DNA of 62,990 nt, counting the filler, from Globobulimina sp. (taxonomy: Eukaryota): assembly GCA_003354225.1 (NCBI GenBank). It is 36 parts of 36 records of this genome, joined end to end, with 100 filler letters (N's around TTAATTAATTAA, not from the genome) between each part and the next. Parts side by side here need not be neighbours in the genome. Positions count along the whole stretch, not along the records: positions 21,042 to 22,694 come from PIVH01013578.1; 35 more parts are not named here. One strand, given 5' to 3'. Under the pieces are notes generated by a model. It ran no database searches. It worked only from the letters and a program-made list of their open reading frames with translations, and was not told the DNA's origin. Made by a program: the position numbers and the translations under genes. Shown here one piece after another: positions 1 through 62,990 of this stretch (the first letter of the stretch is position 1; each line of letters starts with the position of its first letter).

Positions 1-1
1 A

Positions 2-1519
2 TCCAACATCGAATACATACTCTATGACGAAAAGGGACAGATAATAACGAAGCTACTGACCATTCCCAACCACGAATCCATATTTGACGACAATATATTT
101 ATAATGGCGCCTGAACACGATCTATATCTCGATATATTTACATTTATCTCCACTTCCTACGATGCTTTGGAACAATCGGAATTGCAGACCAATTTCCCAT
201 CGTATTTAAGTGAATATTTCTATCATTACTGCAAAGGAAACGGATATCCCATCAGCAGACAAAGCGGGCAATACAGCGCACCCAAAGTGACATTTAACTG
301 TTCAGATTCGCCCATTTCAGGCTCAGCGCAGGATCACGAATGCAAAATGAACAAAGAAATCAGCAAATCGCCGTGCTATATTTTACCGGAAGGCTACAAC
401 TTCCATCCATCGCATAACGACCATATCTCTGCGTCGTGGCATTGGAAGCAATCCATCAAACACTTAGCCATTAAAATAATTCAATACAACATTGACAATT
501 TTAAACCGTGGCAATGGAAGAATGTATTGTTCAGTGGCTGGATGATTCAATTTAATATCTATGCCACTGTGCGACCCAATTTATATTTTGAATATTTGTT
601 GCTTGACGAAGCGGAGCCTGCAGCCAAGGAAGAATTGATACTGTCATTGTGGCAGAAACCAGTGCTGTTTTTAGTATTTGGCGTCATTTTTATGTTGGCG
701 TTGACTGCATTGAGTGCCCCTATTTTTAAATTACTTTCATTTTTGATCAATCAGTTGTCGCCATTGCTGATTTATGTGTTGTTGCGTATTTATCAGTGGT
801 TGATCTGTCCATTTTTATTAATATATAATATTATGATCATTGTTTCTCCCATAAAGCAGATATTTATCGACGAGGACATCATTCCACAATCGTATCCATA
901 TAAAATAGCTTGGATATTAGCGTTGCAATATTGTTATTTTTCGAGCTGTTTTACTTTTGTGATGATGTGCTTTGTCATGTATTGGTGCGGCAAAATGTAT
1001 CATCCCATTCGGTTCAAAATAAAATGGTTTGATTATTTGCAATTAAAATTGTTTGCATTTAACAATGTGCCGAGGAAATATTACCAACGCATTCGATCGC
1101 CCATTCACAAGGATATTGAGAGTGGTGGCAAATATTTTATGTATCAGAATAAGAGAGAGAGTGCGGAGAATAGTCTGAATACAGTGTGGTTTACGAGAAT
1201 AATTTTAAAGTTTCAACATTTGCGAATGTATTTGTTGCATAATATTTTGCTGAAATATTTTTCTATTTTGGTGTTGGTTGTATTGAAATGGTGTTTGTGG
1301 TATTTCTTTTGCATTGTAACTGTTTTGTCGACGGTTTGGATCCTACGATTTAATGATTGGCACGAACTGAAAGTGATAGTTGGCACTGAATTGATACTGT
1401 CACTGAGCTGGATTTCGTATTGTTCTGTAAATACGTACTGTCAGTTTTTTATTTATCCACAAATTGTGAAATATGGTGAAAAATATTATGACTCCGATGC
1501 ATTTGAAAAAGGAATTTGA
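2..1519 (+). CDS. Multi-pass membrane protein of unknown function, 5'-partial
   Basis: The frame is open from base 2 through ORF 104-1519, with several hydrophobic helices in the C-terminal two thirds. Confidence 0.65.
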   Translation, partial: SNIEYILYDEKGQIITKLLTIPNHESIFDDNIFIMAPEHDLYLDIFTFISTSYDALEQSELQTNFPSYLSEYFYHYCKGNGYPISRQSGQYSAPKVTFNCSDSPISGSAQDHECKMNKEISKSPCYILPEGYNFHPSHNDHISASWHWKQSIKHLAIKIIQYNIDNFKPWQWKNVLFSGWMIQFNIYATVRPNLYFEYLLLDEAEPAAKEELILSLWQKPVLFLVFGVIFMLALTALSAPIFKLLSFLINQLSPLLIYVLLRIYQWLICPFLLIYNIMIIVSPIKQIFIDEDIIPQSYPYKIAWILALQYCYFSSCFTFVMMCFVMYWCGKMYHPIRFKIKWFDYLQLKLFAFNNVPRKYYQRIRSPIHKDIESGGKYFMYQNKRESAENSLNTVWFTRIILKFQHLRMYLLHNILLKYFSILVLVVLKWCLWYFFCIVTVLSTVWILRFNDWHELKVIVGTELILSLSWISYCSVNTYCQFFIYPQIVKYGEKYYDSDAFEKGI

Positions 1520-1654
1520 TAAAGTTCGTTTGTTCTCACTCTTTTTTTTTTTATTCAATTTAAAATCTCGTCTCATGCCATCGTATTAGTACTGGTATTC
1601 GGTGATAATTAAAGAAATTGTGCAAGGAGAAGCAACTAAGTTTTAATTAATCAT

Positions 1655-1754
1655 NNNNNNNNNNNNNNNNNNNNNNNNNNNNNNNNNNNNNNNNNNNNTT
1701 AATTAATTAANNNNNNNNNNNNNNNNNNNNNNNNNNNNNNNNNNNNNNNNNNNN
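1655..1754. other. Artificial contig spacer (first of 35): N44-TTAATTAATTAA-N44
   Basis: The same 100-nt block recurs about every 1.75 kb and the 12-mer gives stops in all six frames. Contig lengths fall from 1654 to 1651. Confidence 0.98.
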
Positions 1755-2118
1755 AATACTTTACAAGAATCAAATACAAATTGGGAGCTTCGCGTTGATG
1801 AATTAAATGAAAAAATAACTACCAATACTACTTATAATAAACTGGCTGTTATGCAACTTCTTTTACGTCATGATGCATATAATTATTAATAATTTAATTG
1901 ATTTTATATTGACCTATATTGGTCCAATTATTTCCATTATATAACCTCCACAGTCCCACTCAGTATGGGTGCGGGAGTTGGGAGCTGGAAATGGATCATT
2001 CTTTGGTCATAAATACTCGTTGGTCATAAAATTGGATAAACTAACTAGTAGAGAAAATACTAGATATCATATTCATATACAAATTATTTTCAAAATTTAA
2101 TACAAAACAATATTATTA

Positions 2119-3408
2119 TTATATAGAACTGTGAAGTGATTGGTTGATGTCATTGTGAATATCATTTTTATTTTTATTCTCCTTTTTCTTATCAAAATCA
2201 TTAATACGTATTTCCCTTTTACTATTTGGTGTTATTAACTTAGGCAAAATATGTGTAGGTGTTGCCGCATATGTTTTCGATCTCGCAATGCTCGCAACAA
2301 TAGCAATGTCGTCATAATCCAATCTTTTATATTCCTGATTATAAAACAACAATAAAACACACGCAACAATTTGGATTAAAGACACAATCCAATTCATACA
2401 CAATGGCGATAAATAAGTATTTAATAATAAAAACACCGCAAAAAATAACTTGCAATATATCGTTAAAATTGTTCCAGCAAATACCTCTCTCGCCGGATAT
2501 ATTAATTCCACCGAGGCTTCATATGACAAACCATAAGTTCCCGCATTACAAAAAATTCCAATCACACAAAACATAATTGCCAAACATTGCACCGTTTTAT
2601 TATGTTGAATGCCATTATGATTATTCAACAACAATGTAAACAAAAATAAACAGCCCGCAGATATAACCAACAATGTCAATATAATCAATTTAATTTTTTT
2701 ATGCAACCTATCATTGATTGCACCAAATAGAATGCCACCAAATATGATGCACAAAATGCATGAAATGTCAATGAAAGACACATAAACTGCTTCAAGTCCC
2801 ATATACTTGTCGTGAGCGAACAAAACATGCAAAATGCCAATCCATCCAAAAAATACACCTTGATATGCGCCACAAATAAATGTAAAGTAATGCAATTTGC
2901 GATTGTTCAAAATCAGACTGAATTCCTGTTTATAATTTATAAATTGTTGATGGTCGGAAAACGTGTGTTTCTCTAACGATAACATAGCAGATACGGAGGG
3001 TGGCATTGGTGGGATGTCAGTGTACCATATTTGATCCGATAAGACAATAATAAAAAACACCAAACTCAACACAGCTTCTAAGCGCAACACAGTCAGTAAT
3101 TTCTCACTCGATTTGTTCACGTAATAAAAGGTTAAATATGATAGAAGTGATCCGGAATAGCCAGAAATCACTGCTATCGATGTTGAAGTTGTCCTTTGTT
3201 GTTTGGGGAACCACAATGCCGATAATTGCTGCGGTGTGGCAAAGACCATTGGTGCTGCCATTGCATTCAATATTTGTCCGCAATGTGCAAGGATAATGAT
3301 AGCGTGGTTGTTGTTGATTGTGCTGGGCGGAAAGGAGCGAATTACGCAGCCTATGCACATTAACAAGTTACTGATGGTCAGCAAGGCACGAAATGTCAGT
3401 ATTTTATT
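2119..3408 (-). CDS. MFS transporter, FLVCR/SLC49 (DIRC2-like), 5'-partial
   Basis: Motifs GQILNAMAAP...LSALWFPKQQRTTST and YEASVELIYP, with about 10 TM segments. Confidence 0.85.
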   Translation of the reverse strand, partial: NKILTFRALLTISNLLMCIGCVIRSFPPSTINNNHAIIILAHCGQILNAMAAPMVFATPQQLSALWFPKQQRTTSTSIAVISGYSGSLLSYLTFYYVNKSSEKLLTVLRLEAVLSLVFFIIVLSDQIWYTDIPPMPPSVSAMLSLEKHTFSDHQQFINYKQEFSLILNNRKLHYFTFICGAYQGVFFGWIGILHVLFAHDKYMGLEAVYVSFIDISCILCIIFGGILFGAINDRLHKKIKLIILTLLVISAGCLFLFTLLLNNHNGIQHNKTVQCLAIMFCVIGIFCNAGTYGLSYEASVELIYPAREVFAGTILTIYCKLFFAVFLLLNTYLSPLCMNWIVSLIQIVACVLLLFYNQEYKRLDYDDIAIVASIARSKTYAATPTHILPKLITPNSKREIRINDFDKKKENKNKNDIHNDINQSLHSSI

Positions 3409-3508
3409 NNNNNNNNNNNNNNNNNNNNNNNNNNNNNNNNNNNNNNNNNNNNTTAATTAATTAANNNNNNNNNNNNNNNNNNNNNNNNNNNNNNNNNNNN
3501 NNNNNNNN

Positions 3509-3558
3509 ATTCCTGAATTTTGGCTTTGACTGCATTCCTGAATTTTGGCTTTGACTGC
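3509..3558. repeat. 25-bp tandem repeat x2 at contig edge (ATTCCTGAATTTTGGCTTTGACTGC)
   Basis: Two adjacent identical copies. Confidence 0.85.
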
Positions 3559-4389
3559 AAACGCACCGCATGTAAATCCACCGCAATCTGAGTCCATTTC
3601 TCGGTGATAGCCACAATATCCAATGACAGATTTCAATACAAATGGGAAATTGGACGGGGACGCTTCGGTGATATTAATGAGACCCGCGGCAGTGTTGATT
3701 TTATTGCTATGCATAACGAGGCGGATATCGTGTAAAAAGCCGACCGTGTCAGACGGGTCGACACCAACTAAAAACAATTTATTTGCATTGATAATGGTGG
3801 CGCAGCGTACGTATTTGTCACAATCGCCTTTACTGGGATCCATATAACGATCCAACTGTACATTCTCGAGGGTAATAAACAATGCATCACAGAGGGTTTT
3901 GATTTTGTTGTCATAGTCAAAGGGAAAAAAGCTCACAGGTTGTGAGAAATGGTTATCTCTCAACTTTTGCTCGAACGAATAGCTCCAGACCGCTGCATCT
4001 CTCATTAACTTGTCAGTTATAACCGAACGGCTCATATCGAGGGTAAATGCGTCGGCACATAATGGCGGTATGCAATAAGTCGCACAAACGCCGCGAAGAT
4101 CAATATCGGTGTAAAAATCACCATTGTATATACGCATAAAATTGGCCGCTCCATATAATGTATTCATGACTTTGCGATTGTAGCCATTCATGATTTGGCG
4201 CCGTAAAACGTTGTCATGCACATCGCGAATCGGTACACGACCACCAGGCTGAGATTGCAATTGCACTCTGACATCCATCCATTTGTACTTAGGCTGCATT
4301 AATTCGATGGATATCTTCTTGCCTTTGTATGCCATCACATTATCCAAAGTGTCACCAGGCATCAAAGAATAGCCTGATAATAATGCCAC
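3509..4389 (-). CDS. Hypothetical protein, 3'-partial
   Basis: Long ORF in a contig with higher GC than most others; no family recognised. Confidence 0.5.
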
Positions 4390-5090
4390 TATTCCGTCTG
4401 TCGACCTAACGAATAATTGCCGGGTTTCTTTCTATAACGCCGCAAATTCGCAAATGATGAGCGACGATCATTCTTTCTTTTGTTGTCGAATGAATTGATA
4501 ACTTTGGGCGCGGGCTGCGAATCAGCGGTGGAAACTCGTTGTTTTTTATTCAATCTGCCAGATTGAGCGCGGTTCACCGCTTTCTTAACATGAGATTGAG
4601 GGGTCTTTGATGCTTTTGTATCGTCTAAAAATGCGCTAAACTGTCGGACGGGGCGTGTTTTGATACTCTCATGCCTTTGGATTGTGACATTACTAGGCAC
4701 GACATCCACATCTTGGCCACTTAATGTTAATATCGCGCGAACGCGATTCATGTCTAATTGCACTGTGTCAGTGTTCTTGCCATCGGCAGAATTAATATCA
4801 GCATTGATAAATAGAGCAACTGCTGCTGCATCATCGTCATCGTCTTGATCTGATACATGAACCGGCGGCGCAGTGTCATCATTGTCTTGAGCCGAAACGG
4901 CAACAGTTTTAGGCGCTGTTGGGCCTGTTTTATCATTTCCAAATGGAAATGCACCATCCGCCTCTAAATCAAAACTATCATTTGCCACTAATGTGGAGGC
5001 ATTAGCGGGGCTCATACGATTCGGTGGAGTGCGAGAATGCGTATAATCTGCTTCATCAATTGTTGTCGGGATGCGGAATGGAAATGACAT
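4389..5090 (-). CDS. Hypothetical disordered protein (acidic middle, basic C-terminus)
   Basis: 233-aa ORF with ATG start; its TAG overlaps the GTG of the next ORF. Confidence 0.5.
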   Translation of the reverse strand: MSFPFRIPTTIDEADYTHSRTPPNRMSPANASTLVANDSFDLEADGAFPFGNDKTGPTAPKTVAVSAQDNDDTAPPVHVSDQDDDDDAAAVALFINADINSADGKNTDTVQLDMNRVRAILTLSGQDVDVVPSNVTIQRHESIKTRPVRQFSAFLDDTKASKTPQSHVKKAVNRAQSGRLNKKQRVSTADSQPAPKVINSFDNKRKNDRRSSFANLRRYRKKPGNYSLGRQTE

Positions 5091-5590
5091 TGGAACCGCA
5101 TTATTATCTTCGTCTTCTGTCGACGTAATAACAAACGTTCACATCTTCGTTGTGATTGAATTNNNNNNNNNNNNNNNNNNNNNNNNNNNNNNNNNNNNNN
5201 NNNNNNTTAATTAATTAANNNNNNNNNNNNNNNNNNNNNNNNNNNNNNNNNNNNNNNNNNNNAGTCGATCTGATAACTACAAAGCAGTAACTAAGAGGAT
5301 CTTTTACGTCAAAAAAAGTTTACAAAGCTAATATGTTTTTGCCGTGTTTCTATTGTAATTATGGGAAAAAACAATGCAGAAAGTGTTTTTCATACAATAA
5401 TGAATAATCAGAGATTGCAAACAAAACAGTTTATTGATGTAATTTAAAAACAAAAAAAAACAACACCGTTATCATAACAACACAAAACACAAATTAAAAT
5501 AAAAGTATATTAATTCAAACATAGACAAAATTTAAAAAAACATAAATTAATTTATATAAAATCAGAATAAATCAACTGATACTGTCCATG

Positions 5591-5995
5591 TTATCTGAGA
5601 GTAACATCATCATCAGTTTCATAAAAAATATTTGTTTGGAGGTTAAGGGCATCGGTATCAATATCAATATCGTCCTCAACCACTGGCACTTCCACCTGGT
5701 CAATACCAATATAACTTTCATCATCACTTAGATTTACAACCATATCGTGCCGGCGCCGTTTACGTTTATTTTTTAATGTGTAAATAAACACAGCGCAACA
5801 AATACATACTAAACACACTGCAAATAACAAACATCCACCAATTACAAATGCAATATCTTTACCTTCTTTTTCTGTATCTTTTGATTCTTTCTTTATTTGG
5901 TTAGTACTTGTTTTGTCATTTGACCCAACTGAATTTTCACCACTGATATTATTTAGCATGACCATCGCTACAAGCAAAAATTTAACAGCTGACAT
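5591..5995 (-). CDS. Small type I membrane protein
   Basis: Signal-peptide-like N-terminus, one Cys-rich TM segment followed by KNKRKRRR, acidic tail. Confidence 0.6.
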   Translation of the reverse strand: MSAVKFLLVAMVMLNNISGENSVGSNDKTSTNQIKKESKDTEKEGKDIAFVIGGCLLFAVCLVCICCAVFIYTLKNKRKRRRHDMVVNLSDDESYIGIDQVEVPVVEDDIDIDTDALNLQTNIFYETDDDVTLR

Positions 5996-6375
5996 GGTTA
6001 TAATTAATAGTCTGATAATGTGATGAAGTACATATTCGGAGGGATTAGTTTTTAGACGGTTTAGATCCTATGTATTGTTTTCACCATCTCCATGGTATGC
6101 ATATGCGAGGATAATCAAAAAACTAATCTCTCCAAACCAAAGTACGGGGAAAGTATGCAATTGACTTTTACAAAAAGTACACGTGTACTCATAGTTTTTT
6201 AATATGCATTTTATGGATTGGTTGCTAAAATATTTTGTATATATGTGATCGATAGAACAGTTGTTATTTAATTAATCCAATAAAACAAAAAGAAAAGAAA
6301 AGCAACAAACAAGTATTCTAATTATAATAATAGTTTTTTAATTATTTTGAATATGTAGCGATTTATTTATTAATT

Positions 6376-6651
6376 TTAGCCAGATTTGAACAACAAAACA
6401 GCCATTTGTCCAATATAAAAATAAATGAAATTTTTGGTTTCGTGAGTTACATAACTTCCAAAATTACGACCAACGATACAATGCCATGTTGGGTTATGTT
6501 TTTGGTCAAATTCTTTTTTAATATATGCGGCGACATCTCTTTCGATTGAAAATTTATCCATTGCACAGGTTGCGACATCCACTGATTCCAATTGCATTTC
6601 TTCACTCATATCGGACACTTTTATCACCGCTTTTCTTTGTTCTCCTGACAT
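6376..6651 (-). CDS. DYNLL: Dynein light chain LC8
   Basis: [51 protein letters not shown] is nearly identical to canonical LC8. Confidence 0.98.
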
Positions 6652-7085
6652 TTCAATTAATTGTTTCTCTTAATTTTGTAATTCGTATAAAGATGGAAAA
6701 TTAAAGCAAACTTTTTTCTGTTTTATTTATTTTGTGTGACGTCAGATCCATCACTAATATTCCATCCTTTATTTTAACGATATTTGATTGGATTACGTGG
6801 AATTCAGTTGTTAATTATTGATTGGATTATTTTGGAATACACAAAAGAACTCGATGATACATTAATGTCCCGGGAAAATATAACCCAAATGCTTGGTACT
6901 TAATTCAGTTGAAAAANNNNNNNNNNNNNNNNNNNNNNNNNNNNNNNNNNNNNNNNNNNNTTAATTAATTAANNNNNNNNNNNNNNNNNNNNNNNNNNNN
7001 NNNNNNNNNNNNNNNNCTCAAACATATACAACAGAAACACAAACACAAACACAAAATAGTAGTTTTGTTTGGGAAAAATAAAAAA

Positions 7086-7149
7086 TGTGATGATAGGGAT
7101 TTGAACCCAAATCTTCTTTCATTAGATGCTTTTCTTAAGCTATCATCAC
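7086..7149 (-). pseudogene. tRNA-like element with truncated anticodon arm
   Basis: Minus strand shows acceptor stem GTGATGA/TCATCAC, D-stem GCTT/AAGC and T-loop GGGTTCAAATCCC, but only about 16 nt for the anticodon plus variable region. Confidence 0.55.
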
Positions 7150-7294
7150 AATAAATTGGATAATGTGGCCAACATCATCTCCCTTTCAAATATGTTTTTG
7201 TTGCGTGGGACACGCCACCGATCTCTCATTTAATTTATGTGCCATCAAACTTATGTTTTATACATCAGTTTGTTTTTATTTATTTTGAGTGTGA

Positions 7295-8505
7295 TCATCT
7301 GTGGCGGCATAGGTTTGAAATGGACTGTTTCTCGTCGCCGCCAACCAGTCCCAAACCACCGCCCACTCCCTGGCTGCGACTGTTATCCATCTCCGACGAT
7401 AACTCACTACTTTGCATAGCTCCCAACATAGAATTATTCTTATTATAACTCTCCGCATTTGCGCGTTGAAGCGACAATAAGGCGCTAAATTGATTGGATA
7501 TTTCAGACTCTTCATCTTGTTGTTGATTGTCATAATTATTGCCATACGCTGCCTGTTGCACATATGGATCACTGTATTGATGCATATTGGCACTCTGACT
7601 CAACTCATCCACCTCGGCCGCCAATAAATTCACCGCTTTGCTGTAGGAAACAATCTGTTTATTGGAGGAAAATAAGTCATTCTTCAAGCGATTAATCTCC
7701 GTCACCAACTTGTGATTATTCATTTTAATTTTGTCCGTTTCGAACTGCAATTTGTCGATCTGTTCGTCCTTGGTTCGACTCGCCGTCTTCAGCGCACGTA
7801 GCTGTTCCTGATAGATTTCGTTGGAATCCTCCTTTTGCTTCAACGACTGTTGCAATTTCTGGATCTTCTGCAAAGCCAACGAGATGTGCTTGTTTTGCGC
7901 GCTGTTTATATGCTTTTGGAGCTCGTAGCGGTACATTTTGTTGGTGGGACAACCGATTAAATGGAAGGGACAGGCGATCACATTGAAGATGCATTGATGC
8001 GCCGTATGTTCCACCAAATTCTGTAAAGTGCCCTGGAAATTGCAAAATAATGTGTTGTTGTTGAAGCGGGCGTGTTTCATTAATTTAGAGCTGGGGTTTG
8101 TATTTTTTTTTGTATTTGGTTGCGAATTTGCGAGCATTGGTGGTTAGATATTACATACCATACAAGTTTAGATCGTGGGCAATAAACATGCAATGCCTGG
8201 ATATGGCGGGTGACGAAGCGGCTCGCCTGATGCGTCACATTCAATTCATGGTCAATGGGACAGGTGGTTGTGTTGGAATTGCTGTTGGTATATTCTTTAA
8301 TGCATTGTTCGCAAAATAAATGTGCATTGGAGCAGGATAATTCGTGTGCGTTGCGGCATACGTTATGACATAAGGCGCACATGAATCGACGCGCGGAATT
8401 TTCATCTCGGAATATGCGAAGGTCCCAGCCTTTGGAGGTGGTTATTAAACTTCGTGAATCGATTAATGGTGCTTGGTCTGTGTTTTTTATGTGAGGGTTG
8501 AACAT
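7295..8505 (-). CDS. RING + TRAF-type zinc finger + coiled-coil protein (intron 8091-8158)
   Basis: CALC...C..AHLFCEQC...CPID RING and CPFHLIGC...H TRAF finger. A GTATGT...CCCAG intron joins ORFs 8080-8505 and 7295-8137. Confidence 0.85.
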
Positions 8506-8770
8506 GATCGATAATATTAAATAGTATTAAATAGAGGAGATATAGATAGGTGTGTTATACTTTGTAATTGTGCCATGGTTGGAGAAAATAAAAAAAGTTA
8601 AAGTATTGTTGTTGTTTTTTTGATTTCCGCTTGAAAATGCATTTGTGAGGTTAATGGGTCGCTTTGCTGTNNNNNNNNNNNNNNNNNNNNNNNNNNNNNN
8701 NNNNNNNNNNNNNNTTAATTAATTAANNNNNNNNNNNNNNNNNNNNNNNNNNNNNNNNNNNNNNNNNNNN

Positions 8771-10341
8771 TATAAGGATCCGGAAACAGTATATATAATA
8801 TACAATGGCAGAAGCATATATTTTTTGAATTTGTGTGTAAATATAGTTACATTCTGCAGATTCAAACTACCAGCATTTGAGTAAAATATTCTGTCTCCGA
8901 GCGCAATGGGATTAATTATCAGGTTATGCACATCCAATACACCATAATTAATCACAAAAGCTGGTATAAAATTGTCTACATCTTCATAAACCAAATTAGT
9001 GTCAGATTTATTAAGTTCTGTGATGTGAGAATTAAATGAATTGTCGCCATATATTCTAACAAATCCCTCATTATACATGAATGATACTGGATGCTTACAA
9101 GTATAATCATAACAATTAACAGACATATCATAATAAAGCATTACATTGAGATTACTGATGGTAACATTGGTATTGCTGTCAAAGCTAAAAATTCCATATG
9201 GATTTTCTTTGTGTAATTGTGAGGTTGAAACGAAAATATTATTCATATTAATTAACGAAAAAGTGTCTGATTGAATAATCGAACCATTCATCACGTTCTC
9301 GAAAATAGTGTCAGAAATGTTAATTTTGAATAAAATGTCATTGGTAATGATGGAATATTTTGTTTGAATATTAACGAACAGAGAATGTAAAATAAGCATT
9401 TCTGATGAATACCATGGTAGTTCTTGAAATATATTGGATGAAATTTGAATCAATGATTGCTGCGATGTACAGTCAATGAATGATGTGTTGTAAATAGAAA
9501 TGTTTAATAAAGGATCATATTCGCCATCCACTTGTATTAAATAAGATGTTGAGTATATATTGGTAAACCTGCAATTGCTTAAAGTAAAAAGCATCATACC
9601 ATATGAAGATGGCGAAATATATATCATCGGGATGTTGAGAGTAAAGTTGATGTTGTTAAAAATACATTGATTGCACGATATTACAAAAGGATCAAAGTGA
9701 TCTGAACTGTCACTGATATAAAATATACCAAATGGAACATGGTCTGTATTAAAATCGATATCATCAATTCGTAGATTATTAATATTCATATTTACAGGCG
9801 ATGACCAGCCGCCTTTATATGGGAATTCCAAATGAAATAAATTTGTATTATTGTATGTAATTGTTTTGTTATTCTCATAACATACTCCTTTCATGAACCA
9901 ATCATTCAAATGTGATATATATAAAGGATCAAATGTAATATTGATTGTCAAGTCACTATTCGAATAATATACATATTGTGATTTTGATGGTATCCAAGGT
10001 ACTGGTAAACAGGGATGATATATGGATGATTTATTCGTATTGAGATATTTATTTATTTCTGCTTCATTTTGTCCGTGGATAAGTATAGAAAGATTAAATA
10101 TGTTATAAGATGCGTCAATCAACGATGCATAGTAAAGTGTGCCACATGCTGTTTCGAGAGATGTGCCACATCCAGGCGCGTCATTCCCTGTTTTGGTAAC
10201 GTGAACTAATCGACTCGGCGAAGAGCTAGTGCTTATCAATGACAGTATCAAAAGTAACCGAGTCAAAGTGCCATTGTCCATGCCCATTATTAATGTTTTT
10301 GAAAGTTTTTCATCTACACAAAATCTTAATTGTTCAACCAA
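8771..10341 (-). CDS. Secreted or surface right-handed beta-helix-like protein, 3'-partial
   Basis: Signal peptide, VHVTKTGNDAPGCGT...ACGTL motif, repeated I/LxNxxFxNI units. Confidence 0.65.
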
Positions 10342-10524
10342 CTAAAAGAGTCATTTCCAATCATGTGTGACTTTGAAACCTTAAAACACCACAATCAAAG
10401 TACAAGAAGCATCGTATCCTATTNNNNNNNNNNNNNNNNNNNNNNNNNNNNNNNNNNNNNNNNNNNNTTAATTAATTAANNNNNNNNNNNNNNNNNNNNN
10501 NNNNNNNNNNNNNNNNNNNNNNNA

Positions 10525-11847
10525 ATTACCAAACGAATTCGACATTTTTTTGATACAAAAATACAATCGATTGATGCAGTATGTTTTGTCATTCGTGCAC
10601 CTCAAGCTCGCTTAAATAAAGCACAGCAATATGTATTTACAAAAGTATTAGATGTATTTGGCAAAGATATAAAAGATAATATATTCATATTATTGACGTT
10701 TGCTGACGGTTATCCACCTCCGGCATTAGCTGCAATTAAAAAAGCCAATATTCCGTATAAAAAAGCATTTAAATTAAACAATGCAGGCTTTTTTTTACAT
10801 AAAGGCAATATTAATGATGTTGATGATGGTTTGATTGATTTTGATGACACCGATACTGATTGGAATAGAGGAATGAGAGCATTTGATCGATTTTTTAGTG
10901 AATTGAATAAAGTAAAGGCAAAATCATTAACATTAACACGAAAAGTACTATCACGAAGGGAAAGATTACAAAATTATGTATGTGCTATACAACCAACCAT
11001 AAACAAAGCATATTCAATTTTGGAGGAAATGAGGATTCAAATATATGAAGTAAATCGAAATGCGACCATTATTGATAAGAGTAAAGATTATGATTATTTT
11101 GTTGATGTTTCCAAAACCAAACAAGTTGACGTTTCAGATGGTGTATTTACCACAACCTGCACGAATTGTGTTGGTCAATTTACGTGTCATAAAAATTGTG
11201 TATATGAAGATAATGCGGATAAAGCACGTTGCTGTGCTATGGACAGTGATGGCAATTGCACAGTTTGTCCAAATAACTGTCATTGGAATTGTCATAAGAA
11301 CTTGCCGTATTTAATTGAATTTTATACTGTAAAAGAAAAAAAAACCACAAAAGCATTACGACGCAGATATGTGAATGCACAAAGTGCTAAATCTGCGTCT
11401 GATCAAATTATTGCTGGATTAACCGGTGATTTAGTGAAAGAAGAAAATAAATTAAAAGATTTGATTGGAAATGTACGTCAATGTATTAATGAATTAAGAA
11501 AAATAGCATTGCAACCAAATATTAGTAAAGATGATTATATCGATCAATTAATTGAATCGGAAAAAATTAAAAGAGATAAAGGATGGCAAAGTAGAGTTAA
11601 AACATTACAGGAATTAAAGAAAAAAGATCAAATTTTAATGGATGTTGCAAGTAATAACTTTATTAAAGGGCAATTCGCAAATTATAATGATGTCAATCAA
11701 TATTTACATCAAAAGAATCATCGACAAAATATACCACGCGGACAAAATACCCAACGCGGACAAAATACACAACGCGGACAAAAATCGAAAGCTAAGAAAA
11801 AACGTGGTATAATGCGTATGCTTTTTGGTGACATAATTGGTGTGTGA
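10525..11847 (+). CDS. AIG1/septin-like G-domain protein, C-terminal part with Cys-rich region and coiled coil, 5'-partial
   Basis: Frame open from the contig start: IDAVCFVIRAPQARL...FGKDIKDNIFILLTFADG, then CxxC...TCH..C...C..CP..C.W..H. Confidence 0.75.
   Translation: MTKRIRHFFDTKIQSIDAVCFVIRAPQARLNKAQQYVFTKVLDVFGKDIKDNIFILLTFADGYPPPALAAIKKANIPYKKAFKLNNAGFFLHKGNINDVDDGLIDFDDTDTDWNRGMRAFDRFFSELNKVKAKSLTLTRKVLSRRERLQNYVCAIQPTINKAYSILEEMRIQIYEVNRNATIIDKSKDYDYFVDVSKTKQVDVSDGVFTTTCTNCVGQFTCHKNCVYEDNADKARCCAMDSDGNCTVCPNNCHWNCHKNLPYLIEFYTVKEKKTTKALRRRYVNAQSAKSASDQIIAGLTGDLVKEENKLKDLIGNVRQCINELRKIALQPNISKDDYIDQLIESEKIKRDKGWQSRVKTLQELKKKDQILMDVASNNFIKGQFANYNDVNQYLHQKNHRQNIPRGQNTQRGQNTQRGQKSKAKKKRGIMRMLFGDIIGV
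11736..11783 (+). repeat. 18-bp coding tandem repeat (RGQNTQ x about 2.7)
   Basis: ACGCGGACAAAATAC(C/A)CA repeated. Confidence 0.85.
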
Positions 11848-12276
11848 ACAATAAAATAGTTTAATTAAATATGTAATATATGTCCACATAGCCAGTAGTA
11901 TAGGATCTGAATCATCTGATTGTCCGTGAAGTCTTGCTTTAAATGTCAATACTAATTTATTATCAGCATCAAATAATTGTGCATTTGCTTCAATATCTCG
12001 CTGTGAATCATCATAAACCGGAATAAATATTTATTTATTTATTTATTAAGAAACTTCTATACAGAAAAAGTATAACAATAAATTTCCCTTTATTTAGTAA
12101 CTATTTAGTGACTATTTCAACCCGGTCCAAAAACGAAAATACAGATTTAAAAAACGTTGCTGTGATTAATTAAATTNNNNNNNNNNNNNNNNNNNNNNNN
12201 NNNNNNNNNNNNNNNNNNNNTTAATTAATTAANNNNNNNNNNNNNNNNNNNNNNNNNNNNNNNNNNNNNNNNNNNN

Positions 12277-13826
12277 TTTTTTTTTCGATGAACTAAGCCT
12301 ATATTGGGCCGAAACTGCAAGATTTTAATTTAATTAAACACATTCAAAGATTCACGTTACTACAATCACACAGGGGATTTATTAAATATGGTATTCAAAA
12401 TACACATATAATAACACATAGCTGATGCATAAATAATTAAATAATTAAAGCAGTCGCGGGATAATAATGGAAAAAGTAACATATAGGAGAATTAAAGCAA
12501 ATTTATTATTATTATTTTTGTTTTTAAATAAAATATCCACTGCAAAGAATAAAATAATAGTTTAATAAAGATATTGCATATCAATTATTAACACAATAAA
12601 AGTACAGCATAAAAGGAGAATAAAAGTATTTTAAAGTTTGGAAAAATAGTAAAATGGTTTAAAGTGGGAAGAGAAATAAAGTAAAAAAGAGAGGAATATT
12701 AATTATTTGATTATATGTTACAAATTAAATGTTTTTAATTGCTTGCTAACAAATTAATTGTTCCACATAATATTATCATAATATATATGGCATCATAAAA
12801 GTAAAAAAATTAAAAATAACAGATGATTGTTTAATTTTTATTTGTTTTTTTTTGTTTTTAAAGTACAAAAATGTTTTTATTATTTATATTTATAATTTCT
12901 TAATTGGTTGACGTGGTATTTACATACAACAGTCATCCAAACAAATTACCATAATCTATAGCATTGTGGTCTAATGGGTATTCGTTGATTTTTTTGCATC
13001 GACCATTTTTATACAGCCGCAATAGGTCGGATCTTGTGCATTTGACATATTTTACAATGCTTTTGATGATTTTTACTCTGTCTTTGATATCGAGCTTAAA
13101 CGGTGGAAAGAATAGGTACTTTTGTAGGTGTTTGATGCCACCGTTAATATCAAAGCATATTTTGTATTTATTATCACTTAATGACTTATCATAGTCATCA
13201 TATACTAATTTGACGGCATTCATCAATATCAGCCGCGGAGTGACATAATGTTCGGCTTGGCATTCGACGAAATAATGCATCAACGTTTCGTCGTATTGTT
13301 GTGTATGACACTCACTATGCTGATAACAGTAAGGATCGTACGAATGGTCATTGGCTTTATATGCCATATACGTGTTTAATGGCAATTGATCGGCCATACA
13401 CATGACTCTTATATCGTTTTCCATAGCGGACAGATATGGGATGACTTGAGCGTGTTTTTTTGGGTTCCATTTCACTTTCAAATCATAATAATGTCGTCCC
13501 CAGCCATACGTATATGTACTAAAATGTAATCCATATCTATTTTTATTCCATATTCGTTCATCATATTTGTCCGCTAAATATCTAATTTCGGACTTTATTG
13601 TTTTATACGCAATCATATTATTGGGATTAAGCCATGTTTTTGGATCATTATGTAAAATATGATCATTTTTAGTGGCAAATAAATCGGTGTCGGACTTACT
13701 GTCATCTGTAATTTGATTATGATGTCGATCATTATTATTATTGTTATCTTTCTTTATTTCCATCGTAAAATATTGTTTAACAGTTCCAGCCGCGCACTTT
13801 GCCAATAAATCAACGATATCATTCAT
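12277..13826 (-). mobile_element. 3' remnant of an RNase H-bearing non-LTR retrotransposon (ORF 12933-13826, 3' UTR, A-run)
   Basis: ORF begins NDIVDLLAKCAA (RNase H C-terminal NxxxDxLAK) and contains C.....C......ETLMHYFVEC (non-LTR zinc knuckle). The minus strand ends in an A9 run. Confidence 0.6.
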
Positions 13827-13858
13827 ACTTGATTACTAATATATATATATGATTTTGG

Positions 13859-13929
13859 TTATTTTTGAGCACAAGTGGTGAGTTGGCACCGCTGGAGTTA
13901 TTTTTGAGCACAAGTGGTGAGTTGGCACC
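13859..13929. repeat. 39-bp minisatellite running off the contig end
   Basis: TTATTTTTGAGCACAAGTGGTGAGTTGGCACCGCTGGAG x1.8 with no spacer. Confidence 0.85.
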
Positions 13930-14031
13930 NNNNNNNNNNNNNNNNNNNNNNNNNNNNNNNNNNNNNNNNNNNNTTAATTAATTAANNNNNNNNNNNNNNN
14001 NNNNNNNNNNNNNNNNNNNNNNNNNNNNNCC

Positions 14032-15682
14032 ATGTCGTCTGTACTAGTCTCTCTGTGCATATTATCAATCACAGTTATTAAGGGATATTACCTATCCCTC
14101 AGTGTGTTAGAATGGAAAAACGCATCAAACTTTTGTCAAAGCTATTGCAACAGCAATCTAGTCTCAATCCATAACAAGTCGCAATATGAAAAGGCAGTGA
14201 AATCAATACAAAACAACCAATATATTTACAAGGACGTCTGGATCGGCTTGAACGACATGAAAGAATCTGATAACTGGCTGTGGAGCGATGCCACACCATT
14301 CAATTTCGGCAGTGCTGCATATGGTTCTTATCCATGGCGATATAATGAACCTGACTTCAACTCCATCGATGACTGTGTCGCAATCGAAGCCACACGCGAT
14401 TACCAATGGGTAGACAAAGAACAACATTCAAATTATCATTTTCTATGTGCTTCCTGCTCCAATACACTCACTAAATATGTGGCCATCAACGGCTTTCGCA
14501 ACTATACCACTGCGGGGCAACAGTGCCAGGACAGGTTAATACTGCTTGATTTGCATCCAATTTGCAAACTGTTTTCCATTTTCTATTGATATTTTGTGCA
14601 GATTCGGTACGTCACTCGCTTCCATCCACAACTCCCGCGATATGGAAGAAGCGCGAACAGTGTGTCAGTCAATAACAGATATCGCCGGTTGCTGGATAGG
14701 ACTCAATGACATAGGAAACAGACATGAATACAGTTGGGAGGATGCCACAGAGTTTGGTTTTGGTGCTATGTTTAATGAATATCCATGGTATCGTACCCAA
14801 CCAGGTTTGACTGGGAATCAACGCTGTGTACAAATCGACCCTTCGCCAGAGAATTATTTATGGGATGACGCCAATTGCAATCTGACTGCGAGGACTTTGT
14901 GCAATGCGCCCAGTGAAATATGCAGCGATTCGCACTTTTTTATCTCTAACGAAGAAACTGCGGCAGATTCGTGGATTTGGAGCAAACAGCCGTGTCTGGT
15001 CGAGAATAGTTTGTTGGATATGGAGAGCACTGCGATTGCGGAGAAACAATATTTTAATGTGGATGGGGTGTTGGTGGTGGATATGGTGTACACAGTGAGC
15101 GAGATTGGAGTGAATGGCAATGGTGGAATGGCATTTTATTTTGATGAAAAAGAGTGCGCCAACCATTATGTAGTTGGCATTTGGCCCGCATTTAATTATA
15201 TTTTTCTGGGCAAATATGTCAATGGAATATGGAATTTAATACAAGTCGCCGATATCAGTGATGTTGGCATTGTGTATAATCTGAATACTTATTATTCGCT
15301 GCAGGTTGAGTTAATAAATGGAGTGGATTGGTATGTCAAATTTAATGATAACGACATGTTTTATGTGAGTGAGATTGGCGACGATACGTTTGGTAATTTT
15401 GGGAATAAGTTTTCAGGATTTATTGGGATCCGCAATCATAATACAAGCATGAAAGTGAAGTCGTTGTTTGTTTCTGGTGATATTCAATCTGTGGACTGGA
15501 ACTTGTTATATTTGTCCTGTAATAATATATCGACTGGAAATCCGAGTGTGACTCCAACATTTGCGCCTACTATGAAGCCGACGAGATTTATATATTCAAT
15601 CCATGAGCAAGTTAATGCGACCAATGGCGAGGAGGATGTTGATGCCATTGGACCTATGGCGGGGAATGAGATTGTTAGTGGC
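14032..15682 (+). CDS. Secreted protein with two C-type lectin domains and a PTxxP stalk (intron 14535-14601), 3'-partial
   Basis: Signal peptide, two WIGLND...W.W.D motifs, EPD and QPG sites. A GTTAAT...TGCAG intron joins the two ORFs (CQDR-FGT). Confidence 0.9.
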
Positions 15683-15782
15683 NNNNNNNNNNNNNNNNNN
15701 NNNNNNNNNNNNNNNNNNNNNNNNNNTTAATTAATTAANNNNNNNNNNNNNNNNNNNNNNNNNNNNNNNNNNNNNNNNNNNN

Positions 15783-16753
15783 CATATGTCGGGAAATGTG
15801 AACGTGAATAAAACTTTTCAAATGCTCGCCAAATTATTTTTGTATCCTTAACATTTGCGGATTTATCCACTTTCTCCATAAATATTACGGGATTATTATT
15901 ATTTTTTTCGTCCTTTTCATTCTTTTCATCCTTTTCTTCAGCTTGCAATGGCAAAGAACCATAGCCATTTTCTGGTTTGTTTTGTTGATTTGAGATAGCC
16001 ATTAATCCATATTCCATAAAATTGTATTTTTCAAAGCGTGCGCCGACTAATCCCATATAAATACCTTGCATTGGATACAGACTATTTTCACCAAAACTTT
16101 TTTTATTTATTCTTCCGCAATTTCTTCGATCCCCATCGTTTATAAAATGAGTAGGCGATGATATTCCGCACATTGCAGATATTAAAAGTTCATCATAACT
16201 CAAATAATCAATCAATTTTGGTTTTTTCTCGGGCGTCACATCGTATTTATCAATTTTCTCTTCATTTAAAGTGCCGACATAGTCCCAATGTCCTGAATCA
16301 TTATAACCATTTCTCAGTAAATAAGAATCATAGCTTTGATAAAACACAACACATTTTTTTGTCGCTAATCTGTCAAAAAATTCACATAATCTCATATTTG
16401 CATACACTTTTTTCTCAATCTCTGATCCATATTTTTGCTACAATAATATTAAAATATATATAATTTATATTTAATTTGCGATTTTGCGAACTCTTAACTT
16501 TAATGAGCAAAAAGTCATAAGCTAAGGATATAACACTTCCGTGAACCAACGGATAACACAATTGCATATGTCCAAATGTTTGTGCTTTAAATGCTTTCCA
16601 ATCATCTGATGTTATCCTATTATTATCCACCGGAAACTTACAAATGTCACTCTCAAATTTATTTATTCTCTCCTCATATTGTTTAAACATTGTATCTATA
16701 TCAAGTATGTCATTCTTCTTATTGTCATCGCCTGTGTCCTTCGGCTGCGCCAT
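15783..16753 (-). CDS. DUF4804 family protein (intron 16438-16498), 3'-partial
   Basis: Spliced FLLIK|QKYGSEIEKKVY, then YLSYDELLISA...THFINDGDRRNCG and GLVGARFEK. Confidence 0.75.
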
Positions 16754-16955
16754 CCGGCAAAGAGCAAAGAGTAGCTTCTAGCTAAAGTTTTTAATAAATA
16801 AAATAAATAGGATTTAGATAGGGCAGGGCAATTAAATAAGTGTCCACACAGTTAGTAGCAAACAAATACTGTATCAGTATCAGTATCATGTTAGAAATGT
16901 TATGCGAACCAAACTGTCAATCAATCAATCAAACAATTTAAATCCAACAACTTGT

Positions 16956-17435
16956 TTATTCAAATAAACCACTCAATGAATTCGGTTTTCTGCGGTTTCT
17001 ATTATTCCTATTATTTTTATTATTACTTTTATTTTTATGATTTTTATGGTTTTTATGATTTGATTTGTTTATTTTTGGATGTATGGGATTTGCCGATATC
17101 AGTTTATATAAACAACTGTACGATTTTGTAGGTCGAGCATAACTTTTCGCATTGTTATGTTTATTATTTTTGATATTCAATCGTCTTTTTTTTGTTTTTG
17201 GTTTTGGTGTTGGTGAAAGTGGCAATGTGTCCAATAATGATTTTGATGGATTACTTTCTCGCTTTCTTTTCTTCTCTCTTTTTTTTTCTCTTTTTTTTTC
17301 TCTTTTTTTAACCTTATTTTCTGCTCTTTTTTTTTTATTATTTTTATTTTTATTTTTGTCTTTTTTGTTTTTGTTTAACGTATTTGTATATTGACCGCCT
17401 AAGCCGCCTCTCGCCAAATCAATCACTTCCTCAAA
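16956..17435 (-). CDS. Lys/Asn-rich C-terminal fragment
   Basis: Low-complexity open frame from the contig edge. Confidence 0.4.
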   Translation of the reverse strand, partial: FEEVIDLARGGLGGQYTNTLNKNKKDKNKNKNNKKKRAENKVKKREKKREKKREKKRKRESNPSKSLLDTLPLSPTPKPKTKKRRLNIKNNKHNNAKSYARPTKSYSCLYKLISANPIHPKINKSNHKNHKNHKNKSNNKNNRNNRNRRKPNSLSGLFE

Positions 17436-17535
17436 NNNNNNNNNNNNNNNNNNNNNNNNNNNNNNNNNNNNNNNNNNNNTTAATTAATTAANNNNNNNNN
17501 NNNNNNNNNNNNNNNNNNNNNNNNNNNNNNNNNNN

Positions 17536-17956
17536 GGACCACTTGCCGCTGAATAGTGTCAATACCATAAATACATTGAAAGATAAGGGATTGTCGCATG
17601 TTGACGAGGACTGTGTCACTGCACAGTCGATCATTGCGAATAATACTGTCTTGACACCGTACCATCATAATAAGTATTTGAATCGATTGAATTTCAATAA
17701 TAAGATTATAAATGATCGGAAAACGGGAGCAAAACTACAGAAACGAAGGCTTAATATGTGGAATAATTTGAAGTACAATCGGATTAATGAGAATTCGACG
17801 ATTAATAATGAGTTGAATGAGTCTGAAATAAGAGCACAAGGATCCGCAGCATATCATAATATTCGGTCCGTTGAATCGCCGTCGTCGGATTCTTCAGTTT
17901 CTACGAGGAAATCCGCGGTGTTTGCGTCTATTCCTGAACTGGAACATAACATATAA
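17536..17956 (+). CDS. Hypothetical C-terminal fragment
   Basis: Open frame from the contig edge; no family recognised. Confidence 0.35.
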
Positions 17957-18130
17957 GCACATGTATTGTCTGAATTGTATCCAAGAATTGATCATATTGT
18001 ATTAAATAACTTTATTTTTTGTGAGTCGAAAGTTTTATGCTTCAAACATCTTTTTTATCATCAAAGTTAATGTCAGACACTTGATAAAGTCTGGAACATA
18101 CATTGAAATATTAATATAGCATAAATTCAG

Positions 18131-19109
18131 AATGCAATCATGGAATGGTGGCGGAGCGAAAAATGTTGCACAGAATAGAAAATTAGTGCCATTATTTCCG
18201 AAAAAAGACAGAACAATTCATTCATTGTTAAGTGTTTATGTTTATTGAAATATAAATTATAAAATAATAATTAATAATATAAATAGTCCGAATAATAATA
18301 AACGAAAAAGAAAACAAATTGAATCAAATGTGAATTCAAATCGTAGTAATTCCAAAAAGCAGCGGATAAATCAAAGAAATGAACCACAGTCAATTCTTAA
18401 AAATGGGCAAAATCGCAATTGCAATAAATCTCTGAACGAAGTTGAAGAAGGTCCACCAAATTTAAATTTTTTTAATCAATTTCGACATAAAAATCACCAA
18501 AAACCTAAAAATTTAGGCCAAAAAAATCGAATCATCTCAAAACCCAAAAGTAATATAAATGGAAAATTATATCTCAATCCAGCATCAATATCAAGCAATG
18601 TATTTTTATTCTTTTTTTTTTAATTCTGATTAAAATTCAATTTAAAACTTTAAAAGGTAAAAAGGCAAACATTTGGACAAAATAATAACAATCAAAAAAG
18701 AGAGAAAAAAATTAATAAAAAACCACAATTTCAATTTGAAAATAGTAATATCAATAAATCAGAGCGAGGGATATTGTGTAGTTTACAAATAAAAGTAAAA
18801 AGATTGGAAAACGAGAATGAAAAACTTAAACAAAGAGTGAATGTGTTGGAAGAGGCAATAAATTCGTTACAATCACAATCACGCTATAAAATAGCAAATA
18901 ATTCAAATAAAGAAATGCAAAGACCAAAATTTGGTGGTTTTATAACATTTGAATCTGATAATCAACAACAACAACCATCGCAATTGCAATTACAAAGTGA
19001 ATCTGATCAATTTGATGATTTCGGAGAATTTGATAATGATAATATCGATAATATGGACAATAGCGATGTATTTAATGGTGATGCGTTTGATGATGACACT
19101 TATCCATAA
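18131..19109 (+). CDS. Probable spliced low-complexity coiled-coil protein
   Basis: ORF pieces 18330-18623 and 18774-19109 are separated by AT-rich intron-like stretches; exon limits are uncertain. Confidence 0.4.
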
Positions 19110-19344
19110 AATAATTAACATATTTTGCCTAATGTTTAATTTGCACATACTTTTCCTGTTTCAAATGATTCATGTTCTAAAGTATTTANNNNNNNNNNNN
19201 NNNNNNNNNNNNNNNNNNNNNNNNNNNNNNNNTTAATTAATTAANNNNNNNNNNNNNNNNNNNNNNNNNNNNNNNNNNNNNNNNNNNNCCATTGCCTGTC
19301 ACACTTAAAAAAAAAACTTTACTTACTTTACATTTTCATTTCAG

Positions 19345-20567
19345 GCGAAATCAAAACAAGTTTGGGTGAGTTAGTAGATAAGAAATCTATAAATTGGCAA
19401 CAATGGGACAATAAAAAGAAGAAATATAAATCCAAAAATTGTGGACAATTATTGATCAGATATTGTAACATAATCAAAAAATACTCGTTTACCAGTTATT
19501 TACGCGGCGGATTAGAGATTCAGATGATGGTTGCTATAGATTTTACGGGAAGTAACGGCGATCCACGCGATCCCAAATCGTTGCATTATATGGGAGCACC
19601 TCATTATGAGTCGCAATATATGAAAGTAATAAAATCTGTGGGCCGTGTCTTAGAGCCATACGGTATGAAATATGTCATTATATGTATTGAAATATAATAA
19701 AAAACACATAATATGACAGACGCCGATGGCGAGATAGCAGCATATGGTTTTGGCGCAAATCTCAACCCATACGGCAAGCAAATCAGTCATTTTTGCAATT
19801 CGACGCTAACGCCAAACAACGAAAAAGTTCCAGGCATTGATGGTTTGAGCGAAGCCTACAAAAATTGTCTAAACAAAGTACAACTGTATGGACCTACATA
19901 TTTCAGTGAGATTTTGACCAACGCCGCTGCCAAATCCATAGGTGTTTGCAGCCAAAACGCGCAGTCTTACAATATATTGTTAATAATCACCGACGGTGTC
20001 ATCAATGATATGCAACGATCCATCGACGCAGTGGTGGATGCCACGCGATTGCCATTATCCATCATTATCGTAGGTGTAGGCGATGCGGATTTTAGTAATA
20101 TGGATACATTGGACGCCGATGATGAGCCATTACGGCATAGCCGCACTCGCAAGTATATGGAGAGGGATATTGTGCAATTTGTGCCGTTTAATGAGTTTAA
20201 AAACCTCCATATGAGTGCCATCGCGAAGGAGACGTTGGAAGAGGTGCCGAGACAGGTCACCTCGTTCATGGCCATGCATAATATTTGTCCAAATCGGCCC
20301 AAACATAATAAGCAACCGAGTATGGACAATATGTATGCGGCGTTGTCCATTGCCCCGGATAGCAATCCGTATATACCGCAGGAGGAAATGAAGCAAGTCA
20401 ATCCGCCGCCGGCTGCCTATGGAGGCGGCGGGATGTACAGTGAGGGCGCGATAACTGTACAGGTACAACCCGGTGGTGCCAATAATAGGCCTCCGCCTGC
20501 TTATAATGCAAAAAATAATGTGCCTGCAAATCCCTATTATAACAATTATGGTGGTTTTAAAGATTAA
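19345..20567 (+). CDS. Copine (vWA domain plus Pro/Tyr-rich tail; intron 19663-19719), 5'-partial
   Basis: VAIDFTGSNGDPRDPKSLHY, LYGPTYF, ILLIITDG, LPLSIIIVGVGDADF, RDIVQFVPF. Confidence 0.96.
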
Positions 20568-21041
20568 GTATATTTGTAATGTTGATTTATTTTTTCTCCA
20601 TTTTTTTGGGTTTTTAGCTAGAATCTTTGTTATAAATATTGCGTGTGTTTTTTTTTCATGTTTTTAAATTTCTTTTTTATTTTAGTGTTGAAAATGTGAA
20701 TCATTTTGTTTGAAATTGTTTTTGGGTGCAATATTAAGTACGTATTTTCATAATTAATTATAAAATTTGATTTTTTAACTGTAGAATTGTAAATGTTGCA
20801 TCTACGGTCTTATACTATATTCAATTATTTTTTTTCTGTTATAATTATTTGACAGCATGCGACTATTTTTGTAGGATTGTAACAGAATAGAAAGTTTTTT
20901 TGACAAACATTTAGTAGATAGATGGCTGCAGCTGCGGTTGANNNNNNNNNNNNNNNNNNNNNNNNNNNNNNNNNNNNNNNNNNNNTTAATTAATTAANNN
21001 NNNNNNNNNNNNNNNNNNNNNNNNNNNNNNNNNNNNNNNNN

Positions 21042-21523
21042 AAATTGTAACCCTGCTCTTCCACTTTGACTCTTTCGTTTTGTTTTCGTTTTTTTGCTGT
21101 CTTTACTGTCTTTACAATCACTCCCGATGCCATCAGCAAGATTTGCCATATATTTATTTACGGCTCGAGTTCCTTCGGATTGGGCATGCTGTATTATTAA
21201 AGATTGTATATATTATATCAATACCATATGTAATATGTATTATTAATAACTTTTGATAATTCCAATGGGAATATTAATTGTGATGCTGTTTGAATGCTTC
21301 TTGCATCCAAAGTTGTTTTTGCATTTATTGCTAATAGATTTACCGATTCATATATGATGCGTTCAAACATATCTTTGACAAATGAATCCATGATTAACAT
21401 GGCCTGTTTAGACATCCCTATTTCTGGATGAGTTTGCTTTAATACTTTGAATAAATATAAATTATAAGTTTCAATGCGTTTTATATTGTGTTTGACTTTG
21501 ACTGAAGAGACTGAAACTGCCAT
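21042..21523 (-). CDS. Histone H2B-H2A fusion (doublet histone; intron 21189-21250), 3'-partial
   Basis: H2B fold YLFKVLKQTHPEIGMSKQAMLIMDSFVKDMFERI...ELSK|HAQSEGTRAVNKY continues with no stop through a linker into SQSGRAGLQF, the H2A signature. Confidence 0.85.
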
Positions 21524-21552
21524 TATCGAATGAGTTTTTTTCAACTTTCAAG

Positions 21553-22491
21553 TTAAGATAGGAACTTATAAATAACTCTAAATGTCTGTTTTTTAAATCT
21601 GTCCCATTTAACTTGATACATTATCAATGCAATTAGTAATAGCAAATAAAATGCAATTAACCACAAACTTAATTTTGTTTTATTTTCTTCCTCTTTTTTT
21701 GTTTGTGCCCAAACCAATATTCCCCTCATTTCAATGTAACGATTATCTTTCACAATATAATAATGTTTGGGTGCGAGCGATTTCATTTTTTTATCTTTGA
21801 TTTTATCACATTTTACGTATTGTGGATTTAATGCAATTTCAAATACTCCAACACAACTCAATGATGCACCTAATTTTGACTTATTCCATGTTTTACACAT
21901 TTTAGAAAATGAACGAGATAATGAAATGGCACTCGTTAAATAAATGCCATCACCAAATATGGCACCGGATCTCATTTGTGTGGTATTACTCATATTTTGC
22001 AAATTATGTTCAATGATTGCATGCCAATTATAAGTGGGACTGCCATGATAAGCTATCACCGATCCAAATTTTTCTTTACTTTGAATAAATTCATTAAATG
22101 GCTTAGCTTTTGCTTTATAATTACGATTGACCATAAACTGATAGTTACAATTTATAACTTCATTAAAATCTGGCTTTGGTAGAAATGATAATCCATTTGG
22201 ATTTGTTTCATGTTTCATTGGTTTTGATATTACAAACCATTCAATCAAAGCACGGCATTCTTCATTCAAATCAATCCATGATTTTTTAATATTATTTATG
22301 GTTGGCAAATTTGTGAGTGTTTGTTTTAGCAAATGCAAGTTTGGTTTTCTTATATTTGAAGAATAATTGAACTTTGCTGGCAATTCTTTAATAATTCGCG
22401 AATAATTTGATTGTTGAAAACAACAATGCAACAGAGATACTCTTAAATCTAGGCCTAATTCATCCAAATCATTTAAAAGCTTTAAATCCAT
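21553..22491 (-). CDS. PARP16: PARP16-like tail-anchored mono-ADP-ribosyltransferase
   Basis: AYHGS..NWHAI, FGDGIYLTS and HYYIV give the H-Y-Y triad; C-terminal TM helix. Confidence 0.85.
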   Translation of the reverse strand: MDLKLLNDLDELGLDLRVSLLHCCFQQSNYSRIIKELPAKFNYSSNIRKPNLHLLKQTLTNLPTINNIKKSWIDLNEECRALIEWFVISKPMKHETNPNGLSFLPKPDFNEVINCNYQFMVNRNYKAKAKPFNEFIQSKEKFGSVIAYHGSPTYNWHAIIEHNLQNMSNTTQMRSGAIFGDGIYLTSAISLSRSFSKMCKTWNKSKLGASLSCVGVFEIALNPQYVKCDKIKDKKMKSLAPKHYYIVKDNRYIEMRGILVWAQTKKEEENKTKLSLWLIAFYLLLLIALIMYQVKWDRFKKQTFRVIYKFLS

Positions 22492-22794
22492 ACTTGACAA
22501 ATAAATATTTAATTTGACATGACGTGGAGACTGAACTGAAGAGCTAAACTGTTTCTAAACTGTTTCGACATCACATGGCACTAAACAGTACTAAATTTGG
22601 CTCAGTAGCTGCTGGCAAGATTGCTTATTTGAAACAATTAAAATACAAAGATTGGCATAGAAAAAGGCTTGCTTCATACATCAGATCAAATATCNNNNNN
22701 NNNNNNNNNNNNNNNNNNNNNNNNNNNNNNNNNNNNNNTTAATTAATTAANNNNNNNNNNNNNNNNNNNNNNNNNNNNNNNNNNNNNNNNNNNN

Positions 22795-23714
22795 AATGGG
22801 CGTGCATTTGTGGGCACAAACACGTATCTGACACACAATGCTTCCGTCTGGGTTGATTAATTATATCGCGATCGGTTACGGTCACGTTTATCTGTCGATG
22901 ATTTAGTCAGTGATATTGTAAGTTTGTTACAACAGTATCCATCACAATTTGCCAATACATACATCCTATTTACTTCTGATAACGTTACAGTTTTAATATT
23001 TTATATTTGATACTTTTGCGAACATTTATAAATTGCACAGGTTACCATTTGGGGCAATATGATGTGCCTTGTTCGAAACAGCAACCATACGAAGAGACCA
23101 TCAGAATTCCAATGTATATGACAGGACCAAATGTGCCGAAAGGCAAAGTTACATTGGATATGGTGGGTAATATTGATATACTTCCAACTTTTTTGAGTTT
23201 GGCAGGAATTGGATATGAGGTGGACACATATGACGGCATGACATGGACGGAGGGCATTCTTAACGGAGTGGATGTGTACGATACGGGTGTATTGGAAGGA
23301 GCTACTGATTGGAGGACAAGTTGGCTGACACAGTATCAGTCGGTGGGGACGTATGGTTTTAGCCATTGTGAGACTTGGGTGCCGGCCGCAAATGGCTCGG
23401 TGTGTCCCGGTCAAAAGCAACGGCCACCGGAAACGAACGCAGCTGGCCGTGCGTGGATAGTGGACAATGTAACGACAAACAATTGGAGAGCCATACGGAT
23501 TATGAACGATACAACAAATATAATGTATGCTGAATTTGTGAATAGTTGGGATGAGCATGGATTTAATGAGCCATATTTTTATGAATATTATGATATCAAA
23601 AACGATCCATTTCAATTAACAAACTCTTATGATAAGTTGGCAAGTAATTTACAACAAGAATTACATTCAATGCTTATGGAATATGGTAATTGCACTGGCT
23701 CAGATTGTTGGTGA
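22795..23714 (+). pseudogene. N-acetylglucosamine-6-sulfatase-like sulfatase, C-terminal part, apparently disrupted
   Basis: LYRDRLRS.LSVDD, FTSDN/GYHLG, K..PYE..IRIP, NIDILPT, EYYD...DPFQL. In-frame TAA at 22858-22860, and intron 22984-23040 splices one base out of frame. Confidence 0.7.
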
Positions 23715-23957
23715 TTAAGCACGTTATATTATATATATATGTGGTTGAATACGTTGCAATTTTAATAATTGATTGTTATGTTAGATGCATGTTTATATGC
23801 ATATTCTCGTCGAATTTGCTCAAAATTAGCCAACAGACTAAACAACATACCAAGAGCTTTGCTGCTTTGCTTCTTCTATTTTAGTATTCTTGTGTCAGTC
23901 ACCAAAACAAAACACGCAAAGCTTATGAATTAATTATAATAATTGTAACAATGCGAT

Positions 23958-24447
23958 TTATAACACAACACACCAACTCCTTAGCATTTCAATATTCTCC
24001 ATTGAATCCTCCAAATTATTATATCTCTCAGCCATATCCATATCTTTTATACCATCCATATTATCCATATCCGGACCAACTGACTGACAAAAAATTAATA
24101 AATATACTTTTCTTTCTAAATTATTTAATTTCAACCAATTTTCTGCTAAATCAATCATTTGTGTTTGTGAGATAACTTTTTGTGTATCTGTGTTATCAGT
24201 ATTTCCTAACACAAAATCCCAAATTTCTTCTAATATTTGTTTCTTTTGTTCAATGGTAAACCCTTTGACACCGCGCGCGTTCCATTTGTGAGTGATCTGT
24301 TCAAATGGATCGGTTTTAGATGGATCAAATATCAATGTATCGGTTTCAATATCTATCTCCTTCAAATCCATTGATTTTAAATAAAATAAATAAAGCATTT
24401 TGCCATTATTGTTCTTATAAATGTCAATTGTGAATGTCCCATCGGAC
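23958..24447 (-). CDS. Hypothetical C-terminal fragment
   Basis: Open frame of at least 146 aa. Confidence 0.35.
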
Positions 24448-24868
24448 NNNNNNNNNNNNNNNNNNNNNNNNNNNNNNNNNNNNNNNNNNNNTTAATTAAT
24501 TAANNNNNNNNNNNNNNNNNNNNNNNNNNNNNNNNNNNNNNNNNNNNATAGTTGTTTCTGCAGTGGAGTATGATTCTGCTGCATTTGTATTCATATTTGG
24601 GGACAATCGAATTTAGAAATAATAAACCCAGAGTATGTGATATAGTCATGGAATACAGACTTGAAACTAGTGATTGTTCAATAATTATGGACACATAGCG
24701 ATCAATTTCATTCATGGGAGATGTATTTTTTTCAAGCATGTGTGACTTGGCACAAGAGGTAGTAGTGGGACAACATTCGGCTTAAAATATAAATAACAAA
24801 CAGTTACAATATTAAAAACAAGTGCGACAAGATTGTGTTCAGTAGTTTTTTTGCTTTTAAAATTTACA

Positions 24869-26125
24869 ATGTCTTCCAAAACAAGAACGAAACGAAAACC
24901 ATCATCATTTTCACAACAACCAATGAAGAAAAGCAAAGTATCAATTTCAAAGAATAGAACGAGAGAAATGTTATCTAAAAATACGAAAATTACACGTAAC
25001 ACACCAAAAAAAACAAAAAATAAAAATAAACGCAACCCATATAACAGAAACAAATCTCGTGCCATACGAGCCAAATTTATTGATTCTGCAGATAACGAAT
25101 CCACATCGACCTCCAGTTCATATGCAACAGAAACATCGTATGATAATGAAAGTGGATCGAGAGAATATGACAGTTCATCGCAAAGTGAATACACTTCGTC
25201 GTCCAACTCAAGGCATCATTATAACACACACCGAAAACAAAAACAAAAACGAAAACGAAATACAAAACGAAAAACAACAACACCGCATACAACAAGTGAT
25301 GAGGCTGATGACTTATTACAATTACACGGCAAACCGCAACAAACCAAGAAAACGTTAACAAACAACAACATACATTATAGAAACAATAACACCAACAACA
25401 TGTACAAATGTACAAATAGTACAATTCCGCCGTTACCATCACCACCCATAACCATGCCGTCATTACCAAATAAAATGTTTAATATAACCCCAATCAACGC
25501 AAATAAATCCAATAACAACGCAACGGATATATTTAGTGTGCCTTCCTGGAATGAAACGGCAAATCCAAATGTTATAAAACAGGAATTGAGCGAAGAAGAT
25601 ATGATATTGATGCAGAATGAAAGTGATGTGGACTATGACGAAAAGGAAGGTTATAATGTGAGTGAAGAAGAGGACGATATGGACGAAGAAGATGTGTATA
25701 TTCCCATACCACATATTGACACATCCATATTACGGATAGAGAAAGAGTTTGCTGCTGATAGTTATGTGAGAGAGAAGAGAGAGATTAAGCGACGGCATCA
25801 TGGGTATAATGAGAATAAAAATAGACATAGAATTGGAATATCAAAGCGATTAAGGAATCATATCAATGTACAGTCATTTGAATATTACACGGCAATGCCG
25901 AAGGAATGGTATCATGGAAGGGAGTGTGTTATTGGAATTGAGAGCGGCCGGCTAATTAATGCAAATCAACAGCGATTGAATTTTGAGTATAATGTAGCAA
26001 ATGAATTGTTGACGGATGCGATTATTAATAATAATATTGTTGAGTATCCGCAAACGTATAAAACATTGAAAAATAAAAATGAGTCAATAGTGTCAGATAT
26101 AGATGTTGAAGTTGAGTTTTTTTAA
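24869..26125 (+). CDS. Low-complexity basic/acidic protein, possibly nuclear
   Basis: Long ORF from ATG 24869 with K/R clusters and Ser- and Asp/Glu-rich tracts. Confidence 0.6.
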   Translation: MSSKTRTKRKPSSFSQQPMKKSKVSISKNRTREMLSKNTKITRNTPKKTKNKNKRNPYNRNKSRAIRAKFIDSADNESTSTSSSYATETSYDNESGSREYDSSSQSEYTSSSNSRHHYNTHRKQKQKRKRNTKRKTTTPHTTSDEADDLLQLHGKPQQTKKTLTNNNIHYRNNNTNNMYKCTNSTIPPLPSPPITMPSLPNKMFNITPINANKSNNNATDIFSVPSWNETANPNVIKQELSEEDMILMQNESDVDYDEKEGYNVSEEEDDMDEEDVYIPIPHIDTSILRIEKEFAADSYVREKREIKRRHHGYNENKNRHRIGISKRLRNHINVQSFEYYTAMPKEWYHGRECVIGIESGRLINANQQRLNFEYNVANELLTDAIINNNIVEYPQTYKTLKNKNESIVSDIDVEVEFF

Positions 26126-26457
26126 TGTATTTTTGATTGGTTGTTGTTTTTGTGTGAAAATATTTTTTATGTGTTTTTGAGTGCGAATATGTTTTTTTTC
26201 NNNNNNNNNNNNNNNNNNNNNNNNNNNNNNNNNNNNNNNNNNNNTTAATTAATTAANNNNNNNNNNNNNNNNNNNNNNNNNNNNNNNNNNNNNNNNNNNN
26301 ACTAAACGCACAATACGCACTGCCCGCAAAACAGGCAAAGTAGACACTATCCGCACATTTAAATAAATACGGCGGACGTATGGCACCTTCATCAGCATCA
26401 AACATCGGATTACATTCACGTATTTAAGACATAATGCAGTAACATCACATCGTTCAA

Positions 26458-26800
26458 TTGACACAACAGAAACATGTACAACCAAAAGATGTGCGATTAT
26501 TTAAAGAATTTACAACGCAAAACACACCAAAAATAGAATTGATAGCAGGTGCAAAGGAGCGTGCAATTAATGAAATATTTAAAGAATTCGGTTGTGTTAC
26601 AATTATCGGTGGTGATTTTAATGGGATACAAAAGTGGTAATATAAATGTTCCGGATTGGATTTATGTCAAACCACCACATAATGGACAGATATATAATAT
26701 TTCCGAACCATTATATTAAAGTATTAGAAGCAGCAAATCCAAAGCAAGCAGGTGGTGCTCCGACTGATCATAATGCTAATCCGAAAGTAGTATTTCACAA
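26458..26800 (+). pseudogene. Possible EEP/APE endonuclease-domain remnant
   Basis: IIGGDFN ... MDRYII ... PTDH occur in the expected order but are split across two frames. Confidence 0.3.
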
Positions 26801-28052
26801 TCATACCCATAATAAATTTATTTTGCAAACCATTTCAGGAAAATATTCTTGTAAAATCTGCAGTAAGTTTCAAGTAAAAAAACTCTTTAAATTTTCCAGT
26901 TTCAAGTTAATGTCAACGTGAAAAGGTTTCAAGAATATATCCAACCTGAAATTGACGCTACTTTACTCTGATACCGCCACCAAAAACAATCGAATCCGTC
27001 ACAGTTACGTACAATCACACAAATTAAACAGGCGTGTTGCAACTGAAAAATCTGGGCTCTCAAAATCAATTTCAAGCGGTTTCTGCATCGATTTACGAAA
27101 CTTTGTGCAAACTCATAGTTGCAAATGATTGATATTATGGTTGTTTGTGGTTCGCTAAACCGTCGAAAGATTACCATCAAATATTGTATTTGTTCGACAT
27201 CGATCTGTGCCGCCAGGCCAAATAATCCGTCGTATCAACTTAACATATTCCCGCAGCTCATACGCGATTTGCCCGTACAATATTGGGCGTGAATATGGTG
27301 GAATTATTGGCTTTGAATTTATCCACAATGTTCCACACCATATTACGCAGTGCATACAACACATCCAAGTCCGAGGCGCCATCATCTAACGGCACGTTTA
27401 TATTCGTACGAAGTCCTCACTCCACTCGAAGGGAAAAAGGAGCCATCATATTGATGCTGTGGTTGGTTTGCTGTGCATCGATATCGGCAGTGGCTGTATG
27501 TAAATATCGCAAGATGACAAAAAAAAACATTTAAATGATGAAAAAAAAAACATGCATGGCTTCGACATGAAACATTTAAATGATTTTATAGTGATTTAAG
27601 ATGAAAATATTTACGGTGAGTGATGTAAAAATATGCGATGGAGAATTCCACGACAGATCACTCAGAACAACAACCACAACAACAATACAAATGCGTTTAC
27701 TATAAACCCACAAACAAACATAATATGTCTCATTTGCACAAAGTATTCCATCTATTTTAGCTACACAAAGAAATTCAAGTCGCTATTTAAATTTATATTA
27801 TTTTAACCGCATCGATCAGATTTTTCAGTACGACCTTGTTCAAAGTTTGATGTTTTGTTTTTGTTTTTGTCTATTTCTCAAAGTTTTTTTTTTGTTGTTT
27901 TAAGAGAAATTAATGAAAAATGGAGATTGATTTTCAAATATTCAAAACAGACNNNNNNNNNNNNNNNNNNNNNNNNNNNNNNNNNNNNNNNNNNNNTTAA
28001 TTAATTAANNNNNNNNNNNNNNNNNNNNNNNNNNNNNNNNNNNNNNNNNNNN

Positions 28053-29319
28053 AACAATCAATGTGTCGCTGTTCATGACAATAATGGGACTCACTGCGCT
28101 ATCCACACTCGTTGTAATTGTGTACATTGCATATACTATTTTGCACCGTCAACATCGAGTATTAAAAGCTGCGTCGTGGAAATTAAAAATTGTTTCTTGC
28201 ATTGGTTGTATTATCGCATATATTTATGTCATCACAGTAGGGATGAATGAAGCAAATTTTTTATCTGTTTATGTATCTTCGATTTGTTGTAATATCCAAC
28301 TGTGGCTAATAAGTATTGCATTTACTTTATTATTTATGCCATTATTCTTGAAAACCTATAGAGTTTCGATCATATTTTCTGCCGGGATCAAAGATGTTGA
28401 TTTGACAGATTTGAGATTATTAGTGGTTGTGGCTGGGTGTACATGCATTGATATTATTTTATCGACCATATTTACTGCAGTTGCTCCACAGAAACGTTTA
28501 CAGAGTAAAAGTGTTTTGGAGACAGTTGATGCGTTACGGCAAACACAATATATTTTTGGAGAGTGTGCATCTTCGGGAATACTGGTTAATTATTTATTTT
28601 ATGGCTTCGTTGGACTGTACAAAACTATTCAAATTTTATTTGGTATTTATTGTTGTTTGGTGGTTTCCAGAATCGGCATTAAGGAAATACGTAAATTTGA
28701 TGAAACGAGTACTGAGTTATTGGCAATTACAGTCACTGTGCTGTTATGTGTATTAACTGTATTTGCGACAGTATTTATTCCTAACCATGAATTGGATTTG
28801 TTATATGGTATACAATCAAGTGTTATTATAGTAATTTGTAATATTTGTTTAGCATTTAGTTTACTGCCACGTTTTTATGCGATATGGACTGGAAATGAAG
28901 ATAAATACAAAATCACTCCACAAGATCGACTCAGAGAATTATTACAAAAACAATTTGCCGCTCCCGTTTCGACAGAGTTCAAAATGAAAACAGCACCGCC
29001 TAGAACTAGCTATACACCGCGATATAAAAGATGCCAAAATAAAAATATTAATGTCAATGTTCAAAAAAGTACAGTAAAAGACAGTAATTTAGAAGCTATT
29101 AACGTTAGTGATGTTAATTTAGGCATAGGATTACCCCAAACAATTATGACAGCAAACACATCGACCACTGAGATTATAATAGAAGAAAGTGAAAAAGACG
29201 AAAGTGATTATGATTCAATTAATGAAATGATGGATATATTGAATGAGATTGTGGATGACCATGATAATGAAATGGAAATGGAAACAATATCTGACAATAA
29301 CAAAAATCTGGAAAGATGA
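28053..29319 (+). CDS. Class C (GABA-B-like) GPCR 7TM domain, 5'-partial
   Basis: Seven TM segments; C...WLISIAFTLLFMPLFLKTYRVSIIF, KFDET, LPRF. Confidence 0.88.
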
Positions 29320-30151
29320 AAATTGCGTTTTGTATTGTTATGGCTTGTGTTTGTGTATTATTATGAAATATTATTCATCTTTACTCAAATCGATCTGACT
29401 GTTTAGATGTTTGTCGTTTAAGAGCCAGAGCCGGAGCCGAGCCCCCTTGGGGGCTCCCCACCCACCACCCCCGGAGCCCCTCGGCCTAAAACTGTGTTTT
29501 CGGAAACACGTTACTCATCTCGAAACGAAAAAGTTGAACATCAATAATATACTATTAATGGAATCATGGGAATTATTGTTTTTCAGGGAAATCCAAAAAA
29601 TCGAAAAAAAGTACTGTTTTTATGAAATTAAAAGTTTTGAGGAATCAAAAAAAACCACACTTACAAAGTTGCATCGTTTCGAAAGTAGTAATAAACAAAA
29701 CCTANNNNNNNNNNNNNNNNNNNNNNNNNNNNNNNNNNNNNNNNNNNNTTAATTAATTAANNNNNNNNNNNNNNNNNNNNNNNNNNNNNNNNNNNNNNNN
29801 NNNNTTACTGAATATGGGTAAAATACTATAAATAAAATATTAGATTATATTAGAAAATTTGTCTGATTATTTTTAAAACTCAGAAAAGTATTTTCTGACT
29901 GTTTTCTAGGACAAAATTAGAAAAACGAAACTGTGGTCAGATAATCATTTCTAAGTCAGAAAAATAATCAGAAAAGTAAGAAAATCCTTTTTCAAACCAG
30001 AATTTGAAAACGCTGCAGCCTTGCACGCAGTACACAAAATGTCGAAAGAACTGAAAAACCATTTAGTACAAACTGGAAGAACAATATCAACGTTAACAAT
30101 AATGACAATAGTAACAATGATCCGGATATTATATTACAACAGAAAATTATT

Positions 30152-31333
30152 TCAAGACAGACAATATTTTTCGTTCAATGTCGTATATTTTGAAAATTCA
30201 ACGTTTTGATTGATAAATTGAATATCTTTTTTACTTAAAATAACAAATTCCTCGCGACTCTTCCTATGACTTTTATGGCCTCCTATCAAATTATGTGAAT
30301 CTGTGATTAAACTTTTATTATCAATCTCGAGCTCTATATTTGCATTTATCCAATTTAATCGTAGCAGCAATTTGTTTGTTACTGCGAGTGGGGACTTTTT
30401 CAAGTCTTTATAGCGAATCGCTGTCATAAATTCACCATTTTCTAATAATTCAAATGCAATATTTACAGAATTACACCAATGCATTAAAATGACTGGCAAT
30501 GCATTGAGTGTTTTAATTTCATTCAATAACTGTTGCTCAGTAATACCCGCCCAAAGATTTGCCAATCTTCGACAATTTTTTACTTTGCCTCCGAATTGTC
30601 TTTGTAACAATAAATATTGCATTATTTTTATAAAATAATGTTTAAAATATTTGTATTTTGTACCCATCCTAACAACATTCTCTTTTATCCAATTGCAAGC
30701 ATTCGATGTCGAGGTTGAGATTGAAAACTCAAATGTAAACAAACTGTACATACTATCAATTTGATCAAATACGTTTCTATACAAATAAATATGTTTACAA
30801 TTATATTTTGATAATGCTTTACATATTAAATGTGCGATATTTATCACATTTGATGCCTCTTTAAATACAATTTTATTCTTTTTATAATCTGCATTTTTTA
30901 ATACATTGTATATTAACATAATTGAAACTGCTTCAATTAAATCTGAAATATTTTTATTGAATGTTTCAGCGCGATCATTTATCAACGATTTGTCATATCT
31001 AATTCGATGTGAATACAATGTTTGTATATGGTTTAAAATATTTGTTTCTTTGACACATTGGACACTCTTATGATTGGACAGCAAATTACAAATAAAATTA
31101 CCACCACAACGTCCCATGTTGTGCACAAATAATATTTCATAATCAATTTCATTTAATTTTTGCCTTATTTCAGTAACAATGGATGGCCATACTTCAAATG
31201 GAACAGAATATATTTTATTATTACAAAATGTTGCTTGTGCTTGACAGAAAAAAGCAGTCTTAGTGTGCTCATTGTCGGTTAAACATATTTGCTGCGGTGT
31301 TTGCACCATAATTACATTCGATTTATCATCCAT
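30152..31333 (-). CDS. P-loop sulfotransferase-like protein
   Basis: LFVHNMGRCGG (PSB-loop-like), V.E, IYLYRN....I.S, IRYKDL...P. Confidence 0.65.
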   Translation of the reverse strand: MDDKSNVIMVQTPQQICLTDNEHTKTAFFCQAQATFCNNKIYSVPFEVWPSIVTEIRQKLNEIDYEILFVHNMGRCGGNFICNLLSNHKSVQCVKETNILNHIQTLYSHRIRYDKSLINDRAETFNKNISDLIEAVSIMLIYNVLKNADYKKNKIVFKEASNVINIAHLICKALSKYNCKHIYLYRNVFDQIDSMYSLFTFEFSISTSTSNACNWIKENVVRMGTKYKYFKHYFIKIMQYLLLQRQFGGKVKNCRRLANLWAGITEQQLLNEIKTLNALPVILMHWCNSVNIAFELLENGEFMTAIRYKDLKKSPLAVTNKLLLRLNWINANIELEIDNKSLITDSHNLIGGHKSHRKSREEFVILSKKDIQFINQNVEFSKYTTLNEKYCLS

Positions 31334-32049
31334 GAAAAATGGTGTTAATATGGTAGTGTTTTTGAAGGTAATTCGAAGTAATTCCTTTGGAGATAGTCTG
31401 TTGGAAACAATTTGCGTATTTCGGTTGCCGAAATGTGAATAGTTATAATGATATTTNNNNNNNNNNNNNNNNNNNNNNNNNNNNNNNNNNNNNNNNNNNN
31501 TTAATTAATTAANNNNNNNNNNNNNNNNNNNNNNNNNNNNNNNNNNNNNNNNNNNNAAAAGGTGATTTTGAAATGAATTTTTGGATATGTATATCTTGAT
31601 AGATGTTTCAAAGGGACGTGAATCACTTTTTAGAACGCTTGCAGCTAAAGCCCTTCGGTAGTAAACAAAGATGGTTTTTCGAATGTTTAACCTCCGAACT
31701 TAGTTAGTCTTTCTCTAATAGAGCTATCTTATAAAATAGAAACGAAAAATAGTCTGTTTATTACATATTTTTTTTTCACTTGCAAGAAAACTTGGTGTGC
31801 GTTGTTCATTTGCATGGTGCGCGTTGTTCTTTCGATGGGTGGGAGACGAATTTGGATGGTTTGTGTGATCTATTTTTCCGTGTGCGGGGAACATTAGTTT
31901 GTTTGGTGTGGTGTATATATTTCGTGTGTGCTGGTTATACTTATTTCGTGTGCGGGCGGTGTGCGGTTATATTTTTAACATGAATATGTGTTTGCAAGTG
32001 AAAAAAAAATATGTAATAATAGCAACAATATTGGTATTTCATGCTTGTC

Positions 32050-33208
32050 AATATTGGCTAATATTGCATTAGAATTTTGTGCTCATTTTTTAATTGTTCA
32101 GTATCAATTTTTCCACATTATTTGGATCAGATTTTGCCCAAATTGTATCCGTATATTGCTTGAGGCAATCATTTTGTTGAGATGATCGACGATATGGGAA
32201 TGTCGCCATAAGATTCATGCAATATATCACAGCTCTTTCATCCACCATTTAATAAACATCATTTACCGTATCAATCATTCAAATAGAATATGATTTTTTG
32301 ACTCCTTTGTTTGATCAGGCCATCATCATGGTAACAGTATGGATGTTTGCCTTGTAATGAAGATATTGATTGGTCTGTCGTTGTTTTGTCATCATCATCA
32401 AAAATGGAATCATTTTCTTGTTCTTTCAAAAATGGAATCATCTCTGCAAATTTTTTGGGGGCCCATGGGATGAACCATTCCCAATATTGTCCACCCCATA
32501 TCATATATTTCAGACTTTACCGTATCATAAGATATCATTGAATTGTGATTCAGCCACATTTCTTCAGCTAGTTTTCTAGCACTTTGCGCAGGTTCATTAT
32601 CATTGGAATTTGTTAATGGATAATTGTCTCTACCTACATCCACCAAGTTGCTTTATCCACCAAGTCATTCAATGCTGATTCATCATGGCTGGGAACACAA
32701 TATATTTTAATAACTTCATCTGATAAATTTGCCAATGCAATGTAAATATTTATCAATACATCATCTTTGGGAATATAATCATTTTATTCTTAATATCATT
32801 GATGTAAAATTCCATAATATTGATAAGTGTCCGTGCACTGAGTGAGAGATTTATCATCTGTATAATTTTATTCTTGTAATATATATATATAAATAACGAA
32901 CATTATATCCATATATATATTCATACTTTACACTCCCATCAACTACAAAATATAACACATTGCGCCCGCATATATTTGTCTTCTCTCTGATGGACTGAAT
33001 GAAATAGCATGTAATATTTGTTCTCATCGTGATAGATGGATGGATGGATTCAAATGTAATCCATTAAAATTACATCTTTCCATCGTCGATAATGTTTTAA
33101 TTCTGATCATATTATTGTATACATTTTAGTTTTTGATAATATCCATCTTCAAAGATATTTGGATTTATATTGATTTTTGTGTTTGCTCAATCATCCATTA
33201 ATACCTTT
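32050..33208 (-). mobile_element. Degenerate non-LTR retrotransposon remnant related to 12933-13826
   Basis: Frameshifted pieces IYCVPSH...LNDLVDKA (RNase H), WLNHNSMISYDTVKSEI, WAPKKFAEMIPFLKEQEND and HPYCY match segments of ORF 12933-13826. Confidence 0.65.
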
Positions 33209-34548
33209 NNNNNNNNNNNNNNNNNNNNNNNNNNNNNNNNNNNNNNNNNNNNTTAATTAATTAANNNNNNNNNNNNNNNNNNNNNNNNNNNNNNNNNNNN
33301 NNNNNNNNTATGAAATAATTTATAAAACAGAGTTATTCAGATAATAAATAGATCAAATTTGAATCAAATGTTTTTAATTAATTAATAAATGTTAATTTGA
33401 TGCAATAAATCACTTTAAAGTTGAAAAAAAATAAATATTTTATAAATGATATTGTTTTCAAATGAAAACTAAAAACAGTAAGATAAATAATATTGAAAAG
33501 TGTATAATATATACTCTTAAAATATTATTATCGCAAATAAAAGGAATGAAATAAATTGATGCACCTTTAAATATTTAAAAAAAGGAATAAGGGATCAAAT
33601 CACACTCAAAAATAAAAGGAAAAAAAATTGATTGATTCACTTAATAAAGAAATAGGGAGCAGACAAATTAAGGCGGTTCAATTTATCACACAATTTCTCT
33701 AAAAATAAAAGTAAAAATATGAAATACAAAAGAAAAAAAAGGGTAAAACTATTAAATAACTTACTAACTTAATTGAAAATCTCCGTCGCTGTCTCTATCG
33801 TTGTCTTTATAATCGTCTTTATTATTATTTTCTGGATATTTCTCTTTAAAAAAGTCCTCCGTAAATCGATTTAATTGCTCTAAATCGCGCAAATATGGAT
33901 ACTTTCTAATATTAATATATTTTACTGACGGCTGGTCACTTCTAGCTTGAATGACGTAGTATTTTAAGCGATTTGGATCAAAAATAGAAGCGTAAAGCTC
34001 TACGCGTCCAAATTCTGTGGCTGTAAATATGTTAAAATGACCGAATCCTTGACTTACACCGTAATCCTCTTCAACTTATGGACGAGTTAAAAAGGTGCGA
34101 TATTCCGTGATACTTAATGAGGCGACGAAAAAAAATACGATGTTATAATCTCTGTTGTTTCTATGACGTTTATGTATGTCTCAAATACCTGCCGCGTATT
34201 CGTATAAATGATTGCGTATTTCTAATAATTTGTTATTTGTAATCGCAAAATTAAATGGATTGAAGGGGTCTAATTGTCGAAATTGCGCAGGTTCAAATCC
34301 TTCGAATTCTTTGATGCAAAAAATGAATTCAATTAATAATGCGGATAATATGACAGATAATAATAGTCCTACAAAGGGATGGATGTATAATGCAATTCCG
34401 GTGCAATAATTATAAAATTGGTTGTTTGCGTTGAGCGGAATGTGGCTATCTCGCTGCGTATTTGCGTATATATATTCTTGTCCGGTTCTATCGTTTGAAT
34501 GTTCTGGAGAATTATTAGGTGTATTTGGTTGAGTCATTGATGGCTGTT

Positions 34549-34794
34549 TTATATGTATGGATTAAATTGATTTTCTTCTCCCGATGATAATGAGCAATTA
34601 AGGCAGCCAAGACAGTTTCCGCCAAATTCGATATTTCCACCTAAAGATTCGCACTTATCGACTATTCGATTTGTGTCTGGTTTTGAATAGAATGAATAAT
34701 ATAATATTAAATCAATTATTTCTGCCGGCAATTTGGTTTCGATCAGGCACTCAATTAATAGTAAAACCTGGTGACGTGTGCCGTATTTATACAA
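34549..34794 (-). CDS. Short ORF with LPxEIIxLIxxY motif
   Basis: LPAEIIDLILYY resembles F-box/SOCS-box-like helices. Confidence 0.3.
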   Translation of the reverse strand: MYKYGTRHQVLLLIECLIETKLPAEIIDLILYYSFYSKPDTNRIVDKCESLGGNIEFGGNCLGCLNCSLSSGEENQFNPYI

Positions 34795-34884
34795 TAAGAT
34801 TTGCTTTATTGCTAGGTCTAATAACTTGGGTCTATCACTGGTAGCTCTAAGCTTATCCGTGACGACGGTATTGTTTAGAAAAGG

Positions 34885-34885
<1 letters not shown>

Positions 34886-34915
<30 letters not shown>
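34886..34915. repeat. (GTTA)n microsatellite
   Basis: About 7 perfect units. Confidence 0.9.
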
Positions 34916-35060
34916 AAAGGAAATAGAAAATAGCCATGAAACAAACAAATGTAAAAAAGTNNNNNNNNNNNNNNNNNNNNNNNNNNNNNNNNNNNNNNNN
35001 NNNNTTAATTAATTAANNNNNNNNNNNNNNNNNNNNNNNNNNNNNNNNNNNNNNNNNNNN

Positions 35061-36712
35061 GAAATCGTGAATTTAAAGAATTTTTATCATGTGGTGGTGG
35101 TGGTGCTGCCGCGGAGAATAATAATAATAATAATAACATAGCAAAGATCCCAGCTTTAGACAAATTTGAAGAAAGAATCGAATTTTATCGTAGTATCGCA
35201 GAATCTATATCGGCCAAAGAGACCCCACTACGAATTGATTGGTTAAAAATAGACGCATCGCCGTTAAAGCAAGCCCTACAAACTTGGATTAGTAAATGGA
35301 GTCATACCTATACATCCTTTTTAGCTGAAAATTTGAAAAATAAAATCGATGATTTATATAAGTTTATGGAAGATGTGTCGCAAGGATTAAAACAAGAAGT
35401 TAAAAAAGGCGATCTTGAGGGACTTAAATTTGTGCTGGGACTAATCCATCAAGTCCGGGTCCGACAGACTGAAACCATTGAAATGTTTGAGCCCTTAATA
35501 AAAACTGTCAAATTTTTACGCAATAATAATGTAGAAATTGACGATGAATATGTCCAGTTATTAGAGAATGCGTCATTGAAATGGGAATCCACCGTCGATA
35601 AAGTATATGTGGCCAAAGAAAAAGTGAATCCATTACAAAATGAGCAGGTGGATAATATTAAACGTAAAGTATGGGAGTTTGTCGATGAAATTAGTGAATT
35701 TCGACAAGAATTTCGAGAGAATGCACCATTTACATATAATGGCATGGAAAACGAAGATATAAATTGTGTAAATGCGGCATATCAAAGGATGATTTTTTAT
35801 CATAATGCCATCGGAGAGAAAGAGAAGGAAGCGGAGAAATTGAATGAATTGGAGAATTTATTTGAACTCCAACCATCCAAATATAGAGCCTTAACCGATT
35901 GCCGTTTGGAGAATAAATTTCTCAAAACCTTATGGGATATGATATCTCTCGTCCAATATTTATTTAAATCATGGCGGTCCACCTTATGGAATAATATTGA
36001 TACTGAAAACTTATTGTCTGAAGTAAACAAACTAAGCAAACGAATAAATGTGATGAATAAAGAGATTCGAGGATGGAAAGCTTTTCAAGGCTTACAAGAC
36101 GAAGTAAAACGATATCAAACGGTATTGCCGCTCATCAATTTATTGCACTCTGAAACCATGAAAGATAGACATTGGAAGCAAGTGATGAAAGTCACCGATA
36201 CCACCTTTGTGATGGGTGCTGATTTCAGTTTAGGTGCAATGATTGATTTAGGCGTACATAAATTTGTGGAAGATGTGGAAGAAATTGTCGAGATATCGGA
36301 TAAAGAAAATAAGATTGAAATGCAATTAAATAAACAAAATGAATTATGGTTAATTGCAGAAACAGCTCAAAAATTTGAATATGGCAAACATAGCGAGACC
36401 GGTATTACATTAATTAGAGTGCCGGAGGAGGTATTGGTAAATTTGGAGGAATCAATGTCGATATTACAAGGCATTAAAGGTCAGGGCAAATATGCACAGC
36501 ATTTTATCAAACAAGTGACGAAATGGGAGCAAGATTTGGGTGTCATCGAAACGGTAATTACGGACTGGTTGTTAGTACAAAATAAATGGTCGTCGTTGCA
36601 ATCCATATTTGTGGGCTCGCAAGATATTCGACAGCAATTACCTGAGGATAGCAAAAGATTTGATAAAATTGACAATGATTTCAAAGCATTAATGAATATA
36701 TCCACCTCTTGT
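35061..36712 (+). CDS. Axonemal dynein heavy chain, tail/DHC_N2 region (outer-arm-like), internal fragment
   Basis: Open across the contig; WLKIDASPLKQAL, LPLINLLHSETMKDRHWKQVM, WLLVQNKWSSLQSIFVGSQDIRQQLPEDSKRFDKID. Confidence 0.95.
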
Positions 36713-36812
36713 NNNNNNNNNNNNNNNNNNNNNNNNNNNNNNNNNNNNNNNNNNNNTTAATTAATTAANNNNNNNNNNNNNNNNNNNNNNNNNNNNNNNN
36801 NNNNNNNNNNNN

Positions 36813-36975
36813 GATTGGTTAATTTATATAATTGTTGGTCATTTATCATATTACCATCCAATAACAATATTTTTAAATATTTTGGCAAGTTAACCATTGT
36901 AAATGAAAAAATTCGATTATTTCGTAAATCCAACATTTCCAATGTTTGTGGTAATTTATTAAAACTTTTTATGTT
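36813..36975 (-). CDS. Leucine-rich repeat fragment
   Basis: LPQTLEMLDLRNNRI...LPKYLKILLLDGNMI. Confidence 0.55.
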
Positions 36976-37209
36976 TAGGTGATGGCTCCATTTTCAATTC
37001 TTAAAAACTTTAGGTGATGGCTCCATTTGATGGTTGGGCTAATAAGCTCGTAAATTGATTTGAAACATCCCTGCTGTTGATTAGGTGTGATAATGATGTA
37101 ATGATTGCAAGAAAACAGAAAACAACAGTCATTATTATTAAAAAGCAGTTTTTTTATTAAACGTTCTCACTTTTTGCACGGGACAGATAGTGTTTTTCAC
37201 TTTGTGACA

Positions 37210-37430
37210 ATGTCAGAGAAACAAAATATCACTGCGACGCTAGTTTCAATGGGTTTTCCTGGGAGTTATGTGCGGCGAGCATTCGCTGTTTCTGAAAAGA
37301 ATTATGGAAATACGTATAACATTGAAGTAATTACAGAAATAATTGTCCGATTACAAACGAAAGACAAAAATAAAAAGGCCCGTCAAATGACGACTCAAAT
37401 TGATGAACAAAAATATAACACATCACAAGT
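37210..37430 (+). CDS. UBA-like N-terminal exon
   Basis: TLVSMGFPGSYVRRAF. Confidence 0.5.
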
Positions 37431-38174
37431 ATGCTTACATAATTATATTTAAATTGCATATATGTCTAAATAAGGAAGGATAATAATAACTTTCTTACAA
37501 GAGGCCACCTGAAATCACACGCATAGCATTTGAGCAGCATTTAACATTAAGGTAGTTGTGTAATTAGTGAGTTTGTTATGTCTGGCATTTATTGATTAAA
37601 TTGTGATGGTATAAGGCAGAGACTTATCGTATAGAAATTCTGACTTTATCCAGCAGTATGTCGCCATGGTGGTCAGTGTTGGACTCCAAAGGAAAACAGG
37701 TTAAGAAAAACGCTATAGTAGTGTGCATTTATTTTATTCATGGCTGCTCCCAGATGGAACTGGATCGATTAATCCTATTGTTTTGACCTAAATAAATAAT
37801 CTGTATTGATCAGATTTTTAATATTTGGATCGTATGGTTTCGTAAATCGTTTTTATGGAATTTTGGAGGTTTTTGAATACAATGAAAGATACGAAGACAG
37901 TCAAGCAAGTTTGATGAAATCTAATCAATACAGATTTTTTATTTAGGTTAAATGGATGCTTTCATTGTGTTGGAATGGACTGACCTCTTTTGGATGACAA
38001 ATAATATGCACACTACGATATGGCACTCTGCTTTCGGTTTGTCCATATATCTGAACACACAAACAATATTATACCAAAGTAAATGTATGGATATCCAGTG
38101 CATATGGAAGGCGTTCTACTGCAAAAAGTATGAATGTCATATACCTCATAATTATTAATAATACCATTAGTTAT

Positions 38175-38464
38175 ATACAAAACACAGAAACGCTCTCCAC
38201 TAATTGCACAACTACCTTAACAGAAGCAGATCAATTACAGACTCATAACAAGATAGATCATCGTGACCAAGTCGGCAGATTTGTGTATGGTACAATTGCC
38301 GAAAAACGCGGAACAAATTTAAAAATCCATTATGATGGCTGGAGCAGAAAATGGGACACATGGAGCGATTACGCACGAGAAATACATAGATTTGCCAGAG
38401 CTGGATCCATTTCAAGCAGACCGGCGCATAGATTTCTGGGGTTAAAAAAGAGTGATTACGTCGA
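38175..38464 (+). CDS. Tudor/MBT/Agenet-like domain fragment
   Basis: KIDHRD..GRF..GTI......LKIHYDGWSRKWDTW. Confidence 0.65.
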
Positions 38465-38965
38465 NNNNNNNNNNNNNNNNNNNNNNNNNNNNNNNNNNNN
38501 NNNNNNNNTTAATTAATTAANNNNNNNNNNNNNNNNNNNNNNNNNNNNNNNNNNNNNNNNNNNNCCCACCCAGCCACCCTTTACTTTGAGGCCCTGGCTC
38601 AAAGGATTTTTTTCTCGGGACAATCGTCCACCCCCAACTCTGGCCTTTGGCGTGCCTTTCAGGTATTGCCCCGTCGCTGCCCGTTAGTAAAGTGAGTTTC
38701 TTGCTGTTGAATATATACCAGAATATATTCCCCAGCAAGCCTGAATTCAGGCCTAGTTCCCGACTGGAACCAGTCCCGGATTCAACCTCCCTTTGCAGTC
38801 CTTGCAGCGGCTTTTCCAACCGTACAACAGTATGGCAATTGGAGAGAATATTAAATTATACTGATTTATTATTAAATCATATTAAATCATATTAAATCAA
38901 TGATTAAATCAGTTTAAATTAATATTAATTATACTTATTTATTTCTAATTAAAGCGCATCATGTA

Positions 38966-39385
38966 ATGTTTCCACATCATTCTGAAAGTCATGACAATCA
39001 ATGTGATGCAATTATCGATCCTGTTATTAAATGCATGTGGTTAGCAAAGGATTGGAAACCATTACAATTTTTATTTGGATTAGATCATGCATCTAGAGAC
39101 TGGGGCATAGGCGAAACTTTTATTAGTCGAATAAAGAAAAGATTTAAAGCGATAAAAAATTCAACATTACCGTTAGCAAAATATGTGAAAATAATAAATG
39201 AAGATACAGAGGATGAGGAAATTATATTTACATCACAAAAAGGTTATAAATATAACATTTCAGATATGCTTATTACAGTGGCTGTAGAGCGCACGCACAC
39301 ACATTGTTCGATTGCGCACGCGTTTATTAATAAAAGATTTATTTCATATTGCAAATATGGTTACAATTGCATACACGGATCATGA
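38966..39385 (+). CDS. Orphan ORF1 of the 1,533-bp unit
   Basis: 139 aa with ATG start in AT-rich DNA; no family recognised. Confidence 0.45.
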   Translation: MFPHHSESHDNQCDAIIDPVIKCMWLAKDWKPLQFLFGLDHASRDWGIGETFISRIKKRFKAIKNSTLPLAKYVKIINEDTEDEEIIFTSQKGYKYNISDMLITVAVERTHTHCSIAHAFINKRFISYCKYGYNCIHGS

Positions 39386-39773
39386 ATTAAAGCATTACAA
39401 CCTACCCGAAGATTATGATCCAGTGAAACAGTTGCATTTATATGCAGATGCAATTAAAGAGAATTTATTAGATGCTCAGGATTTAGTCTGTGATTTTTTA
39501 CAATTGGAATGTAACAGAAATGACGATTTGGTGCATGATAAATTAATTGAGATATATTTGAGTTACTCGCCACAATTTATTAAATTTGTAAAAGATTGGA
39601 TTTTGCATGCCAGGGATAATAATCCACCACTTATCGCTTCTATGATATTCGATTTATTGCGGCGTGATCAAACAGTAAATAACTTCTTAGATACAAATAA
39701 CACAACAATCTATAATTTTAAAGATAAGAGTATGTATATTAAATCAATATTAAATTATATTAAATCATATTAA
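39357..39773 (+). CDS. Orphan ORF2 of the 1,533-bp unit
   Basis: ATG at 39357 overlaps the end of ORF1 in another frame; predicted helical composition. Confidence 0.45.
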   Translation: MVTIAYTDHELKHYNLPEDYDPVKQLHLYADAIKENLLDAQDLVCDFLQLECNRNDDLVHDKLIEIYLSYSPQFIKFVKDWILHARDNNPPLIASMIFDLLRRDQTVNNFLDTNNTTIYNFKDKSMYIKSILNYIKSY

Positions 39774-40316
39774 ATTATATTTGATTTAAAATATAATTTA
39801 ATAGTAATTTAATATAATTTAATAAAGATTAAAAGTAAAATGTATATTGTTTGAACATATTAAATCAATATTAAATCATATTAAATTATATTAAATTATT
39901 AAAGTACAGGGTTAACTCCTATAAGACGCAGAATCATATATATTATGACTATAATAGGACTATAAAGTATGGAGGAACTTTTCCACCAAATTATAGTCAT
40001 ATATTGCAACTATGTACAAGTCAATATGATTTTTTTGGAGGTATGATCACGGTATGATCACGGTACGATCACGGCGGTATATATGATCAAATTTTTTCCC
40101 ACCCAGCCACCCTTTACTTTGAGGCCCTGGCTCAAAGGATTTTTTTCTCGGGACAATCGTCCACCCCCAACTCTGGCCTTTGGCGTGCCTTTCAGGTATT
40201 GCCCCGTCGCTGCCCGNNNNNNNNNNNNNNNNNNNNNNNNNNNNNNNNNNNNNNNNNNNNTTAATTAATTAANNNNNNNNNNNNNNNNNNNNNNNNNNNN
40301 NNNNNNNNNNNNNNNN

Positions 40317-41602
40317 AGTATCCACATTTGCAGACTGTTGATAATTTATATAACATTTTGGTGTCATATCTGACTTTAAAAATTAAGTCTGGATATTTTG
40401 AAGTGAACTCTGCTGTGTATTTTCCATATACAATGAGTGCACTCTTAAATTTAGCAGATTTTTCTCACAATATAAAAGTTAAAAAGTTAGCTGTTGAGGC
40501 GTTAGAAGTTTTATTGTTAGATGTTGTGGATAATGTGAATGACAAAGGAGCATTCTATCCGGCACAAGGAAGAAGTAACTTTGGTCGCTATGAAGATATC
40601 GATTGGTACACAACAAATGATATTAAATGTGTTTTTTTACTAACGGGACTTGGGCCCATTCCAACAACACCATCGCCAGGAAGTGTCTTTATTGCGAGTA
40701 CAAATGTGTATAATTTGATGGGTGTTTTGGATCAATGGAAAGAAACTATTGATACAAAAACTGTTGTTTATGGCATCCCGATGGACGAATTTGCAACCTT
40801 TGATGATATACATTTCAGCAGAACAATATTTCAAATGAGTGCTGCCGCATATTGGATTCCTGAATTTTCATATGATACTACGGCGTTTGTGGACCACTAC
40901 AATTTATGGAATCATCCTGAATTTGTTCATTTCAATCCATTATCTTCTCGGATTTTTAGAGGAATTATTATCGCACTTTTAGGACCATTGTCTTATGGGA
41001 AAATAATCACTGATATAACGACAATATTATATAAAGATGGTCCCTCAATGTTGTCATCAATGCAAAATTATTATTTTCAAGAATTTGGACATCAACAATT
41101 TCCATGGGCTGCTACGACGGGTACAATATCTGTATTTTCACATAGCGGAACGGCTCCAGCTAAGCTCAACACCGTCAATGTTCATTTACCACTAATTATA
41201 CAATCTGGTAATATCGCATTAATTAAATATGATGCTAGTAAGATGAAGAAACATTCATTCCTTTTACGTATTATAGGTGTGAAGGATATAATTAATGTGT
41301 ATTTCCATTTTCCAGTGAGTAGGTTTTCTGAAGTTCGTTATTTTAGTAATTGGATTTTAGCAAAAGAAGTAGGAAGTGACGGATTGGATGGTTACGTTGC
41401 TATAAGAAGAGATAATAAATGTGTTAATCCTGTGATTAATGATATTATTACATGTGATCAAACGCAACAAATACATGCTGTCATTGTTGGAAATAGCAGA
41501 AAATATGGCAGTTTCGATAATTTTGAAACAATCATTAAAAATTCTATTTTCAATCCCTTACAAAATAAATTGACAATCGATGGCACCACTATTTCTCTTT
41601 AA
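40317..41602 (+). CDS. Uncharacterised protein resembling a bacterial-type family, 5'-partial
   Basis: Intronless 424+ aa; GHQQFPWAAT, LP.I.Q..NIALI.Y, HFP..RF.EV....NWILAK...DGYVA. Confidence 0.6.
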
Positions 41603-42068
41603 TGCTGTACTAACAAGCTAACGTATTGTAGAATATATATTTTTGTATAAATATTAATAAATTTTAATATAAAAATAAACAGAGATATGAGTCCTAACAC
41701 CGGCATTATAAATTACCATTTTTTGTAGAAATATTATCTCCAAATAATATTACATTTAATACTAATCAACAATCACAAATCGATAATAATCAACATTGTA
41801 CGTTGATGCATTGGGTAAAGTATTACCATCACAATGCTAAAAATGGAAACAAGTGTCCCATAAAAATGTAAGTATTCCATAATATATATCCTACATAAGT
41901 GCAGAATATGTGTCATTGAAAATTTTGTTTAGTTTGGATGTGTTTAAAACATACGTGTTTAAATTCCGNNNNNNNNNNNNNNNNNNNNNNNNNNNNNNNN
42001 NNNNNNNNNNNNTTAATTAATTAANNNNNNNNNNNNNNNNNNNNNNNNNNNNNNNNNNNNNNNNNNNN

Positions 42069-43664
42069 GGCTGTGAAGTGGATGGATTTTTGCATAAAAC
42101 AGCATTGGAAGCCGGCCTCAAAAATCGTATTGTATTTGACTGCAGCAACAATGTAGAAATTGGTGACAAATTAGATATAATTATAAGTCATATTGATTTA
42201 CATCAGAATAAAATTCAAGTTATGATTGATAATGATATCAACAATACAAATTTATACAACATTAATAGAGACAAACTGTTATTACCTGACGATTTCGATG
42301 AATCATTGGCTGTTTACCAGTCAATATATGGCATATTGTCTGACGATATCAACGATGTAATATTCCAATTTCTGGATCGTGCCTCGTTGCATCGATGCCG
42401 CAAAGTCTGCAAATTATTTGAACGAATAATCGATGATAAAACCGGACTGCGATTTGAAATCGAAGAATTAAAATGTTTCCACACAAAAAAAACATTCCGA
42501 CACGAAACGCTGGGCTTTGGCGTCAAAGTTGAAAGGTACCCAAAGACTGCGCATATTTGTGCGATTGAGCCGAAATTAAATTTGTTGTCAGCAAAATCAT
42601 TCAAAGCGTATGATGTACGCGCCTCAGTTTGGAAGGAACCGTTCAGTCATTGGTTGCCTGTATATATCAATAAAAAACACGGAGCAAAGTCCATGTCGTG
42701 GAGCAAAAGAATGATCACAGCCATAGTGAATGATAGCGATTATATTGGTGAGCTGAAGGATTTTAATCCGTATTATGTGTTGAAAATAATTCCAACATTG
42801 ATGAATACGATGGTTGTGCGCGTAATGAAGGGCGAATTGCATGAATCTATAGTTGCTTTGGAAGGGTATACAATGTTTTATCATTTAATGTTAGCATTTA
42901 TTGTGGAATATCCCTATTTGCAGGATTTCATTGATAGGAATTTAGGCGAATTTATACAGCAAAGAGCAAATAATGAGTTTCGTGATAAAAAACATGTAAA
43001 ATCGTTGGGGGAATGGATTGCTTTGCTGTCCGCATCAAATACGTATTCGTGGCGGGATGTATGCACTTCGTATTTGCGAGAATGTTTTGATAGAAATGCA
43101 AAATGGATATTAGCTGCGAATAATGCATTGTTGGATGAAAACCACCCAAAAACATCGCGATTAACAAAATCTTTCCATTCTACACAAGTTTCATTGAAAT
43201 TGTGTATGTTTCATGTTGTATTTTTGAGAATGTTTCGATATTCGCCACGAAGTGGGACGTTGTTAAAAGTGGAGCGAGTTAAAGAAAAACTGGATGCGTT
43301 ATATGGCAGACCCACGTATAATATGAGAGAATTATTACAAAAAAATGTGAAAAGAATTAAGAAAATTAACAGTTATAAACAATTTTTTGATGGCATCGCA
43401 GTAAAATGTCCATCGGATAATGAATTATTTGATTGGTTGACTGAATCGATGAGGAATTCGGAATTAAAAGGATATCACAAACCATATTGGTATATAAAAA
43501 AGAAGAAGAAAACAATGGATGCAACAATGGGTGGTTTGTTTGATAAATTTGACGATGCCGGGGATGTATGGTCAGCAAAGCAATTCGGATCTGATGTTCA
43601 ATTGAAAAAAGGAGAGAAAAAGAAAAAAATGAGTACTGACGATCAAATGATGGCTGCATTTTAA
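42069..43664 (+). CDS. F-box-like motif plus conserved domain often associated with UBC proteins in fungi and protists, 5'-partial
   Basis: LSDDINDVIFQFLD..SL.RCRKVCK (F-box-like); CFHTK....ETLGFGV, HWLPVYIN, S..ALEGY, LGEW, E.FDRN..W. Confidence 0.65.
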   Translation, partial: GCEVDGFLHKTALEAGLKNRIVFDCSNNVEIGDKLDIIISHIDLHQNKIQVMIDNDINNTNLYNINRDKLLLPDDFDESLAVYQSIYGILSDDINDVIFQFLDRASLHRCRKVCKLFERIIDDKTGLRFEIEELKCFHTKKTFRHETLGFGVKVERYPKTAHICAIEPKLNLLSAKSFKAYDVRASVWKEPFSHWLPVYINKKHGAKSMSWSKRMITAIVNDSDYIGELKDFNPYYVLKIIPTLMNTMVVRVMKGELHESIVALEGYTMFYHLMLAFIVEYPYLQDFIDRNLGEFIQQRANNEFRDKKHVKSLGEWIALLSASNTYSWRDVCTSYLRECFDRNAKWILAANNALLDENHPKTSRLTKSFHSTQVSLKLCMFHVVFLRMFRYSPRSGTLLKVERVKEKLDALYGRPTYNMRELLQKNVKRIKKINSYKQFFDGIAVKCPSDNELFDWLTESMRNSELKGYHKPYWYIKKKKKTMDATMGGLFDKFDDAGDVWSAKQFGSDVQLKKGEKKKKMSTDDQMMAAF

Positions 43665-44039
43665 GTAGTTTGCAATGTATATACGTAGTAAAAAAACTTT
43701 TTGTGTCAAACAGTACCATANNNNNNNNNNNNNNNNNNNNNNNNNNNNNNNNNNNNNNNNNNNNTTAATTAATTAANNNNNNNNNNNNNNNNNNNNNNNN
43801 NNNNNNNNNNNNNNNNNNNNTGCATCGAGATCGTTATCTAATTTATATTGCAATGAATATGATTGAATAAATGACCCACCGCTTGATTGTGGTGCTTTCC
43901 ATTCTAAATAAATGTGATCGGAACCTAGCGATGAGTTTGCGAATGTGATGCTTGGAGGAATTTCATTCTTAAAGTTTTGAAGAAGAAGATTGTTTAAAGT
44001 TTTCGACTGACAGCATTGTGACTTATAAAACGTCTAAAC

Positions 44040-45137
44040 ATGGCATCTCTCGGAAAGCGTCTGAAATCAGGTCATCAGAAGACTGATTCCGAAGCCTTGG
44101 AAGACTTATCCTCGGCCTTTCATGATTTAGATATTGATGGTGAAGGCTTGTTAGATCAGGCATCCTTTTTAACCGCCATACGGATGCTTGGCGTAACTGT
44201 ACCACCCTCTGAATTAGAGAAAATCTTTGAAGTTTTAGATGAAGACGATACCGGCATGATCGCCTATGATAAAGTCAAAGAATTTATGAAACTCGGTAAA
44301 ATCCCGTCGACCATATTAAATAAAGTGAAACAAACCGGGGGTGGAGCCTCCAAAAAACGCAAATCAATCATGTTTGGCACAGGCCCTTTGATAAAAAACA
44401 CGCCCAAGAAAAGTGGCGGTGCTCTGTTGCCCATATTAGCAGAAGAAAAAGAAAGAGAATCCGACCAATTGCAAAAAAGGCAAGCTCCAATGGACAAAAA
44501 TCGCGTCAAAATGATCCAAAGAGCCGTGATTGTGATCAAAAAAGCTGCCATGAAAACCATATCTCGCGATGAAGTGATTGAATTTTTAGCCGATAAAGGA
44601 ATGGATATCGCCGACATTGAGTTTGCGTACAATAAGGCCCAAGAACAGGTAATGTCGCATGAGGAAAGGATCAAATATTTATCCGATTTGTCCGTGGCAC
44701 GTTTAAATGAGGCGAATCAACAGAAAAATTTAAATGAATTTTTATCCTCACAAATATCGATGCAATCGCAGGAGATTCAAATATTGCGCGACATATTAAA
44801 GACATGTACAGATACAATGATTGGCAGCGCACCCAATGCGAATAAGTCGCAACACATTATTGAGAAATTAGCAGCGCAGGAATTAACCAGCAAAATACAA
44901 CAGTGTACAAAAGAAGTAGTCAACGCAGAACAGGAGAAAGATAATCAAGCGGCGATTGTACATAAACGAGATTTGGAAACGTTGCAAGTGATATCGAAAT
45001 GTGTAACGGATAAGCAGCATTTCCATGCATTTTTATATTTCCATCAGTTGGAAAGTGTGCTAAGAGATTCTATGCCGCAGCTACAAGAATTTTTAACTGA
45101 TTATGAATTTCCTGATGAGGATATTGATGAGGATTAA
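44040..45137 (+). CDS. EF-hand pair + Pex14_N-like helix bundle + coiled coil
   Basis: DIDGEGLLDQASF and DEDDTGMIAYDKV loops; EVIEFLADKGMDIADIEFA. Confidence 0.7.
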   Translation: MASLGKRLKSGHQKTDSEALEDLSSAFHDLDIDGEGLLDQASFLTAIRMLGVTVPPSELEKIFEVLDEDDTGMIAYDKVKEFMKLGKIPSTILNKVKQTGGGASKKRKSIMFGTGPLIKNTPKKSGGALLPILAEEKERESDQLQKRQAPMDKNRVKMIQRAVIVIKKAAMKTISRDEVIEFLADKGMDIADIEFAYNKAQEQVMSHEERIKYLSDLSVARLNEANQQKNLNEFLSSQISMQSQEIQILRDILKTCTDTMIGSAPNANKSQHIIEKLAAQELTSKIQQCTKEVVNAEQEKDNQAAIVHKRDLETLQVISKCVTDKQHFHAFLYFHQLESVLRDSMPQLQEFLTDYEFPDEDIDED

Positions 45138-45837
45138 TAACCTATTTTTTTGTACATTTATGTTTTTTTTGTGTTTTGTTCAACATTACTTTTTCTTTTA
45201 TAACACTTTCATTGAAATATAACAGCATTTTTCTGTTGTGAGTTGCCATGGTCGTTACTCGAAGTCAAAAAACTACTTTATTTTGCACGATAGTGAATAC
45301 AACATTTGTCATTATTAAATTAAAACAATGAATTTATGACTTTATTCAATGTAGTTTTATTCAACATGGATGATTCTACAATCTCATTCATAACACTTTT
45401 CATTGCATTATGATCAATCACGGATACAAATCGACATATTAATGTTTTCTCAGTCGTACTGCCATTCTCAGTNNNNNNNNNNNNNNNNNNNNNNNNNNNN
45501 NNNNNNNNNNNNNNNNTTAATTAATTAANNNNNNNNNNNNNNNNNNNNNNNNNNNNNNNNNNNNNNNNNNNNACATTACAATGATAAAAGTCATTCAGAT
45601 ATGTATGTTTTTCTGTAGATATTCCTATTGAGTCTAAGGACGGACAACAACCCATTGTTTCTATTTAAATTATATCCTGTCACAACTGTTAAAGAAGGAT
45701 TAATTAATTATGTCAGCACTTTACAGTTTTGAGACTATTAAACTAAAGCAGTTTTGGAGCATATCCATTATGGCTGTGAATTTAGGTAACTACAATTAAT
45801 ATATTCCATGCAATTGCTCAACAAACACATGTATACC

Positions 45838-47081
45838 CTATAATTCATGATAAAGGTTTTAAGGATGTAGGTAAAGAATGTGGTATTACAATTTGGGGCT
45901 TTGTTGACCAAAACGTCAAACGTTGGCCACGAAATCATTATAATTATCCTACATTTTATTGTACTGATTGTTTTTTGATTCTACATTCAGCTCAAACTGA
46001 CGAAGATAAACGAACATATACTCTGTTTATATGGATTGGCAATAAAACAAGTATACACCAACAACAAATTGGTATAAAAACACTCAACGATTTACAAAGA
46101 TTATTACATTCAAAGTGTGTTCAATACAGAGAAGTTCAAGGCAATGAGACAAAAGCTTTTCTAGATTTATGGCCCAAAATAGAAATAAAAAATTGCTCAA
46201 AAAAAGATGAATTTAAATATGTAAATAGAGGGTCATATGAACCACAGTTATTACATATCGTTGGATATAAAAAACATGTGCAAGTATATCAAGTTCCACT
46301 TTCAGCAGAATCACTAAACAGTTGCGGTACATTTGTTTTAGATTTGGGGCTAACCATATTTCAATTCAATGGAAATAAAGCTAGTGCGTGGTATAAACGC
46401 AAAGCTAATGCGATTGTGGATGAAATACAGGCATCGAGATATGGAAAAGTCAGACAAACGTATATTATCGATGGCATTCTTGACGTTGGATCTTGTTTAA
46501 TTGATATATTCTGGGCATATTTCGGTGGAAACCCAGGAAACATTAAGGACTTTGATGCAGAAACAAAAACGGAACATACTGTTGAATATACAAAATTGTT
46601 ATCGTTAAGTTGTATGATAAGTAGCTCGCAATTTGGTCAAGTTTGTGTGAATCAAATTGATAAATCTAAATTAGAGAGCGGCAGTATATATGTTTTAAAT
46701 TGCATTGGCGGCGAATATGTGTATGTATGGATTGGCAGAAATGTTGCAATTGATGAGAGCAACTATAGTTTTCCAGACGGGATAAGCATTGGCATGGGAT
46801 ATCTTCAACAAATGGATAAAATAAATGTGTTGGTTGACGGTTGGATTCGTCAAACTTCAGTAACCGTTATTCCATTGGACATTATTGAGTTATGCTTTCA
46901 ATATATTTTCTGCAAAGGACGAGAGGCAAATATTCCGATTTGTGTTGTATGGGAAGGTTATGAGCCGCTACAATTTTGGCTGGCATTGAATTGTGAAATT
47001 GTTGGAGGGAGAGCATTAATGAAACATCAATGGAGTGGGGGAAGAAGAAGACGTTGGAGTGATTACAAACACATTTTATAA
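45838..47081 (+). CDS. Gelsolin/severin-like protein (5' end unresolved)
   Basis: Frame extends upstream of the listed ORF (VGKECGITIW); FIWIG, QYREVQGNET..F, QVPLSAESLNS..TFVLDLG, FW.YFGG. Confidence 0.85.
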
Positions 47082-47631
47082 ATCAAAAATCGCAACTAAT
47101 TGCACAAACTCCTCAAAAAAGACGCAAAAAAATAAAACTATATTCAAATGGAAATGCAATAAATGTATAAAATGGATTTTAGATCTCATCTGTACTCACC
47201 TCAGTAAATACCGTTTTTTTTTTTNNNNNNNNNNNNNNNNNNNNNNNNNNNNNNNNNNNNNNNNNNNNTTAATTAATTAANNNNNNNNNNNNNNNNNNNN
47301 NNNNNNNNNNNNNNNNNNNNNNNNTTTGTTGCAATTAATAATAATTTGTATGAAATACACATTGGATACCCATCAAAATACAAATAGAAAAAGGGCGCCA
47401 AGGACCATTTGTTTCAAGACAGATTGAATTGGAAAATATTAAAATATTAAATCAAAATAAACCAATTCTATCAAGCAAGCACCCAATACAAAGTATTAAT
47501 GTTTGTAAAAATAATGATGAAAATTATGTTATTTCGTATATTGATAATAATGGTGTTTTATATGTTTAAATATTGGATGAATCCAAAAAGACAAAGAAAT
47601 CGGAAATCCTCCACCATTAAAAAAGAGGAAA

Positions 47632-48486
47632 TTGAATGAGTGTAATAATTCTAATTATAATACATGCATCGCAATGCAACATGGCAACGGATTAAATGCT
47701 TTGTTTTCGATTGCAAATGGAAGAAATGGAAGAAATGCATTATGTAATTTACGTATGTCTGGATATTGCAGTCATGATATAAATAAAACAAGTGATAAAT
47801 TTGCCGCAATTTCTAGTTATTATAACTCATTAAATATTGGTTGTATTGGTAATAAAAACCAAATAATTGCAAATATTTATTTACCACAAACACCAACAAC
47901 GGTGAAATATTATAATATCCCCAAATCGGGTAATAATTCATGCGTTATTTTAATCAATGAAGGAAATATTTTATCCGTTTGGGATGAGAGAGAACTTCGA
48001 AAATGTATCAAACGAATTGATTTAAGACATCCAATGTATTCAATCGATATAAATGCAAAATCATCATCAAAATACATTGCTTGTTGTGGCGAATCGAAAA
48101 TTGTTCATATTATTGACCCGTTCAAATGGAATGTACATTCAATGTGGAAATCACAATCCAAATATCAATTATTACAATGTAAATTTAGTAAATTTGATAG
48201 ATATGGAAAATATATTTATTGTGTTGGAATGGATCATGATTTACTGACTGGACAATGGGAAACGTCCGGCTTTATTCCTAATAAAAGAAAACAAGCAAAA
48301 CACACAAAATTAAAGCACACAGCAACAAATGCTTTACGCTTTCAACATTGTTTCCGTGCCGATTCAAAATGGATTGGCGTTGATTACGTAAATGATAGGA
48401 ATTTTGAATCGATGATTGGTATAACCAACACAGCCACGATTTATGTTGCGCATAAACCTCATAAACTTGACGCATCTCAATACTAA
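47632..48486 (+). CDS. WD40-like beta-propeller fragment
   Basis: LSVWD, YIACCGESKIVHIID, IYCVGMD. Confidence 0.5.
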   Translation: MNECNNSNYNTCIAMQHGNGLNALFSIANGRNGRNALCNLRMSGYCSHDINKTSDKFAAISSYYNSLNIGCIGNKNQIIANIYLPQTPTTVKYYNIPKSGNNSCVILINEGNILSVWDERELRKCIKRIDLRHPMYSIDINAKSSSKYIACCGESKIVHIIDPFKWNVHSMWKSQSKYQLLQCKFSKFDRYGKYIYCVGMDHDLLTGQWETSGFIPNKRKQAKHTKLKHTATNALRFQHCFRADSKWIGVDYVNDRNFESMIGITNTATIYVAHKPHKLDASQY

Positions 48487-48507
48487 TTTAATTATAAAAA
48501 GTAAAAA

Positions 48508-48976
48508 ATGCCGACGCTCTCTCAGTCTTTAGTTTGTTTACTAAGCAATGTGTTAGTACCGACATTAGACATTACAGTTGGGACATCTTTGATAGTTGAT
48601 GGAGTTCTGGCATACAATACGGAAACATTCGAAGATATAATTTTACCAATTCATGTTGGCATCATGGGTGCATTGGTCATTATTCTTACATTTTATATTC
48701 CTAAAAACTTAGGAGTACAAATCCCATTTTATTTAACATTTAGAGGCAGAGGATTTTGTTTTCTGTTTTTTGGTAGTTTTGTTCTGGATCCATTTGGTTT
48801 CACATTGTCTGGTTCAATGTATGTCGATCTGTATGTTAATTGTTAAACAATTGCACTGACTTTTTTTTTAATAAGGCAGCATTGGGATTAGTATTATTTT
48901 AGTAGCATTTTTCTATTTTCTAATTGCAATCCTCAATATATTCGAAATAATTGTAGTGGTTTTACCGCCTCCGGTG
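48508..48976 (+). CDS. COPI-associated/TVP15-like membrane protein, spliced, 3'-partial
   Basis: PFYLTFRGRGFCFLFFG motif with TM helices; GTATGT donor near 48818. Confidence 0.65.
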
Positions 48977-49582
48977 NNNNNNNNNNNNNNNNNNNNNNNN
49001 NNNNNNNNNNNNNNNNNNNNTTAATTAATTAANNNNNNNNNNNNNNNNNNNNNNNNNNNNNNNNNNNNNNNNNNNNTTTAGTTGTTGTATCTGTTATAAG
49101 GTTTCCATTGATAGATTGTGAAAGATTAGGAAAAAATCCAGGATTACAATTATTTAATTCATTGTTATCATTAACAACGCCTGGCATATGAAGATTTGCT
49201 AAAAATATATATATAATATACGTATATATAAAAATGTACTTATAAATACGAGACGAGTTTGGCTGGATATTTGAATGAATGTTTGTAAAGCTCCTTTCCA
49301 CAAAAACAGCAAGACGCTTTTTGACGTTGAATATACCAACTCATACTATATGGTCCGAATATCTCCATAAAGTAAACGGTAAAAGGATTCAAAGCACAAA
49401 AGACATCGGTTGACAACGATTTCGTATTTGGTGAATTGTGAACCAGACTTTACAGAGTAAAGCAGATTTTTAAACATTATCGATCGACATTAAATAATGT
49501 ACGGAATCAAAGGACGTTCGGACTTTTGGCCAAATAAAAGGGAATCAAAAAATACATATGATCGACTTGGATTTCGACATCG

Positions 49583-49782
49583 CATATAAAGTCCCGGTCA
49601 GAACGTAATATAGTCAATGATGGTCAGAAAATGATATAATTAATTATATCAACGTTACATTTTGGGGATAAATAGTTCAGCGAAGCTGAACGAGTTGACT
49701 ACTACATATAAAGTCCCGGTCAGAACGTAATATAGTCAGTGATGGTCAGAGAATGATATAATTAATTATATCAACATTACAT
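49583..49782. repeat. 78-bp direct repeat pair, period 122 bp
   Basis: 49583-49660 vs 49705-49782 with 3 mismatches. Confidence 0.9.
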
Positions 49783-50828
49783 ATTGACCAGAACTGTTAT
49801 ATTTATGTAAATAAAATAGTTACCATTTCTATGTAAATTAAGTAAAAGACCTGGGTTTAATAAGTTTGGTAAATCGGGTGGATTAGATTTTTGAGTAATA
49901 TTATTATTTATCGGTTCCGAATTGACATCTGAAAAACAAAAAAAAATTTTGGAAATTATATACAGTCCCACTCGCAAAGTGCATCGAAAAGTGACAAGTT
50001 TACCGACAAATGAGAAGTCGAAAAAAGAGTGACAAATGCATCGACAACGCAAAAGAATAGTGTTGAAAATAGGCTGCAAGGGAGGTAAAGCTAGTCGGGA
50101 AATTGTCACTTTTCACGACAGTTTGGGATCGAAACTGTAATTATAGTTTAAATATTTACCTAAGACGACAGCAAAGGATTTTTCTAGTACTGGGGTTCTT
50201 CTTTGTTGTTGTATACTTTCTTGATCGTCGTTTTTATTTGCATCGTTGTTGTTGTTATTGGGATTATTAGTAAGAGAAGATAGTGTTCGATTTCGATGCA
50301 TTTCTATATCATCCAAAAGATCTCCATCTAGAGTTATATCGTCTTGATCCAACGAAAGATTTGAATTGTTTTCTTCGACGCTTTGGTTATTATTACGAAT
50401 AGGAGTTTGATTATTTTCTTCGATGTTTGGAGCTTCAACGACAATCAACGGTACATGTTGATCCACTAAAATTGTAATATTTAATTGGAATATTGATTCA
50501 TAACAGTAGACTACGTAAAAACGTTTGTGAATATAGTTTCTTCATAAATGTTGTTTTGGTTTATTTTTTTGGATAGAGAAATAGACCATACCAAGAAACA
50601 CAAAAATTCAGTTATACAGCAAAAAAATATATATGAAGAAACCATATTTAGAAATTTTTCTTATTGTATTGTTTACGTTTCGCAAAAACAGGTTGCGTAA
50701 CGTGTACAAATAAAATAAACTTACGATTNNNNNNNNNNNNNNNNNNNNNNNNNNNNNNNNNNNNNNNNNNNNTTAATTAATTAANNNNNNNNNNNNNNNN
50801 NNNNNNNNNNNNNNNNNNNNNNNNNNNN

Positions 50829-52480
50829 TTGGCTGGCTCCGCCATTAGGGGCGGAGCTTGACCAGTGGCCATTCTGGCCCTGGTCTTCTGGTCATTCAAC
50901 CAGTTTGCTCGCTGACCAACAGCTCATCTAATTAATTGGTTTTTATTCCCACCCACCTTCCCTTTCTACTCTGCAGATTACTGTACATAGATTTCTTTAC
51001 GCACTTACATACTGCCATTTATTTCAGATCTCATCTCTACTCTTAATTCATCATTGCCTACTGCCACTCTGGCGGGTTTTCTGCCGGGGGTTATAGATAC
51101 TCTCATTCATAGTAAATCGCCGGGTACTATTAAAGCCTATCTGCGGGCTTTCTCTGTTTTTGCTACATTTGCTCATGAGCAGGGTTTTCAGGCTGTACCT
51201 GCCTGTCCTATCCATGTAGTTATCTATCTCGAGTCGCTCAGGCTTAAAAAATTAGCGGCCTCCACTATTCAGTCGGCCTTTTACGCCATTGCGTGGGTAC
51301 ACCGTTTGGCACAGTTTCATGATTTTGCAGATGACGTCATGTGCAAAATGTTTCTGGAAGGCCTTCGGCGTTCCGCGGTTATTCGCACTTGTCGGTCTGT
51401 ACCGGCCGATGTGGCTGTATTGGAGGCAGTGCAGCAGCAAGCCGCACTCTCTAAGGAGTTTGTGGATTTTCGCACCCTGTTTTTTTGCCTGTTGGCCTTT
51501 GCAGGCTGTTTACGTTATGACGATTTAGCGGAAATCGCTTTTGCTGACATCAGCATCGAGCCAGCTGGGCTCTCGATCTACCTGGCCCGTAGTAAAACAG
51601 ACCAGCACAAAGCTGGCCATTATGTTTTCTTGGCCGACACCCACTCTAGTCTATGCCCCAAGCGTAATTTCGGCATTTATGCAGATTGGTGCAAAAAATT
51701 CGGCCGAAGCCCTTCCGACCTCTTATTTTGGTCCCTTTCCACGGGAAGGCCTCTGTCGCGTGACACCATTTTGGCCCGTTTGCGTGCCTTATTAAAAAAG
51801 GGTAATCACCCATTGCATAAGGTTATCACCTTGCACTCTTTTCGTATCGGTTGTGCGTCGGTTCTCGCCTCGAAAGGCGTCGATTCACTCCAAATACGGC
51901 AACTCGGCCGTTGGCGAACCAATGGTTCGTTTGACCGATATGTCCGCCCTACACCAGGCAATCAGCTACATATTAGCTCGGCTTTAGGCCTGTGAAGGTG
52001 TCACATGTTTCCTTTTCAGGTATTCTCAAAACCATAGCAGCCATGCCACGTCAAGATTTCGATGACTGGACCACCTCCCTTCCGGACGATTGGTTCCCCA
52101 TGGACAAAGCCATTCGTCGCAGCCATCGGTTATTAGCACGTAGCTAATAGTATCTTATATGATAAAATCTTGTTTTATTTGATTTAATGCGTAACTTTGT
52201 TTTTTATGCTGTTCTGCTTATGCTATGCTAAGTTTAATTTGTGTTGTATTCTTTTGAATGATTACTGTATTTAATTATATTGTCATGTTTATTCTTTGTA
52301 CGTGGTAACGTCATAATTATGCCTTTATGCTTTCTAGTACTTATGTACATACATTCTTTGCGAGCAAATAAACGGTTGCAAACTCAAACATATGTAATAT
52401 ATTCTTAGCCTTAAAGGCTGCGAAGTGAAAATTACTTTTTCACGAACGTAGCAAGTGAAAATATTATTAACCTAGGCAGG
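50829..52480 (+). mobile_element. 3' part of a tyrosine-recombinase retrotransposon (DIRS/Ngaro-like)
   Basis: Intact YR ORF with higher GC than the host genes, preceded by a WPFWP-type peptide typical of the DIRS pol end. Confidence 0.7.
51054..51995 (+). CDS. Tyrosine recombinase
   Basis: Core-binding domain, then GCLRYDD, RSKTDQ, HSFRIG, GRW and RYVR (R-K-H-R-W-Y). Confidence 0.93.
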   Translation: MPTATLAGFLPGVIDTLIHSKSPGTIKAYLRAFSVFATFAHEQGFQAVPACPIHVVIYLESLRLKKLAASTIQSAFYAIAWVHRLAQFHDFADDVMCKMFLEGLRRSAVIRTCRSVPADVAVLEAVQQQAALSKEFVDFRTLFFCLLAFAGCLRYDDLAEIAFADISIEPAGLSIYLARSKTDQHKAGHYVFLADTHSSLCPKRNFGIYADWCKKFGRSPSDLLFWSLSTGRPLSRDTILARLRALLKKGNHPLHKVITLHSFRIGCASVLASKGVDSLQIRQLGRWRTNGSFDRYVRPTPGNQLHISSALGL

Positions 52481-52695
52481 NNNNNNNNNNNNNNNNNNNN
52501 NNNNNNNNNNNNNNNNNNNNNNNNTTAATTAATTAANNNNNNNNNNNNNNNNNNNNNNNNNNNNNNNNNNNNNNNNNNNNGCAGCCACTATTTATTAATA
52601 TTTTAGCTGCACAGAATCAAAACTTTTCGTTTTATGCATACAAACAGACGGAGATTTTATGGAATATCAAATTTTACGTCCTGTGATACAATACC

Positions 52696-53868
52696 TTAAG
52701 TCAGCAACCGGTTGCGCTCAGTTGTTTGCGAATAACTCATTTTCATAGATTTAAAATCAGTTCTTGGTCTTGTATAAATTCCAAATAAAGCAATTACAGA
52801 TCGAACATCACATCCATTTTGAAGACATAATACAATCCAAATATCAAATAATTTTAAACCTAGCAATGACACACCAACTATTGTCCCTATTTTTTGTTTC
52901 TCATTTTCTACCAAATACCATGCCGCAATTCCACTGCTGGCCGCAAAGCCCAGTCCAGACACAATCGCAATAGATTTGCACACAAAATGTTTGAGCTTCA
53001 AAGGCGACCAAGTGCCGTAAACACATTTCTTTCTACATTTATAGCCACACAATAAACACTTACAACACTGCTCCAAAATGCATACAATAAATGGCAGGAA
53101 TGTCCATATGATGCCAAATATTGCCATTATAGAAATAAACAAACTGACATTTTTCGGTAAATCGCCATAACCGCACAAGTTTGTAAAAAACTGCCTGACT
53201 CTGATATAACAATAAAACAATACCATTGAAGTTATAATATTGGTAAAAAACAATACATATAAAGCCATACTAAACCGATCACAGCAAATAACCAATGCAA
53301 TATGGAAAAATATGACATAAAATGTAGATATAAATAATCCAAATGACCCATAAAAAAAATAATACGTTGACAGCTGTATTGTAGGTATTATGCTAAATAT
53401 GTAATATTTTTGTTGCTGATCTCTGCCATCCGTACATGCAATATCTCGAATTGCTAATTCATTCGCGCGATTATAGGAAAATATAAATAATAGTATGCCT
53501 AACGAGAGAAAGCACATTGAATTCCATATCATATATCTTCTTTGTCTGCGTTTAGTTGTCGCATTCTCAGCAACTAATGTTTCGTGCAAAAATATTGAGG
53601 ACGTTTTTTTAAATATAAATGAGTCCCCATATGAATCAATTGGAGTCAGTACGTGATTATTAGCAATATTGTCTCTGTTCCTTGTTGATGATAAATATAT
53701 GGCTAAATCTGATGTATGTTCAGCAATATATCCTGCTTTTTCTTGCGAAGTCATTGAATTATTCGTTGAGTGGGGAAGGGATGCATTTGCAACGTGTCCA
53801 TTCATATCACTCATCTCTGTCACACAAGTCGATATAGTGTCTGATCTGTCTCTATTAGGAGATGCCAT
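52696..53868 (-). CDS. Multi-pass membrane protein of unknown function
   Basis: Long ORF with about 6 TM segments and a Cys-rich loop. Confidence 0.65.
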   Translation of the reverse strand: MASPNRDRSDTISTCVTEMSDMNGHVANASLPHSTNNSMTSQEKAGYIAEHTSDLAIYLSSTRNRDNIANNHVLTPIDSYGDSFIFKKTSSIFLHETLVAENATTKRRQRRYMIWNSMCFLSLGILLFIFSYNRANELAIRDIACTDGRDQQQKYYIFSIIPTIQLSTYYFFYGSFGLFISTFYVIFFHIALVICCDRFSMALYVLFFTNIITSMVLFYCYIRVRQFFTNLCGYGDLPKNVSLFISIMAIFGIIWTFLPFIVCILEQCCKCLLCGYKCRKKCVYGTWSPLKLKHFVCKSIAIVSGLGFAASSGIAAWYLVENEKQKIGTIVGVSLLGLKLFDIWIVLCLQNGCDVRSVIALFGIYTRPRTDFKSMKMSYSQTTERNRLLT

Positions 53869-53961
53869 GGTTTCTAAACTAATGTAACTCAAACAGTTAA
53901 TAAAGGTAAAAACTTACAAACAATATTCAGATGAATCAGATCAAGCAATGTAATATAGATA

Positions 53962-54232
53962 TTATTCTAACTCAGTGACAATATGAAGACATACAGGACA
54001 GGAATTATTATTCCTGAGCCAATCTGAAATACAAAAATCATGAAATCTCCAGTGAAAGCAAGGTAGAGTCAATGCACGTTCTCCAAATTTAAAAAATTCC
54101 ATACAAATTCCACATGCAATCTCTTTATTCTCTTCATTCTTCGAAATCGTACGAATTGGTAAATTTTGCAATATTTTCATCCCGTTTGGTTTTGGTTTGA
54201 TTTTCCAACGATATGTACATCCACTTTTTTTA
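53962..54232 (-). CDS. RING-H2 E3 ligase C-terminus
   Basis: CGICMEFF......LPCFHWRFHDFCISDWL....SCPVC. Confidence 0.85.
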
Positions 54233-54332
54233 NNNNNNNNNNNNNNNNNNNNNNNNNNNNNNNNNNNNNNNNNNNNTTAATTAATTAANNNNNNNNNNNN
54301 NNNNNNNNNNNNNNNNNNNNNNNNNNNNNNNN

Positions 54333-54506
54333 GTAATTGTTTAGTAAATGAGAACTATGATAAGGAGCTAGTGTGAATGGGTATTGATGGGAATGTTTCT
54401 CTTGATAACACCGACGATGTATGCTTGCTGATGGCAGGAATGATATATGTGTATGATGTCGATGTGTAAACCGATGAGTAGGCAATCTGCGCAATGAGAA
54501 CGCCAT
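54333..54506 (-). CDS. N-terminal fragment with mitochondrial-presequence-like composition
   Basis: MAFSLRRLPTHRF..., R/H/S-rich and nearly free of acidic residues; divergent from Pus10. Confidence 0.35.
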
Positions 54507-54662
54507 TATTATAAAGTAACGGTTTTATTTTTGCTTGTTCCAACACTAAAAAAAAGCATGTCAACTGTATGTGAATTTGTTTCAATCAACGTACGACTGT
54601 ATGTCATTTAAATTAATAATATTAATATTAAAACAGATTAAAGGAAAACGATCATTTTCTGA

Positions 54663-55984
54663 AATGGATAACGATAATAATGAGCAAAATAATAACAAAA
54701 ACGACAAAAATAATACAAATGATGGTGACATCAAACAAGAAGCAAAATTAGAAAGCGGTTTGCCACAAATTGGAATTATCGAATTCAGATACGATAATCA
54801 ACAATTTCCGTCATCACTACTCTCAGAAATTGCATTACTTGCATTCAATGACAGCAGTAATGAGAATGATAAAAAAGAAGAATCAAAATTAAAATACGAT
54901 ATCACTGAGTATTTATGCAAAATTGGGATTTGCGTTCCTTGCATTTATCGAATATGCAATAATTTCCAATGTATTTCTAAACAAAAAAATTGCAATGACC
55001 GAATAATATCATTAATTAAAATGGAACAAAGCATAAAATCAATAAAGAACAAAGGTTGTTTTATTTGCAATGATATTTATTTAAAATTGCATGAATCACT
55101 AAAAAATAATAAATTATTATCAAAGTCATTAATAAATGAATATGAGTACAAATCATATTTTTTAACGTTAAACATTCCGCCAATTCTCACCATTCGAGAT
55201 TTCTATATTGTCCATCATTTACATTATAATATTAAACAATCCATAAATATTATTTCGGTGCCATGCAACCTGCAAAATAATTATGGTTCGCATAAAGATT
55301 TTATTTATTTTATGATTCAAAACCAATCAACACAATTAATTGAAAATAATGAGAGAAAATATACCTCCACTGATCAGGTTGACATATTTGGAATCAACAT
55401 AACATTTAATTTTTGTCATAACTTTATTTTAAATCATATCAAAGCATCAGATTTAAATAAAACAGCGGATAAAAAAATGATGACAAAATCAGCAAAGAAG
55501 AGGGATAGATTTAGAAAATGGGACAGGAGAAAACAGAAAAATAATTCTAAAAAAAATGATGATTATACAAATTGCCAATTGCAGGAATATAAATTTATGA
55601 AAACGTTTGCTGCAAAGCAGTGGATGCATAAACATCATTATCTCAACTCATTGAAACATTTTCTAATCGATTTTCAAAGCTTAACTATCACCGTTGATTG
55701 CTGTAAAAGTATAAACAAAGATTCATTTTTAACATTTAAATTATTGCCATGGACCATTGATACTCACAACAATGATGTTATTGATGTTAAAATTGATATA
55801 CATCGTCCGCCAATTTTTATTGCCGGCGAATACAATAAATACAGTCGTCAAATATCTCAAACCCCGTTCGCTTTCGCACTCTCATCCGTTTTGACATTGA
55901 TTGTGCAACAAATGAGGAGAACCGCATGGGATAATAACGAGAGTAATGAACATAAAATAATGGATATTGATGATGATGGTGTTT
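54663..55984 (+). CDS. PUS10: tRNA pseudouridine synthase Pus10, N-terminal part
   Basis: CVPCIYR and CFIC zinc ligands; IFIAGEYNKYSRQISQTP. Confidence 0.8.
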
Positions 55985-56244
55985 NNNNNNNNNNNNNNNN
56001 NNNNNNNNNNNNNNNNNNNNNNNNNNNNTTAATTAATTAANNNNNNNNNNNNNNNNNNNNNNNNNNNNNNNNNNNNNNNNNNNNGTTAATTACATTCATC
56101 ATGATTGTTCTATAAACTTCCATACATTATGTTCTGCAGTTCTAGTTTAACATAGTTTGCATGTGTAAGGTAAGTTAAAGCAGTGTATCTTCTAAATTAA
56201 ATTTCTAAATGTTCCATTAGCCTGGCTGAATGTACGATTTTCAG

Positions 56245-56358
56245 ACATAAACGAATGCCAATCTAACCCATGTAAAAACAAGGCACCATGTATTAACAAG
56301 CCGGGAACATATGCCTGTAATTGTGAACAGTGTTTATCTGGAAAAAATTGTGAAATAT
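56245..56358 (+). CDS. Calcium-binding EGF-like domain exon (phase 1-1, 114 nt)
   Basis: TTTCAG|(D)INECQSNPCKNKAPCINKPGTYACNCEQCLSGKNCEI|GT; not in the ORF track. Confidence 0.85.
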
Positions 56359-56894
56359 GTGACAAGCATATCTCAATGTGCAAATTTGTCAACCCTGAGT
56401 GTACAAATTATTGAGTGTTGTGTGTAAACCCAGTTAGTTAGCAACCTAAATAGTTTAACCCACTCTAACTAACTAGGTTTTGGTTAGGCAGAACTGGAAC
56501 TGAAACTGGGTTTTTCTGGATTTCGAAAACTGGGTTTATAGATGGTGAAACAATGTTAAATTAAATGAACTTGGAAAGAACAGGGTTTAGAAACCCGGTC
56601 TAACCCAGTTCAACTAAATCTGTGATAAAATTAAGCCTCGATTTTATCTCGCCTTATCAATAAATGCATCGCTGCATGGTATTCCCTTACACTCACTCCT
56701 TCTGTCACTGCATTTTTCCTCTTACTGAAAAATAATGCATTCGATTGACTTAAATTCCAAAATATTAGCAAACTTTGATGAAATCTAATGTATAGCATTA
56801 AACTGAATTTACTGAATAAAAAACCCAGATATCCCAGTTAACTAACTGGGTTTTACTAATGAATTGATGATAACTGAAAAGGAACTACCATAAA

Positions 56895-57245
56895 TACTAT
56901 AATAGAAGCCCGGGACTTATATTTTTCAGGCAGGGTTTAGGGGAGCGTCTATTATAAGGGAGCTTCTATCAAAGGGAGGGCTTTTATTTTTTCAACTCTA
57001 AATTCGGAACTGGTACACATAGGAAATCGTACTAAATTTATGCTAAATCAACTTATTTTGATCAAATATAGTGCTTTTTAAGCTTCCAACAGTCCAAAAA
57101 ACTAAAGAAATTGTGCTAATATTACATTTTAAACTATATAAAAAGACTTGATAGGTAGTGTTTTGTAACAATAGATAGCATGGGTTTTACTATGACCATA
57201 TCTGGGTGGGGGGCTTCTATTATAGGGAGGGCTTCTATTATAGTA
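56895..57245. mobile_element. MITE-like element with 17-bp perfect inverted repeats
   Basis: TACTATAATAGAAGCCC (56895-56911) / GGGCTTCTATTATAGTA (57229-57245), with subterminal GGGCTTCTATTA-like repeats. Confidence 0.75.
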
Positions 57246-57737
57246 TACAGGGTGGCCTAAAAAATGCTAAGGTTTTTTAAAAGTCCAATTTCTCCGCCGT
57301 TTTTCAGCGGAATTGGCTGAAAATTTAACACAATGTAACATTACTACCACGATATACATAGCCAAAAATTTAAACATTTTGGAAGAAAGCTGATTCAGAT
57401 ACTGTTTTGTGACAAAGGGCAACCTGAAATATTACCAAAACGTAGATTGGAAAATTAGTGTTTTATTCAAAATCAAATTTCTCCGCCAATATCAAACCGA
57501 TTGTGGTAAAACTTAAGTGTACAATACATTCACAACATCGCCATGTACAGCGAAAATTTTGAATAATTTGGTGTGAAACTGATGGAGAAAACGAACTTTG
57601 AAAATGGCAGCCCAAAATTTTACCAAATCAGTATTTCTAACTTTTCGTAAAATTGCACATAAATAGTTAATTACTGCCAGAAACACGATTAACGGAAGGT
57701 TATTATGTCTATTGATATTCTACCAATACGTTAACAN
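57246..57737. mobile_element. Possible Tc1/mariner-type element end
   Basis: Begins TA-CAGGGTGG; internal imperfect duplication containing AATTTCTCCGCC. Confidence 0.4.
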
Positions 57738-57837
57738 NNNNNNNNNNNNNNNNNNNNNNNNNNNNNNNNNNNNNNNNNNNTTAATTAATTAANNNNNNNN
57801 NNNNNNNNNNNNNNNNNNNNNNNNNNNNNNNNNNNNG

Positions 57838-59488
57838 CCTCCAAAACAGTTAATTTTATGTTTAAAAAGGTTTGAATGGAATTTCGATACTGGGACTCGG
57901 CAGAAATTGAATACAAAATTTGAGTTTCAACCGGTGTTAAATCTGAAGAAATATTTAAATACAAATTTTGAAGATGTTGATGAAGATAAAAAAGATGATG
58001 AGGCTGAGGATGAAGAGGCATATATTTATGATTTAGTTGGCATTGTCATCCACCAAGGAAGTGCCAATACGGGTCATTATTATGATTATATTAAGGATCG
58101 GGACGCCATTAAGGATGAATGGTTTCGATTTGATGATAAAAAAGTATTCAAAACGGATTTTAATGAGCTGCAGAAAGAAGCATTTGGCGGACCGGTCGTT
58201 CTTGGAAAACAAGCACAGATTAAAACGAATAATAACTCTCAGAGCAATCCATGGAACAAACAGACGAATAAACAAAATAAAGGAAAGGGCTCTGACGATT
58301 CATTATTATCGAAGCGAAATGCGTATATTTTATTTTATGAACAGAGATCGGTCAAATCTCAACACAATAAAAAAAGTACGGAAAAAAAGCAACAATATCC
58401 AGAATATTTAAATGCTGAATTGGCTAAAATTACGAATGAAAATATTAAAATATTTCGTAAACAGATATTGTATGATGAATATTTTATACATTTTATGAAG
58501 AATTTATATTTTTCAAAGTCCGGCATTATAACTATGCCGTTGGCAGCAAATAAAATGAACAAAATTAATAAAATCGACAGTGTTTTGATCCGTTTTATAT
58601 TCAATATTGTACCAATTAAAATGTTTGAAACTAAAGAAATCAACGAATGCTTTGACTTATTAAAGAATGCATTTTGTGATTTTAATGAGAATCAACTCAA
58701 AGATTTTATGAAAAGCAAATTATTGCCGTCCTATTTAATGAATATATTCGGCAAATATAAAAATCGAAATTATCGATTGATCGCACTACGGTTTTTTGAA
58801 TTTATTGCGCGCCAAAAAATAAATCATAATCCAGAGTTATTACACAATTTATTACAGCCGTTAATATTTGTGATATCAAAATGGAATTCAATCAAAATTA
58901 CTTGCTCCAAAATGGAGGAAATCATTGATTTAATAAATATTATTTCCGAGCTGAATATGGATATTATTGAGAGTCAACGCGAGCGGATAATGGAGTCATT
59001 GGTGAATTTAATCAAAAATGACTTTGAATGGGCCGAATGGGTTCAAACCAACAGTAATAGTCCGGATTTATGCAAATCTGACTCAAATTTGAATATTGAG
59101 AAAATTTGTAAGTTATTGTTGAAATTAATTAACATAAATCCGAGCATCTCAAAAAGAAAAATATTGAATGATAAGATGTTTTGTCGGCAGTTAATTGCAA
59201 AAAATTATAACAAAGCTCAGGTGCGTATTATTTGTGGCATTGTGGAGAAGAATACGATGAGAAATAATGTGGACACATTTAAAGTGATTGTAAAATCAAT
59301 TCATGGTCGCATGGAATTGTTGGATTTTCATGAAATTTATGCGGCTTTGCAAATATTTAACGCATTGTTTGAGGATTACAATGATGAGTTTATTGAGGAA
59401 AAATTGCAAACGCAATGTTTACGGCAACATTTAGATAAAATTGTGGCAAATCGGAAGTTTTGGTGCTTGACGCAAATATCGATCCAAT
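57838..59488 (+). CDS. USP-family deubiquitinase, His-box region and helical tail, internal fragment
   Basis: LILCLKRFE, YDLVGIVIHQGSANTGHYYDYIK, WFRFDD, AFGG, NAYILFYE. Confidence 0.93.
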
Positions 59489-59588
59489 NNNNNNNNNNNN
59501 NNNNNNNNNNNNNNNNNNNNNNNNNNNNNNNNTTAATTAATTAANNNNNNNNNNNNNNNNNNNNNNNNNNNNNNNNNNNNNNNNNNNN

Positions 59589-60135
59589 CATTTATGCACG
59601 ACATCGCATAATAAAAGTACATAATGGTGTGAATAAATGAATTTTCTACCACGAATATCCATGCCCCGGTACTTTGAAAAACTAAACCTGCCCACATTCC
59701 AATTACCGCTCCACAATGATGGAACGTTTGAAGTAAAATAGGTCGTTTACCACGTGCGATCACTAAAAATGTATCAACAAATTCATAAAATTTGCTCAAA
59801 TAAAATAAATAGGTCCAATATCCAAAAATGCTTTGAATACCGCCAGATAATAATCCTTCTAATTTTTTATCACAAAGAGCTCCATTCAATCCTTCCCTTA
59901 ATAACAAGGATGAAATTAATGGAAATGTGTTATAAAAAGTTAATGCTGAAAAAAGACATAATAAAATATTGTGCATAAACATAAATAATTTTAATTTTGT
60001 CATTGGTTTATTTTTTGGTTTTGTTGTTTTGGTTGGTGATGCTTTTAATTTTGGTGTTGGTTGTGTTGACGGTTGAAAATAAATTGTTGTAATTATGTAT
60101 AGTATCACACCAACCATTGGATATCTATAAATCAT
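59589..60135 (-). CDS. ELO fatty acid elongase, copy A (3'-partial)
   Basis: HN..L, FYLSKFYEFVDT, LQTFHH, NSFIHTIMYFYY. Confidence 0.93.
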
Positions 60136-60675
60136 ATGATATATTAAAAACGTGTTATATTAATCATATGATATGAGTTATACCTGAATTGAGTGTAGGG
60201 GAATGTTTCTGTGTCAATATTAACATTGGCGAATAGAGATTGGGTGGACATCTTAGAAGGCAGGCTGTTGAACTCAGGTTTAATTTGAAAACTTTTATTT
60301 TTCCATATTCCAGCAATCTGTGAGCCAGGAATAGGACCTATGTCCTGATTGAATTTTTCATAATACTACATGTTTTATTCTAAAAGGGCCATAAATGCAA
60401 GTTTAGTTATGTTGGTAAATGTTGTTCGGTATACAATTAGACCAGAAACAAAACGTAAACAGTTGTTTCTTGTTTAATTGTATGCCAATACTCATCAGAT
60501 TCAGAAGTTACTGTACATTCTTTATCACTAAAAAATCCAAATCAATTTATACAATCGAACCTATCGTTAATTACGTAAACAAAAAAGTATTTGTGGAGTG
60601 ACATTCAACCTAAAATTAATTGTTTGTTTGATGAATAATACAAATACAAACTGCAAAATCAATTATAACATTTTC

Positions 60676-61239
60676 TTAATTTTTCTTTTTCTTTTTATAG
60701 GTGTTTTTATAAAAAGCACGAAATAATAACAATAAACAACTGGTATAAATAATATGATACCAAATGGCTGCTTTGTCCTCAAATCTCATACATTCGCCAT
60801 AACCAAACATCATTATTAAACTGATACTGTTTCCAATGACAAATTGTATCATTTGAGCTTGCGTTATAATGCTCTTGAAAGGCAATCTCACATTTATGCA
60901 CGACATCGCATAATAAAAGTACATAATGGTGTGAATAAATGAATTTTCTACCACGAATATCCAAGTTCCTGTACTTTGAAAAACTAAACCTGCCCACATT
61001 CCAAATACTGCTCCACAATGATGAAAGGTTTGGAGTAAAATGGGTCGTTTACCACGCGCGATCACTAAAAATGTATCAATAAATTCATAAAATTTGCTCA
61101 AATAAAATAAATAGGTCCAATATCCAAAAATGCTTTGAATACCGCCAGAATATAATCCTTCTAATTTTTTATCACAAAGAGCTCCATTCAATCCTTCCCT
61201 TAATAACAAGGATGAAATTAATGGAAATGTGTTATAAAA
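60676..61239 (-). CDS. ELO fatty acid elongase, copy B (5'-partial)
   Basis: Same motifs as copy A plus ITQAQMIQF and a C-terminal KKKKN ER signal. Confidence 0.93.
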   Translation of the reverse strand, partial: FYNTFPLISSLLLREGLNGALCDKKLEGLYSGGIQSIFGYWTYLFYLSKFYEFIDTFLVIARGKRPILLQTFHHCGAVFGMWAGLVFQSTGTWIFVVENSFIHTIMYFYYAMSCINVRLPFKSIITQAQMIQFVIGNSISLIMMFGYGECMRFEDKAAIWYHIIYTSCLLLLFRAFYKNTYKKKKKN

Positions 61240-61359
61240 NNNNNNNNNNNNNNNNNNNNNNNNNNNNNNNNNNNNNNNNNNNNTTAATTAATTAANNNNN
61301 NNNNNNNNNNNNNNNNNNNNNNNNNNNNNNNNNNNNNNNACTAAAAAGAAATATTAATA

Positions 61360-62990
61360 TCATTTTGAACCAAAGAAATGATGCGATTTCTTATGCTTTC
61401 TATTTTTTTTTATATGCGGATACAACTCATCCACAAGTTTCGTATGCCACACTTGAAAATTCACTAAAAACTCACATTCACTCAAATCGTTAGCTTCCCA
61501 CGATGCCAATGCGCTGTTTGACTCTGATTCTTCTTCGTCGGTCTCTTTACTCTCACATTCTAACTCTTCACTCTCCATAATCTCTATAATGCCAATCCCA
61601 GTATGCCCACCATTCATTTCCTCCTCTTTCTTATCAATATTTGCTTGTATCGGTGTTGGTGTACATGTTTTGTCAATATTTGCCAATGGAAGCACCACAG
61701 TGGCAATTTGCATCGGTGATGGCATATAAGTGTGAATGCCCCATTTCATCCCCAAGGCATGGATGGAATAGCTCGTCGGTGACAGCATGTGCGTATAACA
61801 CGAGATGGTGTAAACTAATCCGGGTCGAAAGTAGTATTCTTTCAAATGATGCAAATCATGAAAATAAGCCTTCCTATCCGTCCATTTCATGTTTGCAAAC
61901 TTGTCGTCCAAAAGCGAGACATCCTCCTTTGGCTCGGCGGGCAATGCAATCTCTGCGCCGGCTTTGCAGATTGAGAAAACCTGGGCGGCGGAGGCTAATG
62001 GCGACATCATATATGGCGTCGTACTGTTTATGTCTGCTTCTGTGCAGTGCAATTTGTATTTTATTTTATAGAAATTTCAAGTATTAATGATAGAATTAAT
62101 TTAACTCAATGCGGGCGCCAAGGCTTTGACTAATTTGATACCGGCAGAGATTATATATTGCCCCGGTAATTTGGTGAAAGGTTTCTCGAATATTTGCCCA
62201 GTGTATAACCGATCAAAACAGATTCTTCGTTTAAATTGACCCTATATTTAGCATATTATATTAATTATATATTATACTTTTAATGAATTGATTTAACTTG
62301 AAATGTAAAGTCCATTTTCCTGTTTCTGCCCTTGAAGTATGCTTTGTCGGTGGTGTCTAAACCAATGGCTCGCACAATAGCTTGGCCGCGAAATAATGAA
62401 GATTCAAATTGGAAGACTGTGTTTAACGGGATAGCGACTTGTGGGTCATAGTTAGTGTGGGTGTAATCAGCAACAGTCGGATTTACACATAATAATAATT
62501 TATTATCTATCCAATTCTCGGCTGGTAATGGTGGCCCTATGCTTGAGTCTGCATTGTACAATGAATGATGGTCAAGAATTATATGATTCTTTTTGTGTGT
62601 ATTGGGTGTCATAAACGATAAGGTCAGACTCTTCATAACCCGAATAATATTGAAGAGTGCGGCTGAAGAATCCCTGAGTCCCCTCTTCCGCATCAAGGGT
62701 GGACGCATCATGTTACAGCTGACAAATTGGGCACCTGCGCTCTTTGACGGATGCCTCATGGCTGCTTGGAGCCAACACTGGGGCCGCAACTGTAGTTCCT
62801 ACTTTTTCGACCTGTCTCCCGCCGAGGGCTCGCTCCCATATGACGTATGTCCGCTCCTGCTGGCGCCAGCGACCTCCGCATCCAGGCTTGCACCCTCGCG
62901 AACTCCAGGTGCTTCTGCTGCATCTGCGATGATGTTGATGACCTGAGAACTACAGCCTCCCTCAAGAAGAAGGTAACAAGTTGCAACCTA
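61360..62990 (-). CDS. DUF1769-like protein (introns 62242-62297 and 62040-62105), 5'-partial
   Basis: FESSLFRG......YFKGRNRKMDFTFQ|GQFK...TGQIFEKP...APAL|KAD...PYMMSPL...F.PGLVYT. Confidence 0.75.

Follow-up and report, generated by a model that had tools for sequence, protein, structure and literature searches.

Histone doublets in which H2B is followed by H2A in a single chain are known from the Marseilleviridae, where the Melbournevirus doublet (PDB 7n8n) is one polypeptide that forms an intramolecular dimer, and from the laboratory, where engineered H2B-H2A chimeras with the same order of halves are available (PDB 6w4l, 7ybf, 8yjm, 4m6b, and 2jss). The titles of the structure entries indicate that complexes with chaperones and other partners contain such engineered fusions instead of the H2A-H2B dimer. 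Published reviews, in their passages on the subject, give a fused H2B-H2A as unconfirmed in any cellular eukaryote. In the relevant sections of one of them, an evolutionary ratchet is held to have fixed histones as separate proteins prior to the last common ancestor of eukaryotes (LECA), and the survey described there covers viral proteomes only (Talbert et al.; PMC9145170). A second source, in the passage concerned, has eukaryotes doing without fused histones "as a rule" (PMC10919886), and the doublet passages of a third concern viruses only (Grau-Bove et al., bioRxiv 10.1101/2021.11.30.470311). Our own literature search, which stopped short of subscription journals and supplements, found no description of foraminiferal or Balamuthia doublets.

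In the present work, we establish the structure, splicing, continuity into H2A, family, and phylogenetic place of a natural H2B-linker-H2A gene. We consider it likely that this is a real, transcribed, and spliced eukaryotic gene, most probably foraminiferal, and that its family arose by fusion of an H2B and an H2A of foraminiferal type rather than by capture of a Marseillevirus-type gene.

The window analyzed here, that is, the whole stretch of 62,990 bases, is made up of about 36 contigs of roughly 1653 bp each, joined by N44-TTAATTAATTAA-N44 spacers. It holds a single copy of the doublet gene, which lies on the minus strand at the low end of a contig of 1653 bp (21042-22694), next to an upstream neighbor. 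The features of this contig are as follows.

21553..22491, minus strand: PARP16/ARTD15-like gene, the upstream neighbor, 312 aa with a hydrophobic C-terminal stretch (translation and Pfam)
21524..21558, minus strand: 5' leader, probable transcript start region (ends of spliced contigs)
21251..21523, minus strand: exon 1, 91 aa, with the ATG, a short H2B N-tail (about 17 aa), and the H2B histone fold ending in ELSK (translation)
21189..21250, minus strand: 62-bp phase-0 intron GTTATT...ATACAG, of GT..AG type (sequence and run contigs)
21150..21188, minus strand: first part of exon 2, the H2B C-terminal helix HAQSEGTRAVNKY (translation; aligns with full-length doublets)
21072..21149, minus strand: 26-aa linker MANLADGIGSDCKDSKDSKKTKTKRK, basic at the H2A end (translation and alignment)
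21042..21071, minus strand: beginning of the H2A half, SQSGRAGLQF, truncated where the contig stops (translation)

On re-translation, the coordinates and residues that a first-pass annotation of this DNA had assigned to H2B, the intron, the linker, and the H2A start all proved correct. Exon 1 matches the Pfam Histone family (PF00125, E = 3.2e-9) and is 69% identical to a doublet of the foraminifer Nonionella stella (P0003) over the H2B part. Retention of the intron leads to an in-frame stop 18 codons on, directly after YYIWY; its removal restores the H2B C-terminal helix, as that annotation had proposed, and places HAQSEGTRAVNKY, MANLADGIGSDCKDSKDSKKTKTKRK, and SQSGRAGLQF in one frame that runs free of stops to the contig end, which falls literally at the H2A start, at position 21042. 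The core H2B fold and the H2B-specific C-terminal helix are both present, as judged from Pfam, the splice, and the alignment with relatives, and the order of H2B and then H2A in one reading frame is that of giant-virus (Marseilleviridae-type) doublets. In genomic DNA, one unbroken exon reaches from the H2B C-helix through the linker into the H2A start; the junction thus lies inside an exon and does not exist solely by virtue of a predicted splice between two genes. At the equivalent place, the linkers of relatives measure 13-19 aa. An Rfam scan of the window gave no matches.

Transcription and splicing were followed in four public runs aligned to the contig, of which X6 and X7 are RNA according to an automated guess, X2 is of unrecorded kind, and X1 is DNA-like, none of the listed runs being registered as RNA. 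X2, X6, and X7 come from three studies and carry three organism labels, and one contig in each of them skips exactly 21189-21250 (CT..AC on the plus strand, that is, GT..AG on the gene strand). In the DNA run X1, the contig follows the genome colinearly and includes the intron. In X2, X6, and X7, the depth of the bin that holds the intron equals the value expected from the 15 exon bases of that bin alone, so that none of these runs covers the intron; and since contigs from three studies carry exactly this joint, the joint is not a chance product. The call of the first-pass annotation for transcripts across intron and linker is thereby answered: the transcript-like contigs of all three runs remove the former and run through the latter. 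Their upper ends, at 21535 (X2), 21544 (X6), and 21558 (X7), each run on into sequencing adapter, which is only a hint of a transcript start, contigs being no proof of an RNA end. The gene stretch, or part of it, is present in runs of four studies.

The same contigs carry the sequence beyond the window's contig. Past 21043, the X6 contig continues for 229 nt and the X7 contig for at least 255 nt, and 1002 nt of the 1473-nt X7 record lie beyond the window's contig. Translated in frame with the window, 30 nt of the X6/X7 extension read ...SQSGRAGLQFPVGRIARYL, continuing as PVGRIARYL, and H2A therefore goes on past the contig end. The first-pass annotation had named a stop or non-histone sequence right after RAGLQF as an outcome that would speak against a doublet; what follows there is H2A, the N-terminal motif RAGLQFPVGR being made up of the window's SQSGRAGLQF and the run contigs' PVGRIARYL (10 aa visible in the window and nine more from the contigs). 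That the gene itself encodes a complete H2A fold is predicted from its relatives and from the length of the X7 record. The X6 and X7 sequences are variants 95-99% alike. Among the listed differences between them and the window, all three inside the histone fold are synonymous, the H2B tail carries one synonymous difference and one change of V10 to A, and four adjacent letters in the linker change GI to AA, which places all three amino-acid changes in tail and linker. Small as these numbers are, the pattern would fit constraint on the histone fold.

Immediately upstream lies the PARP16-like gene, whose stop is 29 bp before the histone ATG, an unusually tight spacing. It matches Pfam PARP (1.8e-11) and, below that model's cut-off, ARTD15_N (2.4e-4); the Atlas clusters closest to it are of PARP16 type and wholly (100%) eukaryotic, and its relatives include ENA/JGI/Logan proteins at 55-62% identity and a Gonium protein at 25%. 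The run-contig ends of the two genes lie no more than about 20 nt apart (21535-21558 for the histone, 21537-21559 for the PARP16-like gene), which suggests that the two transcripts abut or overlap, although contigs do not prove RNA ends. The spliceosomal-type intron, together with this cellular neighbor, suggests a nuclear location for the doublet gene.

Relatives were sought in several protein collections. A word-indexed search for longer proteins gave 51 candidates and three matches, namely P0003 (239 aa, EukProt, 69% over H2B), P0004 (218 aa, 55%), and an ordinary long plant H2B. An exhaustive search of representatives gave 3460 matches at E ≤ 0.001; among the 20 examined from the best 150, P0014 turned out to be a doublet fragment and the proteins with several histone stretches to be tandem H2B mispredictions. 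When P0003 itself was used as the query, the 120 proteins listed comprised three EukProt entries (P0003 itself, P0159, and P0267) and otherwise fish, plant, and hagfish predictions, and the two of the latter that were examined (P0174 and P0184) were both tandem H2A-H2A models.

The fusion thus recurs in the EukProt transcriptomes of two foraminifera, where the first-pass annotation had advised looking for it: Nonionella stella has P0003 (239 aa) and the 167-aa fragment P0014, and Bolivina argentea has P0159, P0277, and P0267 (245-271 aa). The earlier guess of a rhizarian or foraminiferan source agrees with these closest relatives. The full-length foraminiferal doublets (239-271 aa) have the same H2B-H2A order and a complete H2A, and the three that were scanned (P0003, P0267, and P0277), like P0004 from Balamuthia mandrillaris, each show two Histone stretches and Histone_H2A_C (PF16211). 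All aligned doublets share the junction ...KAV.KY.AN, a basic linker, and SQS.RAGLQFPVGR, and within Bolivina there are divergent paralogues (P0267 versus P0159/P0277). Judged by sequence, then, this is a doublet family common to at least three foraminiferal data sets. In the alignment, the relatives keep the H2A residues LEY..AE..E, RIIPRH, and [ND]DE/DDE, which we take to lie in the acidic patch of H2A and in the DNA contacts of the nucleosome; on the H2B side, the corresponding glutamates and the lysine that precedes Y in AVNKY are retained in the window. The C-termini differ among the relatives: the Bolivina proteins P0277 and P0267 end in ...SQQY, which resembles the SQ-[E/D]-hydrophobic tail motif of H2A.X, and the Nonionella protein P0003 ends in KKFKK.

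For phylogenetic analysis, H2B and H2A domains were extracted with HMMs built from doublets, kept if they stopped no more than 8 positions short of the HMM at either end (186 of 237 for H2B, 210 of 336 for H2A), and freed of identical rows; nine IMG/VR giant-virus repeat rows were taken in, the Melbournevirus doublet not being among them. A quick H2B tree of 155 rows united the six foraminiferal rows in one clade (SH-aLRT 92), with a stand-alone H2B of the foraminifer Reticulomyxa filosa (ETO25278.1, P0066) as its sister (support 81). A more careful tree of 57 rows, composed of 22 rows of interest and 35 of 133 canonical ones thinned to below 85% identity, again placed the six foraminiferal rows, the window included, in one clade (UFBoot 97/SH-aLRT 91), which lies within a crown H2B group of 47 rows (99/94); eight of the nine viral repeat rows fall outside that group. 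The sister of the foraminiferal doublet clade is unstable between the two trees, being the Logan protein P0021 in the careful one (90/86), where P0066 pairs elsewhere. In H2A trees of 108 and 37 rows, the four foraminiferal halves came together as a single clade (support 97 in the former, 95/97 in the latter), with stand-alone H2As around it. In neither the H2B nor the H2A trees do the foraminiferal halves branch with viral repeats outside the crown eukaryotic histones, and identity to the Melbournevirus chain (7n8n_B) is 32%.

Counting motifs across the 155 H2B rows adds to this picture. KYMA occurs in four rows (three foraminiferal doublets and P0066), T[LIMV]DAR in six (five doublets and P0066), and MSK[QK]AM in seven (five doublets, Balamuthia, and P0066). 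The R. filosa protein thus resembles the doublets in all three motifs and is their sister in one tree; it differs in its long basic tail, in its place in the careful tree, and in ending ...QKYMAK, with no H2A, where the doublets continue as KYMAN.... The clade position, the rare motifs shared with P0066, and the KYMA end together favor a fusion within the foraminiferal lineage, which would have drawn on that lineage's own H2B. The first-pass annotation had left two origins side by side, an independent fusion and a domesticated viral gene. Because the halves are crown-eukaryotic and carry motifs of a foraminiferal stand-alone H2B, the former is favored over the domestication of a Marseillevirus-type gene.

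Crown-type doublets also occur outside the foraminifera. Balamuthia mandrillaris "Histone H2B type 1-A" (KAL6057556.1, P0004), known here as a gene model, is such an H2B-H2A doublet with MSKQAM, and three identical copies (P0004/P0275/P0276) stand on contigs of 110-168 kb. It differs from the foraminiferal proteins in its unrelated linker and in grouping apart from their clade (96/90, H2B tree) with the following doublets.

L002, 1422-2111: doublet in a giant-virus MAG
L013, 719-1585: doublet in a metagenome
L014, 491-1186: doublet in a metagenome

By sequence and tree position, these four may represent a second crown-type doublet lineage that is linked to viruses. Forcing the foraminiferal doublets and those of Balamuthia, L013, L014, and L002 into one H2B clade cost 2.9 log-likelihood units (p-AU 0.42), and the same constraint for H2A cost 6.2 units (p-AU 0.31; L002, which has no complete domain, was left out). 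Two doublet origins, one foraminiferal and one in the Balamuthia/giant-virus group, are thus what the best tree indicates, and one origin with transfer is unrejected by the AU test. Among the wider viral material, giant-virus doublets, triplets, and quadruplets from IMG/VR (L001-L011) are 31-58% identical in H2A, and the metagenome contigs L012-L016 contribute four more doublets and one H4-H2B-H2A-H3 quadruplet. The histone repeats at L016 4494-5849, L007 1098-2282, and L001 1674-2657 (H4-H2B-H2A-H3 and H4-H3-H2B-H2A quadruplets and an H2B-H2A-H3 triplet) are viral histone repeats already in print.

A structural comparison was made with an AlphaFold model of the relative P0003, not of the window protein, built on a 5-row alignment (pLDDT 71); the H2B fold and H2A helices 1-2 are modeled well, the C-terminal third of H2A poorly (pLDDT about 50). 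Its best fold matches are engineered single-chain H2B-H2A proteins (TM 0.81-0.87 by target length, 51-58% identity), for example 6w4l (TM 0.87 by target length, 57% identity), and these are likewise the best phmmer matches of P0003 in the PDB (E 1e-65 to 1e-70). Unlike these laboratory constructs, the window gene is natural, with a 26-aa linker of its own and with its H2B tail shortened. The Melbournevirus doublet, which shares the order of halves in one polypeptide and the intramolecular dimer, matches the model with a TM of 0.72 by target length; it differs in being viral, in ranking 38th among the fold matches, and in its 32% identity to P0003. Marseilleviridae are described as having no spliceosomal introns in the part of the review that treats them (Talbert 2022, PMC9145170).

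From these comparisons, a working mechanism can be proposed. The two halves would fold together as an intramolecular H2A-H2B handshake dimer, with the linker standing in for the H2A N-terminal tail and tethering the H2B C-helix, at its end, to the beginning of H2A. The doublet would then join H3-H4 in nucleosomes, acting as an obligate 1:1 H2A-H2B unit, one in which the H2B tail is short (about 17 aa) and H2A has no free N-terminus. Conservation of contact residues and likeness of fold are consistent with such incorporation into nucleosomes. The doublet is probably a variant that exists alongside stand-alone histones; that it is a variant is more likely than that it is the only form, because a stand-alone H2B, one whose tail is long and basic, exists in R. 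filosa.

Several other explanations were weighed against a cellular, nucleosomal doublet. It is extremely improbable that the gene is an artefact, either of chimeric assembly or of a model that splices neighboring H2B and H2A genes as in fish and mammal "fusions". Animal "doublets" investigated in the pertinent section of Talbert et al. 2022 were mis-annotations (PMC9145170), and many fish, plant, and hagfish rows turned up in the P0003 search, the two examined being tandem H2A-H2A models of the sort that review warns against; but here the C-helix, linker, and H2A start share an unbroken genomic exon, the junction is conserved in two other species, and the gene is covered by a DNA-run contig and by three spliced contigs from different studies. 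An artefact is already contradicted by these observations; the first-pass annotation had itself listed a chimeric junction as a danger, and three independent run assemblies and the DNA-run contig span the junction. A viral owner is a more substantial alternative, although we hold it to be unlikely. A giant virus (Nucleocytoviricota), infecting or integrated, would in that case use the protein to package viral DNA as Marseilleviridae doublets do. Such an owner would suit the H2B-H2A order, a hallmark of giant viruses whose IMG/VR contigs hold doublets, triplets, and quadruplets, as well as the very tight gene spacing and the short 1.65-kb contig with its one neighbor; one viral-MAG doublet, L002, falls within the crown H2B group, the joint clade with the foraminiferal doublets is unrejected by the AU test, and some nuclear giant viruses have spliced introns, according to the passage on introns in Talbert 2022 (PMC9145170). 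Against this, a foraminiferal cellular H2B is the sole other holder of the rare motifs seen in the foraminiferal doublets, both halves (judged from P0003) show 51-58% identity to eukaryotic histones versus 32% to the Melbournevirus doublet, eight of nine viral rows stand outside the crown H2B group, the neighbor is a eukaryote-type PARP16, one species (Bolivina) has divergent paralogues, and the stretch or part of it recurs in runs of four studies. An IMG/VR scan with doublet-specific patterns points the same way, none of its 238 matching stretches being a relative, but it used two short patterns only and is hence weak.

A cellular doublet might instead serve outside the nucleosome, for example as a decoy for chaperones, as a storage form, or as a regulatory subunit, and the short, poorly basic H2B tail and the burial of the H2A N-terminus in the linker would be in keeping with this. 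We judge such a role quite improbable, given the high identity to nucleosomal H2A and H2B, the retention of RAGLQFPVGR, RIIPRH, the acidic-patch positions, and the H2A C-terminal domain, a linker that is basic and not acidic, and the replacement of the H2A-H2B dimer by same-order engineered fusions in many solved complexes; the SQQY ends of two Bolivina doublets, which are like the H2A.X tail motif, also argue against it. At the other extreme, the doublet could be the main or only source of H2A in these Foraminifera, with the same crown-type family perhaps exchanged with giant viruses and Balamuthia. This too has a low probability in our estimation; were the doublet indeed the main or only H2A source, nucleosomes would consist of an H3-H4 tetramer and two fused H2B-H2A chains, and the family would count as a cellular, naturally occurring exception to the ratchet that is proposed to have acted against histone fusion before LECA.

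The preferred reading, a foraminiferal fusion that yields a nuclear histone variant, has consequences of its own. An expressed, spliced, and conserved H2B-H2A family in a cellular lineage would mean that re-fusion after LECA is possible, and foraminiferal doublets would offer a natural system for studying the costs of fusion, that is, its effects on tails, variant exchange, and chaperone handling. The finding also bears on whether viral crown-type doublets could derive from hosts.

The remaining contigs of the window, whose overall G+C is about 31%, were sampled through ten ORFs. Eight of these find matches in ordinary families of eukaryotes (dynein heavy chain, UCH, gelsolin, copine, ELO, F-box, an SGSH_C sulfatase domain, and C-type lectin), from which we infer that the assembly is that of a eukaryotic cell; of the other two, one matches Phage_integrase and one gave no match. 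The Phage_integrase (tyrosine recombinase) ORF, at 50991-51995 on the plus strand, stands on a contig of about 40% G+C, as against about 31% for the window, and may belong to a Crypton/DIRS-like mobile element. Near-identical fragments of the ELO family (fatty-acid elongase) are found on two contigs (59533-60159 and 60676-61287, minus strand) and could be alleles, recent paralogues, or assembly redundancy. In the copine gene, a 57-nt GT...ACAG intron predicted from the sequence at 19663-19719 (plus strand) would join ...LEPY to DADGEIAAYGFG, and it has a short, AT-rich form like that of the histone intron.
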